NCBI GenBank assembly: GCA_951406725.2
Contig: OX597816.1
Span: 108,438,001-108,502,000 of the forward strand
Direction: 5' to 3'
DNA: 64,000 nucleotides
Origin: Octopus vulgaris
Taxonomy: Eukaryota
Shown piece by piece: positions 1 through 64,000 of this stretch. The notes under the pieces were generated by a model. It did no database searches and had not been told where the DNA came from. It was given only the letters and a program-made list of their open reading frames with translations. The position numbers and the translations under genes are program-made. Position 1 is the stretch's first letter; every line of letters begins with the position of its first letter.

Positions 1-374
1 ACGGATTTGGCAATGAATAAAAATAATTTGGAATGTCGTGAAACAATGATCTGTTTACTCATGATTTTCGTGTTTCATTATAACTTTACTACAAAAATAT
101 TTGTAAGTTGTTTCCATGTTATGCTTAGTGTTAACAAATTTAACAGATTTGTTTTAGTGGTCTTTTAAAAGAGAGCTACAGTTATAAGTTAGTATATATA
201 AATGAATATATAGATTGTACATATTTATACATTTATATGACTATTGTTGCATCATTATTTCGCAACGTTTATACTCAACATTATTACTACACGTATATAT
301 ATATTTTTTTCTTTTTAACACAAAATATATTAAAACACAAGCGTGAATAAAAGACCGACGAAAATAAATTTGAG

Positions 375-423
<49 letters not shown>

Positions 424-505
424 TATACATGTTCACATATATATGCATATATATATATATGCTTATATAAATATATATATATGTATTTATATACATATAT
501 GTATG

Positions 506-556
<51 letters not shown>

Positions 557-1798
557 TACTTGAATGTGACCATTTCTGCGTATAAATATATTTAAACACA
601 TACATGATATATACACATATATACATGCACATACACACACACGCACTCACATACACATACACAGACACACACACAGACACACATATATATATGGTACGGG
701 TAGTGTATTACAGGATGTTGCTTGAACTGTTTTCTGTGGTTTTAGCGTCTTACAATCGTAATATGAATTTCAATTATTGTATATTTGTAAATTACCCATA
801 TATGCTCACAAAGCCAGCATACAAATACACATGTACATATGTGAATAAATGTACATATGCATACGAACACAGATACATACACAAACACACACATATATAT
901 ATATATAAATTCCATATGGGCTGTAGCTTTGGAGTTTACTTTATAAAGCCCGTAAACTTGTATCGGCTGTCAGATATTATCATCGAACGAAGATGGATCG
1001 CTTCATTGATGACATATCTGAAAATGTGTAACTATCTGTTGAGTTTATATAAACATTTACCAAGGGAATGGAGTAATCAGCTCGCTTTATTGCATAATTC
1101 AACAGTTGTTTCATCTACGATTTTCCAGAAGTTGATTACAGGAATATTATTATAATACATTGAATCTGTATTATTCCAACAATACTGGAAAATATCGGCA
1201 CTTCAGGTCTATGTATAAACTTAAATTTTGAATAAGCCACAATTTTGCAAAAAAAATATAACCCACGTTGAAGATGTTCATATCATTTCGTTAGCATATC
1301 AATAGTTAAAACAATAACAAATACACAATTCCAAACTAACCGGTCAGAAAATAGGGGAATTAAAGAGAAGAAAAAAAATGGAAACTAAATAAATAAATTA
1401 ACAGATTCAGTATAATGAGATAACGTCTTTGTTTCTTCGGACTTATACATTTATGAATAGATAGCGTCTTCTTTACTGTCATTAAGGTGGCTGACGTACG
1501 ACTTAGCATTTATTTAGTAATTTGATATTGTTCTCTGTTACCCACAGTTACACTATCAATTGATTCAGTAGCGGACTGCTAGTAAAAATATTTATGACAT
1601 TTACCCACTCACACAAACATACATATTTTTTAGGCAAAAATGATGTCTTTGTTAAGATGTATTTTTTAAAAATAATAAACTAAATTAAATGATGTAAAAT
1701 ATTCATGATGTATAATTCTAGAGAATATTCAAGATGTATGATTTTGGAAACAAAAATTTTTGTCTTATATACTATATCTGTTCATTTACTTTTTTTGT

Positions 1799-2203
1799 TG
1801 TGTTGAGTCAAAAGTTTTGCAATATTTTGGCAACTAATTTGCTTTATTCAAGTTTCAACAAAAGCAGCTGAACATCTAAAATAGAGGTCATCGTGTTGCA
1901 CAACCTAAAACCAGCTTTCTGCTAGGTCTTTGATCCTATTATTACTTTTTCCGATCAATGGCTCACTTCTTGCGCTCGCGAGGCTTCATCAACCAAGAGG
2001 AGGTGGAAGTTTCAATGAAAAAGTCCTTCACCTCGAAGGACAAGAACTGATATTAGCAAGGGATCAAAGAATTGGAAGAAAGAAGGCTTGAGACGCTGTA
2101 ATAAAATGGCTTCTACTTTGAATGCTCGGCTGCTTTTGCTTTAACTTGACGAATAAAGCAAATAAGTTACCAAAATATTACAGAAGGTTGACTCAACACA
2201 GTA
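1799..2203. mobile_element. Mariner-derived fold-back/MITE made of two inverted transposon 3' ends
   Basis: TGTGTTGAGTCAA...GCTTTATTC at 1799 is mirrored by GAATAAAGC...TTGACTCAACACAGTA at ~2151-2203, and similarity extends ~140 bp inward. The right arm translates to a decayed mariner C-terminus (FRSMAHFLRSRGFINQEEVEVS..SKDKN..QGIKEL..GFYFE). Confidence 0.7.
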
Positions 2204-2339
2204 TTCATGAGTTTATTTTCTATTTATTTTCTCGCTCTTTTTAATTCCTTGTATTTCCTGACCACTTATTTTGGATTTGTGATTTATTTTGAATTTGTTT
2301 TTGTTTTAATTATTGATACGATTATGGTTTCAAATTTTG

Positions 2340-2500
2340 ACTCAAAGGCCAACAGTTTCAACCCAAGTTCTTTACTCGTACATACCGAAAGGATGAAAGG
2401 TAAAGTCGATTTCAACTGAATTTGACCACAGAATGTACATGCGGATTAAAATCCGCGAAGCATTTTACCCGTCTTCATAACGGTTCTGCCAGCTCACCGC
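2340..2500 (-). mobile_element. SINE family B, degenerate copy
   Basis: CCGAAAGGATGAAAGGTAAAGTCGA...TCTGCCAGCTCACCGC matches the reverse complement of the copies at 12493 and 44083. Confidence 0.7.
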
Positions 2501-2791
2501 TCTAGATTATTGATACGCTAAAGATATAAGAGCGTCTTCAATGAAGGTTATTTTTGTAAAATTGTAGCTTATTCAGCATTTCGATTTATACATAGACCTA
2601 AAGTACCGATATATTCCAGTATTGTCGGAATAATACTGATGCGATGTATTATTTCATACCTTATTTAATAATATTCCTACAATCAACTTCGGGCAAAGCG
2701 TAGATGAAACAATTGTTGAATTATGAAATAAAGCGAGTTGCTGACTCAATTTCTTTGTCAATGTTCGTGTATACATACGTACGTACATACA

Positions 2792-2880
<89 letters not shown>

Positions 2881-3060
2881 GGGGGGAGAGAGAGAAATAA
2901 ATTTCTGTTAAATAAACCGCCAGAAAACACCTGCCAGAAAATAATCAGAAAATGTGTCATCGAAGTATCTTTATACAATAATTTTAAGAAAAGAAAAACT
3001 GCTCCGAAGTTTCGACTGTGACACCTTCATATATACATATATGTACACACACACACACAC

Positions 3061-3131
<71 letters not shown>

Positions 3132-3402
3132 TCATATATATATATATACATACATATATATATATAATCACATATACATACACACACACACATATATATG
3201 TATATATATAAGGCAAATAAGAAAATGGAGAGGATAAACAATCGACAAACATCAGCCAGTAAACATTCAATTATATCTATTTATTAATTGATTACAAACT
3301 TATGTGTAAGTGATCCAAGCAAACGAATGAAATAAGTCGATAAATACGTACAGATATATATAGAAATAAATTAATAATAATAGATGAGTGTACAAATACG
3401 AA

Positions 3403-3536
3403 ACTCTTACAGCCGTTTCTACCATGAGGCTGCCAAATCTTCCAAGTTACCATCATCACGTCAATGATGTACTGGGATGAACAAACATTGAACAGGGACT
3501 GGACAATGGTTGGGCCCCAATGCTTCTTCAGATAGT
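3403..3536 (-). ncRNA. Type I hammerhead ribozyme motif, family A (long stem II)
   Basis: Minus strand: ACTAT-CTGAAGA-[~105 nt, ends imperfectly paired AGCATTGGGGC/GCCTCATGGTA]-GAAAC-GGCT-GTA-AGAGT. Core intact, one stem I mismatch. Confidence 0.7.
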
Positions 3537-3691
3537 CCAAAGGGATAACAATAGTAATACTAATGATGGGTATAACGTCAATACTATTAATAATAAAAAT
3601 TATTACTCTAATAATAGCAATAGACCAAAGAACAATAATCCTGATAACGCGAACAAAGGAAACGATACTATCTGGCTAATACTACCATATG

Positions 3692-4082
3692 CTCTTCTAC
3701 TCTTTTACTTGTTTCAGTCATTTGACTGCGGCCATGGTGGAGCACCGCCTTTAGTCGAGCAACTCAATCCCGGGACTTATTCATTGTAAGCCCAGTACTT
3801 ATTCTATCGGTCTCTTTTGCCGAACCGCTAAGTAACGGGGACATAAACCTACCAGCATCGGTTGTCAAGCAATGTTGGGGGGACAAACACAGACACACAA
3901 AAACACACATGCATATATATATACATATATACGACGGGCTTCTTTCAGTTTCCATCTACCAAATCCACTCACAAGGCTTTGGTTGGCCCGAGGCTATAGT
4001 AGAAGACACTTGCCCAAGGTGCCACGCAGTGGGACTGAATCCGGAACCATGTGGTTGGTAAACAAGCTACTTACCACACAGC
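3692..4082 (-). mobile_element. tRNA-derived CORE-like SINE family A
   Basis: Head GCTGTGTGGTAAG..GGTTCCGGATTCAGTCC, CORE-like GGCACCTTGGGCAAGTGTCTT, internal microsatellite and (GTAAAAGA)n tail. Several copies in the window. Confidence 0.9.
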
Positions 4083-4338
4083 AAACTAATTAACAAATAT
4101 TTTATAAAATGAAAAAGTAAATACTAGGAAATCATTAATAGTAAAATAATGATAATGTCTGACACATAACCTGGCCGCTATCATCTCTTTTATGAATAAT
4201 AAAAAAGCTCAACACCTTCTACTTAAATAGAAAAAATAACAGCAGTAATACACACACTAATAATAATAATAATAATAATCATAATAATAATAATAATAAT
4301 AGTGATTATGATGATGATGATGATGATGATAGTGGTAG

Positions 4339-4566
4339 TAGTACCAATAATTGTCGGAGCCCTGGTAACTGTAAGTAAAAACCTTGAGAAGTACATAGAA
4401 CAAATAGGGGCTGCAATAAGGGTGGAACACTTGCAGAAAACACCACTGCTTGGAACCGCTCGAATACTCCGGAAGGTGCTCGAAAAATAAGGGGTGTTAC
4501 CTTAGTTCACTGGTAGTGGACAGCTGACACCGTAGCACATCTCCAGCGTTAGAAGTTGTGTAAAGG
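4339..4566 (+). mobile_element. 5'-truncated R4/Dong-like RLE LINE 3' end inside (TAA)n
   Basis: VVVPIIVGALVTVSKNLEKYIEQIG..EHLQKTPLLGTARILRKVLE. Highly similar to 16245-16478, with TAA-type arrays on both sides. Confidence 0.88.
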
Positions 4567-4679
4567 TAATAATAATAATAATAATAATAAATATTAATAA
4601 CAATAATAATTATACCGCACCTAAAGATACCCCCAATATACATACTAACCATACCAGTGTAGATCCCGCACAACAGTAT

Positions 4680-5060
4680 AGATCTTGTGATTGTAGAAAT
4701 AGTAATAATTGTGTCTTTAGTAATAGAAAAGAAATAGTTTACCAATGTGTAGTGAGTATTCAATTGAGTAATAAAGTATATGTGGGAGCCATCCAAAACC
4801 ACATGAAACGTAGACTAAATCACCATCTGTATACCTTCAGAAACAGAAATAGAAGGAATTTAACTGGTTTAAGTAACTATATGTGGAATCTCGAAGATAA
4901 AGGTATTAGCTATGACCTACACTGGAAAATCTTAGCTTCGGCCCCTTTGTATAATGTAAAGAATAAGAAATGCCTGTTGTGTGTAAGTGAGATTCATTTT
5001 ATATTAAAGGCCGATTTTCCTGTACTTAACAATAAAAAAGAAAGGTTTTTGCCTTCATAA
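4680..5060 (+). pseudogene. Penelope-type GIY-YIG endonuclease remnant
   Basis: RSCDCRNSNNC..IVYQCVV..VYVGA..KRRLNHHLYTFR..TGLSNYMWNL..WKIL..CLLCVSEIHFIL..LNNK. Confidence 0.85.
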
Positions 5061-5273
5061 GGCTAAGCTCACTTTCTCTAAATATCATTAATATTAAATG
5101 TTATTGGTGCGAGTGCCTCCTTTGATAATAATACTATTTCCATAATCTAAACACTATATATTGATTGCCATCCTTTCTTAATATATGTGTTAGACAACTT
5201 TCTCTATATACTCCATATATTATATTATACTCTATATATTATACACTTCATAAATATACATACACCTTACTTG

Positions 5274-5337
<64 letters not shown>

Positions 5338-5581
5338 AATATATATATATGTGTGTGTATTGTGTGAGTGTGTTTTTGTATACGTAGATATAAATGGTTT
5401 TACTAAGTTATTTTCAATTTTCATAGTATATGGTAGTATTAGCCAGACAGTATCGTTTCCTTTTTACGCATGATTAGGATTATTGTTCTTTGGTCTATTG
5501 CTATTATTAGGGTAATCATTTTTATTATCAATAGTATTGACGTTATACCCATCATTAGTATTAATATTGTTATCACTTTGG

Positions 5582-5715
5582 ACTCTCTGAAAACGCCTTG
5601 GGGCTCAACCATTGTCCAGTCCCTGTTCAACGTTTGTTCATCCCTGTATATCACTGACGTAATGAGGATAACTTAGAAAATTTGGCAGCCTCATGGTAGA
5701 AATGGCTGTAAGAGT
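5582..5715 (+). ncRNA. Type I hammerhead motif, family A, core-mutated copy
   Basis: ACTCT-CTGAAAA-CGCCTTGGGGCT..AGCCTCATGGTA-GAAAT-GGCT-GTA-AGAGT. Stem I is perfect, but G8 is changed to A. Confidence 0.6.
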
Positions 5716-5748
5716 TTCGTATTTGTACACTCATCTATTATTAATTTA

Positions 5749-5801
<53 letters not shown>

Positions 5802-6111
5802 GTTTACGTATTTATTGACTTATTTCATTTATTTGGATCACTTACACATATGTTTGTAATCAATTAATAAATATATATAATTGAATGTTTACTGGCTGAT
5901 GTTTGTTGATTGTTTATCCTCTCCATTTTCTTATTTGCCTTATAAACCCTGGGTAAATTTCTAATTTACCCCCACCTGTACATATTATTCAGTTGCAATA
6001 TTGCCATGCAATAGTAAGCACTTGGTTATAAATACGTAAGTATTTGATATCCCTTAGATGGTTACCTAACCTCTAACTCATGCAGACATATATATATGTA
6101 TGTGTGTGTGT

Positions 6112-6213
<102 letters not shown>

Positions 6214-7004
6214 AAACACAAATACACTACCGAGTTTCTGACAACTGACGGTCGGTTACTTCTTTAACTTCGGTAATATGTACATAATTTTGTGAGTACA
6301 TTTATTTCTGAATCCATTTGTAGTAGCTTTTTTTCCTGGTTACCCATGATGGCGCATATTTGTGCATTCGCTAATAACATATCAGGAAGGGAGCACACAC
6401 TCCCATAGCTTATGTATAATAATATAATGATGTAAATATTCAAAACGAAAACTAATACCGCATAATACCCCATTAAGGACTCGCTTCTGTGAAGAGCAAG
6501 TTAATAGATAACTTACTCTCGCTGCAGAGAGAATACGGTATCCTTTCATGGAAGATAAAAATAATAAATATATGCGCTTCACAGTTTCAAGAGTGCAGTT
6601 GGGAGATCGGCGTGTGGCATTAGATTATGTTTTAAATGCTTGCGCTTTAATGTTGCTGAAAGGTTAAAAGAATGTTCCCAACTTTATAACATGTTTCTTT
6701 TGAATATATATTTAAAAAAAAGGTGTATCCTGAAAGTTTTGGAAGTGAACAGTTATTAACAACGTAGTGGCAGCCTTCTAAGAATTTACTCAGAGTTATT
6801 ATAAGGTCATTTCTTATAGCAAAATGAATAATTCAATACAGATCTAGAGCCTTGGATGCCGGAAACTTGGGGTTGTACTTTTATATATATGTAATATACA
6901 AGTAGGTGTGTGGGCGGGTGTTTATGTATATGTATGTATGCATGCATGCATGTATGTATGTATGTATGTATGTATGTATGTATGTATGTATGTATGTATG
7001 TATG

Positions 7005-7472
7005 TTTGCAAGTATATTCTCTTCCATTTTTAATTATCTAAATTCTTCCTCGGTAATTTTTATTGTTTCACTTACAGATTGTATTTGTAACGTACAAGTT
7101 GGTTGGTTGATTGCATTCTTGTTTCTGAAAACCCCTAGTTTATCCAGAAGCTGGAGGTTTCGTAGCAGTTGTTCGTAGTTATTCTCTTTGTCTTTGATTT
7201 TCATGTATGTATGTCTTTTCAAATTTTTAATAATTATTATAAATCTTTCACTGAAAAGGGAGCCGGTTTCCAACAAAGATACAAGGCTCCATCTTAGGGA
7301 TGTAGTTAACACAGACAAATTCTCTTTTGGAACGTGAGAAAAGTTTTGCATCTTTTTTCTGTTCCACTCACAGATTGGACTTCAAATGTACGAATCAGCC
7401 GATCATTTTCTCTTCCTGAAAATTCCAGTTTATCCAGATTCTTCTTCAAGCATTTACTAACAAAACCTAGTC
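7005..7472 (-). mobile_element. Two tandem 3' fragments of the (CATA)n-associated RLE LINE group
   Basis: KDKENNYEQLLRNLQLLDKLG..TLQIQSVSETIKI resembles 17385-18040. A GGAGCC/GGCTCC 3' UTR hairpin lies near 7259-7290. (TATG)n occurs left, middle and right. Confidence 0.72.
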
Positions 7473-8899
7473 TATGTATGTATGTATGTATGCATGTATG
7501 TATGTATGTATGTATGTATGTATGTATGTATGTATGTATGTATGTATGTATGTATGTATGTATGTATGTATGTATGTATGTATGTATGTAGAGGGTTATG
7601 TATGTAGAGGGTTATTAGTAATTTTAAATCATAGCTTCTTATAACTTAAATCCAGTAGATGATGGAATTAATTTGTGATAATCGTCTGAAAGCATGATAT
7701 AACTATTTTATGGTTTTTAATCAAAATCTTATTATTTTATCATAAATTTGTTAGTTTTCATAATATCTATAAATTATCTCAACTCTACTTTATGGGAACA
7801 TCTAAAGACAACAGTTTATTCAAGTAAACGTCATTTGTTAATGCCTCGTGGGCTAAGATAACTAATCTGTTTCAGATTATAAAGGTAAATCAGCTGCAAA
7901 GCGTATTTCTAGAACTTCAGAATCTCATTATAATTTGTTTACATAAAGATATTGTCACGTTGAAAATTAACAATCTCAGGAACATATCTTTTTAAAACTG
8001 AATTGAATTATTTCAACTATCGTTTCTAGACAGTTTTACTATACAAAGAAATAGTTATCCAAACTTATAAGGACTCACAATGATCCGATGCATATACGTA
8101 CGTGTGCATTGATCAACTTTGTGTTGACAACATTGTAAAAAGAACTCGGTACATAAAGTGGCATGTGTATATTTTATTAGAAGCTGAAGTTTCTTAAGTC
8201 GTAACTTTGAAATTTAATATATTTTTTTTTTTTGTTCAGATGTTTGAAGGAGGACAGCAGTGTGATTAAGCAGAAACATGATTAGATCAGAGAACACTGA
8301 GATTTGATTTGTTGCCAAAAAACAAAAAATGGAAATAACGATAGAATATGTGTTACATATTTATCTTTTCATTACGATGCACAGAGATATGTTGGCTATT
8401 TTCTTGTTTGCATGTGCAAAAATACTTCATATGTTCGTCTCCTCGGTACTATGCGCACAAAAAAAAATAGAATACCTGTGAGCAGAAGAGCAGCTATTGT
8501 TGATATAGCTTTGGTGTTAATAAATAAATGTATATAGAACCACCTTTCAGGATGTGGCAAATTCATTATGTGAGAAATAAAACGTTGTCAAGTTACAAGT
8601 TGGAAATTCTTCAGTAAATAATGATGACAGTGTCTGCAAGAATTTACCACTTCCGATTGTTAAGAATTACAAAATGTCGCGTCTACCAGTGCCATTAGTG
8701 TAAAGGTATGCATTTTCTATAATAGACAAATCGACCTTATTATAATCATCATTTATGTTTCAGATATATTTGGTTAATGAAACGTCTTTCTGAGTATATT
8801 AATGTACACATATATTGTGAGAGCCATTTTATAATTTATTTTCAGTGAACTTGAACTCATTTCACTGTAGTTTGCAAGGGAAAGCGTAACTAGATTAAA

Positions 8900-9200
8900 T
8901 AATATTTTAGGAATATAGATATCAAGGAATAAACAGATACGGCTATTGCAATAACATTGAGAAAGAAGGTATTGTGTCTTCGTATAAAAATTTTTGATCG
9001 GTTTATGTTGCTTATAGTGAAGTCTTTTGTATAACTGCAATTCACCTGGACTCTATTTCTATTAAAAATCTTATGGTATCGTTGAACTATGAGAGAATGC
9101 TTATTTATAAGGTTCACGAAACACCTGGCACCTTCATAACGAACATTTAAACTACAGGGAGAATTGTACCATATTTTATTTGCAATGTTTGCCTTTATAA
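8900..9200 (-). pseudogene. Penelope-like ORF remnant (RT-thumb to endonuclease linker)
   Basis: KIWYNSPCSLNVR..FVNLINKH..YHKIFNRNRVQV, then QCYCNSRIC in a shifted frame. Matches the IWFNPPY...HKIFNR...CxC pattern of Penelope proteins. Confidence 0.7.
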
Positions 9201-9407
9201 ACATTAGCATTTTCTGAGGTTTTTCGACATCAATGACTCTAGAAGCTATAGTCTCTCTTCTCTATAGCGTCTCTTCTCATTTTTTTCATAATCTCCCCCA
9301 CTCCCTCTATCTCCTCCCTCTCTCTCCTTCCCTCTCTTCTCTCTCTCTCTCCTTCCCTCTCTCTGATCCCTCTTTTCCCTGTCTCTCCCTCCCTATAACT
9401 CCTCCCT

Positions 9408-9486
<79 letters not shown>

Positions 9487-9995
9487 TTATAACGTTCATT
9501 TTCAGCAATTTTGCACTTTTTAATAAAACTTTAGAATTGATAAATTCTTGCAAATACCTCCACAATTCTTTGTTGAGAAAACTCCAGCCATCAACTGGAT
9601 AACATATTTCATTCTCTTGATAATGTTTGTGCTATATCTTGAAAGGAAGTTTCATATCCAACAATGAAATAATACTGAAAGAAACTTCCTCAACAACAGT
9701 GTTTCCTTATATTCATGTGTATTTTACCCTTGATACTAAAAAGACGAAAGCATCTCGTTTTTCCGCACATGAACAGATGAAAATACTACGTGTTCTGCAG
9801 ATAGTAAGGATTGTGTCACATTTTATTTCGCTTTTAGTAACCGATCAAATCTTGCTGCACAATGGGTTAACTACATTTCAATGTTCTTACGAATACTTTT
9901 TGCTTATATTGTGCTGCAGCCCAACTACAAAACTTCTTTCCTATGAACATTCAGAAACCTCAAAGCAATGATCAAAGTGGTTTCAGATTATTATA

Positions 9996-10043
9996 ACAGC
10001 AACAATAACAAAAATAACGATAATAATAATAATAATAATAACG

Positions 10044-10081
<38 letters not shown>

Positions 10082-10082
10082 G

Positions 10083-10129
<47 letters not shown>
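9996..10129. repeat. (TAA)n microsatellite
   Basis: Direct inspection. Confidence 0.95.
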
Positions 10130-10131
<2 letters not shown>

Positions 10132-10254
10132 AATTTCATACTTATGTTAAAAAATATATGTATACAAATACATAAACATATATCTTTACAGACATACATA
10201 CACACACACGCATAGAAACATACATACATACATACATATATATATATATATAAA

Positions 10255-10319
<65 letters not shown>

Positions 10320-10384
10320 TACATCTAAATATGTTTGTGTATAGAGTTTCGTTCTAGGATCACCATTATCATTGTTCTTATTAT

Positions 10385-12080
10385 TCAGTAGTCTTATTTT
10401 TATCACCTACTTTTTACTGAACTACCGAGCACAGCTCTGTGTGCCTAGGGGACGTGCTGTATTTTGTTGTGATGCTCTTATAGTTAATGTATTGAAAGTG
10501 TTTTACCTAGGCTGTGTGCGGTGCCTAGTAGTGCTATTTTCTGTGTGTTATATATATTTGTTAGGCCTGGTGTTTTTGTTATGTATTTGTTTGAATATTT
10601 TTATCATACCTAATGCACCCACTATGATAGGAATTGCTTCTGTTTTTAGACTCCACATTCGAGTTACATTCGTTGTCATATGTTGGTATTGATACATCAA
10701 TTAGAAATTATTCTTTTCTTCATTATCTCTAATAACTATATCTGGCCTATTGGCCTCAATGTCTCTATCTCTGTGTATTGGCATATCCCTTAGTATTGTT
10801 GCTTTCTCATTTTCTATGACCTTTCCTGGCGTGTGCTTATACCATCTTTTTCTGTTATTCCATAGTGTTGGCATAGCTTCCAGTGTATGTAGGTCCCAAC
10901 TCTGTCATGTCTGTAAATATATTCCTTCTTAGCCAGGACCGGGCAGCCTGAGACAATATGATTTATTGTTTCTTGTCCATCTCCACATATTCTGCAGTTA
11001 CTTGTTATGTTTCTTTTCATTATATGTTTTTGGTAATTTCTGGTAGGGAGGCTTTGGTCTTGTGCTGCAATTAAAATCATTCAGCCTCTGATTTGACTCC
11101 TGAGCTTCTCAGCCATTGTTGGGATTTGTCTATTTCTTTTGCGTTTAGTTTAACCCAGTATTTGCCATGAAGGGGGCTTTTCTTGCCACCGTTTTGTCAT
11201 GATCCGTTGCTGTTCTAGTTTTAGTTTGGATTTCATTTGTTTTACATTTTTGCTGTTTTTTTCTTTTTCTTCATAGTTGTTAGGTAGTATGACATCTTGT
11301 TTGTATTTGTCGGTTTCCTTAAAGACTGAAAACAGTTTTTTTTTGTTTTGTCCATGTTTTGTGACTATTTGTATTAGTTTTCCTTGCTTCTGAAGCAGGT
11401 ATTTTTGTAGTATTATGGTGGTTATTTTGTAATAGCTTTCTAGTTGTATAAGGCCTCTACCGCCTTCTATACGTAGTATATATAACCTTTCTACATTAGA
11501 TTTTGGGTGGTGCATCCTAAATCCTATCATTATTCTTCTTGTTTTCCAGTCTATTTTGATTAGTTCATCTAGTATCCAGTTAAGGATATTGTAGCTGTAA
11601 TTTTATAACTGGGACGGCTAAAGTGTTGATACCTATTATCTTGTTTTTCACATTGAGCTCTGTTTTCAGTATTAATCTAACTCGTCTATAGTATTCTTTT
11701 TTAATTTCGCTTTCATTTGTGTATGATGTATCGTATCTAGTTCATTGATTCCTAAATATTTGTATGGCTGGCTTTGGTCTAATTCTCTTATTTCATTTGC
11801 TTTACCTAGTGTGATGTTGCTACTCTTAACTAGTTTTCCTCTTTTCAAGGTTGCTTTGGCACATTTTTCGAAGTCAAATTTCATTTCTATTTCTTTGGTA
11901 AATCCATGTACTGTCTGTAGTAATGTTTCCAGTTGTTTATCATTTGTAGCGTACAGTTTTAGGTCATCGATATATAAGAATTGGCTGATTGTTTTGCCTC
12001 AACAGTTGTATCCGCATCCAGTTTTGTTTAGCATGTCAGATAAAGGTGTCAGTGCCAAGCAGAAAAGGAGTGGAGAGAGC
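10385..12080 (-). mobile_element. R4/Dong-like non-LTR retrotransposon, 5'-truncated and frameshifted (RT + CCHC + RLE)
   Basis: LSPLLFCLAL..FLYIDDLKLYA..MKFDFEKCA; HPKSNVERLYILRIEGGRGL; AAQDQSLPTRNY..CRICGDGQETINHIVSGC..RHDRV; RPDIVI. The 5' junction abuts (TAA)n. Confidence 0.92.
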
Positions 12081-12109
12081 TATTATTATTATTGTTATTA
12101 TTATTATTA

Positions 12110-12433
12110 TAGTTTACTCCCCATAGCTCTTGGTCTTACTTGCTCTGCTTAATTCTGTGAGAGCAGACAGCATCCTGTTGTCAAAGGTCTCACTAGGTCT
12201 CTCTCCACAAATTATGTTTTGCTACTTAGGTGTTAAGTATTGTAGAAAATACTCAACATCCAGGCATTATCTTCAAAATCCTAGCTGTCCCCAATACAGT
12301 AGTTTTGGGGGCATACTCTGTCCTCATGTCAACTCCAATTTCTCCGACATATATTTCTTGAACCTGGTTGTTAGCGCTCCGAGTGCCTCTACAACTATTG
12401 GGATGACAGTTACTCTCTTTGTTAAAGTTGTTG

Positions 12434-12435
<2 letters not shown>
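12110..12435 (-). mobile_element. Dong-like RLE LINE 3' fragment in (TAA)n
   Basis: VTVIPIVVEALGALT..TVLGTARILKIM. TAA arrays on both sides. Confidence 0.78.
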
Positions 12436-12492
<57 letters not shown>

Positions 12493-12494
<2 letters not shown>

Positions 12495-12700
12495 GGCTAC
12501 AAGCTGGCAGAATCGTTACCGTACTGGGTAAAATGCTTGACGGCATTTCGTTCGTCTTTACGTTCTGAGTACAAATGCCACCGGGGCTAACTTTGCCATT
12601 TATCCTTTCGGGGTCGATAAAATAAGTATCATTTAAACACTGGAGTCGATGTAATCGACTTACCCCCTCCCCCGAAATTGCTGGCCTTGCGTCAAAAATG

Positions 12701-12702
<2 letters not shown>
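12493..12702 (+). mobile_element. SINE family B
   Basis: AAGGC..AGCTGGCAGAATCGTTA head and CTTTGCC.TTTATCCTTTCGGGGTCGATAAAATAAGTA body. Flanked by (TAT)n on both sides. Confidence 0.85.
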
Positions 12703-12767
<65 letters not shown>

Positions 12768-13164
12768 CAACGTCGTCATCATTATTATCATCATCATTAT
12801 GGTAATGATGATAATATCACATGAAAAAGATGGATTAAGAATTAAATAAATATTTAATTCATTTCAAAACATGATGAGTACACGCTGACTTTTCTGCGAT
12901 TTTTTCTTGAATTAAAGGTCTTACAAGAAAAATTATAATTAGTAAAGAAATGCTATCTTTTTATTCCTTTTAATGTTCATGTGCATCTTCTTTTTTTCAT
13001 TTTTCCCAGCGTCTTTGTATTCCTCATTAGTCTTTTCGATTTTCTTTACTTCCGATGCTTTTTACAAACAACTGGTAAGATTATAACACTGTTCGTTTCA
13101 GATGTTTGTATCAAGCATGAAAAATAAGCGCATAAACACCCATCGGTGCACGCGCGCGTGTGCA

Positions 13165-13826
13165 TTTCAATTTTAGCACAGGGTCATCAATTCTGAGAGG
13201 GTGAGAAGTCGATTTCATCTACCACAGTGCCCAGCTGGTAATTATTTTATCGACCCTGAAAGGAGGAAAGGTGAAGTCGATTTCGATGATAATTGAACTC
13301 AATACGTAAGGAGCCGGATGAAATGTCGCTAAGTATCTTATCTGGTGCAGTATCAATTTCGTCAGCTTGCCGCCTTCATAATAATAATAATAATAGTTTC
13401 AATTTTTGGCTCAAGGCCAGCAATTCCGGGGAACGAATAAACCGATTACATTGACCCGAGTATTCGACTGATACTCATTTTATCGACCACAAGAGGGATA
13501 AAAGTCAAAGTCGACCACGGTGGAATTTGGACCCAGAACGTAAAGACGGACGAAATGCCACTAAGCATTTTTCCCGGCGTGTTAACGATTCTGCCAGCTC
13601 ACCACTTTAATAATAATAATTCTTTCTATTATAGGCACAATGCCTGAAATTTGATGGGAGGGGACTAGTTGATTACATCGACCCCAGTGTTTCATTGGTG
13701 CTTCATTTATCGACCCCGAAACGATGAAAGGGAAAGTCGACCTCAGCGGAATTTGACCTCAGAACGTAAGTAAAGACGGACGAAATATCGCCCGACGTGC
13801 TAACGACTCTGCCAACTTGCCACCTT
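13165..13826 (-). mobile_element. Three tandem SINE family B copies separated by (TAA)n
   Basis: Copies at ~13165-13377, ~13396-13608 and ~13621-13826, each with TTTATCGACC..GAAAG..AAAGTCGA..GCCAGCT-like blocks. Confidence 0.85.
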
Positions 13827-13899
13827 AATAATAATAATAAGAAGAAGAAGAAGAAGAAGAAGAAGAACAACAACAACAACAACAATGATGCTGATGATG

Positions 13900-13963
<64 letters not shown>

Positions 13964-13975
13964 TAACAATAATAA

Positions 13976-14420
13976 TACAAAACTGACAGCAGGTGGTATA
14001 AGCATGAATCAAGCAAAGTACAAGACAACAATCAGGCCGCAATCGTCTGGAATATACCGTTCAAACCGACAAAAAAAATAAAAGCAAATAACCCAGACAT
14101 AATAGTCAAGGATTGGGGAAAAACACCTGTTTACTGATAGACATTGCAGTCCATTTTGATCAAAATATTTTCAAAAAAGAAGTAGAGAAATTGTCGAAGT
14201 ACAAAGACCTCGAAATTGAAGTATTCAAAATGTGGGGCGTGAAGGTAAAAACAATACCGGTAAAAATTGGAGCATTGGGCATGATAAAAAATCACATGGC
14301 CTAAAATGTAGAAACCATACCTGGATCCTCAAAACTACACACTGTTCAGAAAATAGCTCTGCTAGGAACAGCTCATATCCTACGCAAGACACTATCAATC
14401 CAATAATACAACCTAAGCAA
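13976..14420 (+). mobile_element. R4/Dong-like RLE domain fragment following (TAA)n
   Basis: RWYKHE..IVWN..IKANNPDIIVKD..CLLIDIAV..EKLSKYKDLEIE..IPVKIGALGMIK..ALLGTAHILRKTL (PD-(D/E)xK nuclease). Confidence 0.88.
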
Positions 14421-14710
14421 AACAACCGATAAATAGAAGACTCACTTTATACAGCATTTACCCAGTGAAATAAACTTCCAGCAGTAAGCTAATAAATCAA
14501 AGCTTTAGACACTCAACACACAATACCAGCAGTAACACAACAAAAGACACCACCACACCCCAAGTAATAAAATATCTGACACAATATACTACCGCACACT
14601 CCCAATAGCAGAAAATAACACACAATGCTGCACACACCCCAGCAACATGGGGGCGCAGCAGATGATGCAGTAGAAATTTGCCTCAATCTACCAAATATTA
14701 AACAGTTATT

Positions 14711-14803
14711 GAAGAAGAAGAAGAAGAAGAAGAAGAAGAAGAAGAAGAAGAAGAAGAAGAAGAAGAAGAAGAAGAAGAAGAAGAAGAAGAAGAAGAAGAA
14801 GAA
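14711..14803. repeat. (GAA)n microsatellite
   Basis: Direct inspection. Confidence 0.95.
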
Positions 14804-14810
14804 AAAGAAT

Positions 14811-15324
14811 ATGCCCCGATGCAGTACCAGGCAGTGGCTCTCATGGCTTATCTGATTGGAAGTGTTATCGTGTACATATTTTGTTTTGGTTTAAAAGATG
14901 GATTACAACAAATATCCTGCTCAATATCACAGATTTGCTTGTCAGTTGTTTGACCTTAACTAGTTAAGTATGTCTCCTAGTGGCTGACGATTTGTGCATC
15001 TCACATCATGAGCAAGAGTAGTGAGGGAGCATCATAGCCGTGTGATTAGAGGAATTCTTTTGGATTTGAATAATCCACCTCTGGAAACATAGGTGTTTCT
15101 TAAAACAAATCTTATTCCGAGACCTTTTGAGTGGGAAAGGCTACTCGACCTGAAGAAAATTCTAACTGGGCTCCACCTGCAAGGTTATGCGCTGTTATCT
15201 TGATATGAGATCACCCTGTGTATGATGTACCCTTATCAAATGGGTAGTCATGATGAGTATATTGGGCTTCGTATATTTGTACGTATATTTGTCATTTTCA
15301 TGTCGTGCGCTGCTATCTCACTCA
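14811..15324 (+). repeat. Unclassified ~510 bp non-coding interspersed repeat ending in (TAA)n
   Basis: A second colinear copy lies at 53946-54434 (GGCTCTCATGGCTT...CGCTGCT.TCTCACTCA.TAAT). Confidence 0.8.
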
Positions 15325-15434
15325 ATAATGATAATAATAACAATTTCAAATTTTGGCACAATGCCATCAATTTCGGCGAAAGGGGTAAGTCGATTACATC
15401 AATCCCAGCTTGCTGAGTTAATAATAATAATACC

Positions 15435-16478
15435 CAAAAAGTGACACAGATAGACTATATGCACCAAGAAAAAGAGGAGGGAATAGGACTTATTGGATGC
15501 GAACACAGCATTAGAGCAAAAGAAAACAACATAGCATGGTATGCAAAAATATGCCACAGAACTGCTATTATTAGAAGTAAGAAGGTAAGCCTTGTGTAGG
15601 ATGGAATATTGCAAAGATAAAGAACTGTACAAGCAATTGACAACGAATGAAACTGAAAATAGATGGGTAAAGAAAAGAATGCATGAGCAATTTCATAGTG
15701 ATGTTAAAGATAAGACAGACAGAGAAAAAATATGGCTGTGGATGACTATAAGTAATTTAAAACCGGAAACGGATGCTCCAATCTGTGCTGCCCAAGAGCA
15801 AGCACTAAGAACAAACTATATAAAATACAGATTAGACAATACATCAGAAAGTGATAAGTGCAGAATGGCGAAACCGTATGGCATATTACCAGCCAATGTA
15901 TGCCACTAGGCCAGAGGGAATATAAGAGACGCCATGACAATATAGCAAGGCTTGCAAGAAGTATGGTCTTGACAGAGAAAAAAATTGGTACGACCACAAA
16001 CCCGAAGGCATCATCGAAAATGATAATGCAAAGATCCTGTGGGATTTTATGATTCAGTGCGACCGTGAAATAGAAAATAGGAAGCCAGACATAGTCTTAA
16101 TTGGGAAAGAAAGTAAACTATGCTGGATCATAGATATAGCATGCCCAGCTGACAACAAGGTATGCGATAAGGAAGAAAGAAAAGTTGATAGGTATGACAG
16201 ATTAGCTTAGGAGGTAAAGTAGTTGTGGTCGATGAAAAAGATTGTAGTGGTACCAATAATTGTCGGAGCCCTGGGAACAGTGAATAAAAATCTCGAGAAG
16301 TACGTGGAACAAATAGGGGCTACAATAAGGGTGGAACACTTGCAGAAAACTGCACTGCTTGGAACCGCTCGAATACTCCGGAAGGTGCTCGAAAGATAAG
16401 AGGTGTTACCTTAGTTCACTGGTAGTGAACAGCTGACACCGTAGTACATCTCCAGCGTTATAAGCTGTGCAAAAGCAA
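15435..16478 (+). mobile_element. R4/Dong-like LINE 3' portion (CCHC + RLE) in (TAA)n
   Basis: DRLYAPRKRGG.GL; ICAAQEQALRTNYIK..KCR..ETVWHITSQC..YKRRHDNIA; KILWDFMIQCD..RKPDIVLI..IIDIACP; IIVGALG..LLGTARILRKVL. TAA arrays on both sides. Confidence 0.92.
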
Positions 16479-16480
16479 TG

Positions 16481-16550
<70 letters not shown>

Positions 16551-16599
16551 GTCCTCTTAAATGCTTAGCATGACAGATTGTCGCAACGACTCCAAATAA

Positions 16600-17245
16600 A
16601 TCAGACTAGTGACTCTACTGTCAAAAATGAATGGTCTGATTAATCCTTCTGATGATAAACCATACCATATTGAATTATCGTGATGTTCGTCAGTAATATG
16701 CGGGTTCTCGGATTTCCAGTAGGTGTATCCTCATCTCTCATGCACCACTCGCAAAACTTTGGTCCAGGTCAGCTTCATTGACAGTATGCGCAATTCTTGG
16801 CATGTAACTTTTCCAATGACTGCGTTTCAAAATGCGATAGATGCTTGATTTTAGGATTCTTATGTTGCGACCCGTTTGCCGAAGAGATTTTTTTTTTTAA
16901 CTCGGGTAATACGTTTCTAATACTCTTTCTTATTAATGATACTAATCAATGTTTGCGGTTTTACGAAACGTGGATATTCTGAACAGTTCTATCTAATTCA
17001 AACTTATCTGTAATACGAGTGATGATAAGCCGCCTACATGGTTCGGTTCGAAACTCTCTCCTGATCAATAATTGCACTTTGAGTACGTTTTAAAACTTCC
17101 AGTAGTACTTTGGGATAAATTTCTTTTGTCCAATGCTTAGTTAGATTCCCTTCATTATTTCTAATGGGTTAAATCTTAAAGAGAATGAATATTGAGTCTA
17201 ATAATCAGCTATTAAAGCCTCAATGATATTTAGGGACACCCTATA
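16600..17245 (-). mobile_element. Degenerate Tc1/mariner-superfamily transposon
   Basis: Minus frame SIYRILKRSHWKSYMPRIAHTVNEADLDQ. The end TATAGGGTGTCCCTAAA resembles a TA+CAGGGTGTCC terminus. Confidence 0.5.
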
Positions 17246-17384
17246 TATAAACACACGCGCGCGCACACACACACGCACACATAAACATACACATATATAC
17301 ATGCATGCATGTATGTATGTATGTATGTATGTATGTATGTATGTATGTATGTATGTATGTATGCATGTATGTATGTACGCATGT

Positions 17385-18040
17385 ATAACCCCGAGGACAA
17401 AGAAATAAGAATCCACAGTATGGTAGAAGCCATAGTCACTCATAAAACAAAGGGATACTGGTGGAAAGTCCTAGTGAAAACCTGAATGAACTGTAAGTAC
17501 AACAGACCTGATATAATGATCTGGGATAGAGAAGAGAAACTGTGCACAGTTGTCGAAATTAGCTGCCCAGTGGATGTTAACATAAAGCTGAAGATCAGTG
17601 TAAAAGAGAATACCTACGCTGAACTATTGAGAAATCAGCAGTAACTCTATTTAGATTTCAATTTCAGGTTTGTACCTGTAACTATTGAGGCCCTGGAATA
17701 TGTAGCACACTGCCTAAATACTAATCTTGAAACATTAGGCTTCTCAAAACCAGAAAGGAGAAAGCTAATTCGAAGACTACAGATCCAATCTATCACTGAA
17801 ACTAAAAATCTGTAAAAATTTCCAGATGTTTATCATTTACGTATACATATGAGCATGTCTAGATATGCAACTATATGCATGAGAATACATACATAAAGCA
17901 AAACATACAAATCTACACACATACATACAAAATACACTGATGTTGATGTTGAAATCCTAATGAAGGAGCCTTGGATCTAGGTTAGAAACTGATTCTTTCT
18001 CTATTGGCAAGAAATCTTGAAATAAAACTGAATAATGACA
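17385..18040 (+). mobile_element. (CATA)n-associated R4-like RLE LINE 3' end
   Basis: YWW..CKYNRPDIMIWDREEKLCTVVEISCPVDVNI..KENTYAELLRN..LGFSKPERRKLIRRLQIQSI. The 3' end is AATAAAACTGAATAATGA-CATACAT. Confidence 0.88.
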
Positions 18041-19084
18041 TACATGTATGTATACACAGACAGATAGATAAAGATATGCATATATGCATACATATCTGTG
18101 TGAGTCACTCGAACTACTAGAAATAGATAAGGTGTAATTTGGAGAGGAGTTGGTTGTTATATCTAGGAAATTGACTAACCATATATAGGCTTTCCCGTCG
18201 ATAATAAGTATTATACACATATCGCTTCAATCAACCACTCCACTAATCTACCCTGACTGCACCCCCAAACATGCTGATTCTTGAAAATTTTGTGATAATA
18301 GAGAATCGAAATACTTTAGTCAATCTATGTAATATGTATAATTATATTTAATCTTATGTTTCGGGTTTTTTTCTCCATAACTAATTTCACTGCATTGGTT
18401 AATGTTATTTTTGGGGTATACTTAGAAAGGGAGTTCAGTGCAGATGGTCCTGATAGTTTTGGCGGCTTTACTCGCAATCTGACATCACTAGAGATGATTA
18501 TGCTATCGTTAACGCTGCGAGATTCCTAGATTAACAATCAACTTCAAATTTCTATACATGATTTGCTGTCTTTTTATATAGTTTTATTTCTATTGTTTTA
18601 ATTTTTCATCTGCCTTTCTTCATTATTATCATACTGATGATGATGATTGCTGCTTTACATAATTGTCGTATATTGCCTATCGTTATCTAAATGTTATTCC
18701 ATCTTTTAGTGTTATTCTATATTTTTGTTGCTTCTGTTGCTGTTATTACTGTAGCTATTATTCATACTTTGTTGTTCTTGTTACTATTGATGTTGTGAAG
18801 TTCATTGTTATTCCATGTAAAATTACAAGAATTATTACCAATTTAGCATTAAATTTTTTTTTCCTCTGTGGCAGCATTTGATATTTCTGTTCCTAATTTA
18901 ATCGATTTTTTTTCTAGCATTTGGTTTCTTGATGATCATTATAACTCGTATTGTACTTACAGAATCGATTCGGATTTCTGTTGATGAAATTTTGACGGTT
19001 TTGTTACTTCACTCGACTATTGAAATAGTATCCTTCTTTATTTTCGAAAGATTTATTGCTGCTGTTTTTTACTGGTAAATAGGG

Positions 19085-19340
19085 GATCGCAATCTTATTC
19101 AATGCATCTGTTTTGTTTTTGATTTTGTTTTTTTCCTCGAGTAACAAAATACAAATCTCGTTCTTTTCTCTCTCTCTTTCTTTTTTTTTTTTGTTTTTCG
19201 TTTGTAGGTTCTGTACCTACCGTTGCTATGGTTGTATCCATTTCAATTTTTCTAAGTATTGCCTTCGGAATCGGTATACCCCAGACAATTTCTTTCGCAA
19301 AATATATGTTCGGTTTTTGTCTGTTAATGTTGATTTAACA
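19085..19340 (-). pseudogene. Highly degenerate Penelope GIY-YIG remnant
   Basis: Minus-strand pieces RNCLGYTDSEGN..NGYNHS and ICILLLEEKNKIKNKTDALNK resemble the YIG..H and CxLCxxEK..LNK motifs. Confidence 0.4.
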
Positions 19341-19813
19341 TGAAAATTTGGTTGAGAAATTCTTTTCTCGATCATAAGTTTCAGACCTCAACCTGACTGC
19401 GCGACAGTATGCCTTGAGTCGACCGAAGCTTTAAAAGTGAATATAGGTTAACAGGACGTGAGTAGAAAGGCATGTACATCACACAATCTCATTCAGCTCC
19501 ATTATATGTTTTCAGAAATAGTATCTGTACAAAAGGTGTCATCGTTGTAAGAATTATACTTTTTCCATGACCAGGGAACGAAATAGAATATTATGTGAGT
19601 TGCATATCTGAAAAAGATTTATGGGGGTTGCAAATAAAAGTTTAAAGATCTCCGGTTGACACGAGAGAAGAAGTAAAAGTTCAGCTGACAACGCGAGTAT
19701 AATGGTATATAAAGCTTGCTAGCTTAGTCGAACTTAAACACCAACGTCAGACAATATATTGTCTGGCGAAGGATTTAAACCAGAAAAATGAACTTTCAAT
19801 AATATAACAATTT

Positions 19814-20036
19814 AAGGCAACGAGCTGGAAGAGCAGTTAGTACGCCGGGGAAAATGCATAGAGTCATTTAGTTCAGCTTTACATTCTAAATTAAAATTAC
19901 ACCTTTCATCCTTTCAGGGTTGATGAAATAGGTACCAGGTGAACCCTGATACCTATTTCATCAACCCTGTAATCAACTCTGTAATCGACTTTGTCTATCC
20001 CTTGAACTTGCTGACCTTGTACCAAAATTTGCAACT
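19814..20036 (+). mobile_element. SINE family B with an internal inverted duplication
   Basis: AAGGCAACGAGCTGG head and CCTTTCATCCTTTCAGGGTTGATGAAATAGGTACCAG body. Confidence 0.8.
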
Positions 20037-20273
20037 AATAATATAACAATTTAATGACCCGAATAGAAATGCTGGCCAAGACTAACTTTATTCAAATTTA
20101 GTTTATCAGGTGCTTGTACATACATTATGGTAAGTCAAAATCTGTGCAAGTGAGAATGCAAAAAGATTAGATGTCACTTTATTTATAAGAGGCAAGTGGA
20201 TATCCGGACGTAATGTAAAGAAATGAGAACCACTGCAGAGATATAGCTGTTAAAATGTGAAGAGTTCATTGCA

Positions 20274-20336
<63 letters not shown>

Positions 20337-20343
<7 letters not shown>

Positions 20344-20690
20344 TTAGCGAAGGCGGAGGTATTGTTTTCACTCGTGTTTGTTTGTTTGTTTGTCCGTGGA
20401 CAAGATATCTCAAGAACCGCTGGATGGATTCGGATAAAACTTTCAAGGATATTTTACCTCGTAACTGGCACGAACTGATTAGATTTTGGGATTGTTCCGA
20501 TACAGGACAAGGATTCTGGATTGTTTTTCCTGTTTCTTACTTAATTTTTGAGAGCGGTCGGGTTCATTTTTAGTATTCTCATTTGTGAGAGCAGTCGAGT
20601 TTATTTCAAATATTCTCATTTTAAAAATCATCTCTGGCTGATCGTTGAGAAGACGTCGGTGTTGTAGTCGAGTCATTTGATTTCCTATAG
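20337..20690 (+). mobile_element. Helentron/DINE-1-like non-autonomous element (5' part)
   Basis: TATTACCTT.GCGAAGGCGGAGGTATTGTTTTC, then (GTTT)n, then CAAGATATCTCAAGAACCGCTGGATGGATT. This is the usual layout of such elements. Confidence 0.55.
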
Positions 20691-20849
20691 TATTTGATGT
20701 GTGTTCGCTTCATGTGAGTCTTGTTGTTGTTTAAATTGTTGAAGGTCTACTGCACCTAATTGTTGTATTACTGAATTGTTAAATTTTTTGTTACCTGTGA
20801 ATTTTTATTTTCTTCCTCATCTATGGGTGAAGTTGTGAATAACAACTTT

Positions 20850-21287
20850 ATGGAAATTCAACCAGTTCCAGCAGGCAGTTACGCTGCAGTAACTGGGAAT
20901 AGTCTAACGGCAGATATCCTGCAAGTAAGAGAAATTCGACTGAACGACACAAATGTATAATGAATTGTTACGAATGGGGGTAGACAGTCTGAGGCTGACG
21001 CCGCCCAAGGAAATTATGGAAAAACAGAAAAAAGGACAATAATATACAGAACACTGTCTAATGCTACAAAAAGAGTTGAAATAGCTGCAGCAGAGGCAAT
21101 CGAAGAATGCTTGAAAGAAATCAAAAGCCTAACTATGTATTACACCAGAGGAAAGAAATATGACACAGTAGAAGTACGCTTCGCGAGTGAATAAGAAGTG
21201 ATAAAACACTCTACTGTGCCTTTGAGATCAACTGAGTGGGTACTGCTACCAACCTACTGTGGCAAACATGCGGCCAGGGTTAGGATT
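20850..21287 (+). pseudogene. Putative L1/Tx1-type ORF1 remnant
   Basis: One frame with a few stops: MEIQPVPAGSYAAVTG..RTIIYR..YDTVEVRFASE..VLLPTYCGKHAARVRI. The SYAAV start and RRM-like pattern suggest ORF1 (inference). Confidence 0.45.
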
Positions 21288-21719
21288 TTGCGTTCCCTGA
21301 GTGCTCTTGTTGTTGTTGTTGCTATTGTTATTATTATTATTATTGTTGTTGTTGTTGTTCTTCTTCTTCTTTGTCTTCTTTTTCTCCTTCTTCTCCTTCC
21401 TATCTGTCTGTCTGTGTCTCTCTGTCTTTCTCTATATATAATTATGAGTAATTTTAATACAATGAGATGTTATTCGCACAAAATATAAAAAAGGATTATA
21501 ATCTTACTTGCGTCTGGCCATAATATGAATTTCTGATAATTCGTTCGACGACAAAAAGAGTTCGGTCTACGTTAGTAAGTTGTCAGCACTAGCTCACTTT
21601 TAACTGCATTAAATAAGGTATTTATCTGGAACTGGGACCTTAGCGTCACGTGTCGGCGTCTCAAGCGGAGATCAGAGAAAAATAAGTTGACCAAAGTGCA
21701 GGGCAACCACGTGATTATC

Positions 21720-22011
21720 AAGATGAATGAACATCGGTTGCTACATATTTGTGACTTTTTTTTACATAAGGACTCACTATTAATCTAATCTGGTGTATAC
21801 AGAGACCCATCACTATTTTTTTCTCTGTGCATAAACGATTTATAAGTAAAAACATCACAGTGCCACAATATGTAGGGACCAATTTCGTTAGAAAGCTATC
21901 ATCTTCAAGAAAGTTCATGTAATCAACAAAACTAGAACAGAATAAGAATGAACGCTGCGCTAAAGATAAAAAGTTATTTATCGATAGCTCCTGACAGCGT
22001 TCAAAAAACAA
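21720..22011 (-). pseudogene. Possible hAT transposase remnant
   Basis: FFERCQELS..NFLEDDSFLTKL resembles the RFFELR..FLxDxxWLxKLAYL region of hAT transposases. Confidence 0.35.
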
Positions 22012-22104
22012 AATTCAGTAATTATTCAAAGATAGTAGAAAGAACGAACCACACACAAGGGAATCTTGTCATTATCATTTAAACTTTTAATATATCAGCA
22101 TTTC

Positions 22105-22268
22105 CCTCGTTTTTGCGTTCTGAATTCCAACTCCGCAGAGGTCTACTTTGCCTTTCATCCTTTCAGAGACGATAGGATAAGTACCAGTTCAGTACTGAGG
22201 TCGATGTAATCGACTTACTCCCCACCCACCCCGAAATTGTTGGCCCTGTGCCAAAATTTGAAGCCAAT
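22105..22268 (+). mobile_element. SINE family B, partial
   Basis: GAGGTCTACTTTGCCTTTCATCCTTTC..ATAAGTACCAG..GTGCCAAAATTTGAA. Confidence 0.8.
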
Positions 22269-23975
22269 ATATCAGAGACTACATTGTCCGATGTGTTCTT
22301 TTAAGGCGGGTGGTGAATGATGATTATAGAGTGTGATTTCGGATAGATTTAGTTGCTATTTCTAGCAGGTCGAGCGATGATGCTGAAATTAATTTACTGA
22401 ATCATAATTGTATGCGTATGTGTATGGTATGACGGTGTATGTGAAGTTGTGAGTGTAATAGTGTATGTGTAGTTAGTTGTATATATGTTGATGTATATCA
22501 ACTTTTCATATGAATAGTGTGTGTGTAGTTGCTTGTGAAGAAGTGTCTACGTAATACTAGTAGTGTATACGTAGATGTGTGACTAGTGGTGTAGTGATGC
22601 ATAAATAAGTGTGCATGATTGTGTACGTGTTGTGAAGTAGACATAGTTGTATATGCACCAGTGTGCATATATAGTGTGGCTGTGTAGTTGTGTGGGTAAT
22701 AGTAAATGCGTCACCACTCTCTATACTTATACAGCTGGCCGATAAAGATGGCCGCCGAGCACACCCAATGAATTCATTACTGTTTAAACCGAGTTGCTTA
22801 TTTAATCGAAGCTCTACCACCATCTTGGAAGGAAATTTAACTTAATTCGTTTTTTACCTCGAAGTGACAGAAATATTTAGTTTTCGCTCAAGACGACTGT
22901 TGAACCAGAGGTTCGCAGTCAGGATGTCGCTATTCTTGTGTTATTTTGGTCGAAATAGCAATAATGAAACTAGAATAAGGTACCGTCTCCCGCTTCTTCT
23001 CTCTCGTCGGTTATATTGGTATTCGATCTTTAAAGAGAATGCGTAAATGCAAATCTTTGCTAAAAGTTTTTCCATTTTTAGAACAACAAATCCCATAAAT
23101 TTTGAAAATAAATATAATTTCATATGCGTAAACACATATATTTGTTTCCGGCGTGAGTGAAATAATCACTTAGTTTCACTATAACTGAATAGCCTGCAAC
23201 ATACCTGAATCACCTGTAACAATTATTGTAATAGCTTTATAATGATTGCCATCTACGGAAAGGCTAATAAATCACAGAAAAATTTCCACTGCAAATTGAC
23301 ACGTATACTTAAATACACACACACGTGTATGTGTATATCTATATCTATATGTGTGTGTGAGAGAGAAGGGTGGGGAGAGAGAATGTGTGTGTGTGTGTGT
23401 TTTATCGGATGAATGTAAGTCCGTCCTTTAACTGGAATTATTTGCAAGGATTTCTAATGTCTTTGAATTTTCTTATATAAATTTGTATAGGTATGAAAGC
23501 TTCTATAGAAATAATCAGTATATGATTAAACTTAATTTAACAAATTCATACATATTTATATAATAGAGGAGATTAGATGTTAAAATGGATTATAGTTTTT
23601 ATTTTTGATGCTGCTATACAATTTGTTTCGTACAAGAAGTCTCAGATATTCATAAATAGAAAATCGCAATAGACGTATTTGTAGTCGTCAGTAGCTGATA
23701 TAAAATCTAAAAAAGACGTTTAAAGTACATAGATTTTCCGTTAGTTATCATTTTGAGATTAGTATATTCGTTCTTGCAATCATGTCTATTTGAATCAATA
23801 CTAAAAGAATATATATTAACTGGGTGCTAATATATATAGTATTAAAACCTGACACTCTCTCTATGAAATCCTGTATGTGACTCTATTTAAAATTGCTTAA
23901 ATTGATTTTATTACTGGTCAAGCTGTATTTGTATGTACGTTGAGAAATGTATGTATATTCATATATTCTTTTTTC

Positions 23976-24347
23976 ACTCTTTTACTTGTTTTAGTCAATT
24001 GACTGTGGCCATGCTGGAGCACCGCCTTTAGTCGAGCAAATCGACCCCAGGACTTATTCTTTGTAAGCCTAGTACTTATTCTATCGGTATCTTTTGCTGA
24101 ACCGCTAAGTTACGGGGACGTAAACACACCAGCATCGGTTGTCAAGCGATGTTGGGGGGACAAACACAGACACACAAACATATACATATATACGACGGGC
24201 TTCTTTCAGTTTCCGTCTACCAAATCCACTTTGGTCGGCCCGAGGCTATAGTAGAAGATACTTGCCCAAGGTGCCACGCAGTGGGACTGAACCCGGAACC
24301 ATGTGGTTCGTAAGCAACCTACTTACCACACAGCCACTCCTACGCCT
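23976..24347 (-). mobile_element. SINE family A, near full length
   Basis: Colinear with 3692-4082 and 54776-55208. Confidence 0.92.
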
Positions 24348-24940
24348 ATATATATATGTATTTTCAAATAAAATTTTAGTCTTTACTCAACCGCCATTTC
24401 TCCCTTTGATTTATAATATTTTTAGAAAAATTGGTGGTTAATAATAGTATTAAAGAATAATTTCTGGTTTATAAAATTTATAATTTAAGTATTCATTGTA
24501 AATAATAGGTCTAATATTCATAGACAAAAAGAAGTGTTATATGCGTAATTAATTATCTAGGTACATCATCTTGATATATTTTAAAGAAGATTTAGAAGTA
24601 AATACTATACGAGTAAGACTGTTTTTTAACAAGGGGGATTACTTACGTTATAAACAAATATAATCAGAAACAGAGCCATTTTGTATGTAAGAAAGTTTTA
24701 TTTTTTTAGTAGAGAAGGAAAAACGAACCAAAAAAGCGAGCTGGTGAGATTTGTAGTAATGTAGGGAAGACAATAATTAATATACTTGGATATTTTACGG
24801 ATATAATACAGGCGTACATAGATTTACATATACAAACGTATATAGACTAACAACACTGATATAGAAATATGTACATTAAAATTCTATTGTATATACATAC
24901 CAATACACAAATACTTATGCGCATACATACCCATGCAGGC

Positions 24941-25029
<89 letters not shown>

Positions 25030-25036
25030 TTTTCGA

Positions 25037-25119
25037 TCTAATTTGGATTCTTTGCCATCAAATTTGAATTTTTTGTTAATCAAATTTGAATTCTTTGCAA
25101 TCAAATTTGAATTTTTCAA
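25037..25119. repeat. ~21-bp tandem repeat x4 (TCAAATTTGAATTCTTTGCAA)
   Basis: Direct inspection. The unit contains the palindrome TCAAATTTGA. Confidence 0.85.
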
Positions 25120-25364
25120 TTGGTGCTCAAGTCTTGAAAGAAAAAAGAGAGTTAAAGTACATCAGCCGTAATAGAATACTTGTCTATCTTATCTAACTCG
25201 TCCAGTAGAGCTCACCAATTGATATCTAAAAAGTTCGATGGAATAACTCATGAACACTGCGATAGCTTCAACCAAAAGATGCTCCGTTACGTCGACCGGT
25301 CTGAACAAGGTGAGATAATAGAAAAAGAATCATTTGTTTATTATATACGTATATATATGTATAT

Positions 25365-25489
25365 ATCCACTCACAAGGCTTTGGTCGGCCCGTGGCTATA
25401 GTAGAAGACACTTGCCCAAGGTGCCACGCAGTGAGACTGAACCTGGAACCATGTGGTTGGTAAGCAAGCTACTTACCACAAAGCCACTC
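25365..25489 (-). mobile_element. SINE family A, 5' part
   Basis: Matches the family A head and CORE-like segment. Confidence 0.88.
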
Positions 25490-25509
25490 TGTATGTATGT
25501 ATGCATACT

Positions 25510-25541
<32 letters not shown>

Positions 25542-26187
25542 TGTATGTATGTATGCATGTATGTATGTATACATGTATGTATGTGTGGAGATATATATAT
25601 ATATACACACAAATATGAAATTTTGAAATTAAATCTTTTCCAACTTTCAACACCTCCACGACAATCGCAAAATCACAAGTACCTGTGAAAAGTCAACACT
25701 CACACCAACCAGTATGACTAATAAAATGATCATTGAATACATTTTTTCGACGGTTGCATAGAGATAATTCTGTCTCCAAATCTGGAAACAGAGTTTTAGA
25801 TTTAAAAATAAACTGTAAACTACTCCATCATGCTTCCCATCAGGCTAGAGCAGTAATCGACAACATGTCGCTCGCGGGACTTTCTGAATGATACGCCTAA
25901 CGAAAAATTGCCTTGCATATTTTAAGTTGTGCGGCCCGTCTGATGATGAGCCATGTCTCATGCGGCTCGCTTCTAGAAAAATTTTGTCCATGCCTGGGAT
26001 ACAGTAACTTGGATTGTCTCAACTCAGACTCATACAGCAGAAACCTCAATCATTGTTTTAGGGAATTTGAATGCAGTGGCACATGTTCACTAGTCAAGCC
26101 TCTAATGCTATATCTATCTGAGGCAACCAATTTGACAGATTGTGCTGTAGATGGAGATGTGTTTATCACAAAAATTCTGTTCATTCC

Positions 26188-27370
26188 TACGAGGATCGGC
26201 TGAAAAGTTCATAGGCTGACCAAGATACTCACATAAATCTCATTTGGAATGTGACTAAATGAGATTTATTTTTCAACATAGTCTCCCTTGCGGTCCACAC
26301 ACTTCTCCCATCGGTGTTGCAATGCTTGGATCCCATTGGTGAAGAAGCTTTCATCCTCTCGATCAAAACCTCAGCAGCAAATACGACGTCATCTTCACTT
26401 CAATACTGGTTCCCATCCAAGTGTTTTTTCATGTTCGGAATCAGATTATAGTCAGATGCCGACAATATGGTAAGTGATCAACTAGTTCAAAGCCACGGTC
26501 ACACGCTACAGCCATTGAAACAAGGACTTGTGTGCTGGGGCAGTGTTCTGATGGAACAAAAACCCTTTCATCAGTTTTGATAGTTTTTCGCAACTGCCAC
26601 AGCAGGTTGGCATAGAACTCACCATTAATGGTGTGGCTCTTTTGAAGATAGTCAGTAAACACAATGCCTTTTGCACTCCAAATGACTGAGGCCATCGCCT
26701 TCCTTTCAGATGGGTTCCTTTGGAGCAGGTGAAGGGGTGTATATCCATTGCATGGACTGTCACTTTGTCCCTGGCTCAAAGTGATGAACACAACACTCAT
26801 CCTGGCTTAGAAAACACTCAAGAAAAACAGCTGAATCTGACTCAAACAATATCAGATTTTCCTGTGATGTGATCAGTCTGGTGCAGAAGACGTGGCACCC
26901 ACCGAGCAGAAACCTTCGTCAAACCAAGTTCATAGAGCAAAATATTCTCGTATCTCTCACGGAATATGCTAACAGCATTGGTCATTTGATTTATAATCAA
27001 TCGCCTGTCATCATTACCATATTGTGAACATGATCAATGCTTTCCTCGGTGGTAGCAGTTGACCTTAGGTCATCTTAAAATTTCTCTTTTCTCCTAAATT
27101 CCGCTGCCCACTTCTGCACAGTAGTTAAAGCTGGAGCGTCATTCCCTAATGTAGCAACCATGTAAGCATGAATGCCTTTGGTGGGCTAAGCACTTTTTCC
27201 GCAGCTACTTGATAACACCACGATGCCAAATTTTGTCCATTTTCAAAAGAAGTCGTTAATAGTTACTTTTGAACTCTTCTTTGAACAGTCAGATTTCAAT
27301 TTATCTGCAAAGAAACAATGTAGTTATTAATAGGAATAATTGAAATTAATGCATGCAAGATTTTGCAGCT
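26188..27370 (-). mobile_element. Decayed mariner transposon
   Basis: Terminus TACGAGG..TGAAAAGTTC; KAMASVIWSAKGIVFTDYLQKSHTINGEFYANLL; LFHQNTAPAHKS; GFELVDHLPY. Confidence 0.85.
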
Positions 27371-27400
27371 CTAGCTTCACTCATTCATAGTCAAACCACA

Positions 27401-27516
<116 letters not shown>

Positions 27517-28236
27517 GGAAGTGCGTTTGCAGGTAGGTAGGTAAGTAGGTTGACCGAATTCATTTCAATTTGATACTATGTATATTTTCTAATGCAATTT
27601 CTTTTTCTTTTCGAATATAGAGCTAAAACCAAAGCAAACGATGCTTCAAACCATCGCACAGGACAGAAATCTATGAACACATTTTTTCTAACCAATTTCA
27701 AAATATTTACCTACACATTTTTATAGCCTATGATTTCTTATCATCTTATACAAATTTCTAATCATTTTATTCTCTTGTTCCTACATTCAGAAATAGATTT
27801 TTCAATACTTTAGTCTTCTTTAACTATCATTTAAATTCTAATCGCTTACTAGTGGTTGAACAATTCCCATTCTTGAAATTGAATTCAAGTAAAATCACAC
27901 AAAAGTCACAGCTAAAAATAAATATGATACTTAACAAATAATTGCTCTGCAATTTTAGGAATAAAAATATCAGAAACTTTTATTCCGTTTATATAATTTC
28001 AGTATTATGTTTGTATCTTGTTTGTTTTTTTTGTTTGTTTTTATTCTGTTTTGCTTCAATTGCTAGTAGTGTGTTATTTTTGTTGTTTATACCTTTTCTG
28101 GATATTATTTCGATTTTCAGAATTCTTACAGAATTCGTGATTTAAGATGTCTCACAGTTATAATTTATAGACAAACCCTCGCAGATATACGTATGTGTGT
28201 ACGTGCAAAAAATTAATAAATACATTCATACGTGTA

Positions 28237-28290
<54 letters not shown>

Positions 28291-28292
<2 letters not shown>

Positions 28293-28493
28293 TTAATCCA
28301 AACAAGAAAGCACAAAAAAACACAACAACGCGAGGACGTGGAACAAATATAGTATTATTGGACGCTCAGGAAAGACGGAAAGAAGGAGGGTTTAACGTTT
28401 CGAGCGGAGCTCTTCGTCGGAAACATAGGAGAAGGAAAGATCCAGAGAAGGGAAGACAGAGGAAAAAAATCGTCAACGGTACACACGAGGTCA
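28291..28493 (-). mobile_element. ~200 bp hammerhead-bearing non-autonomous element (pLTR-like, family B) in (TA)n
   Basis: Closely similar copies at 43784-43982 (+) and 46918-47130 (-). TA repeats on both sides. Confidence 0.85.
28390..28424 (-). ncRNA. Minimal type I hammerhead, family B
   Basis: GTTT-CCGACGA-A-GAGC-TCC-GCTC-GAAA-CG-TT-AAAC (C4 variant, palindromic stem III). Confidence 0.75.
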
Positions 28494-28556
28494 TATATAT
28501 ACAGAGATAAATAGATAGACAGACAGAGAGACAGATAGATAGATTGATAGATAGAC

Positions 28557-28637
<81 letters not shown>

Positions 28638-31600
28638 TGTTTCTTTATTAGCCACACAGGGCTGCACACAGACGGGACAAATTACAAGGTAGATCTTTTC
28701 TTTTGTGGGTAAAAAAGGGGGTTTGGTTTTCGATCAAAAGGGATCGTAAAAGGAAAGAAAGAGGACAAAAGAGGGGGGATAACATTTTAAAAAAAAAAGG
28801 AAAATTAAAAAATTGATCAATAGGGATCGTTATCACAGAAATGTCAATATAAAGTGTAAAGGGGAGGACAGGTGAGGTTTACCCGTGGAAAGAAAAGCCT
28901 ACGGAAAAGACCACGGTAACCTCAGTCAATTAAGTCACATGTTATATATATTTTTTTTTTACAAATAAGCAATATTCTGTATTAATTTTTACGGTTCATA
29001 GGATCATAGTCAAGGTGGCTTCGTCATTCATACGTGCCATCCTTGCTACATTCACCCATCTTTTTTTAAAACATTCACTAGACAAAACTTGCCTCTCTAC
29101 TCTCACTTTCCTCTTCAAGTGATACTTGAAGAAGTTGATGAGAGATTGACTAAAGAGGAAAGTGTCTGTCTCTAATCCTTTCAGGCGCGTCCACCAGATA
29201 CATTCTTTCGCCATAGCCACAAGTATGATAAAAATAGCTCTTCCTTCCCGTTTGAAGGAAGGAGGCGTGACGATATTAACGATAGACTCGGCTGATAAAC
29301 CGACACGTCCCACACGTGACAGCAGTCGTTCGACATAAGCCCCCAGGTCGGAGATTGTTGGACACTGCACGATTGCGTGCAGAACGGTTTCGTCGCTCTG
29401 CCCGCATCTCGGGCAGGTCGGCCCCGTGTTTCTCGAGCCATGCCTATAGAGCTTATCCCGAACGGGTAGCGCTTCTCGGTAGCACCGCCAGGCCAGGGAT
29501 CTCTGGAAGTTGTCCATGGGTCCCGGCTCGAAAGTCGTTTCAAACAGGCGGGTCAGGTATTCCTCGTCGACGCCCAGGTTTGCCCCAAGATCGTCGTCGT
29601 ACCTCCCCTCCACTAATCTCCTATAGAATGCTTTGGTTGTGTTGAAGTCACTCAAGGTCGACCCGGGACGGCAGAGTTGCTTGAGAGCAACGCGACACTC
29701 GCGGTGCCATTCGCCCTTCCTCGGCAGTTCGGTCATGGAGACGAGCTGCGGGAATGCGTGCCTCACAAACGGCGACCACACCTGTTCACCGTCGTCTACA
29801 TAGAGCCGGAGATGTCGCAGTCTCAGCGCGTGTCTGCGCATCATCAACCACGGCATGCCCAGCCCTCCTTTTAACGGGTGTTGACAGCAAATGGATCGCC
29901 TGACCATCGGGACGCATCCTTTCCACAAGAAGCGGAAGAGAATGCGTTCTAGTTTGGTGATAGTAGGGTCGGAACAAGGTACGACGGTCAGGCGGTTGTA
30001 GATGATGGACGCGATGTACGTGTTCGCCACCTTCTCCCGACCGTTTAGGGACAGTTTCTTCTCGACCCATTGCCGGGCGAGAGTGACCACCCTACTCGTT
30101 ATCTCGTTCCAGTTCTTCTCCATTTGGAGGTTCGGACCGAACTAGACCCCGAGCAATTCAACCGGGCCGTCCGTCCAGCGTCCCACGATGGCGGTACTGG
30201 TGGACGGCATGGGCTTGCTTCTCCAGGTGCCGAGCCGCAAGCCCACTGACTTTTCCCGGTTGATTTTTGCTCCTGTCACCGCTTCGTAGTCTTTCAGTGT
30301 CTCGCCGACCAGCTCGATATGCTCGTGGCTTGACACTATGACGGTGACGTCGTCCGCGTATGCAGACACGCTTGTCCCGCATCCCAATTCTCCCGGGATG
30401 CCCCTCAGAGTCGCCAGCTTCCGCAGTAGTGGCTCGAGAGTCAATACGTATAGAAGCGACGAGAGGGGGCATCCCTGACGGACCGAACGTGCAATGTCGA
30501 AAGGTCTCGATAGATGTCCATTTACGCGAACTACCGAACGGATGCCTCTGTACAACGCAGCTATCCAGCCGCGGAAGACAGGACCGAAACCAGCCGCTCT
30601 CAGGACTGCCTCCAAGTATCGATGGTCTACCCTATCGAAGGCTTTCGATTGATCCAAATTGATCAGGGTCCCACCCATGCCAGTTTCCTTAACTACTCTG
30701 TCTATGATGTAGCGCATCAGATGGAGGTTGTCATGGATGCTCCGGCCCGGCACGGCGCACGTTTGTGCCTTGTCGACCAGTTTCTCGATGACAAGCGCCA
30801 ACCTCTTGGCTAACACCTTGGTCAAAATTTTCAGGTCTGCATTGAGCAGGGTGATTGGTCTAAAGTTATCTATAATGTTCCCCCTTGTTTGGATCTTTCT
30901 TCAGCAGCGTTACGGCTCCTCGGCTCACAAAACTGGGTATGCTCCCGTTTTGCTGCCAGTTGCAGTATACCGCTGCCAAGACGTCTCCAAACAAGTCTGG
31001 CATACAATTGTAAAACTCGTAGGGCCGACCATCCAAACCCGGCGATTTGTCTCTCGAGCATTCTGCCATTGCGTCCCGCACATCCGCCGCCGTGATGACA
31101 CCTTCGCAGCACTCTGCTTCTCTTGCCGAGAGTCGTGGTAGGCTGTGCAGGTAGGCACTGAAGTCCACCCTGCGTTCACGCTCGCCACTCGTCCCGTACA
31201 GTCGGGCAAAGTGCCGCTGAAATGCCTCGCACATCTTGCTGGCCTCGAGCAATTCGCGCCCTTGTTCATCTACCAGAGACCGAATGGTGGCTTTGTTGCC
31301 CTGCTGCGCCTCCGCCACCCGGGCCTCTCTCGCGGCTCCAATACCTTCCATCCTTAAAGCACGCATCCTAGCCCTGACAGCACACCCTTCGTGTTTGGCG
31401 TTGAAGTGTTGGTCAAGGGCCAACCTCGCCGCTAAAACGTCGGATGTGATTCCGCTTCTTATTGCCTCTTCTAACTTCTATTTCTATCTACGGCTAGTGC
31501 CTTGCTATATCTAATTGCTTTCGCTTTTACTGCTCTCTTGAGGGCGAACCACCATTTGTTGTTGACAATGGCTCCCGTAATGGCTCCCTTTTTACTAACG

Positions 31601-32207
31601 TGTTGATTCTGTCTCTGAAAACATGTCTGGACGGGAAAGATGCGTTCAGTTTCCAGTAACCGGGACCCTGTCTATGTGCCTTATCTAAGTCTAGCGTACA
31701 CGTCACGAATTTGTGATCCGTGTAGCTGACTGTGTGGAATTGTGGACATCCTAAGTTATCCCTCTCTACTGTCCTACACAGTATCCTATCTAGATACGAT
31801 CTCAACGACCCACTGCAGTTGCTCCATGTCCACGTTGGTGCATTTGGGTGGTCGAGTCGGTACCTGTCAGACAGTTGGAATCGTCTGAGCAGGTCTCTGA
31901 GGCATTTGCATCCCCTTCTGTTTTTGTCTCTCCCCACATAGTCTAGATGCGTGTCCAAGGTAGCATTCCAATCCCCCACTAAAAGTAAAGGACGAGACGT
32001 TCCTAGGAAAACTTCTAGACGTCGAAAGAAATCCGTCCGACCTGTTAAAGGCGGTGCGTAGACTGATACGAGTCGAAAAGCGCACCCATTGCTGCCGTCG
32101 ACATCCAGAACGACCAGTCTACCCTCCGGGTCTACGAATATCATCTTGACTTCGAGATCCAGGCTCTTGTGAAAAGTACCGCGGTGCCACTACCGCCCAT
32201 CCTCGGC
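28638..32207 (-). mobile_element. L1/Tx1-clade LINE (APE + RT + zf-RVT), 5'-truncated, disrupted, inside (GATA)n
   Basis: APE: GRLVVLD..VYAP..GDWN..SYLDRI..TDHK..GYWKLN. RT: KSPGLDG..DQSKAFDRVDH..VRQGCPLS..AYADDV..GAKINREKS. C-terminus: CPRCGQSDETVLHAIVQC. Frameshifts near 31527, 31480 and 30866, and a stop at 30142. The 3' end is AATAAAGAAAC followed by (ATCT)n. Confidence 0.95.
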
Positions 32208-32293
<86 letters not shown>

Positions 32294-32865
32294 GGAAGGA
32301 AAGAAAGAGAGAGGGAAAGAGAGAGATGAATAACTATATAGATATAACCACATGCATATGTGCACAGACACACGCGCACACACGCATACACACACCACAG
32401 GCACATATACACACACTCACTCACTCACACACAAACACACACACACACACATATATGTATCAATGAATGTGCATTTATCTACCTATCTAAATGTGTATAT
32501 GTGCGTGTGCGTGTGTGTGTGAGCGTGCGTGCGTGCGTGTATGTGGGCGTGGGGGCAGGGTGGGGGTGTTATTTAAATGTACATTTAAACAATCAAATGT
32601 ACTGGAAGCAATAAATCTATATGTGCAGATAGTAGTATAAATATCCGTGTCAGATTCTGTTCATTTTAATTTGATATCGACATATATACTGATTATTTTG
32701 CTAACAGTATATTTAGATAAATAGATATGTATATATTTTAAACATGTCTATCTCGGTATATCGAGAACTGCAATAACATTAATTAACCTTCGTACAGCCA
32801 TAAAATATAAATTATATATATTTATTACATAATTTCGCTGAGTATACAAACCCACACACACACAC

Positions 32866-32907
<42 letters not shown>

Positions 32908-33317
32908 AAGTTCATGTAAAATTGCATTCAGATACATGAATACGTAAGTATATATGTGTATGTGTGTACATGTGCAAGTGTCTATTTGTGGGTTTATATA
33001 CACAAGCAAGATATTGCATACATGCATTCATACACACATACACATTCATTCATATATATATATATATTTGTATATGTATATATATATATTATATGTATAT
33101 ATATATATATATATATGTACGTGTGTGTGTGTGTATGTCTATATACATACTCATTTACACACATGAACTATATAGTTACCTATATCTATATATTACAATT
33201 TAGGTTAGTTGAAATATGTTTGTCACATATTTCAACTGCTAAAGGCAAATACGGGCGATCTACAAGCACAAATCAGTCACTGTGTTGATTGAATTATATA
33301 TAAATCTATAAGCTTTA

Positions 33318-33429
33318 TTCAATTCGTTCAGAGTTGCCTCTCTTATGTACGTCTCATCGACAAGAGTCATTAAACTCGAAACATCGATGTCTGAGATTTT
33401 CGAGAGAGGGCGACACTGAATGAATTGGG
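33318..33429 (+). ncRNA. Type I hammerhead with variant core UCGACAA on an extended hairpin
   Basis: TCTCA-TCGACAA-GAGT-CATTAA-ACTC-GAAAC-ATCGAT-GTC-TGAGA (33352-33396). Outer helices CCTCTCTT/GAGAGAGG, GTTG/CGAC and CAATTCGTTCAG/CTGAATGAATTG. Confidence 0.8.
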
Positions 33430-33771
33430 TGTCTTCACACCTTTTTAACATAAGAGAGATTTGTTCTCCTCGGTAACTGCAGTGTGTTTGCCTTTATTAG
33501 GTGAAATATGAAAAATTTATCAGCCTCTTATTTTCTATTCCTTAACATTTTGTTATCATTGTCAAAGACAATGACTGTATTTTAATACAACTATTTTAAC
33601 TAATTTTTAACATCACAAAGGCTACACAAGACCTTGCACTTTACTTTTGAAAATCTCTTTTTAAAAAAAGTGAAACCGGTTAGGTCAATAAACATCTTTA
33701 AAAGACCTCTGCATTTTCAAATCCTCTTCCCTATTTATTTTCACTCGTGCGGTACCTGCCATTTTTGCTTT

Positions 33772-33832
<61 letters not shown>

Positions 33833-33880
33833 GGCGGTGCTCCAGCATTACCCCAGCCTCTATCTGAAGCCAGCTAAGGA

Positions 33881-33951
<71 letters not shown>

Positions 33952-34047
33952 AAGCATATTACTTTAATGCACATATATGATACACATAACATTTCCACTC
34001 ATAAGTATGCATGCATGCATACATACATACATACATACATACATACA

Positions 34048-34079
<32 letters not shown>

Positions 34080-34483
34080 AAGAGACAGAGAGAGGGAAGG
34101 AGTGAGAGACGTAAAGAGAGACAGAAAGAAAGGAGCTGAGAGAGGGAAAAAAGAGTGGAAGATGACACAGTGAGAGATGTATAATCAAGAGAATCAGAAT
34201 GGTCACTACGGAAACTGTGATATAATTCATTGGAAGTTGATACTTCATAAATCGTTACTCCGAGCTTTTCGTATCAGATATATTTTTTTTCCTTTTGTTT
34301 TCCTTTATATACAATCAAAACGTCATAACATCATGGCGGACAGTAGTTGAATGACTCGAGATAAGATAATTTTATTGGATAATGATATAACAATTGCTTA
34401 CAAATAGATAATAATAATACTAGTTGAGTGTTAGAATAATTGAGATAAAAATAAATTATACAAAACAATATTATGGGCGTAAG

Positions 34484-34547
<64 letters not shown>

Positions 34548-34780
34548 CATACATATACATATATATATATAAACATACATATATACGTATATATATATAT
34601 AAATATATGTATGTATGTATTTTCACAAAAAATGTAAAAACAAATGTTGAAAGCTGTTAGGTCACTGTAGGCACACTTTGAAGAAATTATATCGCAATTA
34701 TTCGGCTCCAAATGGCTTAGTAAGCCATACAAACATGCATAAACGCACACACACACTTATGTATACGTATATATACTTAC

Positions 34781-34856
<76 letters not shown>

Positions 34857-34919
34857 CATACATATATATATATACATATATATATATACTTACATATACA
34901 TATATATATGTATACATAC

Positions 34920-35002
<83 letters not shown>

Positions 35003-35699
35003 AAAATATTGACAGTTGCGTTTGTATATAAATTCTAACGGCAGGAATATAATTCAGGTCTTTAAATTTTTTTGGCTTTCTGAATTTTCAACTGTTTGAA
35101 ATATTCCTTCTTCAATAAACCATTTCGAGCCCAATTATTACTATATAGTTTCATCAAAGTGCCCCTGCAATGACCTAATGGTTCTGAACGTTCATTTTTA
35201 CTTTTAATTTTTTTATAGATTTATATATATATTCCCACGTATATTCTTACGCACATCATATCACTTTGTATAGTTTATTTTTTATCGCTATCATTCTATC
35301 ACTCAACTATTCTTACCTATTTTTAAACAATGTTTATATCATTATCCAATAAGATTTTGTGACCTCGTGTCATTCAGCTACCGTTCGCAATGATGTTATG
35401 ACATTTTAATATATGCTATAAAATCGGCGGTGAAAAGCTCGGAGAAACGCTTTATAAAGTGTCGGCATCCAATTCTATCACACTAACGCCAATAGAGATC
35501 ATTCTATTTTCTTCTTTTTGTTTATACTTATCTCTCTCGAATATATACATGTGTACATACATACATACATACATGCATACATACATACATACATACATAC
35601 ATACATACATACATACATACATACATACATAGACACACATTTATACATACGTACATACATACATACGTAAATGTATAAATGTATGTCCATTTATATGTG

Positions 35700-36075
35700 T
35701 ATGTTCTGTTTTAATTATTTGATGTCTTCCTCAAGGGAAAGATCTAGTTTCTAGCAAAGATACAAAGTTCCATCATAAGAATGTATATAACAAATGTAGA
35801 TAACACAAACGAATTTACATTTAGATCTTTAAAAAGTCTTGCATGTTTTTACTGTTCTGCTTACAATTTGTATTTGTAATGTGAAAGTTAGCTAATTCAT
35901 TTCTCCTTTCGAAAACCCCAAATTATCCAGACTGTCACCCAGCTTATCCATATTGTCACAAAACCAAGCGCACCAATTATTACTGGTATAAATGTGAATT
36001 TATAATTTGGGTATACAAGCAGAAAGTTTCATAGCAGTTGCCAGTAGTTATCCGCTTTCTCTTTTATTTTCGAAA
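35700..36075 (-). mobile_element. (CATA)n-associated RLE LINE group, older 3' fragment
   Basis: DNYWQLL..YPNYKFTFIPVIIGALGFV..LDNLGFSKGE..TLQIQIVSRTVKTCKTF. The 3' end faces a CATA array. Confidence 0.7.
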
Positions 36076-36384
36076 AAATAAAAGCTCACTGCATACCAAA
36101 TTTTACGTTCCAATTTATCTTATCGTCCAAAAATCGGCAACGAACAACTCAAAATAAATATTTGTGCAAATTCAACTTCTAATAAATTATATATGTTTGT
36201 GTAAGTATGCATGCGTATATATTTCTTCGAAATATACATATATATATTCTTTGAAATAAAAAAAATTGCCGCCTTCCTGTGTCCTATTCGGTAGCATTAC
36301 AAGTTCTAAAATTGCGGGTTAGTTTGTCAGTGGGCAGTTTAGCTTAGGTGACCGGTAATCAAAAGGATGTGGGTTCGAGAAAGT

Positions 36385-36420
36385 CTTTTACGTTTCGAGC
36401 CTACGCTCTTCAATGGAAAG
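36385..36420 (-). ncRNA. Degenerate minimal hammerhead, family C
   Basis: CTTT-CCATTGA-A-GAGC-GTAG-GCTC-GAAA-CG-TA-AAAG. Stems intact, 5' core broken. Confidence 0.5.
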
Positions 36421-36758
36421 GAACACAGAAATACGCAGAGAGAGAAAATAATAATAAAGGTTTAGTGGCTAGCGATTAATCATGGTGAGTGGTGGACAGA
36501 GGTGGTTAGACAGGAGAGCTAGAAAGAAGGGGAGATAAAAAAAAAGTATTGGTGATAAAGACGAGAGGAGGAAAATTTCAAAAGGTGTGGGGAGAAAAAA
36601 CTCAAAAGAAAGGGCGAGAGAGAGAGGCAAAGTAATAATGTGTGAATTGAGAGAATACAGAGTAAGAAAAAACAAAATAAGAAATATATATATATATATA
36701 TATTTAGTGAAGGGAAGAAATGGAGCTGAACGAAGATTCTACAAAATTCCTTTTTATT

Positions 36759-36844
36759 ATTTTCTACACATGTTTCAAAGGCTGCAAATTTCCAAATTCG
36801 GATTGAATAAGGAGACCATTTTGCAGCTTTCTCTTCAGGAAAAT
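36759..36844 (-). ncRNA. Type I hammerhead ribozyme, canonical core
   Basis: ATTTTC-CTGAAGA-GAAAGCTGCAAA..TTTGCAGCCTTT-GAAAC-ATGT-GTA-GAAAAT: 6-bp stem I, 11/12-bp stem II, GUA site. Confidence 0.85.
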
Positions 36845-37455
36845 CCAGGAATTTAAATCTCCAAACAAATGCGCAGCAAGCTATTCGAACAAAATGCTCC
36901 CTAGGAGCCCATTGTATGAATGGCACAAAACTGTCTCTCAATATGCGTTGACGTCAGGGTGGGTGAAGGCCGACGAAAAAGTCCGTTGGAATAAATCGAG
37001 GTCAAACTGCGGTTAAATTTGGTAGGGGAAGAATTACAGAAAACCAAAGGGTGTGAATATATTCTGTATAACTAATGTTAATGTTCGAATTGTTTTAAGA
37101 ATGAAAGCTATCTTATTTGGGTGTGAGAAACTACCTACATGTATGTGTGTGTGCGCCTGCGTATGTGTGGCAGTATGTTAGGAAGCAGCTAGAGGGAAAA
37201 TATATTGCAGATATTGTTGGTCAATCGGCTGATGAAAGCCTGTGTCTGTGTGTTCGTCTGTGGCCAGTTTATATACAGATGACTTGTCAAACAAGGGGAG
37301 TATAATCCCTGATATTGTTTCTAAATAAGTAGCAGATCATACGCTAAAAGGGGAGTAATTTCCCCTTACAAATTTAATTCAAAATTTTTTTCCAAATTTT
37401 TTCCAAAAATTTTTTTTCCTTTCTTAGGACATCAAGGTGTTAATTATCTTAGGCT

Positions 37456-38166
37456 TCAATTGTATGCAAGAAATGTATGCCGCTTCCAGTGGGGACATCT
37501 AAAAGAGTTTTGCAAAATCGCGTTAACTAGCTGCCCCCGGGCGAACAAAATGTGAAAAAGTTCATAGTTGCAGAGATTACAGATTCTTTTGCCTCTATCA
37601 AACGGTACAGACACCGATAAAATCGACCATTCCAGTCTAAATGCTGAATTCGCGTTCTTCAAACGCCAGATTAATTTACTTAGTCCGGTCGCGTGTTGTT
37701 TTCTAAAATTGCGAAATGTTGTGAAGTGGTTCGATATTCTCACGGCCAATTTTGATGAAGACGCTCCGATATACAAGTAGACATCTGATTCAGTATAAAC
37801 TCTGCATTGGTAAATGGCATTTCTAATCTTGGAATTACTAGATAAGAACCTTATTCTATTGGGATTGGCTTCCGATATTAATACGGCGTTCTTATTACTA
37901 TGATGATTGTGAGAACTGCGGCTGTCTTCGACCTTATACACCCCATTATCAATACTATTTAATGGAATATCACCTGTATATTCCCTGGCACTGAGATCGC
38001 TGTGATTGCTAATGTCCGTGATGCTACTGTTGTCAAAACCGTTGCTAAAAGTGTTATTGGGACTCTCTACATTAATGACTCGTAACCTCAACCGTGTTTT
38101 TTCTGTTGTGATTTTTGCTACCCAGGTATCGGTTAAATTTTGAATATTTTGAATAATCCGTAACAA
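37456..38166 (-). pseudogene. Penelope-type GIY-YIG endonuclease, uninterrupted C-terminal frame
   Basis: AIYQCRV..LYIGAS..RISNHFTTFR..TGLSKLIWRLK..WSIL..ICNLCNYELFHIL..N..RCPH. No RT or convincing start codon in the window. Confidence 0.85.
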
Positions 38167-38647
38167 GATAATTCATTTATCCATTTCAATAAGCCATAGT
38201 GTCACAGTAAATGAAATTTGTATAATTAGAATACTATAAATTGATTCCTTTTTGTTACGCATCTTTATCATGAAAGCTGAGAAAAAAACAATTAAGAAAC
38301 AAATACGGCTTCTAAAATCAAGTGACGTTCGCACAAAACATTATATAACACAAACTCATTTCTGGAATGAAATATTTGAACTGGCCTAACAAAAACAGAT
38401 CAGTTTCTTCTACAATTAGTTGATTTATGTCTGATACGTGATGTCCCCTAGCGGACAGTTAATACAAGGGAGATAATCATTTCTTGATAATATTTGGCGT
38501 GACCAGAAGTTTGAATCTGAAATTAAGGATTTACAAGGGGGAAATGCATAAAATACGTATATTCAATCGCTTCAGGTGTTCCTTACACAATGTATGTGCG
38601 ATCGATAAAGTTTAGATAACTAGAGCTGCTTTTGATTTATAATTTAA

Positions 38648-39014
38648 CTAGCAGTATCGCCCGGCGTTGCTCGGGTTCGTTTCGACCCTTTAGAATTGGA
38701 ATTTTTGAAAAGTAAAAATTTTGCATTATGTAGCTTAAGTGAACATTTTTCTGGTTGAAATACACCGAAAAATGGCGACACAGCAGTCAAAAAATCGCAA
38801 GAAATAGGGATTTTCACAGAAAAACCCCATTTTTTTATGTAAATAATTTTTGGCGTTAACATGGTCCGATTTGAATTTTTTCTTCTACGGAAGGAAGAGC
38901 AAGCCTTCTTCTATCACACACTCAACTTGCGCCGCAGGGTCTCGGAGGAGATATTGTTAGTTGAAGGCTACCAAACCTGCCATACACAGACAACTTCAGC
39001 TTTATATATAAAGA
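38648..39014 (-). mobile_element. Non-autonomous Helitron
   Basis: Minus strand: A|TC-TTTATATATAAAG ... hairpin CCCGAGCAACGCCGGG ... CTAG|T (5' TC, 3' CTAG, AT target). Confidence 0.8.
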
Positions 39015-39418
39015 TTTACTTTCACATGCGCTACGCTGCATCACATCAGCATGTAGATTTCATTCTATTTGCATTTAAGTCACAAACCAGCGATTCACTT
39101 CGTTTCGAGATAATCCGAATATATGGTATTGATAAGCCACATTAATGGCGAAATATTGATATCTACCATTCTCGGTGATTCCGAATCGAGTTGTCTCACC
39201 TGGTCTGTGAATACGAGGAATTCTTTAACACTTAGCATTGTGTAGGGAGCTTTTTCCAGGACGCTTTCCTGCAGTAAATTTGGTGTATAAACAAAACACA
39301 CTATGTATGCGTGATCGATAATGTTCGTGTGTGTGTTTGTGTGCGCGCGTGCGTATGTGCATGTGTGTGCGTGCAGTGTATGTGTGTACATGCATGTATA
39401 TATATGTGTGTATGTGTC

Positions 39419-39457
<39 letters not shown>

Positions 39458-39472
<15 letters not shown>

Positions 39473-40420
39473 TATAAATTAGAGATAAAACCACTATTAT
39501 GCAACTCAAAAGTGATAGACATAAACCAAAACATATGTTTTATAAAAATATATATTAATTGTTATTTATGTATTGGTTTATGTCTATCACTGTTTGAGTT
39601 ACATAATAGTGGTTTTATCTCTAATTTATATTTTATATATTTATATTGTGAAATTTTATTTAAAACTAAATTGATTTTTTTCCCTGTAAGTTTGGAGTTA
39701 TACTCCCTAATATTATATGTATATATATATATATATATCCGTTTAGTGTTAACTGTCGGAGGAAAAGTGCTCAATGGCAAAATAATATAACTAATAACTT
39801 GCCTGTGCACCTGCAGTGGAAACTTAGACTAACAACAGACTGACTCGATCAAGATGATATAGATATATGTATATAAGTGTGTATGTGCACATATATGTGT
39901 GTGTATTTATGTATGCATATGTATTTATATATACAAATACTATATATGTGTGTGTTTGTTATTGTTATTGCTGCTGCTGCTGTTTTGTGTTATTTCTAAA
40001 CTTTGTGGTCAGGAAAATGAGCATATGTTATTTGATGATCTCATTATAAACACTGAAAATAATCACCTAATTTTTATTCATTTATTTATTTATTTTTAAT
40101 TCATAGTGTATATTGGTCTTAGTAATGAATTCATTTATCTAATGCCATTGCATATTCAGTTATACAAGTTAGAATAGCCTGCTTAATTCTGTTATACGCA
40201 TATAACTAGTTATATATATAATATCAGGGAGTATAACTCCAAACTTACAGGGAAAAATTCAATTTAGTATTAAATCAAATTTCACAATATAAATATATAA
40301 AATATAAATTAGAGATAAAACCACTATTATGTAACTCAAACAGTGATAGACATAAACCAATACATAAATAACAAATAATATATATTTTTATAAAACATAT
40401 GTTTTGGTTTATGTCAATCA
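39458..40420. repeat. AT-rich fold-back repeat with a further inverted copy
   Basis: ~39458-39528 is inverted to ~39572-39640, and ~40215-40420 is the reverse complement of ~39515-39720. Ends lie next to (TA)n. Confidence 0.8.
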
Positions 40421-40696
40421 TAAGTGTAGTTAAAAGAGTGAGTATTTCAACTCTGATGAAGAAGTAATAAACACAGAAACAAGTCACAGAGAACGTTTTC
40501 TGGGAATAGAGGAAACAATTTGTAGTTTATCCAAGAGTTTACATTTTACACTGATTATTTAATGTATATTAGACAAACACATAAACTGTTTCTTTAACAC
40601 ACGTTTCTAATTGTGTGTCTATGCATGTACTGTATGAATGTGTGCATATGTTTGTATGTGAATACCTATTTATGTGAATACCTATATAGGTAGGTA

Positions 40697-41020
40697 GGAG
40701 CACTCCATCGGTTACGACGACGAGGGTCCCAGTTGATACGATCAACGGAACAGCATGCTCGTGAAATTGACGTGCAAGTAGCTGAGCATTCCACAGAGAC
40801 GTGTACCCTTAACGTAGTTTGCAAGGAGAGTCAGCGTGACACAGAGTGTGACAAGGCTGGCCCTTTTTTGAAATACAGGTACTACTCATGTTTGCCAGCT
40901 GAGTGGACTGGAGCCACGTGAAATAAAGTGTCTTGCTCAAGGACACAACGCGTCGCCGGAAATCGAACTCACAACATTACGATCATGAGCCGAATGCCCT
41001 AACCACTAAGCCACGCGCTC
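40697..41020 (-). mobile_element. tRNA-derived SINE family C
   Basis: A box TGGCTTAGTGG, B box GAGTTCGATTT, CORE-like GTGTCCTTGAGCAAGACACTT, short (CCTA)n tail. Confidence 0.85.
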
Positions 41021-41196
41021 TCACTATATGTAAACTAAAATGCATATGTGGGGATGAGTTTTCGCCCCTGTGCACCTGCACTCTTACACGAATACATAAA
41101 TAAAAAACATATAAAAGTGCTCACACGAACATATATGCTGCACGAACACAGACATACACACATACACACATACATGTATATATATATATACATATT

Positions 41197-41262
<66 letters not shown>

Positions 41263-41914
41263 ATATATGCCTGTGTGCGTGTAAAGATGCATACGCATGC
41301 ATAAATACATGCATGCAAACTTACATATAGGCACATACACGCACACAAACATTCACGCGCATACACCTATGCATATATGCTTCCATACACAATATTACAC
41401 ACATACATATATAGAAGCATGCATATATTCATAATTACATGCATACACACACACGTACATACATACATACATACATACATACATACATACATACATACAT
41501 ACATACATACATACATACATACATACATACATACATACTATAAATAAATACAAACTTTCGTGACAGTATTATCACCAGTTCACTATAAGAAAAACCATAA
41601 ATTTATATACAAAAATAAATATAAAAATTGCGCGGGAGGATCGAAAAAAAGAAACTCGTGATGGTGCTATATGTTGCTTTTGAAATATATTAAAATATCC
41701 GGTTTACTTACAAAACTATTTTTGCTCATCAAATATCATATTTCGTGCTCAGACTGTCTCTAGTATATAGCTTTGAATATCTCCCGCTCTTTCACTTTCT
41801 GTTTCACTTTAACTCTCTCCCAGTTTATAATCTATCGACTTGTTTCTTTTTTTAGTGTGCATGAATGAGAATGTATATGTATGTATATGTATACACATGC
41901 AAACAGACTTACAT

Positions 41915-41965
<51 letters not shown>

Positions 41966-42160
41966 TGTGGGTGGATACATGCATACATAACTGGGCGGAC
42001 ATTTCTAAATGTGTTTATATAGACCCATTTATTTGTCACTACGGCTTCTCTCTGTCACTGTTCTGAACAAACTCTGTGTTGTGCTGAGTACATTTTTCTC
42101 TCACTTATAAGCCCACGTACATGCATACATATATATATATATATATACTTACGTATATAT

Positions 42161-42212
<52 letters not shown>

Positions 42213-42217
42213 GTAAG

Positions 42218-42280
<63 letters not shown>

Positions 42281-42383
42281 ATATGTATATATATATATAT
42301 ATATATACATATATATGTAGGTGTGTATGTATGTGTATATGCATACATAGTCATACATGCGTATATATATATATATGTATATA

Positions 42384-42431
<48 letters not shown>

Positions 42432-42514
42432 TACACACTCACACACTCACACACATGCACACTCACAGAGTTACAAAAGTACGTGGTAGAGATAGCTAGA
42501 AAGTGAGAAGACAA

Positions 42515-42571
<57 letters not shown>

Positions 42572-42663
42572 CACTGAGGAAGAAAGTTAACTCATTCAAT
42601 ATTTTATTCCCCTTCTGTATAAAATATAATCTCTTTTTACCGTCAATTTTTTCTTATTTCTGC

Positions 42664-42720
<57 letters not shown>

Positions 42721-43081
42721 GTGTGTTAGTGTATACGTGTATGTATGTATATATACGTGTATGTGTGTGTATGCGTGCGTGTGTGTATGTATGTGTATAT
42801 ACGTGTGTGCGTGTGTGTGTGTGTTCTGAAAGCATTTTTTATCGTTTGTTTTTATTACTGTTTCTTCCCACGTTTTTTACCTTTCTTTGAATGATTCTTC
42901 TAGGGGAAAAAAATATTAGTAACATCTTAAAAACTAAGCAGAAACAGTATTAGAAAGAATATAAAAATTGATAACTACTTTATGTTGTTGTTGTTGATGT
43001 GGTTGTTGTTATTGTTGTTGCTGCTGCTGCTGCTGCTGTTGTTGTTGTTGTTGTTGTCGACGTCGTCGTTGTTGCTGTTAT

Positions 43082-43118
<37 letters not shown>

Positions 43119-43214
43119 ATGTTATAATTCTATTTACTTTCCCTTAATAATTGACTCCGCTATTACCGTTATATGTCTCTGTGTATTTTGCTTGCATACG
43201 TATATGTATGTGTA

Positions 43215-43246
<32 letters not shown>

Positions 43247-43750
43247 TGTGTGTGTGTGTATTTGTGTACGACTGGGGATATATGCCAGTATTTGTGTGTG
43301 CATTCATCTATATATATATATACATTGAACATATATATATGTATACATATATATATATATACATAATATATGTACATTGTACACGCATATATGTATGTAT
43401 GTATATATATATATATATACATATATGTGTACATTTATACATATGCGTATATATATTTCTCCATATGTATATGCATGCGTACGTCCTATATGTTCTCGTG
43501 AGTTTATTCATATATGTTTTTAAGTTGTGCAGCGATGGAACGGTGGCAACGTGTTTATGCATGTACGAATACACATACGTGAGTATGCGTTTGTGTGTAT
43601 AGACAGATAGAGATAGATACATAGATAGATACATACATATATACATATATACATAGAAAAACAGACAGACAGACGTCATGTTACTTTAAGAAGAGTGAAG
43701 CTGAGCCAATTTGTTATTAAATACTACTTTCTTTTGTTTGTTCACCCATC

Positions 43751-43783
<33 letters not shown>

Positions 43784-43784
<1 letters not shown>

Positions 43785-43978
43785 GTGTACTGTTGGCGAT
43801 TTTTTTCCTCTGTCTTCCCTTCTCTGGATCTTTCCTTCTCTTATGTTTCCGACGAAGAGCTCCGCTCGAAACGTTAAACCCTCCTTCTTCCCTTCCTTCC
43901 TGAGCGTCCAATAATACTATATTTGTTCCATGTCCTCGCTTTGTTGTGTTTTCTCTTTGTGTTTTCATGTTTGGATTA

Positions 43979-43982
<4 letters not shown>
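43784..43982 (+). mobile_element. Family B hammerhead element in (TA)n (motif 43845-43879)
   Basis: GTTT-CCGACGA-A-GAGC-TCC-GCTC-GAAA-CG-TT-AAAC. Confidence 0.85.
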
Positions 43983-44016
<34 letters not shown>

Positions 44017-44018
<2 letters not shown>

Positions 44019-44457
44019 CGATGGAGTGATGAAAAGTTCCTGGCTTTGGGTATAAGTAAATACAGGAGGATCAGATTGTATATAAGGCAGCGAGCTGGCA
44101 GAAACGTTAGCACGCCAGGTGAAATGCTTAGTGATATTTCATCTGTTTTTACGTTCTGAGTTCAAATTCCGCCGAGGTCGACTTTGCCTTTCATCCTTTC
44201 GAGATCGATAAATTAAGTACCAGTTGTGTACTAGGGTCGATCTATTCGACTGGCCCCCTCCCTAAAATTTTCGGCCCTTGTGCCTAGAGTAGAAAAGAAT
44301 TGTGATTTTATTCAACATATCCCCCTCTCAAATTCGCACACTTATTGCAGCGGTCCTTCAGTCTTTCTAAGCCCTGTAAAAGAACCCGGAAGATTGGGCC
44401 TCCAACCAGGCCTTTTGCGACACTCATAAAGCCAGGAACTTAAAGCAACCCCTCGTA
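44017..44457. mobile_element. Mariner-type MITE with nested SINE B (44083-44300)
   Basis: TIRs TACGA.GG..TG....AAGTTCCTGGCTTT at both ends, with TA flanks. Confidence 0.8.
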
Positions 44458-44780
44458 TGTATGTATGTATGTATGTATGTATGTATGTATGTATGTATGT
44501 ATGTATGTATGTATGTATGTATGTATGTATGTATGTATGTATGTATGTATGTATGTATGTATGTATGTATGTATGTATGTATGTATGTATGTATGTATGT
44601 ATGTATGTATGTATGTATGTATGTATGTATGTATGTATGTATGTATGTATGTATGTATGTATGTATGTATGTATGTATGTATGTATGTATGTATGTATGT
44701 ATGTATGTATGTATGTATGTATGTATGTATGTATGTATGTATGTATGTATGTATGTATGTATGTATGTATGTATGTATGT
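44455..44780. repeat. Perfect (TATG)n array, ~325 bp
   Basis: Direct inspection. Confidence 0.97.
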
Positions 44781-45195
44781 GCATGTAGTTGCGTATCTAG
44801 ACATGCTCATACATATTTAAATGATAAACTTCTGGAAAGTTTCACAGATTTTTACAATTCTAGTGACGGATTGGATCTGTAGTCTTGAATTAGCTTTCTC
44901 CTTTCTGGTTTTCAGAAGCCTGGTTTCTCAAGATTGATATTTAGGCAGTGTATTACATATGCCAGGGCCCCAATGATTACATGTATAAATCAGAACTTGT
45001 ACTCTAGATAGAGTAACTGCAGATTTCTCAATAGTTCAGCACAGATTTTCTCTTTTTCACTGATCAGCTTTATGTTAACATCCGCTAGGTAGCTAATTTC
45101 CACAACTGTACACAGTTTCTCTTCTCTATCCCAAATCATTATATCAGGTCTGTTGTGCTTACATTTTATTGAGTTCTTCACTGGGACATTCCACC
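44781..45195 (-). mobile_element. (CATA)n-associated R4-like RLE LINE fragment
   Basis: IKCKHNRPDIMIWDREEKLCTVVEIS..AELLRNLQLLY. Same family as 17385-18040, with TATG repeats on both sides. Confidence 0.88.
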
Positions 45196-46116
45196 GTATG
45201 TATGTATGTACATTATGAAGATTATATGATTGCAGCTCAAGAGTATCGCTGAAAGTTTCGCGCGGGAACTGCTATGTGTGAGTTTGTACGTGGGTATGTG
45301 TATGTCTATGTGTGATGAAAGTAAGTCTCAAACAGCACGGTGATGTGCACGGACCTGTGCGACACAACTACATACGCACTGTGAATAAGGCCAAACGAGG
45401 GTACTTACTGACGACCAGCGTTGACACGTGCGGGATACGGCTATAATGGCGTTTTCGCCTCGTATGCACTGTGCTATGGTGTGAAAACCAGTATACGAAC
45501 ATGATCATAAATAGTTAAAACTAGTATTTCTGTTGCAACAGTATTTCTGTTGCAACATCCTTAGTAAAAGGCCTTATACGGTTTTACTTGGCAAAGCCAA
45601 TTTTAAGATCTCTGTGTATTGCAAACTGTTGCAGGTGAAAATTCTTTTAAATTTCTTCAGTGGGTTTTTTTATTTGAAGAGACCCTCTCCTAGGCAGGAT
45701 ACCTTTTTCATGACTGAAAATCGGAACTCTACGTAACATACCCAGTGGTCTAACAGCATGCTCGGTACCAACTTATTAAGTCACCGTGCACTATTCCTAT
45801 TTAGTCGTTAACCCTACACTGGGATATTCCAGCTTTTTACATGCCTTGTTTTTGTTCTGCCGTATTTCTAATAGCCCTCTTAATCAGACTAAACTTGTAC
45901 AGCAGACTGGTCAAGTTGCCGACAAGTTTATGCTGTATGAAATATTACCACTAGCATTCGCGAGTGATTTAACTTGTAAATATGCAAGAATGTGTCCATG
46001 CATGTAAAAAAAAAAAAAAAAAAACTTCAAGAAAAATTATAACATTTTCCGCAAGGGAAAAATGTTATGAAATGTTACATCCCATTGGTTGACATAGCCA
46101 TTGCTGAACTATGTGA

Positions 46117-46206
<90 letters not shown>

Positions 46207-46464
46207 CGTGCGTGTGTGTGTGTGCATGTGTGTGTGTGTGTGTGTGTGTACACGCCGTTCCCTAGTTCAAATACGGGTATAACCACGTTGCAAAAACGAA
46301 TTTTCATTTTTGAGGGCAGTACCCACATATTTCGCTCTTTAGTTCAGGAAATCACCCGCATCATTTGAATTTGTTAGAGTGCTACAGTCGATGCCAAACT
46401 AACATCCTGATAAGTTTTTGTTATAACCAGTAATATACTGCTTGACGACATAAATCCATATCCA

Positions 46465-46566
<102 letters not shown>

Positions 46567-46573
46567 ATAACGG

Positions 46574-46605
<32 letters not shown>

Positions 46606-46628
46606 TATACCTTTATATATATATATAC

Positions 46629-46682
<54 letters not shown>

Positions 46683-46871
46683 TTATATGCATTTATATTT
46701 ATGAATGTGTATCAATGCATTTAAAGCAAATGTACTTGGATTTATGTGTATGTGTGTAAAGGGAGGGAGATAAGTAAGATATATATATATGAGTACATAT
46801 ATGAATGTGAAAGAATATTTATCGATATCTATGAGTATATTAGTGTACTTGTATGTGTGCGCATATCTATA

Positions 46872-46917
<46 letters not shown>

Positions 46918-46921
<4 letters not shown>

Positions 46922-47130
46922 TAATCCAAACAAGAAAGCACAAAAAACACAACAACGCGAGGACGTGGAACAAATATAGTATTATTGGACGCTCAGGAAA
47001 GAAGGAAAGAATGAGGTTTTAACGTTTCGAGCGGAGCTCTTCGTCAGAAACATAGGAAAAGGAAAGATCCAGAGAAGGGAAGGCAGAGGAAAAAAATCGC
47101 CAACGGTACACACGAGGTCACATTTTGAAA
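46918..47130 (-). mobile_element. Family B hammerhead element in (TA)n, canonical core (motif 47017-47051)
   Basis: GTTT-CTGACGA-A-GAGC-TCC-GCTC-GAAA-CG-TT-AAAAC. Confidence 0.85.
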
Positions 47131-47196
47131 GCTATATATATATAAAAGAGTAACCCTAGCCAGAATCGAACCCATAAATCAACGCTAACATGGCTC

Positions 47197-47341
<145 letters not shown>

Positions 47342-47858
47342 GTATGCATGTGTGTGTATTTACGTGTGATTTATATAAATTCGTCTGAGAGGAATATAAA
47401 CATAAATGAATATAACAACCAATAACGTGATAAATTTCCATTTTTTATGATAAAGAATTTTAGAATTTTTAAATATGTGATGACGAGGTCATCTGTCCAT
47501 ACATTTGGATATGTGGGGTTTGGTTATTTTTGTATTTATGCTGATATATATTGTCGCTGATCAAAAAACACTCAACCAACGGTGACTCCAAATACTATGT
47601 GTGTGCAAATGTGTCTGTGTGTGCAAGCGCGTGTGCGCTTCGTGTATACGTGTGTGTGTGTGTGTGTGTGTAGAGTTCTGTTTCGAGATGGTAAGATCAA
47701 CAAAAAAAGTAAAAATCATTCATCTGGTGAGATATAAATATCATTTAATAAACACAGTATATCTTTTTTATGATCTGCTAATAGTTTTAGGCGTTGAAAG
47801 CATGCTAGACAGTATATTTTAATACGGCTGGTGCCTTCATGCAATTATCAGGCTCTGA

Positions 47859-47943
<85 letters not shown>

Positions 47944-47999
47944 GGGAGCATAAGGAGCCATGTTAGCATTGCTTTATGGGTTCGATTCTGGCTAGGGTT

Positions 48000-48170
48000 A
48001 CTCTTTTACCCTTTTACTTGTTTCAGTCATTTGAGTGTGGCCATGCTGGAGCACCGCCTTTAGTCGAGCAAAGCGACCCCAAGACTTATTCTTTGTAAGC
48101 CTAGTACTTATTCTATCGGTATTTTTGCCGAACCGCTAAGTTACGGGGACGTAAACACACCAGCATCGGT
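48000..48170 (-). mobile_element. SINE family A, 3' part
   Basis: Matches the family A tail. Confidence 0.88.
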
Positions 48171-48242
48171 TAGCTCATCATTTTCTGGTCATTTGTTTGT
48201 ATTTTAAAATTGCCGCATCAAATCGGAGAATATATATTACAG

Positions 48243-48639
<397 letters not shown>

Positions 48640-49354
48640 TGTCCACCCCAATCTCACTGGCAAATAAAAGGAATCATCTGTAGCTCAACAGTTTCTAGCA
48701 ATTTATCGTTCGAATCCTACTTAGGACTAAGAGCTTATTCCTTCCAATAAATATTTTGCTTTCACTATTTTTCATATCACCACACTACAAAGAATAACTA
48801 AATTTTTATACCATTGATATCTGATATTTTTATTTCATTGATATCCGTTTCATTGATATACGTTTTGATTATTGCATCTTACATTTGTTCGTAAATATAT
48901 GTTTGTAGGTAAACATGCATATAATTTCTTTGCTCATAAATTTGTTTACTACTGTATATTTATCTTCTAGCATTTAGACTCCTTTACGTATATGTAGGAC
49001 GTGAATATATATGTATGTTTCCATGCATATATATGTATGTTTCCATACACAGGTATATATGAAGTTGCAATTATATATGTACATGCATATTTACATAAAA
49101 ACATGTACATATGTATTGATACACGTATTTGTATAAACATACACGTATATACAGCTGCTTATATATCTGTCATTTACATGTGTGTATATATATATATATA
49201 TGTGTGTGTGGTGTATGTATGTAGGTAGGTATATATATATGTATATGTATATATATATATTTATAATTATATATATATCTATATATATACATATATATGT
49301 GTGTGTATGTATCTGTGTGTTTGTGTGTGTATATATGTGTATGTATATATATAT

Positions 49355-49502
<148 letters not shown>

Positions 49503-49695
49503 CATTGTATGGGAAATCGAATGCAGGTGTTTGCATATTGTATGTATTTATTCGTAGTTTTGTATTTAAAATTTAACTTTTTACAGTTTTATGCTCAAAC
49601 TACAACTCTACAATACTACGTAAACATTCTGTTCCTAGATATAAATATATATATATATGCATACATAGACACATATATAAATATATGTGTGTGTA

Positions 49696-49726
<31 letters not shown>

Positions 49727-49727
49727 T

Positions 49728-49764
<37 letters not shown>

Positions 49765-50154
49765 TATACAGGTGTATGTGAATGTATATGTGTATATATG
49801 TGAAGAAACTTGTATTTATGCGTATTATACTCGCAAATTTACGAGTGAACGTAGGTGCTTGTTTGAATAAGCATCTATTTATATATTTATATGTGTATGT
49901 ATGTGTATGTATATGAATGTGTAGGCGTATTCAAGCACGTGGATAATATAAGTATAGATATAAATAAATAAATATATATATATATATATATATATACATA
50001 GAGAGAGCCAAACAGACAGACAGAGAGGACGTGAGTTCGAGTTAGATATCTATCTATTTGTATATTCAACTATGCATATCTATAAGAATATCTATAAGTT
50101 CATAAGCGTGTGTGTATATATGTATGTGTGTATATATATATATATATGTATAAT

Positions 50155-50191
<37 letters not shown>

Positions 50192-50210
50192 TATATACAT
50201 ATATATATAC

Positions 50211-50278
<68 letters not shown>

Positions 50279-50453
50279 GTCATTTATAAGTCATTTATAA
50301 GTGCATATGCATGGAAACACACACACAAACATGCACACCTACACACACACGCACACACACATATATATACATTTTATACATATATATATATATATATGCA
50401 TATATATATATATATGTGTGTGTGTGTATGTATATATATATATATACAGAGAC

Positions 50454-50520
<67 letters not shown>

Positions 50521-50553
50521 TAGATAGATATATATATATACGTATATATACGT

Positions 50554-50623
<70 letters not shown>

Positions 50624-50739
50624 AAATAAATGGAGGGAAAATTTACGGTCCCAGTCGTTTACTTAGTTTTAACATATGCACACTTCCCCCCACTATCTGA
50701 TGACGCCTGGTCAGAGGTGGAGGCTGGTGGCATTTGATA

Positions 50740-50827
50740 AATCTATCGAATATGGTGCTGACGAAAGAATTTAGGCAATTTCTAGCCTACGATCTAGAAA
50801 CATGTTCACCATTAACGGTAATAGATT
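50740..50827 (+). ncRNA. Type I hammerhead motif with decayed stem II
   Basis: ATGGTG-CTGACGA-AAGAATT-TAGGC..GCCTA-CGATCTA-GAAAC-AT-GTT-CACCAT, with outer helix AATCTAT/ATAGATT. It lies in a ~370 bp island between (TA)n tracts. Confidence 0.65.
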
Positions 50828-51010
50828 GTTTTCGTTTATTTGCTACTTCGATTTTGCGTATGTGAATCGCAGGGTTGTGTCGTATATGGAGCCTCCACTT
50901 GTAGAAAATGGAACTAAACAGTCTCTGACTGCCATTTCTAATTCTTTCGGTATGCGGCTGAGCAACCTGTTGCCTGTCCTTTTAATTACTACTATATATA
51001 TATATATATA

Positions 51011-51628
51011 GCAATAATAAATCTCTGAACGAGATGTAAACCGTAATTGCTCGACAACGTAAAGTATACTAGCCATCTCAATATGGCTAACCACTAAGGG
51101 TGGGTGTTACTGTAGCTTTTAGCCCCAGGAGATCATCGTCTCCAGCTGGCTTTAGGCACACTTTCTGTGCCCTTATGGTATTTGCAAAGGGAGGTCATAC
51201 CTCTCTCGTCAACCTAAGTGATACGCACGGACTGCAGTTTCTAGGTATTTGCCTGTCTTCGGCGTACGGCAATCACCGGTTTTCAATGAAGGGAGACCTG
51301 TTTGCAAATACTTATTTATTGTTTTTCCAGTAACTTCCGTCACTGATTTCGAAAAACTGTCTGCAAGCAATAATAAATCTCTGAACGAGATGTAAACAGT
51401 AACTGATCGACAACGTAAATTATACTAACCATCTCAATATGGCTAACCACTAAGGGTGGGTGTTACTGTAGCTTTTAGCCCCAGGAGATCATCGTCTCCG
51501 GCTGGCTTTAGGCACCATAAGGGCACAGAAAGTGTGCCTAAAGCCAGCTGGAGACGATAATCTCCTGGGGCTAAAAGCTACAGTAACACCCACTCTTAGT
51601 GGTTAGCCATATTGAGATGGTTAGTATA
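51011..51628 (-). mobile_element. Retrozyme-like element: 1.4 tandem copies of a 356-nt unit plus an inverted fragment, in (TA)n
   Basis: GCAATAATAAATCTCTGAAC starts at 51011 and again at 51367. 51515-51628 is the reverse complement of ~51065-51178. No recognisable coding content. Contains a hammerhead. Confidence 0.8.
51218..51276 (-). ncRNA. Type I hammerhead within the 356-nt unit
   Basis: GTGAT-TGC-CGTACG-CCGAAGA-CAGGC-AAAT-ACCTA-GAAAC-TGCA-GTC-CGTGCG-T-ATCAC. Palindromic stem III ACTGCAGT, GUC site. Confidence 0.8.
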
Positions 51629-51647
51629 TACGTTATATACGTATATA

Positions 51648-51708
<61 letters not shown>

Positions 51709-52348
51709 AGATGTGTGTGTGTGTGTAAATATACATATATGTATGAAATTATGCTTCCATATGTATACACGTTGATTTATGTATAGTGAATGTTTATATA
51801 TATAAATGTGTGTATGTGTATATTCGTGTTTGTGTGTGTGTATTTACATATGTATGTGTATATAGATATATATAAAAAGAGAGGTAGTATGGTAGGTAGA
51901 TAAAGTTAAGCGCGTGACATATACTTACTCAAAGCACAAAATATAGATTATTCAATAAAAACAAAAGTGAAGAAACGTTATATAATGTCTTATCTCGACA
52001 GCTGTTTTAAGAGGCCATACTTACGTAAGCATATTCATAGATAATATTTGCATAATGTCATGAGTAACATATTAAGTCTACCATCCGAGTAGGTCATAGT
52101 GGAATAGGAATTCAGAACGCAAAATCCGAAACAAATACCGGATGGTATCGATTGTCTTGCAGTTCCACCAGTTCACCCCTCTGGATTGGTATTTTTTTTT
52201 ATCAACTCCGGAAGGGGTGAAGGCTAAGTTGACTTCTATGCGATGGGAACTCAGAGCGCAGAGACTCGGAAACAATACTGATCTAACGATATTGTGATGA
52301 CTACACGTAAACACAGCGATAGAAGTTTCTAAACAGTGTGTGCGCGCC

Positions 52349-52394
<46 letters not shown>

Positions 52395-52405
52395 TGCGTG
52401 TGTGC

Positions 52406-52457
<52 letters not shown>

Positions 52458-52459
52458 AC

Positions 52460-52645
52460 GTGTGTGTGAACCTGCAAATTCATATGGCTGCATGTATGCA
52501 TACTTTTCTTATATGCATGTGTATACATGTGTGTGTGAGCCTGCAAATTCATATGGCTGCGTGTATGTATATTTGTATTATGCGCATATGTATGTATACA
52601 TGTGTGTGAACCTACATATTCTTATATTTGCATATATGTATATTT

Positions 52646-52697
<52 letters not shown>

Positions 52698-52830
52698 GTG
52701 TGAGTGCGCACGTGTTTGTGAACCTAAAAATTCATATGGCTGCATGTAAGCATATTTGACTTATATGCATATGTATACATGTGTGTGTGACCCAGCAAAT
52801 CTTTATTTTGGATATATGTATATTTGAATG
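52460..52830. repeat. ~70-bp minisatellite, about five degenerate units interleaved with (TG)n
   Basis: GTGTGAACCTGCAAATTCATATGGCTGC..TATGCAT.TGTATACAT recurs. Confidence 0.8.
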
Positions 52831-53000
52831 CGTGTGTGTGTGTTTGTGTGAGTGAGTAAGTGTGTGCGCACGCGGCACTCGCGTGCGCATGTGTTTGTGC
52901 GTGTGCAATTGTGTGTGTAATCGTGAGATAGGAAGAGAAATGATGTTATACATATATTGAAATATATTTTACATTCATTACTTGTGAAGAATGTATCAGC

Positions 53001-53047
<47 letters not shown>

Positions 53048-53229
53048 TGCGCGTATAGCTGCAGATTTTAAATGTTATTTTAAACATTGATGCTTATATC
53101 GGAATAAACACTATTTAACCATGTTCATGAAATATAACATTTTGAAAGCACACATTTCTGTCTATTGATATAGCGAATGGGTTTATTTTCACTGTTAATT
53201 CACGTTTACTTTGAACTGTCAAATTAAAA

Positions 53230-53660
53230 ACGTTAAAAAAAACAACAAATACCTGCATTTTTTTATTGAATGAATAAAGGTAAGGCAGCAGAAACTGCTT
53301 GCTACATTGCTCTATGAATCAATCATTTAGCCAAGGACTAACATCCAAAGTAGAGCTTTACATTAATTTCAAAAAGGTCACATTGGAAACGAGAACATTA
53401 AATTAAAGTCGAGGAAGGTTGCAAATAATTGAGGACCATTATTGAAAGAGTTACGTCGCTAAGCAACTCAGGACGTTACCGAAGTAAAATTTGTCGAAAT
53501 AACATTTAAATCACACTGGAAAGTTTTAAAACCCTCCAAGAAATGAGTGCTGTCTAAACTTAATTTTTTTTTTTTTTTTTCAATGTAGTTTCAATGTCTG
53601 CTCTTCGGTGCAACAAAAACGATCCTTCTTTCATCGCATAGTGATGATATATGCTAACTG
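53230..53660 (+). mobile_element. Highly decayed mariner N-terminal remnant
   Basis: KAAETA.. and LLRCNKNDP.FHRIV pieces resemble the mariner HTH region and the segment before the first catalytic D. Confidence 0.45.
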
Positions 53661-53945
53661 CATGAGAAACAACATACTCTTCGTTTTTTGTATACTGAAT
53701 TTTCATCGTTCCATCGTCGTTATCTCCATGGCCGTTCCGTGAAGCTTATCATATTCAGAACCACATTATGCAGCTTATCCATGTATTTTTACGACATTCA
53801 GGGAAAAAACCTTGCGTGTCCCTATTAGAACTTCTAACGTGATATAGTTCATTTGCTTCAGTCGTTAGACTGCGGCTATGTTAGGGCACTGCCTTGAAGG
53901 GCTTAGTTGAACAAATCGACCCCAGTAGTTATTCATTTTACGCCA

Positions 53946-54434
53946 GGCTCTCATGGCTTCCGATCTTAGCTGATTGGAAGTGTTATCATGTATGTATTTT
54001 GTCTTGGTATAAAAGATGGGCTACCGCAAATATTCTACTCAATATCACATATTTACTTGTCAGTTGCTTGACTTTAACCAGTTGAGCATGTTTCTTGGTG
54101 GCTGATGGTATGTGCATGGACGATCATCGTAGCTATGTGCCGAGAGGAATTCTTTGAGGCTTGAATAATCCACCTCTGGAAACATGGGTATCTCGTTCAA
54201 CATCCTTAAACAACCCTTATTTAGCGGGATGGGCGACTCGACCTGAAGGAAATTCTAACTGGGTCCACCTGCTAGGTTATGCATTGTTTATCTTGGTTTA
54301 TCTATGGTTTATCTATGGTTGTGATACATGTGAATGGGGTACCGTTATCAGACGGGTACTCATGATGGGTATATTGAGCTTTATATATTTGGACCTGAGC
54401 ATTACTTTGATGGCATGCGCTGCTCTCTCACTCA
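53946..54434 (+). repeat. Second copy of the unclassified ~510 bp repeat
   Basis: Colinear with 14846-15324. Confidence 0.8.
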
Positions 54435-54477
54435 GTAATAATAGCCACTATCTTTTATAGCCACTATCAAAGCTATG

Positions 54478-54638
54478 CACTAGCGTGGCTAGAGTGTGTG
54501 CCGCCCGGGGCGGCCCTTCTGTTTGCCGACCCCGGACCCCACAAAAAAACATATATTGACTACAGCAACCCCAAAAGTGCTGGCCCTTTAAAAATGCTGC
54601 CCGGGTCGGACCCCCCCCCCCTGCTAGCTACGCTAGTA
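54478..54638. mobile_element. hAT-type MITE
   Basis: TIRs CACTAGCGTGGCTAG / CTAGCTACGCTAGTA. 8-bp TSD AAGCTATG at 54470-54477 and 54639-54646. Confidence 0.8.
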
Positions 54639-54775
54639 AAGCTATGTTCAGACTTAATTAAAAGTAATTGCTATTCATTAATTTGGGACACTGTAGAAAA
54701 GTTGTAAAAGTAAAAAGAAAAATAAGAAAATAGGCTTTTCATAGTAAAAATCAATTCTACCTCCTATACACTCCT

Positions 54776-54922
54776 AGGCGCAAGAGTGGCTGTGTGGTAA
54801 GTAGCTTGTTTACCAACCACATGGTTCCGGGTTCAGTCCCACTGAACTATAGCCTCGGGTCAACCAAAGCCTTGTGAGTGGATTTGGTAGACGGAAACTG
54901 AAAGAAGCCCGTTGTATATATG

Positions 54923-54995
<73 letters not shown>

Positions 54996-55208
54996 GTGTT
55001 TGTGTGTCTGTGTTTGTCCCCCTAGCATTGCTTGACAACCGATGCTGGTGTGTATATGTCCCCGTCACTTAGCGGTTCGGCAAAAGAGACCGATAGAATA
55101 AGTACTGGGCTTACAAAGAATAAGTCCCGGGGTCGAGTTGCTCGATTTAAGGCGGTGCTCCGCATGGCCGCAGTCAAATGACTGAAACAAGTAAAAGAGT
55201 AAAAGAGT
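54776..55208 (+). mobile_element. SINE family A, full length with a small internal deletion
   Basis: AGGCGCAAGAGTGGCTGTGTGGTAAG head through to the (GTAAAAGA)n tail. Confidence 0.92.
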
Positions 55209-55589
55209 ATACTAAGAATTATATAGATGCCCGAATTTCTTCATGATAACTACACAGAAACTACTGTGCACCCGACTCGCCAACCACCCATTTGCTGCCT
55301 ATTTCTTCCAGCACACCACCAAATCTAATTTACATCTTCGTAGAAAAGGACCGACGAATAGAAAGTTTAAATCATAACGAGCCAGAAAACAATGAATTTA
55401 AATGTCTACCTACCTTCTGTGTCACACTCCAAACTATGGAACGAAATCAAAGGCATAAAATTAACATTATTTGTAAGACAATTGACTTATAAACTATGGA
55501 ACGAAATCAAAGACAAAATCTAACAGAGCTTCAACATTTATATTTCTTTTATGCGTTCCAGTAACGAGGGCATATTCTTTTATTTATTT

Positions 55590-56020
55590 AGTCTTTTACC
55601 TGTTATTGGATCGTGGCCAAGCTGGGACACCGCTTACAAAGATTTAGTCGAGCATCTCAACCCCGTAAGTTGTACTTATTTTATCAATGTGGATTTGTTG
55701 AACCGCTATGTTGCCGTACATCAACAGCATCACTGGTTTTAAGCTGCATAAATATAAACACACTCACACATCTGCATACCCTCATACACGCGCCCACCTG
55801 AACATTGCACACTCATACACATACCCACACACTCATACACACTCACGCACGTGCGCGAGCGCGCAAATACGGCTTCTGTATAGTTTCCGTCTTCCGAATT
55901 TCACTCGAGGCATTAATCAGCACCAGACTATAGTAAAAGACAATTGCCCAAAGTGCTACGCAATGAGATCGAACCCAGAACCAATTGATTACGAAACGAT
56001 CTTTTTAACTTACAGTCATG
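55590..56020 (-). mobile_element. Old degenerate SINE family A relative
   Basis: Residual blocks GACTATAGTAAAAGACAATTGCCCAAAGTGCTACGC and TTAGTCGAGCA. Confidence 0.6.
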
Positions 56021-56469
56021 TCTGTGTCTATCTTATTGATGCATTGTTTTTTTGGCTTGTGTGTGTGTGCCTGCCTGTGTGTGTATGTATGTGTGTGTGC
56101 GTGTGTGTATGTATGTGTGTGTGTGCGCGCGTGTGTGTATGTATGTGTGTGTTTTCGTTTTTTTTTTGTTTTTTTTTTAGAATTCGCTTCTCAGTGAAGC
56201 AACTATTTTGTTGCGCTTACTAGGATTGTGAATTCAATTTTACTCATATGAAGTATTCTCTAATATGAAAATAAGGTTGTAATACAGCGCTCTGAAATTT
56301 GATAAATCTGTACCAACATGGTCACACTGAAGCAGAATTACAGATGGAATAGTTCTTCGATTACTTTCTACAATTAAGAATTTTTTTTTTTTCACATCTT
56401 GACATAAAGTAAAAGAAATAATAGATAACAGCTATCAAGTTTGAAGAACTGATAAGTGTATAAAAGGAG

Positions 56470-56710
56470 TACAGTAATTCCCCGCCATATCACGGTTCAC
56501 CTATCGCAGTTCATCTACCACGGTTTATTATTTAAGCTTACGTTGATTTTTCTGTGGTGTTGTTTTGCATTTATAATAAAATAAATATATATAAATTATA
56601 AAAGTTTATTTTTAAATATACAGTATAGTACTGTTTCTACTTCGCGGATTTTCACCTATCGCGGTGGGGTTTTGCAACGTAATACCCGCGATAGTCGAGA
56701 GATCACTGTA
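56470..56710. mobile_element. pogo/Tigger-like MITE
   Basis: TA-CAGTAATTCCCCGCCATATCACGG / CCGCGATAGTCGAGAGATCACTG-TA imperfect TIRs. Confidence 0.7.
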
Positions 56711-56879
56711 TAGGCTTGTCATCTTTCCGAGATGGTTTACCGAAACATTTGATGTTCAATACTATCCATGTGAAACTTTTACACTATCTAATGAATAAAA
56801 TGTTTCGAAAATACATATACAACTTCAAAAGAAATTATATATGCGAAGTACACTTCAGAAGTTTTGAAACTTTTACAAA

Positions 56880-57390
56880 GTAGAACTTCACTACACTTTC
56901 GGTAGTCTTCCAGCTATTTCATGGGGGGCCCCATAGAAGTCCTTCAAAGTGAAGGTATCCAGGAACCTTGTCACAGCCTCCTTCATCTTCTTAATGTCTT
57001 CAAAACGATGCCTCTAAGGTTCTCCTTCGGCTTGGGGAGAAATCAAAAGTCTTAACAAGCAAGTTCTGGACTGTAGGAAGGGTGAGGAACAGTTCTGATG
57101 CCCATCTCTGTCAAGTAGTTGGTTATCGTGATGGAAATAGGGACTGATGCGTTGTCCTGGTACAGGTGCCACCGATCCGAGTAGGAGACCTCTGGAGGTT
57201 CTTGTTCAGCTTGGGGAACAATCAAAAGTCACGGGAAGAAAAGTCTGGACTATAGGGAGGGTGAGGGAGAGTTTTGATGCTCATCGCTACCAAGTAGTTG
57301 GTCACCATGATGAAATTGTAAATTGATGCATTGTCGTGGTGCAGGTACTACCAACCCCAGTGGAAGAGCTCTGGTCTTTTGCTACGAAAT
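56880..57390 (-). mobile_element. Mariner transposase remnants, two tandem catalytic-region segments
   Basis: WHLYQDNAS..YLTEMGIRTVPHPSYSPEL and YLHHDNAS..LPHPPYSPDF. Confidence 0.8.
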
Positions 57391-58151
57391 CTCAAGAAAT
57401 CACAGATGGCATTCTTCTGCACGTGAAGGCTAATTTATTTCTCACTGCTCCCTGAAGAGAAGTGTAGAAGCTAAGGAGTGAAAGGTTTCTCATCCTGAGG
57501 TACCTCCTGAAGATACATAAGAGTTTCCAAAATAGTGATAGCTTTAGTCAGCAAGAGAAGAACTTTAATATCTTTACGTAGCTTTTGCAGTTAGTTCGTA
57601 GCTCATGCAGTTTCTGCGTGAAGCAAAGCGTCTTTGATGCCTGTTTCGCCTAAACTTCCACAAACTAATCGCGGAATTTCCATTTATACTACTGGTACTC
57701 ATTTAACACCCGCAAATTCATAAGTTTTATCCGATCATTTAACTGAGATTACTAAATCAAACAAACAAGCCTCCACCAAATTTCACATCATAAAAACAAT
57801 CAGACAGATATTACAAGAAATTTGGAAATTTTAGTGCAATTTTTATGACCTTAATCGATTTCAAGAGAACGATAGAAAGGCTTAATCTAAAAATCGCTAA
57901 ATGAATTGTAAAATGAATAAATTTACAATTGGAATTTATCTTCATTTTTTTCATTTTATTTTATTTTATTTTATCTTTTATTTTTGTATTATTTCACCGT
58001 ATTTTAATTTATATTTTATTTTACTATTTTGTCATTTTTTTTACAATTGATTTAACGTTCAGATCGTTTGAAAAAATCCATTTCATTATACGTGTACGTA
58101 CATATTGTGTGTTTGCGTGTATGTGTGCATGAGTCTAAGAGCGTGGGTGTA

Positions 58152-58207
<56 letters not shown>

Positions 58208-58302
58208 AATATGTGTGTGTGTACATGTAAGTACATATATAATTTATGTTCGTATTCATACATGCGTACATACATTCATACATATGTGTGTATGTGTATG
58301 TA

Positions 58303-58358
<56 letters not shown>

Positions 58359-58454
58359 TATATGCATATATATATATAAATATCTATCTTTGTATATACA
58401 TATAAATAAATATATATATTTACATACATAAATATATAAATGCATAATCTGTGT

Positions 58455-58514
<60 letters not shown>

Positions 58515-59641
58515 GTACGTGTGGAGAAAGAGTGAAGGAATAGTCGGATGCTTAAGAAGTTTATTTTGCCATCCTGAGAACTCAAGTTCGATTTCTTAGT
58601 TTGGGGTCGACATAAAATTTGGTAGATTTTACTCCAGATAAAATGTATCTGTAATTCAAAAACCCACCTTGCCCCACTCTCTGCCACGTCCTTAGAATAC
58701 CCAATCATTCACATCAATATTCAGTGAAGAAGCAGTTGGGTGATCGAGCATTTTGAATAGTCATCGTCGAAAGCGACAATGATCCATTTACTTAACTTTT
58801 AAATAGATGTGTGTATGTGAGTATGTCCCTAAAAATATTCATGTTGAAATACCCGTAAATGCACGAGCACACACACACACAGAGATGTGTGTATATAAAC
58901 ATAAACATATACACACACACACACATATATATACACACAAACATAAATATATATATAGATAGATAAAGATTATAAAGATACACACGCACACACACATATA
59001 TATATATACATGCATATATAATACGCCACCACATGCATACACTGAAATCACTAAACAAACACACACACGCACACAGACATAGACACACACACACATATAC
59101 ACACACTCAAACACACGCAGACACAAATACATACACACACAAATACACACACACACACACATACACACACACACGCACACAGGCGTACACTCGCTCACTA
59201 AACAAAAACATATCTATATGTGATTCACCACAAGAATATATTCAATGCATACGTCTTATATCTTATAGCTTTGTGCATCCCACGAATATCTATGTATATA
59301 AATAATTATTCTTTCGCATTTTCCCCCCATTTATGCTATTAAATAAAGAAATATTAATACTACTAACCAAAAAAAATTCTATGACATCAATATCCACAGT
59401 ACGATTATTTCAGATTAGACTAGGTTTCAAACATACTTTCTTCCAGCATAATAATGCTTTACATTCGATTAAAAACGCATTCTATTCATTATCTATTTCA
59501 GTATTTGTGTAATGTATGTCATAAAAGTTAAGAATGAGTGTGCATATATGCATATATAAGTGCACCTATATGAGCATGTGCATGCATGTCTATGAGCACC
59601 TAAACGCATACATTCGTACACAGATATATGTGTACGTGTAT

Positions 59642-60261
<620 letters not shown>

Positions 60262-60262
60262 T

Positions 60263-60346
<84 letters not shown>

Positions 60347-60588
60347 TAGATATATAAATATATATATATATGCATGCATGTGGTATGTGTGCGCGCGCGT
60401 GCATTTAATGTATATGGCACAAAGAGTTGCACGAACAAGGAGAAGAAAATGAGTACTCAATACCTTTTCTAGAGTTTATTCTATTTATTTTGTAGCCGTT
60501 AATCTGAGTTGCAGCATGTTCTGTTTGTCAGGAAAACACGAGGCTCGGAGTAAGTGTCAGTGAAAAAGCTTACTTTGTAATAAACAGG

Positions 60589-60662
<74 letters not shown>

Positions 60663-60725
60663 TATATGTGTGTGTGTGTGTGTGTGTGTATATCGAAGTG
60701 TACAGCATTATATATCCATACTAAT

Positions 60726-60809
60726 GATCTTACCAATCGGTTTCGCACTATGGTTTCAATGGGATGTTAGATAACAGCCTGATTATATAATCCTTCGCTC
60801 TTCAGAGTC
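60726..60809 (-). ncRNA. Type I hammerhead motif, canonical core
   Basis: GACT-CTGAAGA-GC..[internal hairpins]..GC-GAAAC-CGATTG-GTA-AGATC. Near-palindromic stem III ACCGATTGGT, weak bulged stem I. Confidence 0.62.
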
Positions 60810-61287
60810 GGCAGTTATAGAAGAAAATATGGCAACTGTGTGTTCTTTTGTGTGTGTTTGGTTAAATATTTTGGGGTGTTAGTGTATGTATGGAGTGTAT
60901 GTAAGAGTACTATATGTGTGTGGAAGTTTATATAGGGGGTGGAAGAAGGGTATTGAGAGGATGTACGCTAATGTTAAGGTGCTTATGTATCTGTGAGTAC
61001 GTTTCAGTATGTTTTGGTTAAACTCTTTGCTGGGTTCCTAGGTATTGGTGGTTCCTGGGTATTGGTGGTTCCTAGGTATTCGTTGTGGCATTCGATCTCT
61101 CTGCGACGTTGAGGGAGAACTTGTGGTTGTTGTATCTGGGTCAACCTAGTTTCAAATCCATTCATTCGAAACTTATTTGATAAGAGCCAATGCACAAAAC
61201 TTTCCGCTCTTGAGTCAATCTGTAACTTCCGTGGATTATTAATAAAAAGAAATATCTATGTGTGTGAGTGTGTGTGTGCGTGTGTGT

Positions 61288-61442
61288 GTGTGGCAGTGTG
61301 GCAATGTGGTAAGAGGTTTGTTTCCCAACCACATGGTTCTGGGTTCAATTCCATTGTATGGCACCTTGAGCAGGTGTCTTCTACTATAGCCTCGGATCGA
61401 CCAAAGTCTTCCGAATGTATTTGGTAGACGGAAGCTAAAAGA
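61288..61442 (+). mobile_element. SINE family A, 5' part
   Basis: GTGGCAATGTGGTAAG..GGGTTCAATTCC..GGCACCTTGAGCAGGTGTCTT. Confidence 0.8.
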
Positions 61443-61779
61443 TAACACACACACACAAGCACACACACACATGCACACACACACATGCACACACACACAC
61501 ACATGCACACTCATATATAAGCAGGCTTTGTTTGTATGTGTGTATTTGTGGGTTTAGGAAGTAGAGGTATCTAACACTCTTAAACCTCAGTTGGGAAGGA
61601 AGGCAGGCTAGAAGTTTTTAAAGCTCACTTCATCCCGTTCCACTGAAAAGTAAGGGAACCACAACCCTCTGCATAACCCGTTATTTCCATCACTCATACA
61701 CACATACACACGCATACAAATGTTTGTGCATTCAAATACGTTTGTATGTATGTAAATGTGTATCCATGTTTGTGTGTAT

Positions 61780-61811
<32 letters not shown>

Positions 61812-61812
<1 letters not shown>

Positions 61813-61990
61813 GGGAGAATTCACAAAAGATAACAAAGACGAAGACAGGTGGTGTAGACAACAAACAGATGTATTAGTATAACGCTCGGGAAGTGAAAAT
61901 GTTTTTAACGTTTCGAGCCTACGCTCTTCCACAAAAAGGAACACAAAGAAACAAGGAGAGAAAATAAAGAATGTGTAGTGGCTAGCGATC
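61812..61990 (-). mobile_element. Family C pLTR-like fragment with degenerate hammerhead (61903-61938)
   Basis: CTTT-TTGTGGA-A-GAGC-GTAG-GCTC-GAAA-CG-TT-AAAA. Related to ~36380-36475 and ends at (TA)n. Confidence 0.65.
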
Positions 61991-61997
61991 TATATAT

Positions 61998-62360
61998 TCT
62001 TTTATTTGTTTCAGTCATTTGACTGCAGCCATGCTGGGGTACCGCCTTCAGTCGAGAAAATCGACCCCAGGACTTACTCTTTGTAACCCTAGTACTTATC
62101 GGTCACTTATGCCGAACCGCTAAGTTACGGGGACGTAAACACACCAGCATTGGTTGTCAAGCGATATTGGGGACGACAAACACAGATTGCGGTATTTCGT
62201 CTGTCGCTGTGTTCTGTGTTCAAATTTCGCCGAGGTCGATTTTGCTTTTCATCCTTTCGGAGTCGATAAATTAAGTACCAGTGAAACACTGGGGGTCGAT
62301 GTAATCAACTAGTTCCCCACACTCCAAATTCCAGACCTTGTACCTTTAGTAGAAGGGATT
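61998..62360. mobile_element. SINE A 3' part (-) joined to a 5'-truncated SINE B (+)
   Basis: Family A tail at ~61998-62185 and family B body at ~62189-62360. Confidence 0.8.
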
Positions 62361-62487
62361 CTTTATATATATATATGTGCGTGTGCGTTATTTATATATG
62401 CATATTACATATATATAAATATATATATATATATACACATTATAATTTTATCATAGTATATTTCTTTGTTTATAATTTTATACATAT

Positions 62488-62548
<61 letters not shown>

Positions 62549-63040
62549 CTTTGCATAATTATAATGCATTTACAAAGACATATCACTCACGCTCATACAC
62601 GTGCATCAATGAATGTATATGTATGCCTATGTTTGTATGCACAAGCTTTCATTCAATATATTTTATTTTCTAATTAATAAGCTGTTATCTTATTTTTTAT
62701 TTACCTATATTTACTCAAAGGATTTACATGTTTTTTTTTTACATTTCTTGTTATTTTTTTCCGTTTATAAAGAAGTTCTCTACTTTTTTATATACTTTCC
62801 AGATTAACTACATCATGTTTTTTTTTTTGTATTTTGTAATTTATTTTTATCCAAACATTTTAATTTTTATTTCTTACTTTTGTTTATATGTCTCCAGTCG
62901 TACAGTTACCATTTGACAGAGAGAAAACAGTCACACATGAATACAAATATGCATATAAAAACATGCGTGCATATAACATATGTATGCATGTATGTGTGTG
63001 TACACTTATTTGTATATATAACATAACTATATATGTATGC

Positions 63041-63147
<107 letters not shown>

Positions 63148-64000
63148 TTCGTATAAACACAAAAATAAATACTCATATACGAGTATATATACATGTATGA
63201 AGAAATGTGCGTGCACACACACACACTCACAAACGCATATATTCATCCAAAACATATATATATGTATGTGTGTTGTGTCTGTTTCTTTACACACACGCAC
63301 ACACACACACATAAACATACATATACATACATGCACAGACGCATACACACACACATATATATATACATTGATATGTATATAAACGTGCACATGCATATAC
63401 ATTGATATGTATATAAACGTGCACACACATACACATATAAACGTGTCTCTGTGCGTGTGTGTGTGTGTGTGTGTATGTATTTGTATGTATGTGTCCATGT
63501 ATATCTGTATATACGCATGATTGTTTGCATATTGGAGAAAGAAAAAACAAATTCAGAAAGCAACAAACAGAGACAGAACAGACAGTGTCTATTCAAATGA
63601 TGGGAACTGTGCGCATATATACACGTCGGGAGTGAACGGTTATGCAAGACACATATTTGTGCAGCTATGTCTACACACAACATATGCAGGTCTGCTCATA
63701 TATGAATACACAAAACAATGGTAAATATTATTTTTAAGTCCTGTTTTAATCCCATTTACCACTGAGTGAAGCTTCTCCTGGCTTTTAGTTTTTATTTGCT
63801 TCTTTTTTTTTTTTTTTACTTCTCCATTGCGAATCTAAATAATCTCTAAATTTTCTTTCCATCGCCATACAAATCTTCGATACGATGCAATATATAGCAA
63901 TTACATTTATTTTCTTGGTGCGTGAGTAAATGTATATATATATATATGTATATATATATTTACATATATATATATATGTATGTATGTATGTATGTATATA

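Follow-up and report, generated by a model that had tools for sequence, protein, structure and literature searches.

A decayed copy of a likely non-LTR retrozyme with a U3-A8 hammerhead core and a probably tolerated C at position 4

The hammerhead motif and its hairpin

The window, a stretch of 64,000 nucleotides, possesses a type I hammerhead motif at 33351-33397 of the + strand, which is recognised from sequence, fold and cross-family alignment as three helices round a core, open at helix I. Stem I pairs TCTCA (33352-33356) with TGAGA (33392-33396) and reaches 6 bp with G33351-U33397; the core TCGACAA (33357-33363) supplies positions 3-9 as U3 C4 G5 A6 C7 A8 A9; stem II, GAGT/ACTC, is 4 bp long and carries the loop CAUUAA (33364-33377; the loop is CAAUAA in the parent family described below). 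It is followed by GAA at 33378-33380 (G12 A13 A14), by stem III, the palindrome ACATCGATGT (33381-33390), and by C17 at 33391, with the predicted cut between 33391 and 33392. The helices, the core UCGACAA and the GUC site that the original prediction named were all found at their places. Upstream, a GUAC bulge strand together with the 5′ strand of stem I occupies 33347-33356 (+), where the family has A at 33351 and the window copy G. Downstream, 33392-33428 (+) holds the 3′ strand of stem I, the 3′ side of the bulge (UUUUCG in the window copy versus UUCCCG in the family) and the 3′ arm of a long stem I extension, the 5′ arm of which lies at 33319-33345 (+). The outer helices of 8, 4 and 12 bp are readable from the sequence, and the fold program gives the same hairpin with its register shifted by one base.

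Folding of the + strand gives -45.8 kcal/mol (z -6.2), a value equalled in none of 200 shuffles. G5 A6, A9, G12 A13 A14, A15.1-U16.1 and H17 are all present in the motif, each also in 25-30 of 30 aligned relatives. The Watson-Crick 3-8 pair expected of a type I hammerhead is there as U3-A8; the U expected at position 4 is C in the window copy. Self-cleavage after C17 is predicted to be likely, although the secondary-structure model places the active fold 5.3 kcal/mol above the ensemble, which counts against it. By folding energies the palindromic stem III forms a self-duplex of -12.9 kcal/mol and no stable hairpin alone; cleavage as a dimer is therefore likely, and a U4 partner could rescue a C4 unit. 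A relaxed hammerhead scan of both strands returned two matches in the window, this motif and one at 39129. The expectation that strict searches would miss the motif proved correct: no Rfam hammerhead model matched the locus or the better-kept copy L051, either at the gathering score or at E values up to 10.

The parent repeat and its neighbours

No parent element had been recognised around the motif in the original prediction, which was mistaken on this point. The motif belongs to a dispersed repeat, family 1, the main copy of which spans 33252-33510 (+) and covers 259 of the 340 bp of the unit, with 139 bases on the 5′ side of the predicted cut and 119 on the 3′ side. An inverted piece of the unit's tail adjoins it at 33187-33252 (-) and ends in TA at a microsatellite on the left, a Penelope-type inversion. 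A first look at the 2.8-Gb genome gave 748 candidates, 40 of them scored; 60 loci were fetched and three overlapping ones dropped, leaving 57 distinct loci, of which 55 were mapped. The unit has a GC content of 0.39 and a longest ATG frame of 62 aa, and the majority model folds as a circle with 68% of its bases paired (z -8.8 against 40 shuffles). Since unit size, GC and self-pairing fit the elements described in PMC7229834, family 1 is likely a non-LTR retrozyme.

The mapped copies were chosen by cut site and hence all span it. Twenty-one of the 55 are longer than one unit, and in these longer copies the unit's own tail, not an ORF, precedes the ribozyme; the unit is therefore circularly permuted. 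An inverted 5′ piece occurs in 21/55 and an end at an AT run in 29/55, while the 3′ ends fall mostly 120-200 bases past the predicted cut. The partial tandems, the inversions at the 5′ end and the choice of microsatellites as targets match features reported in PMC8557442 and are thus read as Penelope-type insertion marks. Two cut sites are clearly spanned by L007 alone among the mapped copies, no long tandem array was seen among them, and the window copy is without head-to-tail repetition. Two consecutive units with complete ribozymes, the active-copy test of Li, Clavereau and Pollet (10.64898/2026.07.22.740005), were found in direct order at none of the 57 family 1 loci and are present in family 3 (see below). 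Uncleaved tandem transcripts would give the same copy shapes.

The window copy is 90.7% identical to the family 1 majority, that is, about 9% decayed. Its private changes affect the bulge region (33346, 33351, 33399-33400) and loop II (33370). Since it has a single ribozyme and its contact loops are damaged, it would be unable to set a unit free on its own. The argument that its G-U pairs favour an RNA structure of the + strand over a DNA palindrome held for U33335-G33412, which is inherited (41/46 copies), as is U33319-G33428 (35/46), but failed for G33326-U33421 and G33351-U33397, which are private mutations of G-C and A-U pairs in the family.

Family 1 could be the pseudo-LTR of an autonomous Penelope-like element, its copies being truncated ends of that element. 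In favour of this, Penelope elements are characterised by inversions, tails and TA targets (PMC8557442), and it was in Penelope pLTRs that U3-A8 was first described (PMC4209133). A 238-codon frame also lies 4 kb away at 37456-38172 (-), which by tblastn matches Penelope-like frames in L020 and L095 and has no Pfam match. By its motifs this frame resembles the GIY-YIG end of Penelope. It is unlinked to family 1, having matched only two other loci of 85 (L020 and L045), and in L020 a different repeat follows it. The unit's own tail upstream of the ribozyme in longer copies also speaks against a pseudo-LTR, and a 6-bp helix I with a 4-bp helix II is the canonical, not the minimal form of PMC4209133; we consider this origin quite improbable. 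In L020, at 960-1045, there is a further GIY-YIG-like fragment, after which comes a CUGAUGA stretch that resembles a hammerhead and has a long stem II; this is probably a separate Penelope end.

An ORF with RT and GIY-YIG joined to family 1 was found at none of the 57 loci with 1.5 kb flanks. A young Penelope-like family (L107-L130), reached by a search with the Penelope-like ORF of L098, is abundant, with RT, Cys linker and GIY-YIG and with many copies 97-98% alike; none of 25 loci contained family 1 sequence, with one family 3 piece nearby, and the relaxed scan detected no standard hammerhead in it. A hairpin that includes GAUGA lies in its 3′ region. At L098 (2112-4729) a unit of family 3 and a fragment of Penelope-like RT sequence are joined directly and in one orientation, and an inverted RT-GIY-YIG frame adjoins; the arrangement suggests, from its sequence, what a template switch would leave.

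A LINE also uses family 1 as its target. Its 3′ end is joined at the 5′ arm of stem I at 6/57 family 1 loci, and when the LINE end was used as query, 20 of the best 30 matches (these six included) continued into family 1, with one and the same base as the junction in almost every case. The corresponding 17-bp insertion site is empty in the window copy (33339-33355, +). Two loci show the 5′ half of family 1 and the 17-bp duplication round the LINE, and an origin of the ribozyme in the LINE 3′ UTR was rejected on this ground. Two further LINE-end matches lead into another hammerhead repeat (L164, L166), and one U2 gene (L175) has such a LINE end just upstream. Loci of this LINE are L140-L169, L090 (6137-9324) and L163. 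A relative of it lies in the window at 28996-32208 (-). It has an endonuclease, an RT and a zf-RVT domain, but a stop and changes of frame interrupt it; it sits in (GATA)n 1 kb away and was rejected as part of the family 1 insertion. Literature searches found no report of a LINE targeting a ribozyme repeat.

Positions 3, 4 and 8 of the core

Hammerhead positions 3 and 8 form a tertiary Watson-Crick pair in the active fold. A pattern that also allows C3-G8 gave 86 exact family 1 core matches, counted by eye, of which 80 are U3-A8, three C3-A8, three U3-G8 and none C3-G8. The U3-A8 pair is thus fixed in family 1, in keeping with the proposal that it is compensatory, and homologues that mostly carry CUGANGA, an outcome that would have told against a variant core, were not what was found. 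The genome search proposed for the fixation of U3, C4 and A8 bore out the pair but not position 4, where C is polymorphic (33/86).

A wider pattern (core, loop CAAUAA, GAAA) gave 340 matches versus four for its reversed control, and the further families come from the 100 of these that were listed. U3-A8 is present in four families (1-4) and C3-G8 in family 5. Family 2, with 262 first-look candidates, has a copy in the window at 39014-39325 (+), built to the same hammerhead design with the U3-A8 core UUGAUAA at 39129-39135; a U15.2-A16.2 pair gives it an AUC cut triplet, and its loop II and bulge are as in family 1. In the family 2 core U3 occurs in 21/24, U4 in 24/24 and A8 in 22/24. Family 3 (L092-L099) is young, has U3-A8 and forms 358-bp tandems that are 94-100% identical and end in (AT)n. 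In family 3 relatives among the contigs of sequencing run X1 (L092, positions 4877 and 4882), C3 has a read count of 318 and G8 of 271 at a depth of about 950, similar and unphased values, which may reflect reversion to C3-G8. Family 5 (L100-L103, L132, L136-L139) carries C3-G8, with a 359-bp tandem at L103 and C4 in some copies.

The sequences of stems I, II and III differ between the five families and yet pair, loop II being common to all; such covarying stems are good evidence, at the level of sequence, of selection on an RNA fold. They also bear on whether the locus could be a DNA palindrome, a MITE or a miRNA-like hairpin with a chance hammerhead look. Such a hairpin might be suspected from the - strand, which also folds well (-36.5 kcal/mol, z -4.2), and from Rfam, which on the locus and on L051 gave weak miRNA matches only. 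A core, loop II and three paired stems kept in five families with different sequences, and the excess of pattern matches over the reversed control, make this explanation scarcely credible.

The U3-A8 pair itself is not new, being in print in PMC4209133 and PMC3088659: the former gives about 1,300 U3-A8 descriptor matches in S. mansoni besides its first report in Penelope pLTRs, and according to the latter there are several natural U3-A8 variants and the pair has already been shown to be active in vitro. Descriptor and Rfam searches undercount animal retrozymes, as the core of entire families in this genome escaped every Rfam model.

Among the 86 exact matches, position 4 reads U 50 times, C 33 times (38%) and A three times. 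T-to-C change at nine other TG sites amounts to 6/493 cells, compared with C4 in 20/57 copies. None of the 22 copies that have A at 33371 carries C4, and 20 of the 35 others do (p 2.8e-6, uncorrected). On a tree of 52 family 1 copies built without positions 4-5 (five of the 57 were left out as short or gapped), the C4 label needs 10 changes against 15.6 in shuffles (0/500); this tree has no well-supported branch, so that C4 may have arisen once or more than once. C4 being far above background mutation and following subfamily markers, the sequences indicate that at least one family 1 source copy carried it and that it did not arise by scattered decay. L051, which at 96.4% is nearest of all copies to the family 1 majority, carries C4, and the other core positions have no inherited changes comparable to it. 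CpG decay of C4 may account for some of the U4 copies, as other CpGs lose their C in about 0-25% of copies. Two of nine exact family 5 matches are C4, and four family 5 C4 copies align as full hammerheads, three of the four having been picked for C4.

These data do not support the original prediction in so far as it took the whole variant core, C4 included, to be selected: the position is polymorphic and shows no sign of selection for C, which is probably tolerated rather than favoured. A tentative reading, which we rate at somewhat under an even chance, is that U3-C4-A8 is a working natural core, spread by source copies that cut and circularised, and that C4 arose more than once in the clade. 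If it works, position 4 is not invariant in full-length type I ribozymes. An unlikely alternative keeps the same element and supposes that C4 nearly kills cleavage, having spread from uncleaved tandems or through cutting by a U4 partner paired at stem III. In vitro U4C lowers activity considerably, according to PMC3088659; U4 is the majority state in family 1 (50/86) and is fixed in family 2 (24/24) and in the young family 3 rows; and uncut RNA could be the source of LINE-repeat composites in which the repeat's upstream half is missing. It fits less well with C4 in 38% of exact matches, L051 among them, and with its recurrence in a second family, when other core positions are without such inherited changes.

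We judge it very doubtful that U3 and C4 were selected together as an off-switch, in which the core UCGA would pair with the UCGA loop of stem III and block cleavage of the circle. The predicted best fold of the window copy does pair 33357-33360 with 33384-33387, and family 2 can form a like pairing. In the same frame, however, the gap to the active fold is 5.4 kcal/mol with C4 versus 5.8 with U4 and 4.3-5.5 with a C3-G8 core, and families 3 and 4 have U3-A8 but stem III sequences unable to pair in this way.

Should the working U3-C4-A8 core be confirmed, the five families would supply a natural series, combining C3-G8 or U3-A8 with U4 or C4, for examining how loop contacts and dimerisation buffer changes in the core; cleavage of the C4 form would relax an "invariant" hammerhead position in a genomic setting and offers a direct test of core tolerance. 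Literature searches, which covered main texts in part, found no report of the U3-C4-A8 combination, and supplements may hold mollusc motifs with U3-A8 or C4.

Proposed transcription and mobilisation, and comparison with known systems

A putative promoter lies inside the unit. ATCAGT at 33272-33277 (+), 85 bases before position 3, is likely an snRNA-type promoter element: 11 of 12 U2 genes have the same motif 57-61 bases upstream, and in each of the five families one representative has it, or a one- or two-base variant, 83-86 bases ahead of position 3, a placement expected by chance at about 0.6% per slot. It was found in 19/51 family 1 rows, many copies ending before it, and in 4/10 family 2 cores. 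From ATCAGT spacing as at the U2 genes we surmise that transcription would start near 33329-33332, about 25-28 bases before position 3. A TATA-like run at 33295-33304 (+), seen in the sequence, is a further candidate feature.

Three runs of raw cDNA, with 11.5-12.9 million reads each, yielded 144, 114 and 83 family 1 reads; the runs are from a species carrying the repeat, perhaps not that of the window, and such libraries can lose small circles. The reads fall on both strands, are mostly less than 90% alike and give low coverage, at which no piled read ends were seen in the three runs. They fit read-through of old copies, with no sign of abundant RNA. Almost no raw reads covered the family 3 unit in two runs.

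On balance, we hold with reasonable confidence that the locus is one decayed copy of a non-coding family with a 340-bp unit, which is likely to be a non-LTR retrozyme and has a fixed U3-A8 pair and a sub-lineage in which C4 is probably tolerated. In the mobilisation that we propose, a source copy of more than one unit would be transcribed from the internal snRNA-type promoter, and two successive hammerheads would cut after C17, helped by stem III pairing between the two units and by contact of the stem I bulge with loop II. The unit-length RNA would be ligated to a circle, which the reverse transcriptase and GIY-YIG endonuclease of a Penelope-like element could copy into DNA rich in TA. Copying would begin in the tail, 120-200 bases beyond the cut, could go on for more than one turn and would often leave an inverted 5′ piece. 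U3-A8 would keep the 3-8 pair; with C4, cleavage would probably be slower but not abolished. Since U3-A8, U4C and the class of element are all known already and the window copy is a fossil, the gain is modest.

Metazoan non-LTR retrozymes are described as non-coding units of 170-400 nt with a type I hammerhead (Cervera and de la Pena 2020, PMC7229834; Li, Clavereau and Pollet 2026, 10.64898/2026.07.22.740005); Penelope-like elements are given as their likely motor, and the mussel provides a molluscan example of 350-390 bp. Literature searches that took in these sources in part found no report of cephalopod retrozymes. Family 1 shares with the metazoan elements, as these accounts present them, a GC content under 45-50%, a strongly self-paired circle, partial tandems and solo copies. 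It differs in its U3-A8 core, in part with C4, where theirs is CUGANGA, and in its copies, which are mostly of 0.6-1.5 units with inversions, with no long array seen. Abundant linear and circular RNA of unit length is expected of non-LTR retrozymes; abundant RNA was not seen in the cDNA reads of family 1.

The hammerheads of the Schistosoma Penelope-like element Cercyon (PMC4209133) have the same compensatory U3-A8 pair as family 1, but they are described as minimal motifs with a long helix II, situated in pLTRs, whereas in family 1 the helices are of canonical size, stem III is a palindrome of 10 nt and the unit is non-coding. The sections of PMC4209133 and PMC3088659 considered here carry no mention of C4 alongside U3-A8. 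C at position 4, as in the window copy, is found in the U4C variant of a natural viroid hammerhead (Ambros and Flores 1998, via PMC3088659), of which the discussion in PMC3088659 states that the change "considerably decreases activity in vitro" and that the viroid stays infectious. As far as it is cited there, this variant has no 3-8 change, whereas in family 1 C4 joins U3-A8 and does so in many copies. The family-1-targeting LINE, the putative Tx1 membership of which is drawn from domain order, resembles Tx1-clade LINEs (Tx1 in Tx1D and Tx1-Mar in Mariner-N4; PMC4494074) in inserting at one site of a mobile repeat, and is set apart from them by its target, the 5′ arm of a hammerhead repeat.
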